Assembly: GCA_964473825.1 (NCBI GenBank) | Contig: CAYYQL010000013.1 | Span: forward strand, 6,498-66,543 | Reading direction: 5' to 3' | Origin: an uncultured archaeon | GTDB lineage: Archaea; Asgardarchaeota; Thorarchaeia; Thorarchaeales; Thorarchaeaceae | DNA length: 60,046 bases | Part shown: piece after piece, positions 1 through 60,046 of the stretch | Position numbering within the stretch: position 1 is the stretch's first letter | Layout: the number at the start of each line of letters is the position of its first letter | The notes under the pieces: generated by a model | What the model was told of the DNA's origin: nothing | The model's input: only the letters and a program-made list of their open reading frames with translations | Database searches by the model: none | Translations under genes and position numbers: made by a program

Positions 1-215
1 TGAACCTCCCAAGAGGGAAATAGGCAGTACACAATCTCGCCTTTTATCAGTGTTGGATTCTGGGGCGCTGTGTGAAAACTCATCAACCATGAAGCATTAT
101 GGTCACAAAGAGCAATGATGCCTTTGAGATTCGTGCACGGTATAGTGTGAATGGTTCTTGTCCTTTCGTCGACTTTTCACACAGAGCCGGATTCTGGAGA
201 TGGCTCAATACACTG

Positions 216-1526
216 CTATTCTGACGACCGGCGGGTGCGAAAAAGGAGAACGCTAATGCCCAACGCCCCTATCAGAACTACTCCGACGAGTGCGATCTGT
301 GTCAAATCTGGTCCGGTGCCCGGAGTTATGTCTGTCGTGGTTGTTCCTGTTCGTTCCGGACCGAACCAGTATATGTTCCCATCGAAAGCAAGCACATAGA
401 GCTCGTTATTTGCATCTGTTCCGAAAGACACAATCTGTAGAGTTGTGTCCAGTATCTCCTCATTTGAGGGTGTAACATTCACGTCATAGGTCAAAGCCCA
501 GACCTTGCCGCTTCCAAAGTCAGCGTAGACATACTCTCCCAGAAGACTGGATGCCTCTGATCCGCGATACACAAAGCCGCCTGTTATCGAGTTGCCCACA
601 TCGTGAGTGTAAGTCCAAATCGGATCAATGAGGCCGGTGGTATTGCATCCGACGGAAGGAGAATAGCATTGATCGCCTTCCATGATGTTCCACCCGTAGT
701 TTCCGCCTTTCTGGATGATGTCAATCTCTTCCACTTCATTCTGACCAACGTCAGCCAACCAGAGCCATTCGGTTTCTGGATCCCAGCTGAATCGCCAAGG
801 ATTCCTCAGGCCGTAAACGTAGATTTCGCCTCGACCTGATTCATCACTAGCAAACGGATTGTCATCAGGAACTCCGTAGTTAAGCCCTGTATCCGGGTTG
901 TCAACATCAATTCGGAGCAGAGCCCCAAGGAGTGTGGAGGTGTCCTGGCCGTTGCCATCAGGATCACCTGCTGAGCCGCCATCCCCCATTGCTATATAGA
1001 GTAGTCCATCCGGACCGAATACAATCTGCCCTCCATTGTGGTTAGCGTATGGTTGCTCTATTTCGATTATCACCGCAGCACTCTCTGCATCCGCCTGATC
1101 CGGATTAGTGTTGCTAACGGAGTACCGCGCAATCACCGTTCTCTTGGGGTCAGACGCAGTGTAGTCAACGAAGAAGTATCCGTTTTCAGTGAAGTTAGGA
1201 TGAAAAGCAAGACCAAGGAGACCTTCTTCTCCTCCCACATCATTGACTTCATCAGTGATATCCAGAAAGACCCCCGATGATTCCACTCCCGGATCGTTGT
1301 CAAAGACGTAGATGATACCGGGCTTGGTAACGATGAAGAGGCGACCTGTTCCGTCTCCTGGCGCCTGCAGGTCGACTGGTTGTGTGAAGCTCAGATTGGG
1401 GAAGGCATTGGTAAGCTGCACTTCCGTTTGGGCAGGTTGGAAGCCCTTTGCCGAACTCCATCCCGCTCCGTTGATCACTAAAAACACTAAAACCAAAAGA
1501 GAAACCCATAACGCTCTTGTCTTCAT
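216..1526 (-). CDS. Secreted, C-terminally anchored PQQ-dependent sugar (glucose/sorbosone) dehydrogenase
   Basis: Motifs GEEGLLGLAFHPNF, NHNGGQIVFGPDG.LYIAMGDGG and YGLRNPWRFSWD; N-terminal signal peptide from MKTRAL (ATG 1526); Thr-rich linker, TM helix and basic tail. Confidence 0.9.
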   Translation of the reverse strand: MKTRALWVSLLVLVFLVINGAGWSSAKGFQPAQTEVQLTNAFPNLSFTQPVDLQAPGDGTGRLFIVTKPGIIYVFDNDPGVESSGVFLDITDEVNDVGGEEGLLGLAFHPNFTENGYFFVDYTASDPKRTVIARYSVSNTNPDQADAESAAVIIEIEQPYANHNGGQIVFGPDGLLYIAMGDGGSAGDPDGNGQDTSTLLGALLRIDVDNPDTGLNYGVPDDNPFASDESGRGEIYVYGLRNPWRFSWDPETEWLWLADVGQNEVEEIDIIQKGGNYGWNIMEGDQCYSPSVGCNTTGLIDPIWTYTHDVGNSITGGFVYRGSEASSLLGEYVYADFGSGKVWALTYDVNVTPSNEEILDTTLQIVSFGTDANNELYVLAFDGNIYWFGPERTGTTTTDITPGTGPDLTQIALVGVVLIGALGISVLLFRTRRSSE

Positions 1527-1655
1527 GATGTTCAAACTCTTAAGTATTGTTAACTCATTGTCCAACTCCTAATTAATCTAATCGTATGCCTACGGGGAAG
1601 ACAGAGTTAGTCATGGTGGCAAGGAATCTTAAGGGCATCAGATGAGACTCAGTAC

Positions 1656-2711
1656 ATGGAACAATGGAGTAACCGCGTAGTCCAAGGCGACTGCCTTGAC
1701 GCAATGAAACGGCTCCGAGAGGATCTTGAGGGTCAGATTCAGCTCATCTACATCGACCCGCCGTTCTTCACCGGCACAGACTACACCCTCAAAGAGAAAT
1801 CAGAGGGAGAGCCCTCCGCAGCACCCAATCTAAGAGAAACCCCCGCCTTCAGTGACAAGTGGGATGGCGGCTTGCAGGAGTATCTGTCGTTTATGAGAGC
1901 ACGTCTGGAACAGATGTATCCACTCTTGAAGGTCACCGGCAGTCTATGGGTACATGTTGATTTTCATGTTGCACACTACCTCAAGGTGATGCTTGACGAG
2001 ATTTTTGGGTATGAGAATTTCATCAATCAGATTGTCTGGAAGAGAACTAACAGTCCAAAATCGCAGAGTACTGGCTTTGGAAACCAACACGATCTGATAC
2101 TCCTCTATGCCAAGGACCATAGGAATTTCGCGACCAAAACGGTCTATCGTGAGCATGACGCCAAGTCTCTGAAGCCATATAGCTACGAGGATGAAACAGG
2201 ACGCTTTCGACTTATTGAGATAGAGGCCCACGGAATCCAGAGAACAGAGGGAAGAAAGCAGTTTGAATGGAGAGGCAGAACAGCACCATATCTCTACTCG
2301 AAGAACACGCTTGAAGAATGGTGGGAAGAGGGCCGAATCTATACGAGTCGGAACGGACGTCATTCTAAGAAGCAGTATCTCTCGGAACGGAAAGGAGTCC
2401 CAGTGTCAGATCTCTGGCTCGACATAGCCCCGATCCAGGGGTCATCGTCTGAATACACCGGATTCACTACACAGAAGCCGCTTGCTCTACTCAGTCGAAT
2501 CATCAAGTGTGCAACTGAACCGGGAGATCTCGTAGCGGATTTCTTCGTAGGATCTGGAACCACATCTCTTGCAGCTGAGAGACTCGGTAGACGTTGGTGG
2601 GTCTCGGATAGCCAACGAGTTGCCATAGATCTTCTACTCAAGAGGTTAAGAGAGACGGAAAGCGCCCAAGAGAGCGAGCACAGATATAGCGTAGTGAACA
2701 TAGACAGGTAG
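1656..2711 (+). CDS. Site-specific DNA amino-methyltransferase (N6-A/N4-C, beta class, Mod-like)
   Basis: Catalytic IYIDPPF precedes TQKP and the SAM-binding DFFVGSGTT. Confidence 0.9.
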   Translation: MEQWSNRVVQGDCLDAMKRLREDLEGQIQLIYIDPPFFTGTDYTLKEKSEGEPSAAPNLRETPAFSDKWDGGLQEYLSFMRARLEQMYPLLKVTGSLWVHVDFHVAHYLKVMLDEIFGYENFINQIVWKRTNSPKSQSTGFGNQHDLILLYAKDHRNFATKTVYREHDAKSLKPYSYEDETGRFRLIEIEAHGIQRTEGRKQFEWRGRTAPYLYSKNTLEEWWEEGRIYTSRNGRHSKKQYLSERKGVPVSDLWLDIAPIQGSSSEYTGFTTQKPLALLSRIIKCATEPGDLVADFFVGSGTTSLAAERLGRRWWVSDSQRVAIDLLLKRLRETESAQESEHRYSVVNIDR

Positions 2712-2727
2712 GACACGGCGACAGAAG

Positions 2728-4035
2728 ATGAAGCAAGACGAGGAAGGCACCGAGCGACGTTTTGAAGAGGGCGAGACTGTAGCAAAGGTCTCCATCTTAG
2801 CTATGCTCTGTTTGACGGTGCTCAAAGGATTCATTGGCTGGCACTATAACAGTGTGGCACTCTGGGCCGACGCAGTCAACTCATTTTCAGACATCTTTGG
2901 CTCAGCACTCGTCTTATCGGGGCTGCATCTCACAGGAAGAAAACCAAGCGACAGATTTCCCTATGGATATTACCGTGCAGAGAATCTGGCATCCTTCATT
3001 GTCTCCCTCATGGTGATCTTCTCTGGGGCCGAGATAATCTGGGAATCTGCTAGAACCTTGATTCAACCCGTGGAGATTGTAGGGAGTATTCTTCCACTGG
3101 CAGCAGCAGCAATTTCCGCATGTACATACTACATACTTGCTCGGTACAAGGAGTCTGTTGGTGAGAGAATCGGTAGCCAGAGCCTCGTCGCCGATAGCAA
3201 ACACTCCCAAGCAGACGTATATGCGAGCATGTTGGTCTTTGCCGGCATTGGGCTTTCGATCTTGGGCATGGGCATCATCGAGGTGGCCGTTGCTCTTCTC
3301 GTTGGCATCTATGTTGTGAAGGAAGGACTCGAGATTGCTAGGGGGTCTGTGCTGACCCTGATGGATGCTTCGCCCTATCCTGACAAGAGTGAGGAGATGA
3401 AGGAGGTCGCAAAGGAGATTCCCGGTGTTCTCGATATACATGATATGCGCCTGCGGCAGGCAGGGCCGGTGATCTTTGCGGAGGCACATATCACGGTCGT
3501 CAAGAACCTCTCGATTGAAGAGGCACATGCTCTCGCTGATAGGATTGAGAAGGAACTCATGAGGGTCGTCCCGGATCTCGAAACTGTCACGATACACATG
3601 GACCCGGAAGAGAGTCACACTCTTCGGGTGGCGGTACCTGTTGAGGCGGATGAAGGGAAATATTCGAGAGTATTGAGACACTTCGGCAGAATTCCTGCAT
3701 TTGGCGTCGCAGACCTAGAGGATGGGGAGATCAACAACCTACACTTAGTGCATAACCCGGGACACGAGGTGGATCGGAGGAGAGGAGTGAAGACAGTCGA
3801 AATCCTCTCTGAAGAGAATGTCGACGCGGTTGTCGTTGGCGATATCGGGCGGTCGCCATTCGACATGCTCAGAGGACGTTTCATCACCATATTTCGTCTG
3901 CCCGATGACGGGACAAATCTGGAAGCGGTTCTCAACATGGTGGCGAATGATGAGCTAGACAGAATGGTTGAGCCTCCGGAATCCAGAGGAGAAGGACACA
4001 ATGACGCTCAGAAAGGTGTGAAGGGCAATGACTAG
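2728..4035 (+). CDS. Cation diffusion facilitator transporter with C-terminal NifB/NifX-like domain
   Basis: ALWADAVNSFSD, FPYGYYRAE, ADSKHSQAD and dimerisation domain (TIHMDP), followed by a VAVP...HFGR...DAVVVGDIG domain. Confidence 0.88.
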   Translation: MKQDEEGTERRFEEGETVAKVSILAMLCLTVLKGFIGWHYNSVALWADAVNSFSDIFGSALVLSGLHLTGRKPSDRFPYGYYRAENLASFIVSLMVIFSGAEIIWESARTLIQPVEIVGSILPLAAAAISACTYYILARYKESVGERIGSQSLVADSKHSQADVYASMLVFAGIGLSILGMGIIEVAVALLVGIYVVKEGLEIARGSVLTLMDASPYPDKSEEMKEVAKEIPGVLDIHDMRLRQAGPVIFAEAHITVVKNLSIEEAHALADRIEKELMRVVPDLETVTIHMDPEESHTLRVAVPVEADEGKYSRVLRHFGRIPAFGVADLEDGEINNLHLVHNPGHEVDRRRGVKTVEILSEENVDAVVVGDIGRSPFDMLRGRFITIFRLPDDGTNLEAVLNMVANDELDRMVEPPESRGEGHNDAQKGVKGND

Positions 4036-4507
4036 GATTCCTGGAGATCGAGGGGATCTTGTCAAGTTAGGGCTTGGAGCAAAGAATTGGCTGCTCTCGC
4101 AAATAGTGGACGATGAGGATGCAATGGCTTCGATGCCTCCCGAAGGAGGACGGTCTGCTTCCGAGATTGTAGATCACGTCGTGTGGGTTGTAAGTGTTGT
4201 TGTCTCAGCTTTAGCAGATGGGCAGGGAATTCAACTTGAAGAGCAGACAAGAATTGACGATACGGATAATCGATACGAGCGACTGAAGACCGAACTAGAT
4301 GAGGCCTACAACCTCTTCATAGCGCTGGTGTCCGGACTCGAGGAAGATGACCTGGAGAAGACTGTAACATTACCACCACCATCACGAGTGAGAGAAGGTA
4401 CCGTAGAGCGAGTGCTCAGAATCATGATGGGATATCACACAGTTCACCATGCAGGGCAGGTAGCGATGATTCTCAGAAGAGCAAGAGAGGACTTGGCAGG
4501 AGAGTAG
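4028..4507 (+). CDS. DinB/YfiT family protein
   Basis: SASEIVDHV and HTVHHAGQ metal-binding His pattern. Confidence 0.8.
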   Translation: MTRIPGDRGDLVKLGLGAKNWLLSQIVDDEDAMASMPPEGGRSASEIVDHVVWVVSVVVSALADGQGIQLEEQTRIDDTDNRYERLKTELDEAYNLFIALVSGLEEDDLEKTVTLPPPSRVREGTVERVLRIMMGYHTVHHAGQVAMILRRAREDLAGE

Positions 4508-4518
4508 AGCCAGGTCAT

Positions 4519-5256
4519 CTATTCCTCGTGATTCTTGATCTTTCGGATGGCACCGCCAGGGGCAACGCCCTTCGGACATGCTCGAACACAGTTCATGATG
4601 AGCTCGCACAGCGGTGCACCATTTGGCTGGAGAGCATCTTTGAGATACCGTTCAGGATTAGGTGTGCGCGAATCATCATAGAACCGCCAAGCCTTAGCAA
4701 GAGCAGCAGGTCCCAAGTATTCTGAATTCTCGTGATTGATGGGACATGAGCCATAGCATAGAGCACACATGATGCAGTTCAGGTACCGCCGTATCTTATC
4801 TCGCTCATCGGGTGTCTGATTCCTTGCCTCTTCATCCTCTACGGGTTCAGCCCAGAGGCGTAGCTCCTCCAGAGCCGCATAGAACGCAGTCATGTCTACT
4901 ACGAGATCATTCAGGATAGGAAGATTTGGCAAGGGCTCGACAAGTATCTCTGTTTCAGGATTCCATCCCTCAGGCGTTTTTGTGATTGGAGGGAAATCTT
5001 GGAGATTCATCGATTCTTCCATGACAGCAGCAAGTTGTGTCCTACAGGCCAGACGTGGCATTTTGTTGATTAGCATCCCACAGCTGCCGCAGACTGCACC
5101 GCGGCAAGAATAACGAAATGAAAGGGAGGGGTCCATCTTGTCTTGAATCTGGAACAGAGCATCTAGGACGCTCATTCCCTTCTCAGCCTGTACTTTGTAG
5201 AGATCATAGTGCGTTATCTTGCCGCCTTTACGACTTCTGGCAATCCTCAGAATCAT
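4519..5256 (-). CDS. sdhB: Succinate dehydrogenase/fumarate reductase iron-sulfur subunit
   Basis: SCRGAVCGSC...LAC (2Fe-2S), CIMCALCYGSCP and CELIMNCVRACP; TGATG overlap with the upstream gene. Confidence 0.93.
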   Translation of the reverse strand: MILRIARSRKGGKITHYDLYKVQAEKGMSVLDALFQIQDKMDPSLSFRYSCRGAVCGSCGMLINKMPRLACRTQLAAVMEESMNLQDFPPITKTPEGWNPETEILVEPLPNLPILNDLVVDMTAFYAALEELRLWAEPVEDEEARNQTPDERDKIRRYLNCIMCALCYGSCPINHENSEYLGPAALAKAWRFYDDSRTPNPERYLKDALQPNGAPLCELIMNCVRACPKGVAPGGAIRKIKNHEE

Positions 5257-6935
5257 CAATAACTCCGCTCCTTAACCTCGAACTGACCGAGTGTCACTGG
5301 TGAGTATGACACTTTCAGTTCATCGTCTTCTTTAGCCACAAGAGTGTGGCTCAGATAGTCATCATCATTTCTTTCGGGATAGTCCTCTCTCCAGTGAGCA
5401 CCTCGGCTCTCTTGCCTGTGTAGTGCACCTAGCACAATCACCTCAGCAACATCGAGCATATTCTTGAGTTCCAAAGCGCGGATGAGTGCATAATTGAAGC
5501 GTTCATCAGTCTCTCCCAAGGCTGCCTTCTTGAACCGCTGTCTGAGATCACGTATCTCGACCAATGCCTCCTGCAAATCGTTCTCGTTCCTAAAGACACC
5601 TGCCTTCTCATCCATCAATGCATTCATCTCGATTCTCACTCTAGACATGAGTTCACCCTCCTCCCGCATCACGAGGCTCTGAAGGTCCTGTCGTATCTCA
5701 AACACCGCCTCGTCCACCTCTTCTTTAGACCTGTCGGGCTTTCCATTGAGGTATCTCGCAACACGTCTGCCAACTACCCTTCCGAAGACTAGGGTCTCTA
5801 GAAGGGAGTTCCCTCCCAGTCTATTTGCCCCGTGAACACTCATACACGATGTCTCCCCAACCGCAAAGAGTCCGGGTAGTTTAGTAACACCCTCTCCATC
5901 ACAGTCTATGCCCCCCATAGAATAATGCTGTCCGGGCTGAACAGGTATTGGCTCCTCGATGGGATCCAAGCCTGCGAAATGAATGCATATCTCGCGAATC
6001 CCGGGAAGCCGCTCCTTGATTTTCTCTTCACCCAGATGTACTATATCGAGGTGGATATATTCATCCTCAATTCCTCGTCCTTCGCGTATCTCGGTGCGTA
6101 TTGCCCTAGCCACAATATCTCGGGGGGCGAGCTCCATCTGGTCCGGGGCATAGTCTTCCATGAATCGCTTGCCCTCGGAATTCTTCAGATAACCGCCCTC
6201 ACCTCTTGCACCTTCGGTCATCAGAATATTGGAACCAAACAGTGTTGTTGGGTGAAACTGAACGAACTCCATGTCTTTGAGCGGGACACCTGCATTTAGC
6301 GCTAGTGCACAGCCGTCCCCGGTGTTTATGATTGCATTAGTCGATTTCCCAAAGACTCGTCCGAAGCCACCAGTCGCAAGAACCACTGCACGAGAGCAGA
6401 AACCATCAACGTGTCCCGTGGAGAGATCAAACGCTGTGACTCCACAGATGCCGTCTGAACCGGTCACGAATGATGTCACAAACCACTCCAAGTACATCTT
6501 CACACCCTTTCGCATTGCCTGCTCGAATGTCGTGTGTAGGAGGTTGTGTCCGGTGCGATCAGCCGCATAACAGGTTCGTGGGAACATTGCTCCGCCAAAG
6601 GGTCTCTGAGCCAAGGCGCCGTCATCCTTTCTCGAGAAAGCAGTCCCCCACTGCTCATTCTCAATAACTGCCAAGGGGGCGTTCTTTGTCAGTATCTCAA
6701 CAGCATCTTGGTCTGCGAGATAGTCAGCGCCCTTCACGGTATCGAAAGCGTGTGACTCCCAAGAGTCATCTTCGCTCAGAGAGGCATTGATTCCGCCTTG
6801 TGCAGCCACTGAGTGGGACCGCAAAGGATGTACCTTTGTGAGAATTGCAACATCATAATCATCAGAAAGCTCAATCGCGGTTCTGAGTCCTGAAAGTCCC
6901 GCTCCAACAATCAGAACCTCGTGCTCGTACACCAA
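5256..6935 (-). CDS. sdhA: Succinate dehydrogenase/fumarate reductase flavoprotein subunit
   Basis: [16 protein letters not shown] (covalent FAD His), [31 protein letters not shown]. Confidence 0.95.
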
Positions 6936-7009
6936 TCGTATAGCCTCCGGGACCGAACTCCAACTAGACTCACGGAGTGGTCATGGAAACCTAAGGGCGG
7001 AAGATACTC

Positions 7010-8428
7010 TTAAACCATCTTCTTCGGGTCCAGGAGATCATCGAGACCCTCGATGTCAAGAGCCATGTCTTCGACAGTCTCCCTGATAGTCTTTCCCGAC
7101 TGAAATGCCTGTTTAGCAATCTCCGAGGCCTTATCATATCCCACAACAGGCGAGAGCCGCGTCACTATCATGAGACTCTCATTCAGTTGCTCTCTAATGT
7201 GTTCCACATTTGGTTCGAGGTCCTCCAATAGGTTGGCGGCAAAGGATCCTAGTCCTCCCGCCAGAATGTGGATCGAATCCAGAATGGTGACGACCATTAG
7301 CGGCTTCGTTACATTCAGGTCTAGCACACTTCCGTATGCCTCCGCCTGAGCAATGGTCGCATCATTCCCAAGAACACGAATGCAGACTTGGATTAGTGCC
7401 TCCGCCTGAGTCGGATTCACCTTACCAGGCATGATGGAAGAACCAGGTTCATTGGCAGGTATCTTCAGCTCGGAGAGACCCGCTCTTGGTCCAGTCCCCA
7501 TCCAACGTATGTCATTTGCCATCTTCAACGCTGCAAGCGCAAGACTGCGCAACGCCGAGCTAAGTCCAACGATTTTACTGTGAGAGGCGATGCTCTCTGC
7601 CTTGAGTGGATTGGACCTAAGAGGAAGGCCAGTCATCTTAGACAGTTCTTTGACGACTTCCTCTGCAAAACCGTCGCGTGAGTTGAGGCCAGTACCGACA
7701 GCCGTGCCTCCGATGGGCAGCTCCATCAGTTCGTCCGCAGCCTTCTGAATCTGAATTAACGACGATTCTACCTGTCTTCTGTAGACTTTGAACTCGGTCG
7801 AAAGGGGTATTGGAACGGCATCTTGGAGATGCGTTCGGCCAACCTTCACAATGTCTTTGAAGTCCTCAATCTTCTGATCCAAGGTCTCAAGAAGCTCGTC
7901 AACCGTTGGCACAAGCTCTGATCTAATAGCCTCGATTGCCGTCAGATGCATCGCGGTCGGGATCACATCATTTGACGACTGCCCCATGTTTACATGGTCA
8001 TTGGGATGTACGGGACTCTTCTTGCCCAATTTGTGGCCAAGCAGTTCGTTGGCCCTGTTTGCTAACACCTCATTCATGTTCATATTGGTCTGAGTACCAG
8101 ATCCTGTCTGATAGACATCGACAGGAAACTGATTCAGATGCTTACCCTCTCGGAGAATCTCCTCTATGGCCTGCATTACGGCCTCTGACAGGTCCTCAGA
8201 TAAGGCTCCAGCATCTGCATTAGCTACCAAGCAGGCCCGCTTCACCTTTGCCAAAGACACTATGAACTCTGAGGGTATCCTCTGGTTGCTAATCTGGAAG
8301 TTGTTGATAGCTCGCTGAGTGGTCGCGCCCCAGTAGGCGTCTGCCGGAACCTCGATCTTCCCTAAGGAGTCCTCCTCTGTCCGTGTTTTCTCTCTCATCT
8401 TGAGGTCCTCCTGTCCATTGATTCTCAT
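7010..8428 (-). CDS. fumC: Class II fumarate hydratase
   Basis: GSSIMPGKVNP signature, QTGSGTQTNMN, GRTHLQDAVP; start either 8428 (ATGA overlap) or 8398. Confidence 0.92.
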   Translation of the reverse strand: MRINGQEDLKMREKTRTEEDSLGKIEVPADAYWGATTQRAINNFQISNQRIPSEFIVSLAKVKRACLVANADAGALSEDLSEAVMQAIEEILREGKHLNQFPVDVYQTGSGTQTNMNMNEVLANRANELLGHKLGKKSPVHPNDHVNMGQSSNDVIPTAMHLTAIEAIRSELVPTVDELLETLDQKIEDFKDIVKVGRTHLQDAVPIPLSTEFKVYRRQVESSLIQIQKAADELMELPIGGTAVGTGLNSRDGFAEEVVKELSKMTGLPLRSNPLKAESIASHSKIVGLSSALRSLALAALKMANDIRWMGTGPRAGLSELKIPANEPGSSIMPGKVNPTQAEALIQVCIRVLGNDATIAQAEAYGSVLDLNVTKPLMVVTILDSIHILAGGLGSFAANLLEDLEPNVEHIREQLNESLMIVTRLSPVVGYDKASEIAKQAFQSGKTIRETVEDMALDIEGLDDLLDPKKMV

Positions 8429-9291
8429 ATCAGCATATCATCGATGAGATTCTGTAGGTCTTCGGGGTCGGATTCATGGTCATACAACCCACCCGCATCC
8501 GGTAAGTAGAGGTCATCCCGCAAGGTACGTCGCTCTTCCGTGTAGAAGACGCCCATCGGAATCTTCTCCCCCCACTCGAAGGCAAGCTGAATGGCCTTCA
8601 TCTTGTCAGAGGGGTCGTGTTCGTCTTTGGAAATTGCGTACACTCTTTCGTTGAAGAAATCCCACGTCCATACTTTGTTGAAGACAACGCAGGGTTGAAG
8701 TATCTCAACCACCGCGAAACCCTCGTGCCCTATCGCTTGCACCATTGTATCAGTGAGATGTTTCATATCTCCAGAAAATGATCTGGCGGCGAACGTAGCT
8801 CCACCCACGATTGCTTGAGCCAAGGGATTGACTGGTTCCATCGGAACACCTGAAGGCGCAGGGGATGTCTGGGTCACCTGACCGTGAGGCGTGGTCGGCG
8901 AATACTGACCTTTAGTCAACCCATAGATGCCGTTGTTGTGGATGAAAACAGTGAGATCGACGTTTCTCCTTGCGCCATGTAAGAGATGGCCAAGACCCTC
9001 TCCTAGAAGGTCCCCATCCCCGCCATGTATTATCACATGGAGGTTGGGGTTAGAAATCGCCGCCCCGGTTGCAATAGGGACTGCTCTTCCATGTAGAGTA
9101 TGGAAGCCATTTAGATTGATGAAATGAGGCGTCTTACCCGATTGACCGATTCCAGATACTAAGAAGAAGTTGTGAGCCGGTTCCCCCAGCTCCACGACAA
9201 CCTTCTTCAATGCCCGAAGAATTCCAAAATTGCCGCAGCCCGGACACCACTGGTTTTCCATAGGCGCCTGCAAGTCCTTCATCTCGACCAT
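8425..9291 (-). CDS. 2-oxoacid:ferredoxin oxidoreductase beta subunit
   Basis: WCPGCG, GDGD TPP-binding motif, NNGIYGLTKGQ.SPT; TGATG overlap with alpha. Confidence 0.93.
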   Translation of the reverse strand: MVEMKDLQAPMENQWCPGCGNFGILRALKKVVVELGEPAHNFFLVSGIGQSGKTPHFINLNGFHTLHGRAVPIATGAAISNPNLHVIIHGGDGDLLGEGLGHLLHGARRNVDLTVFIHNNGIYGLTKGQYSPTTPHGQVTQTSPAPSGVPMEPVNPLAQAIVGGATFAARSFSGDMKHLTDTMVQAIGHEGFAVVEILQPCVVFNKVWTWDFFNERVYAISKDEHDPSDKMKAIQLAFEWGEKIPMGVFYTEERRTLRDDLYLPDAGGLYDHESDPEDLQNLIDDMLI

Positions 9292-10997
9292 CAGAACCCA
9301 GCCTCCTTTAGAGTCGAACGTAGCCACTGCGGTGACATGGGTCTCCCGTCGTACTTGGTGACCCTGTGGGCCACGGACAAGCCTGTTTCCATCTGGACCA
9401 AGTTAGCAAACTGCCCAGTCGCATTCTGTTCAACTGCTATCACTGCCTCTGATTCCTCAAAAACAGACCTCAGCTCGTCAGTTCTGAGTGGATATATGTC
9501 GCTGAAGTGCAGCTGTCGATATCTCGACTCACTCTGAGTTTCTACCATCTCCCTCACCGCCCCCCAGGTACTCCCCCAGGAGAGGAGGGTAATCGGTGCG
9601 TCAGAGGGACCGAAGTAGACGGGAGGTTGCAGAGCCTCGAGGATCATTGGGAGTTTCTTGAACCGTTTCTCCACCATCTTGTTGCGGTTCTCAGGATCTT
9701 CGCTGATATGGCCGGCTTCGTCATGCGTGTTACCCGTCGACACGACAGTGATTCCCTCTTGACCCGGAAATGCTCGGGGAGAAATCCCATCATCAGTGAA
9801 AACATGGCGCTTGTAATCGTGCCCCAGAGACTCAGCCAGCTTCCCTCTATCTATGGATATCTCAGAGCCATTGAATCGTCCGACATTCTTGACGGAATCA
9901 GCCAGATGTTGATCGCCCAGAATCATGACTGGAACCTGAAACTTGTCTGCCAGATTGAATGCGCGAGCAGTGAGGTAAAAAGCCTCAGTCGGGTCCCTCG
10001 GAGCTAGTATAACCCGTGGGAATTCTCCCTGGCTCGCAAAGGTCATGAAGAGCAGATCTCCCTGCTCTGTACGGGTTGGTAGTCCAGTGCTCGGGCCGGG
10101 TCTCTGAGCGTTGTAGATGACTACGGGGGTCTCGCTCATTGCTGAGAGTCCGAGAGACTCCACCATCAAGGAGAACCCTCCTCCCGAGGTCGTGACCATA
10201 GATCTTGCCCCGACGAAAGAAGCACCAATCGCCATACATAGTCCTGCGATCTCATCCTCTGACTGCATGGCAGCCACTTTGAAACGCTTTGCATGCTTCA
10301 CAATCTCAACGAAGACCGATGTAGAAGGACTCATAGGATACGAGGAAATCCACTTCAGGTTCGCAGCAAGAGCTCCAAGTGCAATGCCCTGATTCCCTGT
10401 TATGAGAAGCTTATCTTGGGATGGCCCCTTCTGGAGTTCGGCCATATTCTCCGTGCATTCTCTGTCGAAGTAGTCCTTAGTGTAGTCGTATGCTGCTCTG
10501 GCGACATCCAAATTTGACTCTACAATCTTCTCACCCTTCTTCTTGAAGATGTCCGAGATCACTTCTCCGGCTAGATGCAGGGGAGAATTGAGAAGGGATA
10601 GAAGCGCACCCAGAGCTGCGACATTCATCATCTTGTCGCTGCCGCCCACCTCTCTAGCAATCTCTTCAAGAGGGACGGAAAAATGACACTGATCCGGTTC
10701 GTCGACCCCTATCGATTTGTCAAAGATGATGACTCCGTTCTCTTTTAGATACTCCCGACGATTGACAACGGCGTCCTTGGTAAGGGCAATTACGGCATCG
10801 ATCTCATCATTATGGACATGAACTGGTTTATCCGAAACTCGAATCTGAGTGAAGTTGTAGCCGCCACGGACTCGGGAGCGATAGTCCTTGATCGTAAAAG
10901 TATAGAATCCCGCCTTGACAAAGACCTGAGCCAGAAGGTCACCGATCGTGTCGATTCCCTGACCAGCCGCGCCACCTATGTTGAATGATACGTCCAT
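9291..10997 (-). CDS. 2-oxoacid:ferredoxin oxidoreductase alpha subunit (gamma-alpha fusion)
   Basis: GGAAGQG, YPMSPS, QSEDEI, TSGGGFSLM, QRPGPSTGLPT. Confidence 0.93.
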   Translation of the reverse strand: MDVSFNIGGAAGQGIDTIGDLLAQVFVKAGFYTFTIKDYRSRVRGGYNFTQIRVSDKPVHVHNDEIDAVIALTKDAVVNRREYLKENGVIIFDKSIGVDEPDQCHFSVPLEEIAREVGGSDKMMNVAALGALLSLLNSPLHLAGEVISDIFKKKGEKIVESNLDVARAAYDYTKDYFDRECTENMAELQKGPSQDKLLITGNQGIALGALAANLKWISSYPMSPSTSVFVEIVKHAKRFKVAAMQSEDEIAGLCMAIGASFVGARSMVTTSGGGFSLMVESLGLSAMSETPVVIYNAQRPGPSTGLPTRTEQGDLLFMTFASQGEFPRVILAPRDPTEAFYLTARAFNLADKFQVPVMILGDQHLADSVKNVGRFNGSEISIDRGKLAESLGHDYKRHVFTDDGISPRAFPGQEGITVVSTGNTHDEAGHISEDPENRNKMVEKRFKKLPMILEALQPPVYFGPSDAPITLLSWGSTWGAVREMVETQSESRYRQLHFSDIYPLRTDELRSVFEESEAVIAVEQNATGQFANLVQMETGLSVAHRVTKYDGRPMSPQWLRSTLKEAGF

Positions 10998-11845
10998 TGG
11001 TTCTTTCCGACCTGAGTATGATGGTGTTTGAAAGTCTACAGCAGCCGCAGAGTCTTAACCTCTTTGGTGCCACAACTTTCCCCCGATTTTCCCGTTGGCA
11101 GACCTTCTTATAGGCAGACTCTCGGAGCCTAGCTGTCGGATTCCGACTACTTCTTTTGCTTCAAGGCCTTCAGGAGCGACGATACATGCCTCATGCTGTC
11201 TTGTGTCGTGTCGGCAATCCATGCCCGTATGTACTCGATGAGGGTCGCTTAGGTGGTCAGTCGATGAGGCGGGCGATGATGGAGGTGCACCTGAATCCAA
11301 CAGTCACCCTGGGATGCTCCACGGTGGCTGCTGTGGCAATGACCCCGTTGCCATAGAACCCCCAGCCCACCCGCTCCACGAAGGAGATTGGAGCGCCGTA
11401 GGTGCTCAGTCTGCCCCTGTAGCCCGCTGGAAGGTCGATGTCCAACAGGACATGGAAGAGACCCTCAACCAACCGTGGAATGCCTCCGCCCATACTCAGT
11501 GAGCCATGGGTGGTGAGGCCGTCCTGATGGTCGGATCCTGGCGACACACCATGACTCCTAGGCCCCCCACCATGGAAGACATAGGGGGCGCATTTGGCTT
11601 CTGTCTTCACGACCACCATCGTCCACCTCTCCGACTGAGCCCGGGGCAGAACCGGGAATCCTGTAGAGGAGTGCTGTGCTGGTCGATGACTCCTGCTGCC
11701 GGGACACTCAGTCTACTCCACCTAATCCCATCTGAGCCCGGTGGCTCCAAACGACACAGAAGAAACGATGGTGAGATCCGGCAGATATTGTGAGAAACGC
11801 ATATTAGGAAGTGCGCCCCAAATATCTGTGGGGTTGTTTCGTACA

Positions 11846-14215
11846 ATGGGAGCCAAGCATTCGAGGAAGATACACGTGTTCGTTCTGTTCCTCTGGATTG
11901 CGACCGGGTTCATGGTCTTCGTCCCGGGTCAGGTAAGGGCAGAGCCGCTTGATGAGCTCATGAACAAGGTGCGGCCCATCACATGTGGCAGATTCTTCGA
12001 GGACACCACGCTGTGTATCGGTGTTGAACTTGAGAATGCTCTCTCCTCGCCGGTCTCGCTGCGGGCCAATCTCACTTTCCCCTTGAACTTCACACAACGC
12101 ATCGAGAATCTCACAAGAACGTCTACACAGCCGTACTTCACCCATGGAATCCGCGGGGTCACCGGCAACTGCACATACATACCTGCAAACGCATCAGCTC
12201 GCTCGACCTTTTGCTTTCCAACCAATGGCTCCTTCCTGGAGAGTGAGTACTACAACCTGGAACTCCAGTGGAAGACCATCCACGGTCTCGACGACGAGGT
12301 CTCGCAGAGCCGTGAGTATACGCAGACCTTCAATGTCACTCCCTTCGAGTGGATAGACCAGAAGACCATGATGCCGAAGGTCGAGGAGGGAGCACTGAGA
12401 ACAAGCTATTTTGATCTCCGGATAACCAATGTGCTTCTCACTGCCGCTCTCTTCTACAAGGGGGATTTCGTTTCAGCGCGAGTCACTGTCCATAACTATG
12501 GTCTCTACAGCATGAAACCCTATCTGAAGGCCCATGTCAGAGAGACCAGCGGTCTCTACATCGGATTCGACAGAGGGGTGTGGTCGCACTACGGTGATGG
12601 GGTTGACATGCAGGACTATGTGGCTCCGGGAAACACCTACACGTTCGAGTTCGGGCCAGTACTCTATGATGACACGCGGGGCATCTGGGCACTCAATGGC
12701 CGACTTGACACGGAAGACCCGAATGACTTCAACGCCAAATCAATCGTGTACAACCTGTACGAGGTCCAGCTCAGAGGTTGGTGGCTGTACACCTTCTACA
12801 CCACGCACACCTTTACCTGCAGTCGGCACTTCTACGTACAGCAGTCGTTTGGAACCAAGAGGATCTTTGCCGCCGTTATCGATGATGAAACATTTCCATC
12901 CTACTTGGACCCTGCAGAGATCTACGAGCTCGTGGTGACATCCGACCTTCGCATCGGCGAGGGCGACAACCTGGGTCCCTGGACCACCTTCGAGGAGGCC
13001 TTCAGCCTAGACTTCAGGTTCTACACCGTAGGGCAATACAATTGGCATGACAGCCTGCATGGTGTGGCTGGGTCTGGAGATGCGTTACGGAACACGGCCC
13101 ATGCCTTGGGAGAGGGTCTGGATCTCGGTGGCAACTGGGTCAGTGAATACACCAATCATCCCTCTGGAATGGACTACGATTACGGTTACACCCAGCGTGA
13201 GAATCATGGGTTTGACGTAGGTCTGGGATTCATGACTGCAGGATTCGAGACCAACAATGGTGAGGGAAACTCGGTCAAGAAGGGCTCTCTCGCAGTCGCC
13301 ATGGGTAGCCTGACTTTTGACCAGAATCGCGTGATGGAGTGTGCGCTGCATGAGATATGCCACCTGTTTGGTGCAATCCACGGTGACGAGTACGGGGCGG
13401 ATAGTTTCGGACCACAGCTAGGCGGTGATGGATACACATACGTGATGGCGGGCGGTACGGGAAACGACTTGGGCGATCCACCGGGATGGAGGATGCATAC
13501 CTACACGCAGCAGAGGATAGCCGAACACAACCACCTGCAGAAGTTCGACGGAGCCCCATACCCAATGTTCCTGTCAAACTTCTGGTATGGCCAGCACTAC
13601 TGCTACGTCGTGATGAATGCCAACCAGCCCAGTGAGCCCGTGTACAAACTGAAACTCGATGGCCAATACCACTGGGGATACAACAGCTATTACTATGACA
13701 GGTTCTCTGTCACGGATAGCTTCGACTCGGGAGTGGAGCCACCCGGAGGCCAGAGAGCCATCATCACAAAGCACATAGATGCAGACTGTTCGTATCCGGA
13801 CCCGGGCTTCGCAGGTTTTTATGTGGCCTACAAGCTGTACTGGGAGTCCGAATACTGGCCCTCGGGATTTGATCCAGCTCAAGGAATGAAACTGAATGTG
13901 CGATACTGGTCGTGGCAGGACAGTGCGACCACGAATTCTGTGGTGGATAACGTGAGGATGCGGGTCATCTCTCATCGATCCGGTGTCCCAGCAGAGTACT
14001 ACTTTGCCACCTTTGAGGCCAACAGTCCTTCAGGAGGCTGGAAGAAGTGTCACCAGCAGTGGGCGGAGCAGGACGCACTGCAAAACATTGACTTATCTGA
14101 TGCAAAAGTCTATCTTTTGCTAGGCTTCTATGATGCGTGGTCGGCGGACTGGGAACAGGTGCTGAAGGTACATCCGACATTGATGAGGTTCAGATACGAG
14201 TGGAACGATTGGTGA
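11846..14215 (+). CDS. Large secreted zinc metallopeptidase (metzincin) with beta-rich accessory domains
   Basis: Signal peptide after ATG 11846; HEICHLFGAIH (HExxHxxGxxH) at 13349-13381 followed by a Met-turn-like YVMAG. Confidence 0.72.
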   Translation: MGAKHSRKIHVFVLFLWIATGFMVFVPGQVRAEPLDELMNKVRPITCGRFFEDTTLCIGVELENALSSPVSLRANLTFPLNFTQRIENLTRTSTQPYFTHGIRGVTGNCTYIPANASARSTFCFPTNGSFLESEYYNLELQWKTIHGLDDEVSQSREYTQTFNVTPFEWIDQKTMMPKVEEGALRTSYFDLRITNVLLTAALFYKGDFVSARVTVHNYGLYSMKPYLKAHVRETSGLYIGFDRGVWSHYGDGVDMQDYVAPGNTYTFEFGPVLYDDTRGIWALNGRLDTEDPNDFNAKSIVYNLYEVQLRGWWLYTFYTTHTFTCSRHFYVQQSFGTKRIFAAVIDDETFPSYLDPAEIYELVVTSDLRIGEGDNLGPWTTFEEAFSLDFRFYTVGQYNWHDSLHGVAGSGDALRNTAHALGEGLDLGGNWVSEYTNHPSGMDYDYGYTQRENHGFDVGLGFMTAGFETNNGEGNSVKKGSLAVAMGSLTFDQNRVMECALHEICHLFGAIHGDEYGADSFGPQLGGDGYTYVMAGGTGNDLGDPPGWRMHTYTQQRIAEHNHLQKFDGAPYPMFLSNFWYGQHYCYVVMNANQPSEPVYKLKLDGQYHWGYNSYYYDRFSVTDSFDSGVEPPGGQRAIITKHIDADCSYPDPGFAGFYVAYKLYWESEYWPSGFDPAQGMKLNVRYWSWQDSATTNSVVDNVRMRVISHRSGVPAEYYFATFEANSPSGGWKKCHQQWAEQDALQNIDLSDAKVYLLLGFYDAWSADWEQVLKVHPTLMRFRYEWNDW

Positions 14216-14220
14216 ACGAA

Positions 14221-14838
14221 ATGAAGACAACCAAGCATATTCCAGTCATCTTTCTGATAGTCATTGCTGGTCTACTCAGTTTGCCAACATGCAAAGAATC
14301 GAGAGGCTTAGTCAGAACAAGCACACCTTACCACTCTCAGTTCAGTCTACAGAACGAAGCTGTATTCCAGAACTACACTTATGATAATACCTATACTCGG
14401 AGTCAATCATGTGTGCCTTGGGTGTTCATAGACGTTTTTGACCCCGATGGCGTGACGGTCGTTTGGTTCACCCACAGACGGTCCAACGAGAGTACCACAC
14501 AGAGAGGAGATATGGCGCCATCCATCTTCGGCAGCAATGGATGGGATGGCAGCTTTCGGGTCAATGTCAGCAAGCGCGAAACCATCTTCGTCGTTCGGTT
14601 CTATGCCAACGACACCCTGGGCAACACGGCATCCTCGTCAGAGTACACTCTCTTGGTCACCTATGACCCCTATGAACCGTATCCCACAACCTCTACAACC
14701 ACCACCACGACAACTACAACAACATCCCCCGATGACTCTCTCGATCCGCGCTATCTCGTCTTGCCTGCTTTGCTGATCGTTTCCCTGGCAGTCATCATCG
14801 GTGTGACCCTTCAAGAGAAGAGACCTCCGGCATTATGA
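14221..14838 (+). CDS. Secreted, membrane-anchored Ig-like surface protein with Thr linker
   Basis: Signal peptide; YANDTLGN Ig/Fn3-like strand; poly-Thr linker; C-terminal TM helix. Confidence 0.65.
   Translation: MKTTKHIPVIFLIVIAGLLSLPTCKESRGLVRTSTPYHSQFSLQNEAVFQNYTYDNTYTRSQSCVPWVFIDVFDPDGVTVVWFTHRRSNESTTQRGDMAPSIFGSNGWDGSFRVNVSKRETIFVVRFYANDTLGNTASSSEYTLLVTYDPYEPYPTTSTTTTTTTTTTSPDDSLDPRYLVLPALLIVSLAVIIGVTLQEKRPPAL
14686..14724 (+). repeat. ACN codon run encoding poly-Thr linker
   Basis: acaacctctacaaccaccaccacgacaactacaacaaca. Confidence 0.8.
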
Positions 14839-15644
14839 AATTCCGGATAGATTCCTCATGTGGGTCGACCACCCCGTTCCCCACCCACTCCTCATCGAGT
14901 CTATCTACATCCTTCACTAGCAGGTCTTCCCTGAAGTCCATCCGTTGAGGCTGATTGAACAACACTCGAAACCGCAGGGATGCCCCCTTCGCATAGCGGT
15001 CTCCGAGACACCCTCTGTTATCGTGCAGGACTCAGCCCCGACAGCAGAGCACAACATCGATGCGATTGCCTCTGTCCGTGATGTGTCTACGCCCGCACTC
15101 CTTCCAGTGGGGGGACTTCTCGGTCCTGACGCTCCCCGTGTGTCGTATGGAGATGACTTCGTGTGCCATGCTCTGCAGTTCCGTTTCTGTTGCAATGAAA
15201 GGGGAGAAACTGTGCCGTCCTGTGCCCTGACTGTTACCCCCGTAGACATGCCCCTCAGTTTCGGCAGTGTTTCTTATTCTCATGCAAAATCGTTCATGCG
15301 AAGCATGAGCATGGATTACAGGGAACAGCACTGGAGAGGCTTACTAGCATCCGCGAGGACTATTCTACGGTGGCACTAGCCCCGTGTTTTCTGTAGTTAC
15401 CACCAACGGTCTTGCGGTTCCGCATTCTGCGGGACATCCTCTTCTGCTGAGTGAGATCCCTGCCACCTATCCGTCAACTGACAGTTCACAAACTTTTTAT
15501 GTTCACCGAATCCCGTCAGCTAGGACAAACCTTAAGTAGGGTTCCCCGAAGTCCATGTACAGTTTTAACACGAATCCCGCGGCATACTCCATCGTGAGAT
15601 GGTCTTAAGGCCGCACAAAGAAATGAAAAAAAAGGGGAAAACAA

Positions 15645-17318
15645 ATGGCACAGATGTCAGGACAACCGATTCTAATATTGAAAGAGGGGACTCAGCGTTC
15701 CCGCGGAAAGTCCGCACAGGAAAACAACATAATGGCGGGCATTGTAATCTCTGATGCTGTCAAATCCACCCTCGGACCCCGAGGAATGGATAAGATGCTT
15801 GTTGACTCACTCGGTGATGTTACAATCACCAATGATGGTGCGTCAATATTGAAGGAGATTGATGTTCAGCATCCAGCAGCCAAGATGCTTGTTGAAGTTG
15901 CGAAGAGCCAAGACCAGGAGACTGGTGACGGAACCACTACTTCAGTAGTACTAGCAGGAGAGCTGCTCAAGAGAGCGCAGTCATTATTAGAGAAGAAGAT
16001 TCATCCTACAATTCTAGTCGGTGGATACCAGAAAGCTGCCGAAGAGGCAACAAGAATTCTCAATGAACTTTCAGTTTCCATGGAAGGCATGGATAAGACA
16101 ATCTTGAAGAAGATAGCCTCAACATCAATGAACAGTAAATCGATTGTGGGCGAGAAAGCCCACTTTGCAGAGATCGCTGTTGAGGCAGTTCTGCAGATTG
16201 CAGAAGAAATCGATGGCGCGACTGAAGCAGACATTGACATGATTGAAGTCATCAAGAAACAGGGCAAGAGCCTGCATGAAACAGAGCTCGTCAATGGCAT
16301 GGTCATTGACAAAGAGATAGTACATGCTTCGATGCCCAGAAAGGTCACAGATGCCAAGATTGCTCTGATCAACTCTGCCATCGAGGTAGAGAAGACCGAG
16401 TTCGACGCAGAGATCAAGATAGACAACCCTGATCAGATCCAGGCATTCCTTGATCAAGAGGAGCGAATGCTGAAGAAGATGGTTGACGATATCGTCAATA
16501 TTGGAGCCAACGTTCTCATATGCCAGAAAGGCGTTGATGATGTTGCTCAGCACTTCTTGGCCAAGGCAGGCGTTCTCACTATCCGACGAGCAAAGAAGAG
16601 CACACTTGAGAAGATGGCAAAGGCCACAGGCGGTAAGATCGCCTCAAGCCTCGACGAACTTGAAGCTGATATCCTTGGCAAGGCAGGAATAGTTGAAGAG
16701 GTTAGAATTGGCGACGACAAGCTCGTCTACGTGAGAGACTGTGCAGATCCGAAAGCAGTGTCAATCGTCATTCGCGGTGGAACGGAACATGTTGTCGATG
16801 AGGCAGAGAGAGCTATTCATGATGCACTCTGTGTCGTCCGAAATGTTGTCGAGGATGCCACATATGTTGGTGGTGGCGGTTCCGTTGAGACCGAGATTGC
16901 AAGGCGTTTGGAGAAATATGCGGACAAGGTCGAAGGCCGTGAACAGCTGGCCATCGAAGCATTCGCAGAAGCTCTTCGAGTTGTACCCAAGACACTGGCA
17001 GAGAACGGCGGTCATGACCCAATCGACATCATTGCAGAACTCAACAAGGAGCACGCAAAAGAAACCGGTGTCTGGTACGGCGTCAATGTCCTCGATGGCA
17101 AGACCAAGGACATGATGAAAGAGGGCATTATCGAGCCTTCCCGTGTCAAGCAGCAGGCAATTCGTTCAGCCGCTGAGGCCGCACAGATGATTCTCAGAAT
17201 CGATGATGTCATCGCAGCCAAGGCAACCTCAGGACCTCCGCCAGGTGCAGGTGGTCCAGGTGGCATGGGCGGTATGGGCGGCATGGGTGGTATGGGCGGC
17301 ATGCCCGGCATGATGTAG
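15645..17318 (+). CDS. ths: Thermosome (group II chaperonin) subunit
   Basis: [29 protein letters not shown]; GGM tail. Confidence 0.97.
17259..17315 (+). repeat. GGM-encoding repeat of chaperonin tail
   Basis: Tandem ggyggyatg units. Confidence 0.85.
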
Positions 17319-17333
17319 AACCAGAACATAGAC

Positions 17334-17370
17334 AGTGGAGCCTCTCTAGGCTCCCACTCACTTCTTTTTC
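17334..17370 (+). terminator. Hairpin plus T-tract downstream of thermosome
   Basis: agtggagcct-ctct-aggctcccact followed by cacttcttttt. Confidence 0.55.
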
Positions 17371-17385
17371 CCAGAGGTATAGCGA

Positions 17386-18249
17386 TTGGCAACAAGAATT
17401 CTGATACTGGGGATTAACACATTTGACTCAGGTAAGACCAATCTAGCCATACAGCTGTGCCAAGCGTTGAGAGGTAAGGACCGAAAAGTCGAGTATTTCA
17501 AACCGGTCAGCGGCCACAATTACTGGTACCGATATGATCATACTAAAGACTGCATCCAAAAAGGGCAGCTCGTATCTTACGACGCTGTGAGAACAAGACA
17601 GAGAATCGACTCACGCGTCCCAATACAGGTTGCTAACCCCGTCCATACCCTCTGGGTGCCATCCAAGATCGAACGACCCGGTAGGACACAGTTCAGCACG
17701 CTTGGCCTGGCTGGATGGGACGCTTTTTTTGGCATGCAACGCCTCACAAGACCTGACAATGCTGAGCTTCATTCAACCTTCGTGGTGGCCAAACAGCTCA
17801 TCGAAGACCAGTCTATTTTGCTGACCTGGGGAGAAACGAAAAACCTCGTTGACGGCGACGACTATATTCCCGTCGCGAGTCTTGAGAGAGCACAAGAGAT
17901 TGAAAGAGAGCTCTTCGAGGACACCGTCAATGCGTCTTTCGCGGCAATTAAGAAGATTTCGGACACAGTGGTCATCGAGTCTTTCAATGATTCAGTGTGG
18001 CCGTGGGAACGCCTGGGCCGTGTTGATAAGGTATTCGCGGTAGGACCCGGACAAATGTTCACCTATAGTCCTGAGAAGATCAGAAAGGCAGCCTTTCTCA
18101 CTCACCGTGGAGATGCACCAATTCGTGAGGTCACCTTTTCGAGGATTGCCGACCTCGTCCTGCCGGAAAAGCGGTATCAACTTAAGCCCGAAGTGGGATT
18201 GTCTGACTCGGACATTGAAGAAGTATTCACTCATGACCGAAAGAAATGA
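17386..18249 (+). CDS. Archaeal P-loop ATPase of BioD/CobQ-like type (COG4028-like)
   Basis: ILILGINTFDSGKT, YFKPVSGHNYW, VVIESFND. Confidence 0.7.
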   Translation: MATRILILGINTFDSGKTNLAIQLCQALRGKDRKVEYFKPVSGHNYWYRYDHTKDCIQKGQLVSYDAVRTRQRIDSRVPIQVANPVHTLWVPSKIERPGRTQFSTLGLAGWDAFFGMQRLTRPDNAELHSTFVVAKQLIEDQSILLTWGETKNLVDGDDYIPVASLERAQEIERELFEDTVNASFAAIKKISDTVVIESFNDSVWPWERLGRVDKVFAVGPGQMFTYSPEKIRKAAFLTHRGDAPIREVTFSRIADLVLPEKRYQLKPEVGLSDSDIEEVFTHDRKK

Positions 18250-18291
18250 GTAGAGTGGCTTAAAGATGAATAGCGCATCGGAGGACCAAGC

Positions 18292-19254
18292 ATGACTGAA
18301 GACCTGAACTGGGATTTGATTGTTGTCGGTGGTGGACCAGCAGGGATGACATCCGCCATCTATGGAGCGAGATATGGGCTCAAGACACTGCTCCTAGAAG
18401 AGAAAGTACTCGGTGGAGCGCAGGCGACAAGTCCGGGAATTGAGAACTACCCTGGTTTCAATTTTATCACAGGAATAGAACTAGCTAATAGAATGAAGGA
18501 GCAGGTGAAGAAGTGTGGCGCCGGAATCAAAGAGATAACCGAAGTCAAGAAGATATTAGCACCTGAGGAGGTCGGAGAGGACTTCATTCTTGAAACCCGC
18601 AGAGGTGACTACCATGCGAAGGCAGTCATTATCGCCACCGGGGGAGGGCATCGGAAACTCAATATCCCTGGTGAGACCGAGCTCACAGGTAGAGGGGTAT
18701 CATATTGTGCAACCTGTGATGGTCCACTCTTCCGTGAGAAGACTGTTGCAGTCATTGGCGGCGGTAACACAGCTGTGACCGAGGCAGTCTATCTGGCGGA
18801 TTTGACACACAAAACCTACCTCATTCACAGACGCGATGAGCTTAGAGCTGACTCAGCCCTGCAGGAGATGATTTTCAACAGTGACGTTGAAATCCTCTGG
18901 GACACCATTGCCACCGAATTCAAGGGGGATGATGTTCTTGACACGGTTGTCCTTCAGAATGTGAAGACTGAAGAGAGACGAGAACTGCGGGTCGATGGTG
19001 CATTCGTGGCACTCGGTTCCAATCCGGAGAGCAAGCTTGCGCAGGATATTGGAGTTAAGACAAACAAGAGAGGAGAGATCCTTGTTGACGACAAGCAAGC
19101 CACAAATGTAGTGGGTGTCTTCGCCGCCGGAGACGTAATAGAGTCCATGAAGCAGATTGTTGTTGCAACTGGCACAGGGGCAATCGCAGGTGACTCGGCG
19201 TATACCTACATAAGGAGGTACTGTCTTGATGACTCTCCTCGTGGATATGCGTAG
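18292..19254 (+). CDS. trxB: Thioredoxin reductase
   Basis: GGGPAG, GRGVSYCATCDG, GGGNTA, HRRDELRA, FAAGD. Confidence 0.95.
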   Translation: MTEDLNWDLIVVGGGPAGMTSAIYGARYGLKTLLLEEKVLGGAQATSPGIENYPGFNFITGIELANRMKEQVKKCGAGIKEITEVKKILAPEEVGEDFILETRRGDYHAKAVIIATGGGHRKLNIPGETELTGRGVSYCATCDGPLFREKTVAVIGGGNTAVTEAVYLADLTHKTYLIHRRDELRADSALQEMIFNSDVEILWDTIATEFKGDDVLDTVVLQNVKTEERRELRVDGAFVALGSNPESKLAQDIGVKTNKRGEILVDDKQATNVVGVFAAGDVIESMKQIVVATGTGAIAGDSAYTYIRRYCLDDSPRGYA

Positions 19255-19341
19255 TCGTACGTTTCTTCTCTTGGGGAAACGTTAATAACCGCACCCCTGT
19301 CCGAGGCTGAAAATGTAGAGCTTTGAGTGAAGGTAGTCCAC

Positions 19342-20562
19342 ATGAAAAAGGTACGAATAGCAGGCAGTACTATAGCAATAGCTCTGGTTGTGATGGCGCT
19401 AGCAATTCAACCCGCAGCGGCCAACCCCGGAACCCGGCTGGAATCACTCTATGGATTCCTCGTTGACAGATATGACGAGAAGGGCGAACGGGGTTTCAGA
19501 AGAGTTGGCGAAACAATATCCCGGAATGAGCCAACGTACTCTGCTGCACTGGCACTAAACGAACTGAGCTACTTTGCTGCAAGACCCCCGGCATTTGACC
19601 TTGTGAGAATGAAGAACTTCACACAGAAGCTTCAGTGGATACGTGCATTGGATGAATCTGATGCTCAGTATGGAAGCATGGCAAGTTTCATTGCAGGTTC
19701 GTATGACATCCATTCGACCTTTACTGGTATTCAGACATGGTTCATCCTGAGCCAGCATGATGATATTCCAGGGATTAAGGCGGTTTCACTCAACCTGACA
19801 GCCACATTAGTCTACGTCAACAAGACCCTCAATGAAGATGGCGGCTTTGGACCAACAGAGGGTGGAGACTCAACGATGCTTGCAACTTATCACGCTCTTG
19901 CAACAATGAGAGATATTCTTGAAGCAATCAGCGAAGATTCACCGGAACAGACATGGGATGTATGGTTACCGAATGCTACAGCGACAGTGGACTGGATTCT
20001 GAGCTGCCGAGAAAGCGACGGTTTCAAGCCAACCCCAGAAAGCAGGACAAGTGGTGTTACGGCAACAGCATCAGCGCTTCTTTCTCTGGAGATCCTCAAT
20101 GCGCTGTCTCAGATTTCCGACGAGATTCAGGATATTGTGAACTGGATAGGCGACCTTCAGGTAGAGACGCCTCTAAGTAATCAGTACGTTGGAGGTTTCA
20201 CCGAAGGAGTCAACACCAATGATACGAATATCATGAGCACCTACTATGCATTGCTTGCCCTCGATGCTCTGGATGCAATAGACAGCCAAGTGAATAAGTC
20301 AATAGCTGTCGATTTTATACTCGATTGCCAATCAGCCGATGGGAGCTGGGGGTTCACCCCGGGACGGGAGGTCGGAAATACTGTGAACATCGGTCCAGCA
20401 ATTCGATCTCTGAAGCTCCTCGGACAGAATCCCAATGTGCCGCTTGCTGTTGAAGATCCAAACAACCCAGCACCAGTCCTGATAGACTGGCGCGTCGTGC
20501 TCGTTGCGACCCTTATTATCGGGGTGCTTGTCATTGCTGTCTTGTCAGTGAAGATGGACTGA
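19342..20562 (+). CDS. Secreted, membrane-anchored prenyltransferase/squalene-oxidase repeat (alpha/alpha barrel) protein
   Basis: Repeats NEDGGFG...TYHAL, SCRESDGF, GGF...STYYAL and DCQSADGSWG; signal peptide and C-terminal TM. Confidence 0.8.
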   Translation: MKKVRIAGSTIAIALVVMALAIQPAAANPGTRLESLYGFLVDRYDEKGERGFRRVGETISRNEPTYSAALALNELSYFAARPPAFDLVRMKNFTQKLQWIRALDESDAQYGSMASFIAGSYDIHSTFTGIQTWFILSQHDDIPGIKAVSLNLTATLVYVNKTLNEDGGFGPTEGGDSTMLATYHALATMRDILEAISEDSPEQTWDVWLPNATATVDWILSCRESDGFKPTPESRTSGVTATASALLSLEILNALSQISDEIQDIVNWIGDLQVETPLSNQYVGGFTEGVNTNDTNIMSTYYALLALDALDAIDSQVNKSIAVDFILDCQSADGSWGFTPGREVGNTVNIGPAIRSLKLLGQNPNVPLAVEDPNNPAPVLIDWRVVLVATLIIGVLVIAVLSVKMD

Positions 20563-20669
20563 GGAGTTTTCAGAACCGTTCAGTATGTGGCCAAGATTCA
20601 TATGGACAATCGCTCAAAGTGGCGTTGAGTGAGTCATTACGCCTTTGTATGACACTGAGAGGTTATTAC

Positions 20670-22208
20670 ATGACCGAGTCTGAAATCGATATGAGTATAC
20701 CCAGATACAAGCGCGGTTACGAGTGGTTCTCGTACTTGGCACACGAGAAGCTTCGTGATAGACCTTGGAAGAGATTGGGGATATTTTCATTCTACGACGC
20801 ACCCTATGCAGAGAGCGATCTATTGTACCTTTCACCCAAACAGGTCATGCTTACTATGGCCTCCATCGCAAAAAAGAAGGAATCAGGACTTGTTTTCGTG
20901 GTGGACTCGTTAGAAAGCGCTGAGATGGGACTCAGCACCCAAAAAGGATTCTACCAGTTCATGGATCTCTTTGACAATTCCTTTCCCGACGCTGCGAAGT
21001 TCTATTTCGGGCCGAAGGACTCAGACCGTGAATGGTTACACGGATATCAGACCTTCAGGATACCTCTTGCCTGGTTGATAAAAAGACCCAATGTGTTCGC
21101 TGAAGTGTTATCAGATGCATCCCCGGTGGGGGAAGACATAGGCCCTGCAGATGCGTCCTTTGAGAACTTTGAGGGAATGCATGAGGTTCTCGTCGAAAAA
21201 CTTGGCCCTCCGTCTCTAACAGAGGAGGTCATGGGAAAGATAAGAAGCACTGAGGCCAGCGAATATGCAGGAGAGGCAGTAGGCCTCATGACTGTATTCA
21301 TCAGTCCAACGACTGCCGTATCGAGAGGCGTCAAGTATCTCGGCAAGTTCATGGGCCTTCTCAAGGACCGCAGAAAGCAAGAAGTGAAGGAGGTATATGA
21401 AGAGTGGGAAGCACGGGTGCAGGAGGGCTACTCTGTTGAGAACCTGAGAAGATTCTTTGATGAGGACCCGGAATACAAATCCGGAATTCAGGATGCAGTT
21501 GAGGCCTTCAAACCTGTCTTACTGATCACAGAAACCAGAGGGACACTATATGATCTCTTCCTACCTCTGATCCTACAGCATCTTGTTGAAGAGGTAGGAT
21601 ATGTACCACCTCACCTCAGAAGGAGAAAAGCTCCAACAGAAGCTGAAACAGAAGAGAGAGAGGCTCGTGAATATGCTCTGAGCGACGACGATAAGATTGC
21701 CGACATCGATGCAGAGTTTGAAGAAGACCATGATCTGATGACAGAAGCAGAGATAGAAGCATCAGAAGATGAATTCGAGGGAAAGCCCGAGACCATTCTC
21801 TTTATTGATGCTGCAACACACCTCTCAAAGTTCAACCGCTCTTTCAAGTTCGCTCTGAATATTCCTGAGAAACATCCGAACATGTCAGTAGCGGCATCGT
21901 TCTATACAAATCGAGAAATAATCAGTGAGGCACTCACGCAAGGTGTTCTTGAGTATATGAGTGAAAGAGCCCTGGTATTCGACTTACACCCACATCTCTT
22001 CGACATGACCAGTTCCAATGTTCCGATAACAAGAAAGGCTTGGTTGATGGGACGCCTCCAAGAGATGGAGAGAATGAAGGATGAGGATGGCTGTGCATTT
22101 CTCGAGTATTACGAACCTGACAAGCATAAATGGAGGCTCCATACACTCAGAAAACCGGATAGAGGCGTGATAGGAGAGATAATGGGCTGGTTCAGAAGGA
22201 AGTCGTAG
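20670..22208 (+). CDS. Hypothetical protein, possibly a degenerate P-loop (HerA/FtsK-like) domain, with acidic insert
   Basis: Long ORF; LVFVVD and ILFIDAATHL strands; no GKT/S. Confidence 0.6.
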   Translation: MTESEIDMSIPRYKRGYEWFSYLAHEKLRDRPWKRLGIFSFYDAPYAESDLLYLSPKQVMLTMASIAKKKESGLVFVVDSLESAEMGLSTQKGFYQFMDLFDNSFPDAAKFYFGPKDSDREWLHGYQTFRIPLAWLIKRPNVFAEVLSDASPVGEDIGPADASFENFEGMHEVLVEKLGPPSLTEEVMGKIRSTEASEYAGEAVGLMTVFISPTTAVSRGVKYLGKFMGLLKDRRKQEVKEVYEEWEARVQEGYSVENLRRFFDEDPEYKSGIQDAVEAFKPVLLITETRGTLYDLFLPLILQHLVEEVGYVPPHLRRRKAPTEAETEEREAREYALSDDDKIADIDAEFEEDHDLMTEAEIEASEDEFEGKPETILFIDAATHLSKFNRSFKFALNIPEKHPNMSVAASFYTNREIISEALTQGVLEYMSERALVFDLHPHLFDMTSSNVPITRKAWLMGRLQEMERMKDEDGCAFLEYYEPDKHKWRLHTLRKPDRGVIGEIMGWFRRKS

Positions 22209-22287
22209 CCAGCCAAATCGGTTGCCCACAAGAGATATAATCATCACAGGACAATGACGTTCATCCTCAGTCTGGAGAAGGAACGAG

Positions 22288-22707
22288 ATGACCAAGGCAG
22301 ATATGACGCAAGCAAGGGTTATGAAGATAGAAAAGGGAAATGCAATTACGCTACCAGCAGATTTCGTAGAGGGGATTGGTCAACCATACGGTCTTGCCAT
22401 TCTCGTCATGAAGGACAAGAACGTCAAGCTATATCCCGTTGACAGTGACAAGGTGCTGTATCTCAAACTCGAGATAGACAAACTGAGCAAGAGCTTTCTC
22501 GAGGAGCTGACACTGATTTTCGAAGGTGCTGGACTCGAGGACATCCTCTTTACGAGTGGGATATGTCAGTCAGCAAGCCAATGCTATTATGAATGCTATT
22601 TCACACCTCAACAGCTGGCGATGGATATTGAGAAGCTCAGGGAGAAGATGAAGGGGATAACGGGGGTTCAGAAAGTTGTCCTTCACGATGTGCCTGTCTC
22701 CGGATAA
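22288..22707 (+). CDS. Hypothetical protein, AbrB-like N-terminus with ACT-like C-terminus
   Basis: VMKIEKGNAITLP resembles AbrB/SpoVT; C-terminal ...EKMKGITGVQKV resembles ACT. Confidence 0.55.
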   Translation: MTKADMTQARVMKIEKGNAITLPADFVEGIGQPYGLAILVMKDKNVKLYPVDSDKVLYLKLEIDKLSKSFLEELTLIFEGAGLEDILFTSGICQSASQCYYECYFTPQQLAMDIEKLREKMKGITGVQKVVLHDVPVSG

Positions 22708-22802
22708 TCCCGATTCATTTATCATCTTGTCAAAAATGTCAGTGTGCTAGCAAGGACCTATACGTTCCTTTCTATGAGGACTAGAGGACGTTACAGAGAA
22801 TG

Positions 22803-24308
22803 GTGTGCATCACTGGGGCCTTCCCTCTCGGGCCGGATGAAGATGTCGAGATTCCGATTGGTTCCGTGGAGAGAATCCTCTCACATCGTGGACCAGCCAA
22901 GATGATGCGGGTGGATGGGCCACAGGATAGAACTGCAGTCATTGCCTTGCAAATGCTTCAAGATCACAGAGGAGAGATCAGAGAAGGCTCGAGCGAATAT
23001 TGGATAGCAGATGGTTGGGACACAATGGAGGGCGACCTGAAGATTCTCAGAAGGGGGCTTGATCCATCACAGATTCATGAACGCAAAGATCAAGGGCTCT
23101 CAGTGTATCTCGCGAGCATCGGAGACCTCCTTGTACTGAAGTTTGATTCTCTCGGCCTGAACATCCTTCGGTCAAGACTGTCATTCAAGCCACTACACTA
23201 TCAGCTTCAGGGTAACAATATCCTCTTCTCCACCGAACGAAAGGCCCTCTGGAGTCTCGGAGTAACCGAACCCGTGACCATTCAACCCGGCCAGCTTCTT
23301 AGCGTGACCTGGGAGGGAGGAATATCCCTTGCATGGAGAATCCCGGACCTGCAGCCACCTGTTGACCACTCAAGAGAACCAGTTGCATACAAGGGACAAC
23401 TCAGAACGGAGTTAACACAATCGTTTAACAAGATTACCGGGAGTGATGTGGGAGTGCTCTTCTCCGGGGGTCTGGACAGCTCATTGGCAGCATTCTTGGC
23501 AAAGAGTAGATGCTCAAGGGTCAGTCTCTATACGGCATGTGCAGCAGAATCAAGGGATCACAATGCCGCTCAAGAAGCTGCACGAGTTCTGGGATGTCCA
23601 ATCACACTCATAGAGATGAACAAAGAGCTGATCTGGAATATTCTTCCAGAGGTAGTGTATGCGACTGAAAGAGCCAACAGAGTGGATATTGAAATAGCGA
23701 TACCATTTCTTCTGGCCTCAAAGCAGGCGAGAAAGGATGGACTGAAGCTTATGATTTCAGGCCAAGGCCCCGACGAGCTATTCGCAGGTTACTCAAGATA
23801 TGTGAGCATCTTCAGAAGAGCAGGTGGCAAAGCCTTAGAGCAGAAGCTGTGGAAGGATGTGTCCTCGACTCATGAAAAGAATATAGAGCGCGACGAGCTC
23901 GCCGTTGCCTTTGGTGGATGTGATCTCTTCTTTCCGTATCTCAGCAGCAGCTTCGTTCAACTAGCGATGCAAATCCCTGCCTGTCACAAAGTTCATCCCG
24001 ATGAATCGCCGGAGAGGAAAGTGATATTCAGGGAGTTAGCGGCCGAGATGGGGCTTGACCCTGTGCTTGCAAACAGAGCCAAGAAGGCCACACAGTACAG
24101 CTCTGGTTCGGCCAAACTCTTGATTGAATCAATAAGATGTAATGTTGCGGAGCTTGCTCATGTGACGAAAAGAGAAGCCTATCAGAGCATTGATCTTGTT
24201 CTGAGTGAGATTGCAGCGCAGATAGGAATTCCAGGGCACCCGATAGAACATGATTCCGATTTGACAATCAACTCAAAAGCAGTTGAGGACTTCAAGAAAC
24301 GGTTGTAG
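22803..24308 (+). CDS. asnB: Asparagine synthetase-like protein (AsnB family)
   Basis: LFSGGLDSS, SGQGPDELFAGY, KKATQYSSG; GTG start at 22803 places Cys at position 2. Confidence 0.8.
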   Translation: MCITGAFPLGPDEDVEIPIGSVERILSHRGPAKMMRVDGPQDRTAVIALQMLQDHRGEIREGSSEYWIADGWDTMEGDLKILRRGLDPSQIHERKDQGLSVYLASIGDLLVLKFDSLGLNILRSRLSFKPLHYQLQGNNILFSTERKALWSLGVTEPVTIQPGQLLSVTWEGGISLAWRIPDLQPPVDHSREPVAYKGQLRTELTQSFNKITGSDVGVLFSGGLDSSLAAFLAKSRCSRVSLYTACAAESRDHNAAQEAARVLGCPITLIEMNKELIWNILPEVVYATERANRVDIEIAIPFLLASKQARKDGLKLMISGQGPDELFAGYSRYVSIFRRAGGKALEQKLWKDVSSTHEKNIERDELAVAFGGCDLFFPYLSSSFVQLAMQIPACHKVHPDESPERKVIFRELAAEMGLDPVLANRAKKATQYSSGSAKLLIESIRCNVAELAHVTKREAYQSIDLVLSEIAAQIGIPGHPIEHDSDLTINSKAVEDFKKRL

Positions 24309-24553
24309 TTCCAGTCATCTATTCGTTTATGCAGCCATTTTCATATCGACGCGATTATAATTTCGCTAATCATATATATCGGGAAACGATTTTCTCAGCT
24401 GTCGTCATGCTGCGATAAAGGGGTAATGCTTTCGGTGAAAGTCGGTCGAAATGGATTGACACACAGCAACCTTGATAAGAGGGACAACTTCCGAACGCAG
24501 TCAAGTGACGTAAATCAATTCGGCATTTACCGAATTACATGGAGCAAGTGGTC

Positions 24554-25597
24554 ATGGTTGGCATAATTGGTTACGGAGTATACATACCACGCTACAGGAT
24601 AAAGACCGAGGACATTGCAGATGTATGGGGAGATGATGGCGAAGCCATGGCCCATGGCCTGCTTGTATTCGAGAAATCAGTTCCCGGTCCCGACGAGGAC
24701 GTAGTGACGATATCTACAGAGGCTGCAAGAAATGCAGTGAAGCATGCAGACATAGACCCCAAGAGAATCGGAGCGGTATATGTTGGATCGGAATCGCATC
24801 CTTATGCGGTCAAACCCACGGGCACCATCGTATCTGAGGCAATAGGGTGTTCTGCAGACATGACATGTGCTGACTTTGAATTTGCATGCAAAGCCGGTAC
24901 AGCTGCAATACAGACCTGCATGGGTATGGTACAATCCGATATGATCGACGTCGGTCTGGCTATAGGTTCGGACACTGCTCAGAGTCGACCGGGTGATGCA
25001 CTGGAGTATTCAGCCGCAGCTGGGGGAGTTGCGATTCTTATCGGAAAAGACAATTCTGTTGCGACCATCGAAACGACGACCTCATTCACTACAGACACAC
25101 CGGACTTCTGGCGAAGAGAAGGGCAGCCCTTCCCGAGCCACGGGGCCAGATTTACAGGAGAACCAGCTTACTTCCGACACGTTGAAGCAGGTGCCAAGGC
25201 ATTGATGAATAAGACTGGCACGACTATTGATGATTACGACTACTTTGTATTCCACCAGCCCAACGGGAAGTTCCCCATATCAATAGGTAAGACTCTGGGG
25301 ATTCCAGCCGAGAAACTGGAAGACAGCCTTGTGGTGAAGAGAATCGGAAACACATACTCAGCCTCGGCCATGATGGGGCTCGCACGAATACTCGACATCG
25401 CAGATCCCGGTTCAAGAATCTTCATGGTGTCTTATGGTTCGGGGGCAGGTAGTGATGCCTTCTCGATTGTTGTTGAAGACGAAATTGAAAACCGTCGTGG
25501 AGAAGTCCCTACAGTCGATGACTACGTTGAGAGGAAGACCTACGTGAACTACTCAATATACGCGAAGTACAGGCGGAAAATTAAAGCACTCGGGTGA
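24554..25597 (+). CDS. hmgS: Hydroxymethylglutaryl-CoA synthase (archaeal type)
   Basis: [42 protein letters not shown]. Confidence 0.95.
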
Positions 25598-25609
25598 GGA
25601 GGAGAGAAG

Positions 25610-26770
25610 ATGAGTAAAAGAGTAGCAATAGTCGGAGTAGGAATGAGTAAATTCGGTGAGCTCTGGGGTAAGAGCCTTCGCGAGATAACACTGGAAGGTG
25701 GCATGTACGCCATCTTCGATGCTGGTGTTCAGGGAAAAGAGATTGAAGCAATCGCCATTGGCAATATGAGCGCAGGGCGTTTCACCGGACAAGAACATCT
25801 TGGGGCTCTTGCTGTAGATATGGGAGGTCTTGGCAACATCCCGGCATACAGTGTTGAAGCGGCATGTGCAAGTGGTGGAGCAGCCGTCAGACAAGCATAC
25901 ATGTCAATCAAATCGGGCGAACATGATGTGATGCTCGTTCTGGGTTGTGAAAAGATGAGCGATGTAAGCCAGAGCGAGGCGATGAATACAATCAGTGTTG
26001 CAAGCGACATGGATTGGGAAGGAATGTTCGGAGCTACGTTCCCAGCCCTCTATGCATTCATAGCAAGACGCCATATGATGGAATACGGAACCACTGATGA
26101 ACAGCTTGGGAAAGTCGCAGTAAAGAACCACTACAACGCACAATTCAATCCTTGGGCTCAGTTCCAACGAGCTCTTCCGCTCAAGGTCGTGATGAACTCT
26201 GGCATGCTAGCAGATCCCATTCGAGTACTGCATTCCTCACCAATCACAGATGGTGCAGCTGGTCTTGTGATGTGCAGTGAGGAACGAGCCAGTGAGTTTA
26301 CAGATAATCCAGTCTTCGTTGATGCGTCGACACAGGCAAGTGACAGCCTAGCTCTCCATGATAGGGAGGATATCTGTACCATGGCCTCTGTTGTTCTGTC
26401 CAGTAGACGCGCTCTGGAGCAAGCAGATCTCTCTATCAAAGACATAGATCTCTTCGAGCTTCACGATAGTTTCACTATAAGCGAGATAGTCCTCACAGAA
26501 GACGTGGGATTGGCCAAGAAGGGTGAGGGCGGCAAGCTGCTCGATGAGGGGGTCACAGAACTCAAAGGCGAGTTTCCAGTGAATACGTCAGGCGGCTTGA
26601 AGGCACGAGGACATCCCATTGGCGCGACCGGAGTTGCTCAGATAGTCGAGCTCGTTCTTCAGCTCAGAGGAGATGCAGAGAAGAGACAAGTAGAGGGAGC
26701 AGAAAAAGCCATGGCTGTGAATATTGGGGGTACGGGAGCGACATCGATAGTACACATTCTTGGAAGGTGA
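25610..26770 (+). CDS. Acetoacetyl-CoA thiolase (archaeal/SCP2-like)
   Basis: EAACASG, ELHDSF, GHPIGATG. Confidence 0.92.
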   Translation: MSKRVAIVGVGMSKFGELWGKSLREITLEGGMYAIFDAGVQGKEIEAIAIGNMSAGRFTGQEHLGALAVDMGGLGNIPAYSVEAACASGGAAVRQAYMSIKSGEHDVMLVLGCEKMSDVSQSEAMNTISVASDMDWEGMFGATFPALYAFIARRHMMEYGTTDEQLGKVAVKNHYNAQFNPWAQFQRALPLKVVMNSGMLADPIRVLHSSPITDGAAGLVMCSEERASEFTDNPVFVDASTQASDSLALHDREDICTMASVVLSSRRALEQADLSIKDIDLFELHDSFTISEIVLTEDVGLAKKGEGGKLLDEGVTELKGEFPVNTSGGLKARGHPIGATGVAQIVELVLQLRGDAEKRQVEGAEKAMAVNIGGTGATSIVHILGR

Positions 26771-26775
26771 AGGTA

Positions 26776-27198
26776 ATGGCAGAGAAAGGAGTAGCACAAG
26801 CCTGGCGAAGATTTGAAGTGATCTACAACCTGATTGGGACACACTGCAAGACCTGTGACGCATATTACTTCCCACCAAGGCTTGTTTGCCCAGCATGCAG
26901 AAGAAAGGCGGAGCTTGAGGAGTACAAGTACAAGGGTCTCGGGAAGATTCATACTTTTTCAATCGTACGACAGGCACCGGATGACTTCAAACGCCAGGTG
27001 CCCTATGCAGTTGCACAGGTGGAGCTTGACGAAGGACCCAGGATAACAGCACAAATCGTGAACATTAATCCTGGGGATGTCGAGATCGGCATGCGCGTCC
27101 GCGTCTGCTTCCGAAAGATAACAGAATACGGCGAAGACGGAATCATTGTCTATGGCTACAAGTTCGAGCCAACCATGTCAGTGACAGGTCACGATTGA
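26776..27198 (+). CDS. DUF35 Zn-ribbon/OB-fold scaffold of the thiolase-HMGS complex
   Basis: CKTC...CPAC, OB fold, YGYKF; conserved synteny with hmgS and thiolase. Confidence 0.92.
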   Translation: MAEKGVAQAWRRFEVIYNLIGTHCKTCDAYYFPPRLVCPACRRKAELEEYKYKGLGKIHTFSIVRQAPDDFKRQVPYAVAQVELDEGPRITAQIVNINPGDVEIGMRVRVCFRKITEYGEDGIIVYGYKFEPTMSVTGHD

Positions 27199-27204
27199 AG
27201 CCAA

Positions 27205-27894
27205 TCACAACATGATCTCTGTAAGTCGTCCGACGGCAGGAAGGGCTACGTTCCAGACAACCGTCGGTCCAAGTAGGGCCTTGTGGACAATCGCATTATG
27301 CACGTGCCCGTGAATCACTACATCCGGACGTTCCGAACTAATCACATTGTAGAACTTGCGACTACCCAGCCAACGGAATGAACGGATCTGCTCGCCCTCG
27401 CAGGTCTCTATGCAGGGGCTGTAGTGCATGAGCAGAATGCGTATGTCTGCCTTCTCAGATACCTTTCGAAGCAGATTCTCAGCACGTTCAGCCCTTCGCT
27501 CATAGATCTGTTTTATTCGGGGGATGTTCCTCCTCTGCCAACTGGTTGGAGTGTCAAGAGAACCCTGTGTTCCAACTATTCCGATGTTTTTCTTATTCAT
27601 TCGAAGTATGACAGATTTCTCGTCGAGGAAGAGTATGCGTTCGCCGACTAGTGAAAGAACTCGGTCGCGGGTTTCGGAGTACTCTTCGTTTCCAAAGCAC
27701 GCGACGATCGGGAATGCTGTTCCAATTGTGTCTTCAAGGGCATCAATCACATCCGTGTATTCTTCAGCATTCCCCCGGCTAATCATATCCCCAGCCATAA
27801 GAAACAGGTCAGGGGGCTCCAGTCCTTGCAACGAGCTCCTGAATTCATTCAGAAACCGAGGAGAATGTACATCTGCAACTGCAAGGATCCTCAT
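27205..27894 (-). CDS. Calcineurin-like metallophosphoesterase
   Basis: ADVH, AGD, GNEE, MHY, HGHVH. Confidence 0.88.
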   Translation of the reverse strand: MRILAVADVHSPRFLNEFRSSLQGLEPPDLFLMAGDMISRGNAEEYTDVIDALEDTIGTAFPIVACFGNEEYSETRDRVLSLVGERILFLDEKSVILRMNKKNIGIVGTQGSLDTPTSWQRRNIPRIKQIYERRAERAENLLRKVSEKADIRILLMHYSPCIETCEGEQIRSFRWLGSRKFYNVISSERPDVVIHGHVHNAIVHKALLGPTVVWNVALPAVGRLTEIML

Positions 27895-27980
27895 AACGCT
27901 GGCCCACTCTCTTGTGATGGATGGTATACCAGAGGGACAGGTATTAAAAGTTCTATCTGAGAGTGTTGATGTTGACTCGT

Positions 27981-28970
27981 ATGGCCGGAACATGGGCGCT
28001 GAATCTATTTGACAGGATGCATCTAGGGCACCACGTGTTGGTTGACCGGCTTCAAGACATGTCTGAGCCTGTTGCTGCAGTGACAGGTGGAGAGCTTATG
28101 GGAGAAGACCTAGAGCTTGCTTCGTTGATCCAGCCACCCGAGATTAGGATAATTCGACTGAATGAATATCTCAAGTCCATTGACCTTGACGAAACTATAG
28201 GTGTCAAGTACCTGACCAGCTTCCGAGAGTTGCTTGAAATCGAGGGGCCAACAACATTCATGATGTACCAAGGCCCCTGCTGTGTCGAGCTCGAAGCAAG
28301 GGGACTGAACCTTAGGAAGGAGAAACTGGGCATCAGGGATAATCTCGAATTTCTCAAGCCCGTACGGGCTCATGATGGTGACAAGCTCTCTTCAGCGAGA
28401 ATCCGTTTGGGAGAGGTAGACCGAGAGGGGCACAAGCTGAGAGGGACCTATGAACCGCCAAGGCGACTTGAATTTGATTCTAGAAGGCAGCTCAAGACTC
28501 CAAAAGGCCGGCTCTATGGGGTAACCGAAGGACCACCAGAGAAAGCAGTTGTCAGGCGAATCAAGGACGAATCACCCCCGCTTGTCATAGCTGTTGGTGA
28601 CGTAACAAGCGCAACGCTGATTGATGAGGGATATCAGCCCAATGTCTGCATAGTAGACGGGGCCACCAAGCGAGGACAGTTTGAACGAGAGTTTCATTCA
28701 GACCATGAATATCTGATCTACAATCCTCGAGAAGTGATATATCCAGAGGCATGGTCCACCATTGACACGGCAATACATGACGACCGCACGACGATAATAA
28801 CTGTTGATGGCGAAGAGGACTTGCTGGGATTTCCAGCCGTGCTCCTGGCACCCATCGGCGCCGTAGTGTTATACGGACAGCCCAATGAAGGAGTGGTCTG
28901 GGTACCGGTTAACTCAGAGAATCAGAGATTGGCGCGTCATCTTCTGGAAAAGATGCCAGTCATCGAATGA
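27981..28970 (+). CDS. Fused phosphopantetheine adenylyltransferase (CoaD-like) and GTP-dependent dephospho-CoA kinase (DUF359)
   Basis: N-terminal FDRMHLGH and KLSSARIR; C-terminal VGDVT, IVDGATKR, VDGEEDLL, YGQPNEG. Confidence 0.85.
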   Translation: MAGTWALNLFDRMHLGHHVLVDRLQDMSEPVAAVTGGELMGEDLELASLIQPPEIRIIRLNEYLKSIDLDETIGVKYLTSFRELLEIEGPTTFMMYQGPCCVELEARGLNLRKEKLGIRDNLEFLKPVRAHDGDKLSSARIRLGEVDREGHKLRGTYEPPRRLEFDSRRQLKTPKGRLYGVTEGPPEKAVVRRIKDESPPLVIAVGDVTSATLIDEGYQPNVCIVDGATKRGQFEREFHSDHEYLIYNPREVIYPEAWSTIDTAIHDDRTTIITVDGEEDLLGFPAVLLAPIGAVVLYGQPNEGVVWVPVNSENQRLARHLLEKMPVIE

Positions 28971-28972
28971 CG

Positions 28973-30487
28973 TCACAGCCTCATTGCAGATGGAATCGCT
29001 TCAATGCAGTCTGTTGCCATGAGATGGTTGCCGAGTGTGCCATATACTATTTCTCCGGCTCTCCCGGAAACAAATGCTGCTGCAGCTGCCGCATTGAAGG
29101 CTCCTTTTCCCCTAGACAGGAGAGTCGCACATATCCCTGTTAACACATCACCTGTACCACCCACAGTCATTGCTGGTACGCCGGTCTTGTTCATCTTGTA
29201 GAATCCATCTGGTGACGCGATCACATCCGTGGGACCTTTCAGTAGGACTGTCGCGTTATACGCGGTTGCAGCATCAAGTGCTCGCTTTACTCGATTCTCG
29301 GAGTCGCCTGAGTCTCCGATCTTCTGGCCTAACAGAATCTGAAGCTCACCCCAATGGGGAGTGAGGATGTCGTCAAGGGGGTCAAGAGAGATATCAGAAC
29401 TGGACAAGTGCTTGAGCCCATCTGCGTCAATCACCATCTTGGTTCCTTGGTCATGCAGATTCTCGACAAGCGCCCGCACCGCATCTCTAGTAGATTCATC
29501 TAGTCCCAGTCCGGGACCAATTGCAACTACATCATTGCTCTGTGCCGCCTGTAACGTCCCATGCATAGAATCCATACAGAAGACTGAGGTGCCCATCCCC
29601 ATCACCATGAGATTTGGACTGTAGGAACGAATAGCACCTACGACCGGCTCCGGTGCAATGATGCTCACGAGGTCCGCCCCCGTCCGCAACGCAGCCATAC
29701 CAGACAGAGCAGGGGCTCCAGAGTATACATCGCTGCCGCCGACTACCAGTATTCTTCCAAAGTCGCCTTTCTTCGACCTTGAATCTCGCCCTTGAGCAAA
29801 CAGCCACAGATCACCAAATCCGCATACTGTATGAGCTTCCTGAGGTATGCCTATGGCAACAGGAATAACCTCCCCAGCATATGCTGCCGAGTTGAGAAGA
29901 CCAGTCTTCGGAGCGTGAATGGTGATCGTAACGTCAGCCTTGACTGCATCTCCTAGGACTTCTCCGGTATCGCTATTGATACCCGTTGGTATGTCTACCG
30001 AGTACTTCTTCGCTGAGGTCTTGTTCATTCGTTTGACTGCAGTCAGCATTGGCTGACGCACCGGCGATGTCAGTCCGAACCCAAGCATCGCATCGATGAT
30101 TATGTCAGCCTTTGACATGGCTTTGTACGCTTTGATATCGGACTCGGAGTTGAGAATTCTCAATTCAATGGTATGGAGATTCTTCAGGATAGCCCAGTTC
30201 TCCGCAGTGTCTGGACTTGAGATGCGTTGTTCGTCGCCAACAAGACAAATCTCAACTTTGGCTCCGGCCTCAGCCAGATGACGAGCAGCAACCATCCCGT
30301 CACCACCATTTCCTCCGAGTCCAGCAAGTATGAGAACTCGTTTTTCCTTTACGTCTTCACGAGTTTCAATAACACGAGCTACTTCGCGCCCTGCCTGCTG
30401 CATCAGTGTGCCAAGTTTTACCCCCAAATATTCTGCATTCAGTTCGAGCACACGCATCTGATCGGTGGTCATGGCTTTGCTTTGCAT
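28973..30487 (-). CDS. nnr: Bifunctional NAD(P)H-hydrate epimerase/dehydratase (NnrE-NnrD)
   Basis: GGNGGDG, DIPTG, KGDFGRILVVGGS, IDADGL, TPHWGE, GGTGDVL. Confidence 0.92.
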   Translation of the reverse strand: MQSKAMTTDQMRVLELNAEYLGVKLGTLMQQAGREVARVIETREDVKEKRVLILAGLGGNGGDGMVAARHLAEAGAKVEICLVGDEQRISSPDTAENWAILKNLHTIELRILNSESDIKAYKAMSKADIIIDAMLGFGLTSPVRQPMLTAVKRMNKTSAKKYSVDIPTGINSDTGEVLGDAVKADVTITIHAPKTGLLNSAAYAGEVIPVAIGIPQEAHTVCGFGDLWLFAQGRDSRSKKGDFGRILVVGGSDVYSGAPALSGMAALRTGADLVSIIAPEPVVGAIRSYSPNLMVMGMGTSVFCMDSMHGTLQAAQSNDVVAIGPGLGLDESTRDAVRALVENLHDQGTKMVIDADGLKHLSSSDISLDPLDDILTPHWGELQILLGQKIGDSGDSENRVKRALDAATAYNATVLLKGPTDVIASPDGFYKMNKTGVPAMTVGGTGDVLTGICATLLSRGKGAFNAAAAAAFVSGRAGEIVYGTLGNHLMATDCIEAIPSAMRL

Positions 30488-30625
30488 CCATATCATCCTC
30501 AGCGTAATCAGACAGACAGATGTCACTAAAGAACTCTTTTGAGCCAGAGCAGAACAAAAGAAACCAGTCAGGGTCCACTCGGCCTTCGTGGGCTGCTCAG
30601 TCCTGTTATGATCCTTCGAAGCAAC

Positions 30626-32086
30626 TCAATCCTTTGAGAGAGCACCATTATCTACCTCTTGATTAGTACCATTGCCAGACAGATACCTGTGGATACCTCG
30701 GGCCGCCTTCTTCCCAGCTCCTATGGCACTTATGACCGTTGCACCACCTGTGACGATATCACCGCCAGCAAAGATGCCTTCACGACTAGACATACCAGTT
30801 TCTTCATCCACAACAATTGTACCCCATTCTGTGACCTCCAAGCCCGGAATACTCTCAGGAACGATCGGATTGGGAGAGTTGCCGATAGCAACAATCACGG
30901 TATCAACATCGATAACAAACTCTGAATTAGGTATGGGGATGGGGCGTCTTCGTCCCGAGGCGTCGGGCTCCCCAAGCTCCATGCGTACACAACTCATGCC
31001 GATTACATGATTCTGGTCATTCCCAAGGATTTCAGTGGGACTCAGGAGGAGTTTGAGTTGGATTCCTTCCTCCTCTGCATGATGGATCTCTTCATCACGA
31101 GCTGGCATCTGCTCCCGAGCCCGTCGGTAGACAATAGAGACCTCGCCCGCCCCCAACCTCAACGCGGTTCTAGCAGCGTCCATTGCGACATTGCCGCCTC
31201 CGATAACGGCAACCTTGTTGCCAACTCTTACAGGAGTGTCATATTCGGGAAACTTGTAGCCACGCATGAGGTTTACACGTGTGAGAATCTCATTTGCAGA
31301 GAATACATCAATGAAGTTCATTCCCTCAATCCTGAGGAAATTAGGCGCTCCTGCACCTGTCCCGATAAAGATCGCATCGAATCCGTCCTCGTCCATGAGC
31401 TGGTCTACCGTTCGAATCTTACCAACAACAAAGTTGTACCTGAACTTGACACCCATCTTCTCAAGATACTCAACCTCAGCCTCAACAGTGTCCTTGGGAA
31501 GCCTGAACTCAGGAATACCGTATATCAATACTCCACCAGGTTTGTGAAAGGCCTCAAACACATGGACATCATACCCGAACCTAACCAAGTCCCCTGCGCA
31601 TGTCAGTCCAGCAGGCCCAGCTCCTACAACTGCAACCTTCCTCCCTATCTTCTTAGGTGTGTCAGGAATTGGCTCACCCTTCTCCATAGCGTAGTCGGAT
31701 ACAAAACGTTCGAGTCGACCAATAGCTATTGGCTCATTGCGTATTCCGTAGATACAGCTCTGTTCGCATTGAGTTTCTTGCGGGCATACTCGACCACAGA
31801 CAGCTGGGAGGCTGTTGGTCTCCTTTATCTTGGCCGCCGCCTCCATGAACTTGCCCTCTGTGATCAGGTTCACAAATTCTCGAATTGAAACCTCGGCGGG
31901 ACAGCCGCCCACACATCGGGGATTCCGGCACTGCAGACACTTATTGGCCTCCTCTATCGCCTGTTCAGGAGTATAGCCCAGTGCAACCTCGTTGAAGTTC
32001 TTCACTCTCTTCCCGGGGTCCTGCTCGGGCATTGGAACCTTCTTGGTGGGAGGCTTACGCTTACGTTTCTTCTTGTCGTCGGCCAT
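30626..32086 (-). CDS. nfnB: Electron-bifurcating transhydrogenase large subunit NfnB (SudA/GltD-like)
   Basis: CLQC..P.CVGGCP, CGRVCPQETQC, GAGPAG, GGGNVAMDAAR, FAGGDIVTGGATVI. Confidence 0.9.
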   Translation of the reverse strand: MADDKKKRKRKPPTKKVPMPEQDPGKRVKNFNEVALGYTPEQAIEEANKCLQCRNPRCVGGCPAEVSIREFVNLITEGKFMEAAAKIKETNSLPAVCGRVCPQETQCEQSCIYGIRNEPIAIGRLERFVSDYAMEKGEPIPDTPKKIGRKVAVVGAGPAGLTCAGDLVRFGYDVHVFEAFHKPGGVLIYGIPEFRLPKDTVEAEVEYLEKMGVKFRYNFVVGKIRTVDQLMDEDGFDAIFIGTGAGAPNFLRIEGMNFIDVFSANEILTRVNLMRGYKFPEYDTPVRVGNKVAVIGGGNVAMDAARTALRLGAGEVSIVYRRAREQMPARDEEIHHAEEEGIQLKLLLSPTEILGNDQNHVIGMSCVRMELGEPDASGRRRPIPIPNSEFVIDVDTVIVAIGNSPNPIVPESIPGLEVTEWGTIVVDEETGMSSREGIFAGGDIVTGGATVISAIGAGKKAARGIHRYLSGNGTNQEVDNGALSKD

Positions 32087-32931
32087 TATTCTGCTCCTCC
32101 TGTTTCCTTCATCCAGCGTTCCATTGAAACAGCCTCTTCATCCAAGTAGGCATTGAGGCGTCCCATGAGCTCGTCAAAGTCCACTCCATGTCCATCAAAC
32201 TCGGGCCCGTCAACACAAGTGAACTTCATCTGGCCGTCCACAGTCACACGACAGGCACCACACATCCCGGTGCCATCAACCATTATGCTGTTCAATGAAA
32301 CCAGAGTCTTGATTCCTGCCGGTTTGGTGGTCCTGCTGACAAACTTCATCATAGGAACTGGTCCAACAGCAAACACCAAGTCGATCTTCCTCCCCTTCTG
32401 AATCAAATCACCTAGAACCGTGGTCACGAATCCGTGTACGCCACATGACCCATCGTCAGTTGTTTCGTAGGATTCGTCGCTGATCGCCTCCATCTCCTCT
32501 CGGAACAGGAGGAGACTCATGCTCCGTGCACCGTTGATTGTAATCAGGTAGTTCCCGGCCTCCTTGAATGCCCGTGCAACGGGATAGCAGATCGCGCTCC
32601 CACAGCCGCCCCCGATTGCCACAACCGTTCCGTAATGCTTGTCTGTGGGACTAGGTCGGCCAAGTGGACCGACAAAGTCGAGTATCTCATCTCCCGGTTC
32701 CAGAGAACCAAGCAATTTGGTTGACTTACCAACTTCCTGAAAAACTATGGTGATATCTCCCTCTTCTCTGTCAAAATCAGCGATGGTGAGCGGGAACCTC
32801 TCCCCCGTTTCGTTCACGCGCAATATGACGAATTGGCCAGGCTTGCAGACAGCAGCAATATCCGGGGCGTGGACAACCATGAGCTTTATGACGGGATTAA
32901 GAACCTGTTTGGATTTGATTTTGTAGGGCAT
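32086..32931 (-). CDS. nfnA: Electron-bifurcating transhydrogenase small subunit NfnA (SudB)
   Basis: PGQFVILR, ERFPLTIAD, DGTGMCGACR, CVDGPEF. Confidence 0.9.
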   Translation of the reverse strand: MPYKIKSKQVLNPVIKLMVVHAPDIAAVCKPGQFVILRVNETGERFPLTIADFDREEGDITIVFQEVGKSTKLLGSLEPGDEILDFVGPLGRPSPTDKHYGTVVAIGGGCGSAICYPVARAFKEAGNYLITINGARSMSLLLFREEMEAISDESYETTDDGSCGVHGFVTTVLGDLIQKGRKIDLVFAVGPVPMMKFVSRTTKPAGIKTLVSLNSIMVDGTGMCGACRVTVDGQMKFTCVDGPEFDGHGVDFDELMGRLNAYLDEEAVSMERWMKETGGAE

Positions 32932-33063
32932 TTTGTGACTGCCTCGTAAGATGCGTCCATGAAGAGAACCTTGTCCTCTTTCCGATGCGTCTATGTGGAA
33001 GTGATAAGAGTTTGGGTTGTAATTCACTTGCTAACAATAACCCACAGAAATGTGTTCCCCCTG

Positions 33064-34779
33064 TCATCCGACACCGTAGGCGGTCCTAACCTCTCGGACT
33101 ACTAGTCCCACAAGGTCATCGGGAGAACTGATAGCAAAGACAGAGGCACCGGCCTTCTCCAGTTCAACTCTGACCTCATCCTGACGCCCAGTGCTACGCG
33201 CCCCGACATGGAACAAGTAGAGATGGTGCCCCTGTTTGCTTAGTGTTCGGGTCATTTCCATGAGCTTTTCCCAGTTGGCAATCTCTGCGTCAGTAATCAT
33301 AAACGCCAAGACAGGATTATCAGCCTCGGCGCAGATCGACTCGATATCTTCGATAGGTGCAACAGTACCTCCGCCCTGATATGACAGGAGAACGTCTTCA
33401 GCAATTCTTCGATCACGGGTCCAAGTACAGATTCGGGTATCGTCAGAGAAGTTGATCACCGCTATCTGTTGACCTTTCCTCATGATGTAGTCAAGTGCAG
33501 CGAATGCAGCCAGCAAGGCTGAATGATAAGGCCCCGACGCCTTTTTCTTTGAGATAGACCACGTCATAGAACCACTCGAATCAACCACAATCAGCAGATC
33601 CGGCACCTTGATGGACTCCTCCATACCCTGACCCTCGGAGTGCAGCCATCTCCGCGTGGACATATTTGGAATCAGTACCGGAAAGGCCTGCAAGGACTGG
33701 ACAATATCAAGCTCTTCCACAGGGTCACCAAGACGCCAGACCTGCGGAGTCAGAGGTGTCATCCCCGAGCTTCTCTTCTCAAAGACCTCAATCCTGAGAC
33801 CCGTTCTAACATTCGCACGGTACCAGAATCGAAGCCACTTACGTCCCTTGGCGCCGATTCCAGCGAGTCGGAATACAATACGAAGATCATTGAGATTGCC
33901 ATCCCGCTCGACTACCTCAATTGCCAGACGCTCCATCTCGTCCTCTAGCTGAAAAGCATCATCTCGGTCCATACATCTACGAGCCAGATCACCATTTCTG
34001 GCCTCGAGGGGGTTCCCCATCATGATGTCAACATCAACTGGCAGTAGTACTCCATCCTTGCTGTCCTTCTGGCCATCAGCAGGAAGACCGCATCCTGCGA
34101 ATTGATCATCGTCTCGAGGCATCCATTCCGAGAGGATCTTGGCAATCTTCCCAACAGCGAAAGGCCAACGCCGCTCTCTCGGAATATATCTGTCTGTTAC
34201 TCTCACGATTTCTTGTGCAGCAGTGAGAGTTCTCCCATCAATATCAACCTGTGGGGGTACTTCGAAACCCCATTTCTCTTTGTAACAGGCGATTATCAAG
34301 AGCCAGAGAGGAGAGTGCTCTGAAACTCGAACTGCGGCATGAGATATTGATTTCGTAATCCTTCGCCGCGTGAGCATAGGATATCGACGTAGTAGTGTCG
34401 AGTCCACGACCAAGTCAGCAAAGAGGTTACAGGCAAACATTGCGGTTGCATCATTCACATACTTCTTTGCCGCAGCGAACATCATGCCACTTGTTACACC
34501 ATCATAAGGGCACAAGAGATAATGCTCGATTTCGTGGTGACTAAGAGACCTCAGATGCTGTGCCACAGACCCAGATTCCATCTCAGGTGGAAGCCCCGCC
34601 ACATTGAGATAGACGGTCCACGTTGAGGGATCAATGTAGAAATAGCTGCTCACATCTTGGTCATGCTCAATCACTGGCTCAGGGAGTGGCGGATGATAGA
34701 AATCCGCAACTGCTTCAGCCCAAGCACCGCGGGCCAGTTCGACTAGTGTTGTGGGTGTTTCTGCCTTCTTCGAACTCAC
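33064..34779 (-). CDS. VWA-domain protein with N-terminal HExxH metallopeptidase-like domain
   Basis: HHEIEHY; MIDAS DSSGS...GGT...ITDA. Confidence 0.82.
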   Translation of the reverse strand: MSSKKAETPTTLVELARGAWAEAVADFYHPPLPEPVIEHDQDVSSYFYIDPSTWTVYLNVAGLPPEMESGSVAQHLRSLSHHEIEHYLLCPYDGVTSGMMFAAAKKYVNDATAMFACNLFADLVVDSTLLRRYPMLTRRRITKSISHAAVRVSEHSPLWLLIIACYKEKWGFEVPPQVDIDGRTLTAAQEIVRVTDRYIPRERRWPFAVGKIAKILSEWMPRDDDQFAGCGLPADGQKDSKDGVLLPVDVDIMMGNPLEARNGDLARRCMDRDDAFQLEDEMERLAIEVVERDGNLNDLRIVFRLAGIGAKGRKWLRFWYRANVRTGLRIEVFEKRSSGMTPLTPQVWRLGDPVEELDIVQSLQAFPVLIPNMSTRRWLHSEGQGMEESIKVPDLLIVVDSSGSMTWSISKKKASGPYHSALLAAFAALDYIMRKGQQIAVINFSDDTRICTWTRDRRIAEDVLLSYQGGGTVAPIEDIESICAEADNPVLAFMITDAEIANWEKLMEMTRTLSKQGHHLYLFHVGARSTGRQDEVRVELEKAGASVFAISSPDDLVGLVVREVRTAYGVG

Positions 34780-34790
34780 GGCATCACATC

Positions 34791-36497
34791 CTAGTCACCA
34801 AGTGCGTCATGAATCATCTGGCGAAGCTCTACTGCCTTTGAACCGCCCGAGACCTCGAGAAAGACTGATGAATCAGGAGAGTCTCCAGTAACATATACTA
34901 CCAAGGTCAGCTGATTGGTCCTGATTACTTTCCTCCTGGGAGGACTCAGTGTTTCCTTCAGAACAGGAGTCATTTTCGGGTACTGGAGGCTAATCATCGT
35001 CCACAACTCCTGCCAATCTTCAAATGTAAGATTGAACTGCGAAAGAGTCAGGCGGTGAAGGGCATCCGATACTCTGCCGAGCAGCATACTTCTGTTGGGA
35101 AAATCTGCGTCTCTCATCAAGACCTCATGAATCTCGCTCAGGTCTTCGATGTCTTTATCATCAATGCTTTCTTCAATGCGCCGAACCATCTTAACATAGG
35201 CAGACCTTGTCAACTCCTTGGCGAATCGGACGTAGTCCAGTTTCACAAGTAAATCGCTCTTTGACATCTCCCGCAATTCATCGAGGTCTTCTTTCGAAGC
35301 CTTCCCGTGCTTGAACTTCTCAATCAATGCGAAAGCAGGCGCTCTTTTGGCAAAACGAACCGATGCGAGTTCCACAAGATGCTTTGTGAACTGGAATCGA
35401 TCTCCATAGAAGGGTGGCTTTGCAATCTCCTCACGACTGAAGCTGGTCCTGTGCCAGAAGACGAGAGGTGCTATGGATTTCACAATCTCGACGTTCACCT
35501 CACTTGCTCCAAAAAGCCAAGCTGCTGCCTTTGAGTAGCGATTCAAATCTTTGGCTGCTCGAACTGAAAGAGGTATCAGTACTCTGTTGCAGACGCTCTT
35601 GGCCGTATTGAAGTGACAGCCATCACATAACCCAGAATCGATGTTGGGATCTTGGACTTGGCTCTTGTCCACACGAATGCATGCCCCGAACTCTCTCACT
35701 AAAGCCCTCATGAATTCTGATGCCTCAGAGACCACAGGCATCTTGTCCGCAAGATTCCAGATTGTCAAGAGGTCTTCAACTTCAAGGATAGCAGGAACTT
35801 GCCAGAGCTCGTCGTACCCGAAGAGCCTCTCGTCGCGGGAAGCAAGAATCAACTCCAAGTCGTCGACTGAAGGCATTGTTATGGGAACGGCGATACCGAA
35901 CCTGTCCAGGAAAGGAGGTGCCAAGTCGAAAGTTCCAGAATCAGATGGATTCATGGTTGCGTACAGGCAGTACTCCTCACATCTCTTGACCTCATCATAG
36001 TACTTCAGTTCTCCCTCCGCAAGCATAGACAGCAGGATGTTCTGAGCGTGTGGTGTCAGCCGATTGATCTCATCAAGGATCTTCCAGAAGCCTGTCACAA
36101 ACCTTCGCCACACAACAACCTCTTTACCCTCCTTCATGAGAGGGCCAGGTTTGAGTGTGGCCACCATTTTCTCCTCGGTGAGCTGAGGATGGCCGTGAAG
36201 AATACCATCTTCGATCTGATTTATGCTGCTTGCGGTCATCATGCGGCCCAGCAGCTTGATGAGAGTAGTCTTCCCGCCACCATGGCCACCGACAAGTAAC
36301 ATGGCCGACCTAGGCACCAGCGCATTCAACACGCAAGCACCAACAATCAGAGGAAGGCTAGACTTCTTGGTAGAGGTTCCTCCAGATGGATTGTACCGTA
36401 TGGGCAAGTCTTCTGAGTGTACGAAAAGCCCCCTGCTCTCCACCGTTCCGATTACGTTCCAGACCTTCTCTCTGAGAAGCTCATTTCGACTGGCCAT
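34791..36497 (-). CDS. MoxR-family AAA+ ATPase with C-terminal extension
   Basis: GGHGGGKTT, ILDEINR, ATMNP, PFLDRF, SVRA. Confidence 0.88.
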   Translation of the reverse strand: MASRNELLREKVWNVIGTVESRGLFVHSEDLPIRYNPSGGTSTKKSSLPLIVGACVLNALVPRSAMLLVGGHGGGKTTLIKLLGRMMTASSINQIEDGILHGHPQLTEEKMVATLKPGPLMKEGKEVVVWRRFVTGFWKILDEINRLTPHAQNILLSMLAEGELKYYDEVKRCEEYCLYATMNPSDSGTFDLAPPFLDRFGIAVPITMPSVDDLELILASRDERLFGYDELWQVPAILEVEDLLTIWNLADKMPVVSEASEFMRALVREFGACIRVDKSQVQDPNIDSGLCDGCHFNTAKSVCNRVLIPLSVRAAKDLNRYSKAAAWLFGASEVNVEIVKSIAPLVFWHRTSFSREEIAKPPFYGDRFQFTKHLVELASVRFAKRAPAFALIEKFKHGKASKEDLDELREMSKSDLLVKLDYVRFAKELTRSAYVKMVRRIEESIDDKDIEDLSEIHEVLMRDADFPNRSMLLGRVSDALHRLTLSQFNLTFEDWQELWTMISLQYPKMTPVLKETLSPPRRKVIRTNQLTLVVYVTGDSPDSSVFLEVSGGSKAVELRQMIHDALGD

Positions 36498-36675
36498 ATA
36501 GTGTCACTCTCACCGTAATGAGTTTCCTCTCGCGGTTCTGCTTATTGATACTGTGGTCACACCATGAAAGAAACCTTCCGAATCATGTCTCAATAGGCGC
36601 GGAATTGTGTTAGCTCCGAAGATGTAATATGGGAATATTAGGTGAGCATAGAAGATACCAAATGGGGCATCAGAA

Positions 36676-37746
36676 TTGGGCACAGACACTTCCTATTCCG
36701 AACTCATCGAAATAAAGAATCCAGAGGAATTGCCGACCAAACGCCACAGCCAGTACAGTGTCGTAGGACAAGCGGAATTGATGAGGACAGTCATAGACAA
36801 CTACTCGATGATGACGGAACAACTAGATGCGATGGGGCTGCTCTTTGGAGGTAGAATCCTTCTGGTAGGACCCCCAGGGACAGACTTCGATGCATATGCA
36901 TTCCATCTAGCAAAAGAAATCCCCCTGAAACTCGCTACTGTGTCACTCGCCTTGCTATCAGCCGACGTAGGTGAGGCAGCCCAGTCGATTAGGGCAATAT
37001 TCGAGTATGCAAGACGGAATGCGCCAGTGATCCTTCATATCCGACACTTTGAGTCAGCACTCAGACGAAACGATGATGTGATATCAATACTGAGAAGTGA
37101 GCTGGAAGAGACCACATGGGATCACAATGAAACGCTTGTGGTTGCTGCCTTGACCCGCCCCAAGGAACTACCCCCCGAACTTGCACTGCAGTTTGACAGA
37201 ACGATTCTGTTGGAAGAGCCCAATGCCGAAGATCGCACTAGGTTCTTCGAGCAATTCTTCAAAGACAGAGAGGACATCGACTTGGCACTCGTAACAGATG
37301 CGACCAAGGGTTGGAGCTTTGCAGACTTGAAACACCTGGCAGTAGGCTTGCTGCTCAATCCGCCCACAGAAACGGATCATATGACAGCAGAGAAGTTAGA
37401 GGACATTCTAGAGGCCATAGGCATACAACCCGTCGGTAATATCTCAGACTTGAAGCGGCTCTCGCGGACAATGGAAACTCAACCCCGACAAGAGCTTGAC
37501 CGGACCCAGGGTCTGTACCCAGATGATTTCCTAGATCAGCTCTATTTGTTGGCTGTGGGAGAAGAGTATCACAAGACCCAGGGAGTCATCGAGAGTCTGA
37601 ATTCAGACCTGCCTTTATCCAACGAGGATTTGGAAATCCTGAACAGATACCCGTTCCTTCTTCAGGGAGATTCGGAAGAGAGGCTTACACGATTGTTGAG
37701 GGCAAAGAAGACTCACGACCGACTAGCAAGGATAATGGGAAGATAG
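36676..37746 (+). CDS. Catalytically degenerate classic-clade AAA+ protein (pseudo-ATPase)
   Basis: ILLVGPPGTDFD, ARRNAPVILHIRHFES, LTRPKELPPELALQFDR, TKGWSFADL; fold motifs present, catalytic residues absent. Confidence 0.78.
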   Translation: MGTDTSYSELIEIKNPEELPTKRHSQYSVVGQAELMRTVIDNYSMMTEQLDAMGLLFGGRILLVGPPGTDFDAYAFHLAKEIPLKLATVSLALLSADVGEAAQSIRAIFEYARRNAPVILHIRHFESALRRNDDVISILRSELEETTWDHNETLVVAALTRPKELPPELALQFDRTILLEEPNAEDRTRFFEQFFKDREDIDLALVTDATKGWSFADLKHLAVGLLLNPPTETDHMTAEKLEDILEAIGIQPVGNISDLKRLSRTMETQPRQELDRTQGLYPDDFLDQLYLLAVGEEYHKTQGVIESLNSDLPLSNEDLEILNRYPFLLQGDSEERLTRLLRAKKTHDRLARIMGR

Positions 37747-37755
37747 GAGTAGTAT

Positions 37756-40700
37756 GTGATATTGAGTGAGGCTGAGAATCTTCTGGCTAGCGTCAGGGTA
37801 GAGAACTTCCTCTCCTTCTACAAGGGGACTGTGGAGTTCGATCCAGGTCTCACTGTTATCACAGGACCCAACGGGTCAGGAAAGACATCCATCTTTCACG
37901 CGGTGAAGTTCGCACTTGGCTCCAATCAACGAGAGAAGAGATACTCTAAGTGGAGTGATTTCATTCGTTACGGAGCCAGCTCCGCAGAGGTTGAGTTGAC
38001 TGTGGTCTCTGACGGCCAGACACAGAAACTACTCAGAAAGATCGACAGAGATGGAGTACCCCGCGCCTATATTGACGGCAAGAGGGTCAAAGCGGCAGAG
38101 CACAATAATGCCGTCGAAAAACTGGGGATTGACGTTGACAACCCCCTAGTGTTCATGCCTCAAGAGAGAATCAATGCACTTCGTGACATGAATCCCATTG
38201 AGGTAAGAAAGCTCGTTGAGGAGGGAACAGGACTCGGAATTCTAAGAGACCGGATTAGCTCTCAAGAAACACAGGTCGCCCATGACACGAGGCGATTAGA
38301 ATCAGCGGTCTCCGAGGCACAGGTAGTCCAGCAAGAGATTGAACTTCTTCAGAAGGATTTGAAACGTCTGTTCCGAAAGAGAGAGCTTCAAGCCACAGAG
38401 AGAGACCTCAAGTTTGAGCTGAAATGGGCAACGATAGGGGCTCTGGAGAAGAAGCTCTATGATACTCGCTCTGAGATTGAGGAGAGAGAAGAGGGTCTAG
38501 TAGAAGTCATCGCTGAGTCTGCCGAGCTCGAGGCAAAGCGATCTGAAGAGGAGGATAGATCAGAAGCCATCGAAGAGAGAATGGAGAGACTCCAACGCGA
38601 GATAGGAAACATCGATGCCAGAATCAAGGAAGAGGAGAACAGACTACTTAGGCTTGAAGATGACAGCAAGAAAGCCGGTCTCGAAGTACGAAAACTAGAA
38701 CAAGAAATGAAGAACGAAGAGAGGAAGAAAGACAAAATAATAGCCGACCTGAGGAGAGGGTCAAATGCAAAAGAGGAGTATATGGAGAGCCTGAAGCGGC
38801 TCAGAACCGAACTCGAAGGGCTTGAAGGAGAACAAGACGAACTAGAAGACTCCATGGCAATCTTTTCAGAGTGGAACACAAAGAGAGCTGAGGCTTACGG
38901 CACCTACAAAGCCCTCCAAGGACAGCTAGAGAGCAAAGATGTGATGCTAAGGAGCCTCAGAGAACGTCTGCAAGTAGACGAGGCCGAATTGGAAAGTATC
39001 CAGAGTCGATGGGGAAATGTCTGGGACTCGCTGGAGAGCACCGATCAGAAAGACCTGGCCAGGAGGAAGTCGTCACTTGAAAACCTTCTAGCTACTCTCA
39101 ATGAGAAGAGGTTCAGAGAGAATACTCGAGCTGCACAGCTCCAGAAACAGGTCGAAGACCTGAGGATTCAGTTGTCAGAAACCTCAGAACGGATACCCAA
39201 GAATGTGAGAGATCTCAAGGCAACCCTTCAGGTACACGGGCTCACCAATGTCTTCGGACCAGTCATAGAGATGGTAAAAGCGGATAATGCCCTCGGACCA
39301 GCAGTTGAAGCAGTCTTACGAGATGAACTGGCTTTTTCATTTATCGTGACCGATGAAGCTGAATATGCCCTCTTGGAGAGACTGAGGAACCAGATGGACG
39401 CATCCTCCCCCGTCATATTCCTCCAATCAGATGAAGATGGCCATGATGAGGTTTCCCTGAAAGAGGAAGGGGTACGGGGAGAACTCTGGAATCTCGTAGG
39501 CTTAGAGAAACCGTACGAAAGGCTGTTGTCAAGAGCCTTTGGCAGGATAATTGTCACTGAAGAGTCGCGTATGGCATCCCGACTAGCACGCAAGAAAGGA
39601 ATCACTGCCGTTTCTCTGGAGGGGCATCTTGTGGTTCCAGAGAACACGAGGACAATGAGTTATCCTGCCAGAGAACCTTCGGGTCTAGTCTCTACGGCGC
39701 CGCTGCAGTCCCGGCTCGAAGAACTCGAAAAGCAGCGAAAGGAGGCCTCCAAGAGCGTCACAGAGATAATCACTGAACTTGAAAAGGTCACCGAGGAGAG
39801 AGAAGAAGTGGCCGAACTCCTGAGCCATTTCACCAGATGGGGCAGAATCTGGGAAAAGCGCAAGGAACTCATGGAAGGGATCCCAGAGTTGCAGGAGAGG
39901 GTAGTAGCCACAGATGATGAGCTTAAGGAGCTCCAACGGCAGTTTGGAATCGCTGAGAGAGAGCTAAGAGCACTGGATAACACCCAGCCACCCGAGAGAA
40001 GTAGACTCGTCGGTAAGCAACGAGCAATCAGAATGAAACAGAAGAGGTTGCAACAGGATCTCTCACAGGCAGAGGCAAATCTCAACGCTACCGAGAGAGA
40101 TGAGGCTCTGAAGAGACAAGAGATGAAGAGTATTGAAGAAGATATTGCCATGCTAAGCAACCGACTTGAAGAACTACGCGAAGAAATGAAGAGCTCGAAG
40201 TCATCGGCAAGAACGATTCTGGACACAATTGAAACCTTAAAGACAGGCAGGGAAAAAGCGGAAGAAGAGCTTGAAAGTGTCCGTAGTGAGCTTCAGACCT
40301 CACGAGACGTCATCAGAGAGCTTGCTGAACAGCTCGTCGAACTCAATCTGGGTATAAAGAATAGCCAACTCCAAGTCCTACAACTCAAGAGACAAATGAG
40401 CAACATGGAGATTGAGCTAGAAGAAACTCGGAAGGCACTCGAAGGTGAGGAATGTCCGGAGGGTGTAAGGCCTCTAGAAGATGTCCGTCATGAGCTTGTA
40501 CGAGTCAGAGCAATCCTAGATGATTATCAAGACGTATCAGAAGTGCTTGCACAAAATGAATCAAAGCTCAAACAGCGACTAGTAGAACTCACCATGAAGG
40601 TTGAGGAGATACGAGAAGAATTGGAGGAGGCGGAAGAGGCTGTACGGGATATCAGGACACAGTATCACAACGGGATGAACGAAACGTTGAGAGAGGTGGA

Positions 40701-41130
40701 GCACGAAGTAAATGATATTCTGAGTACCGTGAAATTCGCAGCAGAAGTCAGGTTTGAGCTCTCAATGAATGACGGAGAGTACGGAGTAGACTTCAAATCG
40801 AGAATAAAGAGCGAAGAATACAAGGAGATAAGTGCAGGCTCGGGAGGCGAACGTTCGTTGATTGCTATAGGGCTCATCCTGGCTCTTCAGCGTTTCAATC
40901 CTGCACCAGTCTACGCTCTAGATGAGATAGACACATTTCTCGACGCCACTAACACTGAGATGGTCAGCAGGCTACTTCATGATTCATCAAGAAGAAGTCA
41001 GTTCATCATCTTCACACCCGCAAAGAGCACACACCTGCTGAAGCATGCTGACAGACGCATTGGCGTGGTCAGTCCCAAGGGTACTGAACCCTCCGTTATA
41101 ATTGAGAGCCCCAGATTCGAGGGACAATAG
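37756..41130 (+). CDS. smc: SMC ATPase with SMC5/6-like head motifs
   Basis: GPNGSGKT, IDVDNPLVFMPQE, coiled coils with central hinge (GPVIEMV...AVEAVL), GSGGERS, ALDEIDTFLD, QFIIFTP. Confidence 0.92.
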   Translation: MILSEAENLLASVRVENFLSFYKGTVEFDPGLTVITGPNGSGKTSIFHAVKFALGSNQREKRYSKWSDFIRYGASSAEVELTVVSDGQTQKLLRKIDRDGVPRAYIDGKRVKAAEHNNAVEKLGIDVDNPLVFMPQERINALRDMNPIEVRKLVEEGTGLGILRDRISSQETQVAHDTRRLESAVSEAQVVQQEIELLQKDLKRLFRKRELQATERDLKFELKWATIGALEKKLYDTRSEIEEREEGLVEVIAESAELEAKRSEEEDRSEAIEERMERLQREIGNIDARIKEEENRLLRLEDDSKKAGLEVRKLEQEMKNEERKKDKIIADLRRGSNAKEEYMESLKRLRTELEGLEGEQDELEDSMAIFSEWNTKRAEAYGTYKALQGQLESKDVMLRSLRERLQVDEAELESIQSRWGNVWDSLESTDQKDLARRKSSLENLLATLNEKRFRENTRAAQLQKQVEDLRIQLSETSERIPKNVRDLKATLQVHGLTNVFGPVIEMVKADNALGPAVEAVLRDELAFSFIVTDEAEYALLERLRNQMDASSPVIFLQSDEDGHDEVSLKEEGVRGELWNLVGLEKPYERLLSRAFGRIIVTEESRMASRLARKKGITAVSLEGHLVVPENTRTMSYPAREPSGLVSTAPLQSRLEELEKQRKEASKSVTEIITELEKVTEEREEVAELLSHFTRWGRIWEKRKELMEGIPELQERVVATDDELKELQRQFGIAERELRALDNTQPPERSRLVGKQRAIRMKQKRLQQDLSQAEANLNATERDEALKRQEMKSIEEDIAMLSNRLEELREEMKSSKSSARTILDTIETLKTGREKAEEELESVRSELQTSRDVIRELAEQLVELNLGIKNSQLQVLQLKRQMSNMEIELEETRKALEGEECPEGVRPLEDVRHELVRVRAILDDYQDVSEVLAQNESKLKQRLVELTMKVEEIREELEEAEEAVRDIRTQYHNGMNETLREVEHEVNDILSTVKFAAEVRFELSMNDGEYGVDFKSRIKSEEYKEISAGSGGERSLIAIGLILALQRFNPAPVYALDEIDTFLDATNTEMVSRLLHDSSRRSQFIIFTPAKSTHLLKHADRRIGVVSPKGTEPSVIIESPRFEGQ

Positions 41131-41143
41131 TAGGTTGAACGAA

Positions 41144-41779
41144 ATGACCGAGGAAGGTGACCTGGCGAAGGAAGTCTTCGAAATGGCAGAGGCGATCCGT
41201 GCGAGGGGAGAGGATCCATTTGATTTCAAGCTTACAGAATCGTTTCAGCAACTGAGGGCGTCGGCAGCAGAAATAGGTAGTCGAATCGATATTGATGAGA
41301 TGCTCAACGAGATATTGGGCCTCAAAGTCACACGGATTCAAGAACTCGCTCGAATTCTGGCTGCACCCGAAGTCTACGTCAACGCATTGAAGAGAGTGAA
41401 ACCCAGAACCCTGGCAGGGATGATAGAGTACAATCACCCCGTCACTACTAATACGCTGAGTTACATTCCACTCTCAAGAGCCTTTGAGAGAGTACTGCAT
41501 ATGATTGAGGCGCTCTCTGAGGAGCCACCAGAGAATCCCATCCCTCAGATTACGGAGTTACCGGATGACTTCATGTTTCAGTCGGAGGACTCTGTGTTCA
41601 TGAGTGACCTCGAGGATTTTCTCAAGAGTATTCCAAAAGGGAAAGAGATGTCCATCGACGACATTGTCCAACATGAGGACTTCGAGGAGTTCCTCAGAAG
41701 GTTTCTGCTCGTTGTAATCCTGATAGCAAGAGGCAGACTGGTCTATGATCCAGATAGTAAGAGAGTTCTGCGGGAATAG
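41144..41779 (+). CDS. Kleisin (ScpA/Nse4-like)
   Basis: Immediately after smc; EDPFDFKL resembles ScpA DPWDI; C-terminal wHTH RRFLLVVILIARGRL resembles FLALLEL...G. Confidence 0.7.
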   Translation: MTEEGDLAKEVFEMAEAIRARGEDPFDFKLTESFQQLRASAAEIGSRIDIDEMLNEILGLKVTRIQELARILAAPEVYVNALKRVKPRTLAGMIEYNHPVTTNTLSYIPLSRAFERVLHMIEALSEEPPENPIPQITELPDDFMFQSEDSVFMSDLEDFLKSIPKGKEMSIDDIVQHEDFEEFLRRFLLVVILIARGRLVYDPDSKRVLRE

Positions 41780-42207
41780 TCAGGAGATCTCTCGGCTAGC
41801 AGGTGAGGAATCGTTCAACGTGTCAACAACATCAGGACAAATGGCATTCATCTCGAGAAGTACATGGCTGAGATTGCTCGAGTTGATATTGGCCTGCGAC
41901 TCCGGCCATTCCTAGCTGAGAGTAACTGAGAGTGAAGAGTCATCGTATGTCACCTCAGAGCTGTCTGATAGGCATAAGCCAGAGCCTCAGCAGAGTGACT
42001 CCTGATCGTTTTCTTCTTCACGGACTGAGTTCTGTGAGTGATTCCTAGAAACATGATGCTTCACAAGGAGAGTTGCTCAGAATCAGTATATAATGCAAAG
42101 CCACAATAGGGGGGCAAGAATTGAAGTCACAAGAAGTGACCAAGGCGCATAGGAAACTTGGAATCATGACGCGTGGTCACTCGGGAAAGAAGGCTTGGTA
42201 GAGCACC

Positions 42208-42717
42208 ATGAACGAATACGCAATCTTGATACGAATGCTCACCAGAACCGGCAATCCTATTGGTGCAGGTGTGCCAGATCTTCTCGATGCATTGGCACTG
42301 CCTGAGGATGCTGGCAGACATGTATTATTCAAGAAGCTGGGTTCGCTCCAGAAACAACTGAAGCCTCTCGGTCTGGAGATAAGACATAATCCGATTGACC
42401 ATGTATTCTATCTCGACACTAGTACAAGAACCCAAGACTCACTGGAAGAAACACCGCTTCCCGATAGGCTTGCATCTACTCTGCTGGTAGTCATCACGCT
42501 AGCATATCAGGAAGGGGGCTGGGTGTCCATTGATAGGGTACAGAAATTCAGAAAGAAGAGCCGAAGAGGTGTCCGGGCAGACCTAAGAGAACTTGATTCT
42601 ATGGGATATACAGAGTTCTCTGATGACAACAAGAAGGTCAGGCCCGGGAAGAGAGTGGGATTCGAGATAGACTACGAGTCATTCTTCAGGAACCTCTCTC
42701 AATCAGAACAGACATGA
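42208..42717 (+). CDS. Tandem winged-helix KITE-like protein (ScpB/Nse1/Nse3-like)
   Basis: LQKQLKPLGLEI...VFYL (WH-A) and ASTLLVVITLAY...VRADLRELDSMGY...PGKR (WH-B); located downstream of smc and kleisin. Confidence 0.65.
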   Translation: MNEYAILIRMLTRTGNPIGAGVPDLLDALALPEDAGRHVLFKKLGSLQKQLKPLGLEIRHNPIDHVFYLDTSTRTQDSLEETPLPDRLASTLLVVITLAYQEGGWVSIDRVQKFRKKSRRGVRADLRELDSMGYTEFSDDNKKVRPGKRVGFEIDYESFFRNLSQSEQT

Positions 42718-42784
42718 AAAACCCTTATGGTGTATTCGCTAGTTTTATCTAGGTTCAGGTTCGAGGCGGCATGGTCAGAACAGA

Positions 42785-43144
42785 ATGTCACATAGACGCT
42801 CACTCAGGTTTTCAAATGCAACCTGTCCAATTTGCGGAAGCAAGGAAGTGGCGCGTGACAACCAGAAAGGCGATCTCCTCTGCACGAACTGTGGACACAT
42901 CATCATCCGTAAGGATACTCGTGCGGTGGGCAAATTCGAGGTGGCTCAACTCCTGAAGAGAGAGGGAATGCTCTCATTCTCCCAGCTCTCAGAAATGACA
43001 GGCTCCTCAGAGGACAGACTCTATGGAGTACTGCAGAACATGGTCAACATGGAGCTATTGAACGAGATACAGGGCCGGTACTCGTTGACGAAACGCGGAT
43101 CCCGCTGGTACCGTCAACGCTTGGGACAGGAATGGGGCTACTAG
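42785..43144 (+). CDS. TFIIB-type zinc ribbon fused to winged HTH
   Basis: CPICGS...KGDLLCTNCG, then LSFSQLSEMTG...YSLTKRG. Confidence 0.75.
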   Translation: MSHRRSLRFSNATCPICGSKEVARDNQKGDLLCTNCGHIIIRKDTRAVGKFEVAQLLKREGMLSFSQLSEMTGSSEDRLYGVLQNMVNMELLNEIQGRYSLTKRGSRWYRQRLGQEWGY

Positions 43145-43159
43145 GAGCCTTTCGGCTCC
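43144..43159 (+). terminator. Short hairpin at end of SMC-associated gene run
   Basis: ggagcc-tttc-ggctcc perfect 6-bp stem at the stop codon. Confidence 0.35.
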
Positions 43160-43347
43160 CAGCTCGTCAGACTTAGTCCGTATGCTTTGTTGTGATTCTC
43201 TGACCAAGACCGATCACCTGAGGCAGCTGTTTCTCTTGCGGTTTCATGTACCCGAGTAAGACGAATAGACTCAGCGAAGAAAGCACTTTCCATTTGGTAA
43301 CTACTACCTTTATTATATCTATTAACGATATGCAACTGTGGCGTGCA

Positions 43348-44091
43348 ATGGTAAGGCGACCAATGATCAAAATAGATGAGGACCTGTGTAACGGCTGTGG
43401 AAACTGCATCCCCAACTGTGAGGAAGGTGCCTTGAAACTGGTGGATGGAAAGGCTCGTGTTGTTGCCGAGAGCTTCTGTGATGGCCTAGGAGCATGCATT
43501 GGCCATTGCCCTACGGGTGCCCTCACACTTGTTGAGAGAGAAACAGTTCCTTTTGATGAGGAGGCCGCGATGGAACACATCACACAGAAAAAACCAACTG
43601 ATGACGAGATAGAACAAGTCTTAGTCTACGGTACTGAACAGATAGACAAAACGGATTATGGACCTCCCCCAAGTGGGGAAACCCCTTCATATCTCAATCA
43701 ATGGCCGGTAAAACTCAGACTTGTGAGCCCACAGCATCCCGCCCTAGATGGCTCAAGACTGCTTATCGTGGCAGACTGTGCAAGTCTGGCATACTCCAGC
43801 CTGCATGAAGACTTCCTCAAGGGGAGGACAGTCGTGATGTTCTGTCCCAAGTTCGAGAACTACGATAAGAACGTGCAGCATCTCTACCTTCTACTCAGCG
43901 CAAATGACATCAAGGACGTGACAGTGGTTCATATTGAAGTCCCCTGCTGCAGAGGGATACTCAAGATGGCCCAGGATGCTATCTTTCGTTCAGGAAAACG
44001 AATTCCCCTGCAGGCATTCACGGTTGGTGTTCGGGGTGAAATCCAGAGAAGTTGCCAAGGGAAGAGAGTAATTCCAGCAAATTCCACGTGA
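43348..44091 (+). CDS. 4Fe-4S dicluster protein with Cys-rich C-terminal domain
   Basis: CNGCGNCIPNC and CDGLGACIGHCP; QWPVKL, ADC, CPK, EVPCC. Confidence 0.85.
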   Translation: MVRRPMIKIDEDLCNGCGNCIPNCEEGALKLVDGKARVVAESFCDGLGACIGHCPTGALTLVERETVPFDEEAAMEHITQKKPTDDEIEQVLVYGTEQIDKTDYGPPPSGETPSYLNQWPVKLRLVSPQHPALDGSRLLIVADCASLAYSSLHEDFLKGRTVVMFCPKFENYDKNVQHLYLLLSANDIKDVTVVHIEVPCCRGILKMAQDAIFRSGKRIPLQAFTVGVRGEIQRSCQGKRVIPANST

Positions 44092-44297
44092 AGGCGGCTG
44101 TCCGACTACGTTATCCGGCGTGTAGTGTTATCCCAGAAAATGCGTATGTAGACCATTGCGGCTACACTAACGATAACTATGCCTGCCAGAACGATGGATA
44201 TCAGTCGGGCGCCCAAGCTCAAGGATTCTAAGAGGGCGCCTTCCTGATATGGAGCATAGAGAGAAGACTCAGTCAAGTACAGTCGGCGGGAGAACAG

Positions 44298-44666
44298 ATG
44301 GTACATCTACGATATTTGGGGAGAGAAACAATAAAGCTACCAGAGGGAAAGAATAGCGAAGACGTGAGAAGTTCTATTCGTGAATGGATGAAGACCTCGG
44401 AGGGTAGGAGATACAGAGTGAAGAATTGGTATTCGGACCGATTGGTGCTAAGCAGGTCGTGGCGTCAAAGTCCTTGCTTCACAACCTGCTTGATTGGCTT
44501 CTGGTACACGTTATGGGCAAAGGATCGAATCGAGATCACGGTACGAGTTGAAACGACCAAGGTGTATCTACTACTTGAATCGAGTGTGAAAGAGGAAGCC
44601 GAGCGAGACTTCAACTCACTGATTGAGAAGATTGACGAAAGGCTCTCTAAGCAGACCTCTCATTAG
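44298..44666 (+). CDS. Hypothetical protein
   Basis: 122-aa ORF with ATG start and protein-like composition; no recognised motif. Confidence 0.55.
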   Translation: MVHLRYLGRETIKLPEGKNSEDVRSSIREWMKTSEGRRYRVKNWYSDRLVLSRSWRQSPCFTTCLIGFWYTLWAKDRIEITVRVETTKVYLLLESSVKEEAERDFNSLIEKIDERLSKQTSH

Positions 44667-45454
44667 GTTGTATTCTAACGAAGATGCCTCCCACAGAAAC
44701 GTACCTACTTAGTATTGATATTCATCACGTTGTTCAAATATGCATCTATCTCAATCCTTAAAATGGAATGCTCCGTAATCTCAGATACGGGTTGGTTCAG
44801 AAGAAAACCATGAAGGAGATCTAATCTCCTTCGCAATCTCCCCCCTCCTAACCACGCGAATATACCTACTTTCTCTTCTCTTCTGGGCCGGCCCAACTTA
44901 TTCTTCTTGTCAATATCACACTCTTCATTCATTTCCATATTTTATCTGTGCCTGTCCGATGAGTGCGCACTTTACCAACCATCTAGATATCAGCAATGGT
45001 TTCGCATATGTTGCACTCGATAGACTTGAGTCGGAGCTGTTGAGTACGAGCGTCTATGCATATCTGATTGGAGAATACTCTGCGACTCGGGTTTGACTCG
45101 TTCCTGTTGGCCGTTATAGGCATCGGAGTCATTGCTTTCCTAACTGTCATACGCAAAATCAAGACAAGAAAGACAATTTGACTCACACTGAAGCAAGGAA
45201 TAAGATGAATCGTTTCAAAAAGAGCGGCGTTACATCATGTCTGGCCCACGGGACGGAGGAATATCGCAGATGTGTCTGAGCTGGTTTACGGTCTGCACAG
45301 TTAAATACAGAAACCAGATCTACAATTGTCTTTGCAGAAGCTGGCTGCTGAGAGGTAGGAGAACGTCTATGCCAAACAGGCATGATTCCCTAAAACTGCA
45401 CAATCTGTGGGTTCTTTATGAATGTTTAAATTCGCGTCATTCCGTGGATAGTAT

Positions 45455-46258
45455 ATGCTTCTCGTGGCAATCCCTAAGTCAGCCAGCACCTCTTTGCTTT
45501 CTACACTTGGCGAACTGCACGATATGGAAGCAAGGCAAATTTTCTTTCCGGAGAACAAGATTCCCAGAGGAGTGCGGGTTCTACATAGATTTCATAGCGA
45601 TATTAGACATCTAACTCAGAGAGAGGTTGATCGCTTCTCAGATCCAACAACGATATACAAGCAACATATCTATCCGACTGAAGCCAACAAGCGTAGTTTG
45701 AAACAAATCAAGAAAGTGATTCTCTTGCGAAAACCGAGGGATATTTTGCTCTCATACTTTAGATCCAAGAAGACGTATGTATCTGAAGGATACCCAGGAA
45801 TGGAAAAGTGCAAAAGTGAAACTGAGTGGCTAGAGAAGAGCAAGGAGATAGGTATCTATCAGGACTTGGAGTTCTTCTACGAGGAATGGATAGGATGTGA
45901 CGATGCCCTCATTGTTCACTTTGAGGACTTGATAGCACAACCGAGGAGGACCATTAACAGAATTGAACACTACTGGGGCCTGGAACATACAGAACGCCAG
46001 ATTGCACTACAGAAAAAGCGGTATACGAGAATTCCCCAGTCAATCGCCTACTTGAGGAAACTAGGCACACGACTGAAAGAGAAGATTCAACATAGAGAGA
46101 GAACCAACAGATTGGACCTCCTCGTTGTACGAACCACGAACCTCCTCTTCAAGACTGTGCTCTCACCAGAGTTGTGGGACACTCAACATCGCGAGTTGAG
46201 TCTTGGACAAGTGAAGCGTGGAATTCACAAGTACTCCAGGAAGACTTGGCAACCATAA
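45455..46258 (+). CDS. Sulfotransferase-domain protein
   Basis: 5'-PSB-like AIPKSASTSL, 3'-PB-like LLRKPRDILLSY, VHFEDL. Confidence 0.75.
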   Translation: MLLVAIPKSASTSLLSTLGELHDMEARQIFFPENKIPRGVRVLHRFHSDIRHLTQREVDRFSDPTTIYKQHIYPTEANKRSLKQIKKVILLRKPRDILLSYFRSKKTYVSEGYPGMEKCKSETEWLEKSKEIGIYQDLEFFYEEWIGCDDALIVHFEDLIAQPRRTINRIEHYWGLEHTERQIALQKKRYTRIPQSIAYLRKLGTRLKEKIQHRERTNRLDLLVVRTTNLLFKTVLSPELWDTQHRELSLGQVKRGIHKYSRKTWQP

Positions 46259-46448
46259 GAAGTGGCGCGACGTGCCCCCTCCCGATGCGCCACTGAATAC
46301 TTTCTCCTCTCCTCTAAGGCGTTTCCCGGTATAGTTGTTTTTTGTATTAATTCTTTTGGGGACCATGAAACCGCCAAGAATATCCTTTAGCATCAGACGC
46401 AAGACTGGATTGCAACCTGTAAATTAGTGAAAACTATTGTTTCAGGCG

Positions 46449-46790
46449 CTAACAGGAGAGATGCAAAGCCGCGGCAACATTGTCCTTGTTGTTGAGGTCG
46501 TTATATATTTGGGTAGCCTCTCTGGTTTTCTTAGCAATCAGTTCACATCCGAGTTTCTCCACCGCCGCTCTGGCAGATTCACGCACTGTCATGCGTCCGT
46601 AGTAACCCTTTCCAACGACAAGCGCATCGGGCTCGGCTTCAATGATCTTTGCGATGTCCTCAGTTTGCAACTCGTGTCCCTTCTTTCTCCACCATTCGGG
46701 GTAGACCGTATCTCCGATGATTATGATGTCGTCCGTGTAGGCTTGCCCGTCAATGACAATCCTGCCAAACTTGTACTCCTCGATATTCAT
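46449..46790 (-). CDS. Mth938-like (DUF498) protein
   Basis: YKFGRIVIDG..YTDDI, WWRKKGH, VVGKGYYG, TREA...YN, AALHLSC. Confidence 0.88.
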   Translation of the reverse strand: MNIEEYKFGRIVIDGQAYTDDIIIIGDTVYPEWWRKKGHELQTEDIAKIIEAEPDALVVGKGYYGRMTVRESARAAVEKLGCELIAKKTREATQIYNDLNNKDNVAAALHLSC

Positions 46791-46873
46791 GGATAGAATA
46801 GATGTTCGAGGTGTGTTAAGCCCTTTGACATGCCAGTCAGTACATGTAGAGCTGTGAGTAAGGAACACAAATC

Positions 46874-46910
46874 AAGAAAAGCCGAGAGGAGGGCACCCCA
46901 ACGGGCGCCC
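46874..46910 (-). terminator. Hairpin plus pyrimidine/T tract downstream of hppA
   Basis: Minus strand GGGCGCCC-GTTG-GGGTGCCC followed by TCCTCTCGGCTTTTCTT. Confidence 0.55.
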
Positions 46911-46926
46911 CCCAGATTGAACCTAT

Positions 46927-49065
46927 CTAGAACAGAGCTGCAAAGGCTGCGTTCAGAGCGAATATCACTGGTAGGAACAATGTTGCTGTGAGTGAGATGA
47001 CCACCAACAGGGTGTTGATGGATGGTCCAGCAGTGTCCTTGAAGGGATCGCCAACCATGTCCCCCAGCACGGAGTTGTCATGAACCTCGTGATAGTCAGG
47101 ATGATCCTTCGGTATCGGAGACTCAGGAGATTCAATGATCTTCTTCGCATTGTCCCAGGCGCCTCCTGAGTTAGACATCAGAAGTGCCATGATTAGCCCA
47201 ACCAACACCGCACCACCAAGGTACCCTGCTAGGGCACTTAGGCCGAGTATAACACCTGTCAGAATAGTCACAGCGATTGCGATGACTGTACCAGGCAGCA
47301 ACTCTCGGATGGCACCTGAAGTGGCGATGGAGATACACCTGGTATAGTCTGGTTTCGAGGTGCCTTCAAGAATCCCAGGATCATCTGCAAACTGCTTTCG
47401 TATCTCCGCAATCATCCTCTCGGAGTTTCGACCGACACCTAGGATGAGTATAGCTGAGAAAGTTGGGGGCACCAAAGACCCGATGAAGGCTCCAGCCAGA
47501 ACGGATGGAATGGCCAGATCGACCGAGAGAGTGGTACCCGGTGGCAACAGTGGTATTGCAGAGGCGAGGAATGCCGAGAAAAGCGAGAGTACTGAGATAG
47601 CAGAAGCTGCAATCGCAAAACCCTTGGTGATTGCCTTGGCTGTGTTGCCACTGGCGTCCAGCTTATCACAGTCAATTATTGCTTGTTCGCCTGCGTCTGC
47701 CTGCTCAATGACACCTCGTGCATTGTCAACGATTGGACCATATGCATCTGAGCTCATGATCATCCCATTGGTTGAGAGTAGTCCAACAGCTGCAATAGAA
47801 ACTGCAAAGATGCCACCCTGCTCCATTCCGAGACCCAAAGATGTTGCACTAATTCCCAGAGTATACGCACCAACAAGGGCCACAGCAATCATAATCACTG
47901 ACGGAACTGCACTAAGAAGTCCATATGAATAGCCGGAGAGGATCAGATTGGCTGCACTCTTCTGAGCAGACTCAACCATCTCTGGGACGGGTTTGAACGG
48001 ACCAAGGCCACGATCATTGGTGAACACATCTGATGTGAAGCCGATGACCACTCCTGTGAAAAGCCCAAGTATAGCAGCTGCTGCAAGCGTCAGATCTATG
48101 TTAAGAATCCAAAGAACTACAACAGTGAAGACTGCAAACAAGATGGTCGTGATGTAGGTTCCTCGATTGAGCACAGGGCCGGGATCCTCATCTGGACGGG
48201 GATTCACCAAGAATACTCCAATCACAGATGCTAGTGTGCCCAGTCCTGCAATCAGCAACGGAAGAAGACCAAAGGGTACGGCTGGGCTGAAAGCAGCATC
48301 AATGGCAGCACCGAGAATGGCAGCTGCGAGTATCGCTGCAACGTTGCTGTCGAATATGTCTGCTCCGGTTCCAGCGACATCGCCCACGTTATCACCCACA
48401 GCGTCAGCTATAGCAGCCGGATTACGAGGATCATCCTCAGGTATATGGCGCTCAATCTTCCCGACGATATCAGCAGCCAAGTCTGCGCTCTTTGTATAGA
48501 TCCCACCGCCTGCCTTGGCGAAGAGAGCAACGGTGCTTGCCCCAAACGAGAAGCCTGTCACAATCTCCCATAGCTCAACAGTGACAGCAGCTGGGAGCAG
48601 CATTTCCCAGAATACATAGAGCAGTCCCAGACCTGCGAGAGCAATCCCTGCAATCATCAGACCCATGACTGAGCCAGCCTTGAATGCAACATTGAACGCA
48701 GGGTTCAGACCACCCGATGCGGCAGCAGCAGCAGTGCGCCTGTTCGCCTTCGTAGCTATTACAATACCCACATATCCTGCAATCATACTCGCGATGGAAC
48801 CGAGAATATAGGAGATAGCAATTGGTATACCCTGTTCTCCGAAGATAAGAGCAATTATAATTGCGAGTACGGCAGTAAACGCACCTAGAATCTTGTATTG
48901 GATATTGATGAAGGAATATGCACCATCCTCGATCAACGCACTGACCTCCTTCATCCTGTCGCTTCCCTCGTCGAAAGACTGTACTTTCCTGTATGTGTAG
49001 AGGGAAACAAGGATTGCAAGAAGGCCCGCAGTGATTCCAACAGAGAGAAATAGCAGTTCGGACAT
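46927..49065 (-). CDS. hppA: Membrane-integral pyrophosphatase, probably K+-independent H+-translocating
   Basis: GGGIYTKSAD, IPEDDPRNPA, DNVGDVAG, GNTAKA (Lys at the K+ determinant), GGAWDNAKK, GDPFKDTAGP. Confidence 0.95.
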   Translation of the reverse strand: MSELLFLSVGITAGLLAILVSLYTYRKVQSFDEGSDRMKEVSALIEDGAYSFINIQYKILGAFTAVLAIIIALIFGEQGIPIAISYILGSIASMIAGYVGIVIATKANRRTAAAAASGGLNPAFNVAFKAGSVMGLMIAGIALAGLGLLYVFWEMLLPAAVTVELWEIVTGFSFGASTVALFAKAGGGIYTKSADLAADIVGKIERHIPEDDPRNPAAIADAVGDNVGDVAGTGADIFDSNVAAILAAAILGAAIDAAFSPAVPFGLLPLLIAGLGTLASVIGVFLVNPRPDEDPGPVLNRGTYITTILFAVFTVVVLWILNIDLTLAAAAILGLFTGVVIGFTSDVFTNDRGLGPFKPVPEMVESAQKSAANLILSGYSYGLLSAVPSVIMIAVALVGAYTLGISATSLGLGMEQGGIFAVSIAAVGLLSTNGMIMSSDAYGPIVDNARGVIEQADAGEQAIIDCDKLDASGNTAKAITKGFAIAASAISVLSLFSAFLASAIPLLPPGTTLSVDLAIPSVLAGAFIGSLVPPTFSAILILGVGRNSERMIAEIRKQFADDPGILEGTSKPDYTRCISIATSGAIRELLPGTVIAIAVTILTGVILGLSALAGYLGGAVLVGLIMALLMSNSGGAWDNAKKIIESPESPIPKDHPDYHEVHDNSVLGDMVGDPFKDTAGPSINTLLVVISLTATLFLPVIFALNAAFAALF

Positions 49066-49272
49066 TTGTTTTTGCCTCTTTGTTGCAGGCCAAAAATAGC
49101 GCTATATATCGTTTTGCATTAATCAGCCTCTTCATGCATTGAAAAGAGCAGCCCATCGAGCTGGAATTTGATGACCAGCTGTTTCACACAGCATCACCTT
49201 GATTTCCAAGCTATGAACAGTCCCTCTGCAGTGGAGCACAACCAGAAAAACCAATTAGGAATGAACAAGAAA

Positions 49273-49349
49273 TGGTGGACCGAGCGTGATTTGAACACGC
49301 GACCTCTTGGATGCAAACCAAGCGATCTACCGAGCTAATCTATCGGCCC
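49273..49349 (-). tRNA. tRNA-Ala(UGC), intronless, CCA encoded
   Basis: GGGCCGA TA GATT AGCTCGGTA GATC G CTTGG TTTGCAT CCAAG AGGTC GCGTG TTCAAAT CACGC TCGGTCC A CCA: full cloverleaf, anticodon TGC, G3:U70 Ala identity pair. Confidence 0.96.
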
Positions 49350-49381
49350 ACGTCTGTTCAGAATCAGTTCTGGGTTGTTTT

Positions 49382-49987
49382 TTAACCGTTACGCTCCAAA
49401 TACTCATCCCGAACCGTATCCAGCCAACCAGGAGCCCCTCTGAGTTTCGATGCCTCCTCTTCTGTCAATTCGTCATAACTGACCAACGACATATCCTCTG
49501 GAAGAATGCCGCTAATGCCTAATGGATCCTCGATAACAAGAGTGAACTTGAGATCGCCCGCGAGCGCCTTGTCAATCATGGCGATCACCTCTCTCCCTCT
49601 GGCCTTCTCCTCAGGTTTTTCCGCGAATCGAACAGCGGTCTCGACCACAGGGCGGGTCCGGGAGAGTACTCCTTCAACATTGGAAATGAAGGAATCAGCA
49701 CCCGGTCCAGGTTCTATGACAATCCCGAATTCTGGCATCCTGATGGTTCCTGAACTAGAACGTACAACACGAACCCGAAGAAGCCGCTCATTGGCCACAT
49801 GGAGAGTCCATCTACTCGGTGGTCTGTCCTCTGCAGAGAAGACATCGTTGTGGGTGAAATTGCATGTATTGCATTTCATCGTGAACATAGCAAGCTCGTT
49901 GAAGAAAGGAACACTGTACAACATCGAACGGACAGTGAGCCTGCCGGTGCCGCATACTGGGCAACTAATGTTCTGCTCTTCAGACAT
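49382..49987 (-). CDS. ZPR1-type zinc finger protein (archaeal single module)
   Basis: CPVC...VPFF...CNTC, RVVRSSSGTIRMPEFG..IEPGP, ISNVEGVL, EDPLG.S. Confidence 0.92.
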   Translation of the reverse strand: MSEEQNISCPVCGTGRLTVRSMLYSVPFFNELAMFTMKCNTCNFTHNDVFSAEDRPPSRWTLHVANERLLRVRVVRSSSGTIRMPEFGIVIEPGPGADSFISNVEGVLSRTRPVVETAVRFAEKPEEKARGREVIAMIDKALAGDLKFTLVIEDPLGISGILPEDMSLVSYDELTEEEASKLRGAPGWLDTVRDEYLERNG

Positions 49988-50149
49988 ACCGGGCAGGGCT
50001 TAAGTTCTGCTTATAGCACTTAGGAACTTGACATATCCTCTTCTTGACATACGTCAGTAGAATACTCAAAAGCAGCAAAGTTGAAACAGCTGGACATGGT
50101 TGTTTCGAAGGGGACCGTATAACGAAACAAGTCCAGTGGAGAGAGTTAC

Positions 50150-51352
50150 ATGGATGCAAGGAGCCTGTACATCATCAAACGCGAAACGGGCGTCTGTATG
50201 TACCATAAAGACTTCTCCCAAGGCATCTTTGATCCGCATCTGATATCGTCGTTCATTGTGGCCATGACCTCATTCTTCGATGAGGCAACGAACTCTATCA
50301 CCTCTAAGGCCAGAGCCTTTGAAGGAACCGACTACAAGATAGTCGTTGAATTCGGTGAATGGGCACTCGGAGCGCTCTCAGTCCGACATGATTCCGAAGA
50401 CATTAGGGAGAAGCTCCGGAAACTCGTCAGGAAGTTTGAGGATATGTTTGGCCTACTCAGGTGGGTTGACATGGACTTGGCCGTGTATACTCGGTTTGAG
50501 AAGCACGTTATTGAAGAGTTGATTCGCGATCAGATAGATTCAGACTCAATCATCCGACCAAAACTGAACTGGGATATGATTACCCGCAACCCCGAAGTCA
50601 CAGCATTCCTTAAACTTCTCCCGGATAGGATAAGCGTGAAAGAGGCGGCAGAGTTTCTTGAGATACCACTGAACATTGCCCTGGACCTGGTGGCTGAGGC
50701 CCTCTGGGAGAAGACTATCTCTCTGTCGACCCCGGTAAGGCCTGACGATATCTACCAGGCGACATCCCTGATGAAGTCTGAAAGAGGGGCAGCATCAGTT
50801 TCGCGGGAAACAGAGAGAGCCATCTCTCAGCTCGATGGAGAGACCCCACTCTCCATTGCTGCCGAGCGCGTCAAGACCGCAGATATGAGAGTCTTCTTGG
50901 ATGAGATTGCCCAGCTCGCTGAACAACAGGCAATAGAAAGAGTATCTCCCGCACAGGCCAGGCTTGTCCTGTATTCATCGGTTCTCCAATCCGTCTTGAA
51001 ACACTGCGCAAGGATTCTTGGCTTCGGCATAGCTAGGAAAGTCTTCTTTGATTCAAGGAAAAAACTGACAGGGCAGTATTCTTGGTTGCACTTGGTAGAC
51101 CTCGAGGAGGGAGTAGATGTGGAGATAAGGAGCTCTCTGACATCAGCAACTATGAGAGACAGACTATCTCCTGGATATCTGAGTGAAGGCTTCCGAGCAT
51201 TGCTCCAGTTCATCACAAAGAGGATCAGTGATTACACTGGAGTGAATCCGATCAATCAGATACTAGAACATACCAGAGATGATATAGAAAGACAATTTCC
51301 AACCCTGAACTACGAGGTGGAGTGGGAAAGACTCACAGCTCAACCGTCTTAG
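50150..51352 (+). CDS. Longin-domain protein with downstream winged-helix-like repeats (NPRL2-like architecture)
   Basis: LYIIKRETGVCMY...DPHLISSFIVAMTSF...YKIVVE...LRKLVRKFEDMF longin pattern; two HTH-like segments. Confidence 0.7.
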   Translation: MDARSLYIIKRETGVCMYHKDFSQGIFDPHLISSFIVAMTSFFDEATNSITSKARAFEGTDYKIVVEFGEWALGALSVRHDSEDIREKLRKLVRKFEDMFGLLRWVDMDLAVYTRFEKHVIEELIRDQIDSDSIIRPKLNWDMITRNPEVTAFLKLLPDRISVKEAAEFLEIPLNIALDLVAEALWEKTISLSTPVRPDDIYQATSLMKSERGAASVSRETERAISQLDGETPLSIAAERVKTADMRVFLDEIAQLAEQQAIERVSPAQARLVLYSSVLQSVLKHCARILGFGIARKVFFDSRKKLTGQYSWLHLVDLEEGVDVEIRSSLTSATMRDRLSPGYLSEGFRALLQFITKRISDYTGVNPINQILEHTRDDIERQFPTLNYEVEWERLTAQPS

Positions 51353-51429
51353 ACCTATGAGATGATAGAGACTGAACACAAGAAACAAATTCAACCGGGT
51401 CTGCTCAGAGAGATAAGGAAGGGACGATA

Positions 51430-52206
51430 TTGAAAAAGGAGATGGTCTATGTTGTATCTGCATTCCTCCTACTCGCGGCATCGATACTCATCATCGTCCT
51501 GACCTTGGATTCGTCAGAAGCTGTCGGTAGCCCAGTTACGTTTCTAAGCATCTCTGCTCCCGTTGCAGCTCTGGTGCCGGGAGTCCTGGGTCTTATCAGA
51601 TTTGCACAAGACGACTATGGTCTCGAAGACAGATTCAACTCGATGAATCTTCTTCTGGCCTTGGGACTTATCGTCCTGACCCTTGCTGAGATTGGAACTG
51701 GAATCATATCAGGCATGCCAAGCGGTCAGGAGTTCTACTTCACAATATCCCTCCTCCTCATCCCGGGTATTCTTTTATGGGGAATAGGCACCACTAGGTA
51801 CCTCATTGTCTGCCGGAGCACGATAACTGGAGTGAAACCGAAAAAGATACTGCTCGTGATAACACTCGTTTCAGTTTCAGGAGCTCTCTTGACTCAGATA
51901 TTTGGTGCAATCATCTCCCCGGGTAGAACTCTGATAAATATTGCAGTCTGTATTCCCGTAGGCTTTGGTATCCTGATGATTGTAGGAGTCTTTGCGGTTC
52001 TGTTATGGACATTCAGAAGTGGACTGTTTGTTCTCCCGTTTGGCCTCTCTTTCATTGCGTCGCTTCTGTTTGTCATCCAATATTACTCATGGTGCGTCCT
52101 CTCGATTGCCCCCATATCGATTTTCTCGAGGCTCATAGCAACCGAGGTATACATCCTGATGGGTGGTTCTGTCAGTATAGCCGGAAGACTGGAGGCTGCA
52201 AACTAG
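51430..52206 (+). CDS. Polytopic membrane protein (about 8 TM), unknown function
   Basis: Successive hydrophobic helices. Confidence 0.65.
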   Translation: MKKEMVYVVSAFLLLAASILIIVLTLDSSEAVGSPVTFLSISAPVAALVPGVLGLIRFAQDDYGLEDRFNSMNLLLALGLIVLTLAEIGTGIISGMPSGQEFYFTISLLLIPGILLWGIGTTRYLIVCRSTITGVKPKKILLVITLVSVSGALLTQIFGAIISPGRTLINIAVCIPVGFGILMIVGVFAVLLWTFRSGLFVLPFGLSFIASLLFVIQYYSWCVLSIAPISIFSRLIATEVYILMGGSVSIAGRLEAAN

Positions 52207-52217
52207 TCAGGAACTAG

Positions 52218-54302
52218 TTACTCTTTGCCTTTTCGAGCATCTTCGAGAGCTTTTCCAATTCTCTCTTTCAGGTCAGGAGAGATTTTGCCCCCGCTTTCAT
52301 GAATCTCTTCAACCAAATCTGGGGGTAACATTTCTCTCATCTCAACAATCCGTTCACCGTCGGGTCCGGCTTCACTCAACATGCTAGCCATACCTCTTTT
52401 CTGAGGGTTCATGACTCCGTGGGCGACGGGAGAGTCTTCCTTGCTACCGTATCGGGAAACCTCCTTCTCAGCGACCGTGGCAAGCTCCTCTGTCAGCTCG
52501 TCAATGCCCTGATGGGCATAGTAGCTCTGATAGAGTCTACGAAATACTCCGTCCTTGTCGAGCAGCTCCTCGTGTGTTCCCCGCTCCACAATCTCACCGT
52601 CCTCAAAGACTAGAATCTTGGATGCGTGGGCAATTGTGGTGAGTCGATGGGCTATGACCATTGTTGTCCTGTCTGAGAAGAGTATCTCTTGAGCCTCCTG
52701 CACCAGAGCCTCACTATAGGCATCAAGGCGACTGGTGGCCTCGTCCAGAATGAGAATCTTCGGGTCTGCAAGCATGGTCCGAGCGATGGTGATCATCTGG
52801 CGCTGACCAGCACTCAGGTTCTTGCCGTTCTCCATTACGAGAGTATCGTAGTCATCAGCAAGTACTTCAATGAACTCATTTGCTCCGATAAGTCCACATA
52901 TCTCCTTGACCTGCTCATCTGTTGCCCCGGGGTTTCCGTAACGTATGTTTTCCATTATTGTGCCATCGAAAAGATACGGTATCTGTGGGATAAGAGAAAC
53001 ATTTTGATGTAGAGATTCGAGAGTCACTTTCCGAAGGTCTTGGTCACCGATGAGTATCCGACCCCCTTGCGGGTCATAGAACCTATTGATCAGTGCTGCA
53101 ACTGTGGTCTTGCCGGCCCCGGTGTGTCCCACTACAGCGACAGTCTTGCCCGCTTCGATCTCAAATGTGACGTCTCTCAGCACCTCGGTTCCTTCAACAT
53201 ATGAGAAGGTTACATTCTCGAATCGGATTCCATCGCTCTCAGGTCTCAAGGGAACAGCGTCTGGCTCATCCATGATAGCTCGTTTTGACTCGAGAACATC
53301 AGATATTCTGTCCATGGCGGCTAAAGATGCCTGGACCTCTGTTGCCATCAGCGCAAGAGCGAGAATAGGCCACATGAACCGATTGACAAGCATCACACCC
53401 AGAAAGAGCTCACCTACAGTGAGAAGCGGTGTGGTGCCAGTGACCAGAGATCCGCCCACGAAGAGAACAGCAGCTATGCCAATCTGACCCATTGAACGCA
53501 TAAGAGGCTGCATCGCGCTCATCAAGATCATGAAACGAAACCCATGATGATATGCCTCTTCGTTCAGCTCCTGCAATTCCTCCGCCAGCTCATCTTCGCG
53601 GTTGAATGCCTTTGCAATTTGAACCCCACTCAGGTCCTCAGCAATCCGTCCTGATACCGCACCATAGGCCCTCCTTGACGCAAGCATGATTCGCTTTCCG
53701 ACAGTGCCAAAGAGAACTGCGATGAAAAGGACACCCGGAAGTACAACTAGAGAAGTCAGTGCGATAGTGGGGGAAGTGGTCCACAGCAAGACAAAGGTCC
53801 CAGCAATAAGCAGAATCTGGCTGCTAAAGTCTACAATTGCCTGGATGCCTATACCAAGAGCGTCGGTATCGGATGTAACCCTGGAGGTTATGTTTCCACT
53901 CTCCTCAGACTTGTGATAAGAAAGGTCTGCCTCGACAAGATGATCATATACGTCGGACTGTACTTCTTGAACTAGTCCTGCTTGCGCACTGGCAAGAATC
54001 CATGTATTGCTGCTATTGAGTATCCAGGATACGACCTTCAGTATGAGATAGAGTATCACGAGATACAATAGGACACTCATTGTCGTGGTGGCACTGAAGA
54101 CCTCGTCTATTGCCCATCTCAAAACCAAGGGATCAATGACAGCGAAGAATGTGCCTATCAAGGATAGCACCGCGGCTATAGCAACCACTTTCTTGAAGTT
54201 ACCCAGATATCCCACCAGTCGCCTGAGTAGAAGACCCACTGAACGACTCCGCTTGCGTTTCTCTCGCGCCCAGCTGCCAGGGCCACCCCTGGAATGAGCC
54301 AT
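52218..54302 (-). CDS. ABC exporter permease/ATPase (heterodimer subunit)
   Basis: TMD plus GHTGAGKT, LSAGQ, ILDE, AHR; charged C-terminal extension. Confidence 0.93.
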   Translation of the reverse strand: MAHSRGGPGSWAREKRKRSRSVGLLLRRLVGYLGNFKKVVAIAAVLSLIGTFFAVIDPLVLRWAIDEVFSATTTMSVLLYLVILYLILKVVSWILNSSNTWILASAQAGLVQEVQSDVYDHLVEADLSYHKSEESGNITSRVTSDTDALGIGIQAIVDFSSQILLIAGTFVLLWTTSPTIALTSLVVLPGVLFIAVLFGTVGKRIMLASRRAYGAVSGRIAEDLSGVQIAKAFNREDELAEELQELNEEAYHHGFRFMILMSAMQPLMRSMGQIGIAAVLFVGGSLVTGTTPLLTVGELFLGVMLVNRFMWPILALALMATEVQASLAAMDRISDVLESKRAIMDEPDAVPLRPESDGIRFENVTFSYVEGTEVLRDVTFEIEAGKTVAVVGHTGAGKTTVAALINRFYDPQGGRILIGDQDLRKVTLESLHQNVSLIPQIPYLFDGTIMENIRYGNPGATDEQVKEICGLIGANEFIEVLADDYDTLVMENGKNLSAGQRQMITIARTMLADPKILILDEATSRLDAYSEALVQEAQEILFSDRTTMVIAHRLTTIAHASKILVFEDGEIVERGTHEELLDKDGVFRRLYQSYYAHQGIDELTEELATVAEKEVSRYGSKEDSPVAHGVMNPQKRGMASMLSEAGPDGERIVEMREMLPPDLVEEIHESGGKISPDLKERIGKALEDARKGKE

Positions 54303-56149
54303 TATGAAACACCCCCCTGCACAAGAACGCCTTTGAGAAGCGCTTCAGCTCCCGGTAGCTTCTCGAATATCAACCGGTATTCTTCTGATGTCCTCAGGAG
54401 ATCCTTGTGGCGACCAGCTGCAACCAACTCTCCCTTATCAAGCATGATCACCAGATCAGATTCCAAGAGGGTTCTGAGCCGTTGTGTGACGGTGATACTG
54501 GTTCGACCCTTCATAACCTCATCCAGAGCTTGCCTAAGCTTGTACTCAGTCTGTGCATCTACTGCACTCACAGAGTCGTCGAGGAGGAGAATCTGGGGAT
54601 CCTGAATAATGGCCCGTGCAATCGCTAACCGCTGCCGCTGTCCTCCGCTCAATGTCATTCCTCGCTCGCCAATCATTGAATCATATTCCTTGGGAAGCTG
54701 CTCAATGAACTCGTGAGCTTGCGCTCGCTTCGCGGCCTCAACAACTTCTTCATGGGAGGCCTCAGCATTACCAAAAGCAATATTCTCCTTGACTGTCATC
54801 CGGAAAAGGAAGATGTCCTGCTCAACAAGCCCGACATGATCACGAACCGTGGAAGTCCGTACATTACGCAAATCAACCCCATCAACGAGAACACGACCGT
54901 CATCAGGGTCGTATAGTCGAAGCAGGAGCTTGAGTACTGTGCTCTTTCCGCCGCCAGGGCCGCCAATAAGAGCCACTCTTGAACCGCCGGGAATCCTAAT
55001 GTTGAGATCCTTCAATGCATAATGGTCGCTGTTCCCATTTTCAGAGGTGTACTTGAAACTCACAGAATCGAAGAGGATATCATTCCCCCAATCCAAACCA
55101 GTTTCTTCTTCTGACGGTTCTTCCATCGGATCCTCCCAGTTGAGAATCTTGACAATCCTTTGGGCATTCACGTAACCACCTCGCAGCATCAGCAACATCC
55201 TAGGTAACATGAAGTTGAAACCCTGAAGAGATAACAGAAGAGCAAGAACGGCCGTGAGTGTGCCGACATCCAATACACCGACGAGCACCGCGTAACCTCC
55301 GTAGAAGAAAGCCAAAGTCGTCATCGCGATGAGAACTAGGGCAGGAATATAGAACGCAGCCAGTCTACCCTCCTGTGTCACCATTTCTTTGTATTCATTG
55401 CTGACTCTTTGAAACTTGTCCTTCTCGCTCGCCTCCTTTCCAAAAGCCCGAACTACTTCTATGCCCCGGAATACACCCTGCGACACTGAAGTGAGATTCT
55501 CCATCTGCTCGGACCGGGCTCTGCGAACCGGCTCAACGGCGTTTGCATACTTGTAGGCAGACCATAGATAAAGTGGTGAGCCAACAGCCATGATCAGCGT
55601 AAACACTGGGATAGGAATTCCGCCCAAGCTAAGGAAACCTGTCAGTCCCGGGGTTAGGTCATAGGACATCAAGAACAGAGCCGTGATTCCGAAAGACGCG
55701 ATACTGTATGCCAGATTGCGGAGAGCAGGATTCAGTGAGAGTCGTACCCAGTTGATATCCTGCATCGCCACAGAGAGCAATCTTTTGCTGTCGATAACAT
55801 CGTGGAAAGTCATGCTGAACTCTTGTAGAGCCTCAAAGAAATCCTGTCGTGCATCGCGTTCCCATCTCAGGGTCACAACTGCCCAAGCATATCCAACTAC
55901 GAAGTACATTCCCATGTAGATGAGTGCTAGGAGAGCAATCTCTATGACAATGTTGACGAAATCTGCGGTGAAACCTGCGGTAGTCACAATGTTGACAGCC
56001 TGCCCCAGAAGCACATTTGGCAGAGCCATAATGAATGCTGAGATAACAGTGAGAATTAGGGCTCCAAGGATGACTCCAGGATTTCGAGCCAGTCCCCCAA
56101 GCATGTAGCGAAATGCAGAACTTCGTCCTTTGCTGTCTTCTTGTGTCAT
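54302..56149 (-). CDS. ABC exporter permease/ATPase (heterodimer subunit with degenerate site)
   Basis: TMD plus GGPGGGKS, LSGGQ, LLLDD (no catalytic Glu), TQR (no His). Confidence 0.93.
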   Translation of the reverse strand: MTQEDSKGRSSAFRYMLGGLARNPGVILGALILTVISAFIMALPNVLLGQAVNIVTTAGFTADFVNIVIEIALLALIYMGMYFVVGYAWAVVTLRWERDARQDFFEALQEFSMTFHDVIDSKRLLSVAMQDINWVRLSLNPALRNLAYSIASFGITALFLMSYDLTPGLTGFLSLGGIPIPVFTLIMAVGSPLYLWSAYKYANAVEPVRRARSEQMENLTSVSQGVFRGIEVVRAFGKEASEKDKFQRVSNEYKEMVTQEGRLAAFYIPALVLIAMTTLAFFYGGYAVLVGVLDVGTLTAVLALLLSLQGFNFMLPRMLLMLRGGYVNAQRIVKILNWEDPMEEPSEEETGLDWGNDILFDSVSFKYTSENGNSDHYALKDLNIRIPGGSRVALIGGPGGGKSTVLKLLLRLYDPDDGRVLVDGVDLRNVRTSTVRDHVGLVEQDIFLFRMTVKENIAFGNAEASHEEVVEAAKRAQAHEFIEQLPKEYDSMIGERGMTLSGGQRQRLAIARAIIQDPQILLLDDSVSAVDAQTEYKLRQALDEVMKGRTSITVTQRLRTLLESDLVIMLDKGELVAAGRHKDLLRTSEEYRLIFEKLPGAEALLKGVLVQGGVS

Positions 56150-56164
56150 GGTGATACCTCGTGG

Positions 56165-56683
56165 TTATTGTGTGTCTTTGATAATCTTGGATAGACGTTT
56201 GTGAATCGTCCTGAGTTCTTCTCTGTGCGCCGCCTTCTCTTCCTCATCGAGGTGCGAGAACGTATCGGCCAGCCGTTCTGTTACTCCATCCAAATGATGG
56301 AGCTGGGCTTGAACCCTGTCTTCGGGATCGAGAACCGAGAGCCATAGCATAGGTCCAACAGCAGCTCGCTTGTCCAGCGTTTTCTTCTGGTCGTACAGGT
56401 TGTGTAGTGCATCCGAACCCGCATCAGACAGCCTGTAAAAGATGGTTCGACCCTCGGTTCTGGCTTCCTCAATATGACCCCGCTCTAGAAGGTCCGACAG
56501 CAAGTGATAGGTGGAGCCGGGGCTTGGTCGCCACGCACCCTTACTGCGTTCCTCAAGGATATCCGCAATGCCTGTACCAGACAGCTCTTGTGACTCTAGC
56601 AGCTTCAGAATCACGAATCTGAGCAATCCCCGCGGTACTGCATGGGGCAATCTTCCCTCAGGGCATCCACACTCTGGCGACAT
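56165..56683 (-). CDS. PadR-family transcriptional regulator
   Basis: RGLLRFVILKLL, WRPSPGSTYHLL..L...G.I, FYRLS..G. Confidence 0.88.
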   Translation of the reverse strand: MSPECGCPEGRLPHAVPRGLLRFVILKLLESQELSGTGIADILEERSKGAWRPSPGSTYHLLSDLLERGHIEEARTEGRTIFYRLSDAGSDALHNLYDQKKTLDKRAAVGPMLWLSVLDPEDRVQAQLHHLDGVTERLADTFSHLDEEEKAAHREELRTIHKRLSKIIKDTQ

Positions 56684-56705
56684 CGCAATCAACCGATCAT
56701 CATAA

Positions 56706-56750
56706 TATCGAATACGATAATTCTTGACGTGTTTATTATCGAACGCGATA
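56706..56750. promoter_or_regulatory. Twin palindromes TATCG-N4-CGATA, putative PadR operators
   Basis: tatcgaatacgata (56706-56719) and tatcgaacgcgata (56737-56750) just upstream of padR. Confidence 0.6.
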
Positions 56751-56841
56751 TAAAGTTGCTGTTGTGTTACCTCGATTCATAATCACGGGAATCTCTATAA
56801 GACAGGCTGAGTCGAGCAGTCTGAAAGTGGAGATAGAAGAA

Positions 56842-58686
56842 ATGGGCGAAAAGGCGAAGGTCAAGGAAACAGTGGGACTCTACTCCAAAGTATGGCAACT
56901 CCCAACTTTCCAAGGGATTCTCCTGAGGATTCTGGGCATGATACTCATGGCAAGCCTACTAATATCGTTCTTCAGGGTCCAAGTAGTGCCAAGCAGTGTG
57001 TTCATCGATGCCTTCCTTCACAATACAGCCATCTTTGGCGTGACCGTCTTCCTGAGCTCAGGTATTCTCTATCTTCTTGTGAGAAAAGAGGGGTCGCCCC
57101 TCGATCCACGCAGGACCTTTGGTGCCACCCAGTTCGGTACCGTATTGTGGTTGGGTTTCGGCGTCATCGGAGCGTCCATCGATGCGATACTTGGCATGGA
57201 CCACTATGCAATACGATTGTTGATCCTTGGCATGACACTCGGATACATGATGTTTGCATTCCTTGTCACAGGTCTGAGTGATCATCATGCACTACGCAAC
57301 CTTGCCGCCGCATTAGTATTCCCTCTGACCTGGTTCTCACTTACCTTGTCTCTTCAGAGTTATACTGATGCGGTCCCAGCTCTGCCAGCATTCTGGCTCC
57401 CGGGAGTGCTTCTCATGTTCGGGGTCGCTTCGGTTTCAGTCTATTGGATATTCAAGTCTGTCAGCAGACCTTTCGAACGAGACTTGGGTATCGACGGGCC
57501 GGCCCTTTTGAGAGCCTTCGGATACGACTACCTGATAGGCAACCCTGAACCGCTAGAACGGACGCTTACCGAGATCCACACCAAACAGGATGTTCGGGTG
57601 GAGGTCATGGTTCTGAAGTCGGAGGGCGAGCTATTCGCCGTCGGAGTAGTGCTCTACATACATCCGGGCCCGTTCAGGGACATCGGCAGTAGCGGCCTTC
57701 CGAGCGAGATCATTGCCCATATCCGCGAACAACATGGAGTTCCTGCCTTTGTGATGCACGGGACTTGCACTCATCATCAAAACCTCACAACAAAAGAAGA
57801 CATTCCAAGCATTCTGGCAGAAATTGATAGACTTGTGCGAGAGGTCGAAACAGTCAGAGAGATTTCAGGACCTCACTGGACAGACTTGGGTAAGTTCAAG
57901 GTCTGGACACTCTTTGTTAATGATAACGCCCTGTGCATCACCACCAGCGCTCCACAGTTCACCGATGATATCTCTCTGAGTGTAGGAATGGATGCGGCCG
58001 AAATGGTGAGAAGCAGGCTCCCGTCAATCAATCAGGTTTCTACCGTGGACGCCCATAATTGCATAGATGACGAGGCAGTTTCGGTCATGAAGGAAGATCC
58101 TGAGGCAGATGACTATGTTGGTGCAGTCTCAAGCGCAGCGTTCTCTACTTTCAACGAGCCACATCATGAGGTCAGCGCAGGGATATACAGGGTAACGCCC
58201 GACAACATAGACCTCAAAGATGGTCTGGGCCCAGGCGGAATAGTGGCCCTAGTGTTGAGAGTGGGAGAAACAGAGTCAGCTCTGTTGTTCATCGATGGTA
58301 ACAATATGGAACCGGGTTACAGAGAGAGAGCAATCGGTATTATCAAGGAACAAGGATTCGATAAAGTGGAACTAACGACCACAGACACCCACGTGGTAAA
58401 TGCAATCTCACTGTCAAGCAGCGGCTATCCACCCATCGGCAGACACAAACCTGACGACATCCTGGAGTCAATCATCACGGCCACCACGAAGGCACGGGAA
58501 AGGTTGAGACCCGTGGAGGTAGGAATGGCATTCGGCCAAGCGAAGAACTTGAGAGTATTCGGGGAGAAGGCATTTGATATTCTTACTCAAGACATTGTTG
58601 AGGCTGCCCGTATAGCGAAACGGGTAGGATTGGGGGCGGCAGGACTCACATTCTTGCTGTCAGCCGTCACAGTACTGCTCATCTAA
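56842..58686 (+). CDS. DUF2070 family membrane protein
   Basis: Multi-TM N-terminus; IHPGPFRDIGSS.LP, HGTCTH, VDAHN, DGNNM, TTDTH. Confidence 0.88.
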   Translation: MGEKAKVKETVGLYSKVWQLPTFQGILLRILGMILMASLLISFFRVQVVPSSVFIDAFLHNTAIFGVTVFLSSGILYLLVRKEGSPLDPRRTFGATQFGTVLWLGFGVIGASIDAILGMDHYAIRLLILGMTLGYMMFAFLVTGLSDHHALRNLAAALVFPLTWFSLTLSLQSYTDAVPALPAFWLPGVLLMFGVASVSVYWIFKSVSRPFERDLGIDGPALLRAFGYDYLIGNPEPLERTLTEIHTKQDVRVEVMVLKSEGELFAVGVVLYIHPGPFRDIGSSGLPSEIIAHIREQHGVPAFVMHGTCTHHQNLTTKEDIPSILAEIDRLVREVETVREISGPHWTDLGKFKVWTLFVNDNALCITTSAPQFTDDISLSVGMDAAEMVRSRLPSINQVSTVDAHNCIDDEAVSVMKEDPEADDYVGAVSSAAFSTFNEPHHEVSAGIYRVTPDNIDLKDGLGPGGIVALVLRVGETESALLFIDGNNMEPGYRERAIGIIKEQGFDKVELTTTDTHVVNAISLSSSGYPPIGRHKPDDILESIITATTKARERLRPVEVGMAFGQAKNLRVFGEKAFDILTQDIVEAARIAKRVGLGAAGLTFLLSAVTVLLI

Positions 58687-58807
58687 TCATCTTGGATCGT
58701 GCAATACAACCAATCATGAACTTTATAGACGAGTTGAGCAAGATGTTAGTTATTGCTTCAGGCTCTTCACCGTACCCAGATGAACGTCTGAAACGGAGTG
58801 TGATTAC

Positions 58808-59374
58808 ATGGCTAAGAAAAGAATCCTCGTCTGCCTGACAGGCGCAAGCGGTGCCATCTATGGCGTTAGGACAATCGATAGGCTGGTCGAGCTAGGACAT
58901 GAGGTCCATCTTATCGTGAGTAGATGGGGTACGGAAACCCTGAAGCACGAAACAGGACTCACGGCCGAAGACCTGAAGAAGAGGGTTACGAAGGTATATG
59001 ACCAAGACGACCTGACGGCAGGGCCTGCCAGTGGAAGCTATCATCTCGATGCGATGGTGATAGTTCCATGTACGATGAAGACTCTAGCAGGGATTGCACA
59101 CGGTTACGCGGATAATCTCATATCTCGAGCAGCTGATTGTACACTCAAGGAGAGACGTACGCTCATCATTGTGCCAAGAGAGACCCCGCTCAACCTTATC
59201 CATATACAGAACATGGGAAGAGTGACCGAAGCAGGTGCCATAGTTATTCCCGCCTCTCCAGCGTTCTGGCACAAACCATCCACTATCGAACAACTTGTCG
59301 AATCAGTTGTAGAACGGATTCTATACCACGCCGGTGTACTAGAGAACCGAAGGGTTGAGTGGACTGGAGAATAA
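58808..59374 (+). CDS. ubiX: Flavin prenyltransferase
   Basis: TGASGAIYG, ASGS, PCTMKTLA.IAHG, RAAD.TLKERR, PRETP. Confidence 0.95.
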   Translation: MAKKRILVCLTGASGAIYGVRTIDRLVELGHEVHLIVSRWGTETLKHETGLTAEDLKKRVTKVYDQDDLTAGPASGSYHLDAMVIVPCTMKTLAGIAHGYADNLISRAADCTLKERRTLIIVPRETPLNLIHIQNMGRVTEAGAIVIPASPAFWHKPSTIEQLVESVVERILYHAGVLENRRVEWTGE

Positions 59375-59484
59375 ACATCCATTGAGATAGCCTGCTGATG
59401 TTGCAGTGCTTTTCGGAAAATAAGAGTGGATTTGGAAAGGCACCTTCAAGAGGCGCCATCCAGTCTCCATTTGATTTAGACTAT

Positions 59485-59985
59485 TCAATAAGTGCCAGCG
59501 GTAGACTCGCTTTCGGTCTCGGAGGGTTCGTCGGATACTTCCGCCTCAGATTCAGTTTCTTCGCCCTCTGCCTCTTCTTCTTCCTTCTGCCGCTCAGCTA
59601 CAGACTTCACTCGATCAATCATCTGTTCAATCGGGACATTTCCGAGTTGTAGTGCCATTGGTACAGCAAAGAAGAGTATGAGTGTACCGCCCAGAACGTA
59701 GAGCATCGGTGAGAGGATAGGGCCGAGGAACCAGATTGCCTCGAGGATGCCACCAATGAGGTGGATAATGATACCCAGAATCAGTCCTGGTGCAGCCATA
59801 GTCCCGGGTCGCTTCAGTGCTGTTGCGGCAGTAGCATAGCAGGTCAGTACAAACCCGCCTGTGAAGAGAAATGGTCGTACTATGCTATCATAGCTGCCGA
59901 GAATCCATACTAACATACCTATTGTTATGAGAAGAGAGTTTGGATCTTTCGTGAAACTCTCTATTGGTGAGATTTCATCGCTCAT
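59485..59985 (-). CDS. Small membrane protein with acidic C-terminal tail
   Basis: About four hydrophobic helices followed by an E/S-rich tail. Confidence 0.65.
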   Translation of the reverse strand: MSDEISPIESFTKDPNSLLITIGMLVWILGSYDSIVRPFLFTGGFVLTCYATAATALKRPGTMAAPGLILGIIIHLIGGILEAIWFLGPILSPMLYVLGGTLILFFAVPMALQLGNVPIEQMIDRVKSVAERQKEEEEAEGEETESEAEVSDEPSETESESTAGTY

Positions 59986-60046
59986 GTTATCACGGCTCTG
60001 TGTGAAAAGTCGAGAAGAGTAATACAAGGATATGTGACCAGACTGG

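Follow-up and report, generated by a model that had tools for sequence, protein, structure and literature searches.

A degenerate AAA-fold protein encoded directly upstream of a second SMC paralogue in Asgard archaea

No known prokaryotes are more closely related to eukaryotes than the Asgard archaea, which carry a second SMC operon that has been put forward as the forerunner of SMC5/6. Regulators that are not themselves SMC proteins are known to dock on the arms and heads of SMC and Rad50 proteins, including Nse5/Nse6, Nse2, and the C-terminal helix-loop-helix of Mre11. Subunits with an inactive AAA+ module are also known from several machines, such as the clamp-loader subunits delta/delta', BchD of Mg-chelatase (a dead AAA+ module fused to a VWA domain), and LAP1/LULL1. 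The second archaeal SMC operon was described in TACK and Asgard archaea as an SMC5/6-related SMC-kleisin-kite operon with three subunits (van Hooff, Raas, Tromer, Eme, bioRxiv 10.1101/2024.01.07.573240). The main text of that study and the supplements consulted mention no AAA or pseudo-AAA gene. Our literature searches for any description of the gene reported below, termed X, found none.

Gene X lies at positions 36676..37746 on the + strand of the window, i.e., the whole stretch of 60,046 nucleotides of DNA from an uncultured Thorarchaeaceae archaeon that was analyzed. Based on the list of open reading frames and the translation, X has a TTG start and encodes 356 amino acids free of internal stops, and its orthologues align from residue 1. 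The first-pass annotation, made from the letters alone, described an uninterrupted frame ending 9 bp before the next gene; indeed, the last base of the X stop codon is at 37746 and the GTG start of the next gene is at 37756, with a GGAG sequence overlapping the X stop codon.

The gene downstream of X (37756..41130, + strand, 1124 aa) encodes a protein with SMC_N and SMC_hinge matches and with intact ATPase motifs and hinge; the residues of Walker A, Q-loop, signature, and Walker B are invariant. It had been labeled smc, which holds for the protein family but not for the canonical gene: the product is a divergent second paralogue (SMC2-type, hereafter SMC2) that scores 282 bits against TIGR02169, below the cut-off of 729, whereas the canonical SMC encoded on another contig (C2) scores 918 bits. 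Since the canonical SMC-ScpA-ScpB operon is located on that contig, away from X, the SMC2 locus represents a separate complex. In a simple profile search, eukaryotic SMC2/SMC3 score higher (242 bits) than SMC5 (177 bits) and SMC6 (150 bits).

Further downstream is a kleisin-like gene (41102..41779, + strand) of up to 225 aa, the true start of which is probably further downstream. This 225-aa frame has no match in Pfam or NCBIfam, and its identity as a kleisin is putative. In the 30 loci where such a gene was located, it lies between the SMC gene and the kite-like gene (17 by BLAST and 15 by position, with L041 and L044 found by both). A profile search of the PDB gave weak matches to the C-terminal winged helix of ScpA (4i99_C, E 0.1; 5xns_C, E 0.34), and the alignment to ScpA of the same genome is colinear at the C-terminal winged helix with an hhalign probability of 9%. 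The next gene (42208..42717, + strand, 169 aa) is a putative kite-like tandem winged-helix gene with only weak matches to wHTH regulators; in 29 loci, those of Loki and Jord among them, it follows the SMC and kleisin-like genes. In the Thor order, the cluster ends with a gene for a TFIIB-type Zn-ribbon plus wHTH protein (42785..43144, + strand, 119 aa; PF08271, E 7.7e-9), which is syntenic in 14 Thor-order loci. As in the operon described by van Hooff et al. (10.1101/2024.01.07.573240), a second SMC gene is thus combined with kleisin-like and kite-like genes apart from the canonical SMC-ScpAB, and judging by gene make-up the two are probably the same SMC5/6-related operon.

On the other side of X, a divergent intergenic region of 178 bp, read from the sequence (36498..36675), separates it from a gene for a MoxR-type AAA+ ATPase (34791..36497, - strand; AAA_5 and AAA_lid_2 matches, Walker A GGHGGGKT). 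The MoxR gene is adjacent to that of its partner, a VWA protein (33064..34779, - strand) recognized by a VWA_2 match and a motif scan, with a DSSGS MIDAS motif and an N-terminal HEIEH motif.

Three lines of evidence place X among the classical AAA proteins. First, the protein matches PF00004 with 48.1 bits (cut-off 21.2). Second, a profile of the X family matches p97/Cdc48, NVL, AFG2, NSF, VAT, and Msp1 with E-values of 1e-27 to 1e-18. Third, the AlphaFold2 model (pLDDT 84.9) has the classical AAA fold of an alpha/beta subdomain plus lid, and matches structures of Rpt, FtsH, p97, PAN, and Vps4 in Foldseek (E about 1e-12, TM about 0.5-0.75). Taken together, these results exceed chance matching and assign X to the classical AAA clade, in agreement with the view of the first-pass annotation that the AAA scaffold is kept. 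Among NCBIfam equivalogs for Cdc48, PAN, FtsH, CdvC/Vps4, and IteA, the best scores of X are 27-55 bits against cut-offs of 500-1008, and an N-domain, a protease domain, and a MIT domain are all absent. Existing annotations ("ATP-binding protein", "AAA family ATPase", "FtsH 4", and "hypothetical") are misleading or empty.

The catalytic elements of X are altered throughout, with each substitution fixed by HMM alignment to p97. The Walker A motif reads GPPGTDFD (residues 65-72, 36868..36891, + strand) in place of GPPGTGKT, such that GKT is changed to DFD or DFE and the Lys and Thr are replaced by Phe and Asp. The Walker B motif reads ILHIRHFE (residues 119-126, 37030..37053, + strand) in place of IIFIDELD, with R123 and H124 substituting for the Asp and Glu; most orthologues have Glu-Lys at these positions and read LYIEKLE. 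The sensor-1/Arg-finger region (AALTRP...ELALQFDR, residues 157-175, 37144..37200, + strand) corresponds to AATNRP...ALRRFGRFDR of p97. Here the sensor-1 Asn is replaced by T160 within AALTRP (residues 157-162), and the Arg-finger segment (LALQFDR, residues 170-176) has a two-residue deletion and no Arg, so that both fingers are lost, as in all lineages aligned. Moreover, pore loop 1 lacks an aromatic residue (SADVGE versus MWFGE in p97 D2) and is variable and non-aromatic in the orthologues. The earlier reading that Walker A, Walker B, sensor-1, and the Arg fingers are all altered was therefore correct residue by residue. On the basis of these residues, X is probably a pseudo-ATPase that can neither bind or hydrolyze ATP nor thread substrate.

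The altered motifs are not a peculiarity of this genome. Residues G65, G68, D70, and F71 of the Walker A remnant (GTDF) do not vary among 23 Thorarchaeota orthologues with identities as low as 39%, and none of the close orthologues has the intact Walker motifs that recent decay would leave. A PGTD[FI] remnant is also present in Lokiarchaeia homologues, and both G68 and D70 reach a conservation of 90% or more when Thor, Loki, Jord, and Baldr are considered together. The constant parts of the protein across lineages are its lid and its C-terminal helical domain, and the ATPase subdomain has decayed to differing degrees: its P-loop is intact in Hel, its fold is intact but dead in Thor, it is unrecognizable to Pfam in Loki, and it is largely deleted in Jord and Baldr. 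Only one distant homologue, from Helarchaeales (25% identity), retains Walker A (GPLGTGKS), together with the Asp of Walker B and the Asn of sensor-1; it has a D-P Walker B without the Glu, no Arg fingers, and the same deletion in the Arg-finger segment. This homologue, which is also encoded directly upstream of an SMC gene, may still bind ATP as judged by its motifs. The X family probably descended from an active AAA protein. Because no member examined, even the one with Walker A, has the Arg fingers or the Walker B Glu, the simplest order of events places the loss of these first, with the P-loop disappearing later in most lineages. The family provides an example of stepwise pseudo-enzyme evolution.

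The AAA lid, i.e., the alpha-helical subdomain (residues 181-232, 37216..37371, + strand), holds the motif TKGWSFADL (residues 210-218); AAA_lid_3 is the sole remaining Pfam signal in the Jord and Baldr homologues, and R187 of the lid is invariant across all lineages. A helical region (residues 233-356) follows, in line with the helical C-terminal domain described at first reading. It begins with a linker (residues 233-280, 37372..37515, + strand) consisting of one conserved helix and then a variable, low-confidence segment (pLDDT below 50 at residues 269-278). This linker has the highest dN/dS (0.28) and the lowest conservation of all regions of X. The C-terminal helical domain (YPDDFLDQLYL...RLLRAKKTHDRLARIMGR; residues 281-356, 37516..37743, + strand) defines the family. 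With only 76 aa, it is the best-conserved region (majority-residue frequency 0.85) and has the consensus Q-L-Y...A...L...PF[IL]L...L..AKK..D at the protein C-terminus. X scores 121.7 bits against the family profile of this domain (A3), and a search of 1.84 billion representatives with a profile of the domain yields only 108 clusters; in near-full-length matches, the domain is likewise located at or near the C-terminus.

Searches for relatives of this domain outside the family were uninformative. Pfam gave no match for the C-terminal 127 residues, and a Foldseek search of the PDB with the domain model (pLDDT 75) gave no match at E of 0.001 or lower. A wide VIA-align search reached a best Z of 5.8, which is within the noise range of helical models, and a feature search of the ESM Atlas reached 0.85, which is at the level of a lead only, with one weak cluster containing Vps4_C at 0.83. 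Compared with its closest orthologue, X has a dN/dS of 0.146 overall, 0.059 in the lid, and 0.065 in the C-terminal domain, and the ratio below 1 proposed as a check on the pseudo-ATPase reading was found at 0.04-0.15. These values are comparable to those of the neighboring SMC2 (0.093) and kleisin-like (0.114) genes, and X is under purifying selection.

The X family is narrow and restricted to Asgard archaea, with members in Thor, Loki, Jord, Baldr, Hel, and Sigyn. Among the 151 Asgard genomes compared, 53 have X, each in a single copy, 53 have an SMC2-type gene, and 52 have both. Of the 53 X-bearing genomes, 50 have X directly upstream of SMC2, with both genes on one contig and one strand, and the other three are contig breaks; the gap between the two matches in those 50 genomes is 6-181 bp, with a median of 37 bp. 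The gene order VWA, MoxR, X, and SMC2 is kept in all 20 Thor-order loci, followed by the kleisin-like, kite-like, and Zn-ribbon genes wherever the contig is long enough. Among 18 loci from Jord, Baldr, Loki, and one more family, 17 have a homologue with the shared C-terminal domain directly upstream of the SMC paralogue; in the remaining locus (L049), this homologue is just upstream of the position at which the genome search places the SMC paralogue, a gene that runs to the contig end. The linkage to smc, on which the first-pass annotation had staked its reading, was thus retained in all 20 Thor-order relatives, in 18 more distant Asgard genomes, and in the 151-genome sample apart from contig breaks. 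Within a contig, X is never apart from SMC2. Furthermore, two genomes of one genus (g4; 96% and 88% complete) lack X, SMC2, and the VWA orthologue together. However, these adjacency counts are not independent because the genomes compared are related, and part of the adjacency and co-occurrence may reflect inherited synteny.

Since X is conserved and always directly upstream of SMC2 in the X-bearing Asgard archaea sampled, we consider it likely that X serves the second SMC complex of a subset of Asgard archaea as a dedicated accessory factor without catalytic activity; this complex comprises SMC2 and the kleisin-like and kite-like proteins. This agrees with the structural or adaptor role suggested at first reading, which fits both the persistent decay and the persistent linkage and which we likewise infer from them; more specific suggestions, such as a proteasome adaptor, found no support. 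Docking of X on the SMC complex would probably involve the AAA lid together with the C-terminal helical hairpin, placed after a flexible linker; candidate surfaces are the arm, neck, or head of the SMC protein and the kleisin/kite subunits. This proposal draws on conservation, as structural searches with the C-terminal domain gave no informative match. Co-folding of full-length X with the head and proximal arm of SMC2 (residues 1-300 and 830-1124; one job with per-chain alignments) gave a score of 0.00 where the mark is 0.32, which speaks neither for nor against binding. For the decaying alpha/beta subdomain, only a role as scaffold or regulatory surface would remain; because it is poorly conserved across lineages and largely deleted in Jord and Baldr, a function that needs the whole AAA fold is not general in the family. 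Bound in this manner, X could modulate loading, ring opening, or the ATPase cycle of the SMC protein. As a co-inherited fourth gene, X would alter the expected make-up of the second SMC complex.

The MoxR-VWA pair co-occurs with X and shares an operon with it in Jord and Baldr, where X may present the SMC complex to an AAA+/MIDAS remodeler. One alternative, which we regard as unlikely, is that X is mainly an adaptor or client mimic for the remodeler, in which case it would link two machines and not be a constitutive part of the SMC complex; the VWA MIDAS would grip X or an X-bound complex, and MoxR would spend ATP on assembling, loading, or stripping the SMC ring. Consistent with this, MoxR is syntenic in all 20 Thor-order loci, where the pair is divergently adjacent to X, and in Jord and Baldr (L040, L041, L044, and L049) the MoxR, VWA, X, and SMC2 genes are co-directional with overlapping or nearly abutting frames. 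The phyletic pattern of VWA nearly equals that of X and SMC2: strong orthologues and X are found in the same set of families (f1, f2, f7, f8, f9, and f24), and the VWA orthologue and X are jointly missing in one further genome (G011) as well as in genus g4. The Walker A motif of MoxR and the MIDAS motif of VWA are both intact. However, the pair is found in Lokiarchaeia on contigs other than those with X and SMC2, whereas X is never separated from SMC2, and a few genomes that lack X have a VWA orthologue (G146 of family f22, and weaker ones in f20). A broader proposal, which we advance tentatively, is that X and MoxR-VWA together constitute an Asgard-specific module for loading, unloading, or quality control of the SMC5/6-related ring, as the fourth to sixth components of the holocomplex. 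If so, multi-subunit regulation of the second SMC complex would be older than eukaryotes, and the module would functionally resemble Nse5/6, RFC-like loaders, or Cdc48-dependent extraction. As the pair travels with X in several classes, X and MoxR-VWA are concrete candidates for loading or regulating the second SMC complex.

The relatedness of the genomes also lends some weight to the idea that the linkage is inherited synteny or operon hitch-hiking without shared function, with X having an unrelated structural role. We consider this improbable, given that the adjacency persists across at least five Asgard classes despite changing flanks (MoxR-VWA divergent, co-directional, or absent) and although the SMC protein has diverged to 22-28% identity. 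In addition, X is single-copy and was lost together with SMC2 in genus g4, and the stop and start codons of the two genes overlap or abut (an overlap of 4 bp in Jord), which suggests translational coupling.

Dead AAA modules are well known in mixed rings, such as D1 of Pex1/6 and D2 of NSF. X could by analogy be an inactive protomer in a hetero-oligomer with an active classical AAA protein (Cdc48/VAT or PAN), targeting or regulating the unfolding or extraction of the SMC complex; it belongs to the appropriate clade, its nearest solved relatives are p97/Cdc48, VAT, AFG2, and Rpt/PAN, and several active AAA paralogues are encoded in the same genome. This appears slightly more improbable still, because X has no Arg fingers to activate an adjacent subunit, the alpha/beta subdomain that forms the ring interface is largely deleted in Jord and Baldr, conservation across lineages falls on the lid and C-terminal domain rather than on the ring-forming core, and no active AAA gene is syntenic with X. 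Finally, a non-canonical use of nucleotide, e.g., as an ATP-binding switch without hydrolysis, is very improbable: the motifs of the Helarchaeales homologue would allow it and the strict GTDF conservation in Thor suggests that the pocket is still constrained, but X itself has Phe/Asp for the P-loop Lys/Thr and Arg for the Mg-binding Asp, and the pocket-forming strands are deleted in Jord and Baldr. A reading of the locus as a defense system (Lamassu, Wadjet, or Iet) was rejected, since the PADLOC matches are generic to P-loop, SMC, or AAA proteins, X is single-copy, the neighboring SMC clades follow the Asgard lineages, and the neighborhood is conserved.

As a probable accessory factor of the second SMC complex, X shares some features with several known systems. 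With classical AAA proteins (Cdc48/p97/VAT, PAN/Rpt, FtsH, Vps4, and Msp1) it shares the alpha/beta plus lid fold and the scaffold motifs, but its catalytic residues are replaced or deleted, its pore loop 1 is non-aromatic, and its 76-aa C-terminal helical domain is specific to the family. The anti-phage AAA ATPase IetA/IteA, the top match in NCBIfam and PADLOC (55-56 bits), has a general classical-AAA likeness to X; unlike that system, X is far below the cut-off of 510, lacks an IetS partner, is single-copy, and lies in a conserved housekeeping-type neighborhood rather than a defense island. Like clamp-loader delta/delta', BchD, and LAP1/LULL1, X appears to be a non-catalytic AAA fold kept for a structural or regulatory task within a machine. 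It belongs to the classical AAA clade rather than to the clamp-loader or MoxR/BchI clades, and in contrast to LAP1 it has no Arg finger to donate. The combination of an active MoxR/BchI-like AAA+ protein, a VWA/MIDAS protein, and a dead AAA module recalls BchI/BchD, although X is not fused to VWA as in BchD. Among the factors that are encoded with or act on an SMC-family ATPase, Nse5/Nse6, Nse2, and Mre11 are the closest counterparts in kind, but X has no sequence or fold similarity to them and fold searches gave nothing significant. Like Mre11, X has a globular domain joined by a flexible linker to a small helical module at the C-terminus, which is an analogy of architecture only.

The pseudo-AAA gene (36676-37746, + strand) is an uninterrupted ORF with a TTG start that encodes 356 aa; this start is credible because the alignments of orthologues begin at residue 1 (MG[ED]...). 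As the first-pass annotation had it, the ORF ends 9 bp before an SMC-family gene, with the stop codon ending at 37746 and the GTG start of the SMC paralogue at 37756. A GGAG sequence overlaps the stop codon. The protein matches the Pfam AAA model PF00004 at 48.1 bits (cut-off 21.2), and NCBIfam returned IteA, CDC48, PAN, FtsH, and CdvC, all sub-threshold (27-55 bits vs. cut-offs of 500-1008). A profile of 23 orthologues matched p97/Cdc48, NVL, AFG2, NSF, Rix7, VAT, and Msp1 in the PDB (E-values of 1e-27 to 1e-18). Based on the profile alignment to p97, Walker A changes from GPPGTGKT to GPPGTDF[ED] in the family (GPPGTDFD at residues 65-72 of the window protein), and Walker B from IIFIDELD to LYIEKLE in most members (ILHIRHFE at 119-126 in the window protein, where R123 and H124 take the places of Asp and Glu). 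Sensor-1 changes from AATNRP to AATTRP in most members (AALTRP at 157-162), and the Arg-finger segment from ALRRFGRFDR to ELLS--LFDR, with two residues deleted and no Arg (LALQFDR at 170-176). The position of pore loop 1 is variable and lacks an aromatic residue. Each catalytic alteration that had been claimed is thus seen in the alignment, and all motif strings quoted earlier are present, including TKGWSFADL (210-218) in the lid. The helical C-terminal part reported after the lid also appears in an AlphaFold2 model (70-sequence alignment, mean pLDDT 84.9), in which a conserved helix leads into a low-confidence linker (pLDDT <50 at 269-278), followed by a helical module. This module has two long helices (283-310 and 333-354) connected through short ones. 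The best PDB matches of the model are Rpt subunits, FtsH, p97, PAN, and Vps4 (E-values of about 1e-12). These results establish that the protein is a pseudo-enzyme with an AAA fold.

Orthologues of about 356 aa form more than 180 clusters, most of them labeled Thorarchaeota and annotated as "ATP-binding protein", "AAA family ATPase", or even "FtsH 4". The P-loop remnant (G65, G68, D70, and F71) is invariant in 23 orthologues with identity down to 39%, so the degenerate motifs are conserved. The best-conserved part is the C-terminal 76 residues (majority-residue frequency of 0.85 vs. 0.53-0.67 elsewhere). Compared with the closest genome (dS 0.31), dN/dS is 0.146 for the whole protein, below the value of 1 set in the first-pass annotation, with 0.059 for the lid, 0.065 for the C-terminal domain, and 0.28 for the linker; the values for the SMC paralogue, the kleisin-like gene, and the VWA gene are 0.093, 0.114, and 0.179, respectively. 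Taken together, these findings establish that the gene is maintained rather than decaying, and that the lid and the new C-terminal module are where purifying selection is concentrated.

The neighboring gene (37756-41130, + strand) encodes a 1124-aa protein with SMC_N and hinge domains and invariant Walker A, Q-loop, signature (SGGERS), and Walker B residues. Where the H-switch usually stands, it reads Q-x-I-x-F-T-P. It had been called smc, and the family assignment holds. However, it is a second paralogue and not the canonical gene, as it scores only 282 bits against TIGR02169 (cut-off 729), whereas the canonical SMC of the same genome scores 918 bits on contig C2, where ScpA and ScpB follow; the operon in the window is thus a distinct one. 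Its order is the pseudo-AAA gene and the SMC paralogue, then kleisin-like (225 aa) and kite-like (169 aa) ORFs, and finally a small TFIIB-type Zn-ribbon/wHTH gene (42785-43144) that closes the cluster and is syntenic throughout the Thor order; BLAST did not find the latter in the Loki, Jord, and Baldr loci. Weak matches and position hint at the kleisin-like and kite-like identities. The longest kleisin-like ORF (41102-41779) and the SMC gene overlap by 29 bp; since orthologue alignments of this ORF begin only at about residue 15-21, its real start probably lies further downstream. TACK and Asgard archaea carry a pair of SMC-kleisin-kite operons, one related to condensin/cohesin and one to SMC5/6 (van Hooff et al., bioRxiv 10.1101/2024.01.07.573240). 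The operon in the window is probably the SMC5/6-related one. In a simple PDB profile search, eukaryotic SMC2/SMC3 rank above SMC5/SMC6. The main text and available supplements of van Hooff et al. (10.1101/2024.01.07.573240) make no mention of an AAA-like fourth gene.

Linkage to the SMC gene was the other point raised for checking. The order VWA, MoxR, pseudo-AAA, and SMC paralogue is kept in all 20 Thor-order relatives fetched, with VWA and MoxR on the strand opposite to the other genes, and the kleisin-like, kite-like, and Zn-ribbon genes come next wherever the contig extends far enough. Among 18 more distant genomes (Baldrarchaeia, Jordarchaeia, and Lokiarchaeia/"Promethearchaeota"), in which the SMC paralogue is only 22-28% identical, all have a gene for a 172-471 aa protein directly upstream of it; in locus L049 the SMC gene extends to the end of the contig, so its position was taken from a genome search. 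BLAST aligned these upstream proteins to the window protein mainly in the C-terminal part, and in most loci only there; full alignments indicate homology over the whole length. The Loki homologs retain a PGTD[IL] P-loop remnant, the FD found after the missing Arg fingers, and the lid's T-x-x-W motif. Those of Jord and Baldr retain only the lid (AAA_lid_3) and C-terminal domain, the alpha/beta subdomain being largely deleted. Further members occur in Helarchaeales and Sigynarchaeota, and all non-Thor members are annotated as hypothetical. The C-terminal domain profile retrieved only 108 clusters from 1.84 billion representative proteins, and its near-full-length matches place the domain at the C-terminus or close to it. 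Of 151 evenly sampled Asgard genomes, 53 have this domain (one copy each), 53 have the SMC paralogue, and 52 have both. The pseudo-AAA gene lies upstream on the same contig and strand in 50 of the 53 family-bearing genomes (match gaps of 6-181 bp, median 37), although these and the preceding counts come from related genomes and are not independent events. The three non-adjacent cases, as well as the single SMC fragment without a partner, lie at contig ends. Both genes are missing in genus g4 (two genomes, 96% and 88% complete). Mere synteny would be a rival explanation of this linkage, yet the adjacency has survived wide protein divergence and changes of flanking genes. These patterns establish an exclusive association with the second SMC, and the two genes are probably translationally coupled.

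Among the family members found, only one Helarchaeales homolog, P0187 (374 aa, L058:483-1607), has an intact Walker A (GPLGTGKS). Its sensor-1 Asn and Walker B Asp are also retained, Pro stands in place of the catalytic Glu (D-P), and it shares the Arg-finger deletion. Its gene is directly upstream of an SMC gene and overlaps the SMC start. Judging from these residues, P0187 may be an ATP-binding, non-hydrolysing intermediate form. Its residues, together with a quick SMC tree, are consistent with a loss of hydrolysis and inter-subunit catalysis before that of the P-loop, though they do not prove it. In the tree, the P0187-linked SMC is a deep long branch whose placement is not settled, and the remaining copies form a Thor+(Jord,Baldr) clade and a Loki+f24 clade (f24 being another family). 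A residual nucleotide switch is a rival reading of the protein.

The MoxR AAA+ and VWA genes (33064-36497, - strand) are divergent from the pseudo-AAA gene. MoxR has its Walker A, and the VWA protein has a MIDAS motif (DSSGS) and an N-terminal HEIEH. The pair is syntenic in all Thor-order loci. In Jord/Baldr loci (L040, L041, L044, and L049) it is co-directional with the pseudo-AAA and SMC genes and forms a single operon with them, with frames overlapping or nearly abutting, and the Loki orthologs are elsewhere in the genome, unlinked to them. The phyletic distribution of the MoxR and VWA genes almost matches that of the pseudo-AAA/SMC pair. Strong VWA orthologs occur in the same families as the pseudo-AAA gene with few extra occurrences, and are missing along with it in genus g4 and genome G011. 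These patterns suggest a wider functional module, on weaker evidence than the link to SMC. Two Lokiarchaeia VWA orthologs (G155:C10:786671-788350 and G042:C16:2112-3746) each have one in-frame TAG, for which pseudogenization, an error in sequencing, and recoding of the stop codon are possible causes.

On the most economical explanation, the protein would act as a non-catalytic accessory factor of the second SMC complex. Docking onto the complex would be through the lid and C-terminal module, and a hand-over to MoxR-VWA is possible; fold searches with the C-terminal domain gave no informative match. An adaptor of MoxR-VWA and a dead protomer in a mixed AAA ring are less economical rivals to the accessory factor. 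Literature searches found no account of an SMC operon that has a pseudo-AAA protein as its fixed partner. Separately, both components have precedents, as pseudo-AAA proteins are an already known kind and second SMC operons are already known in archaea.
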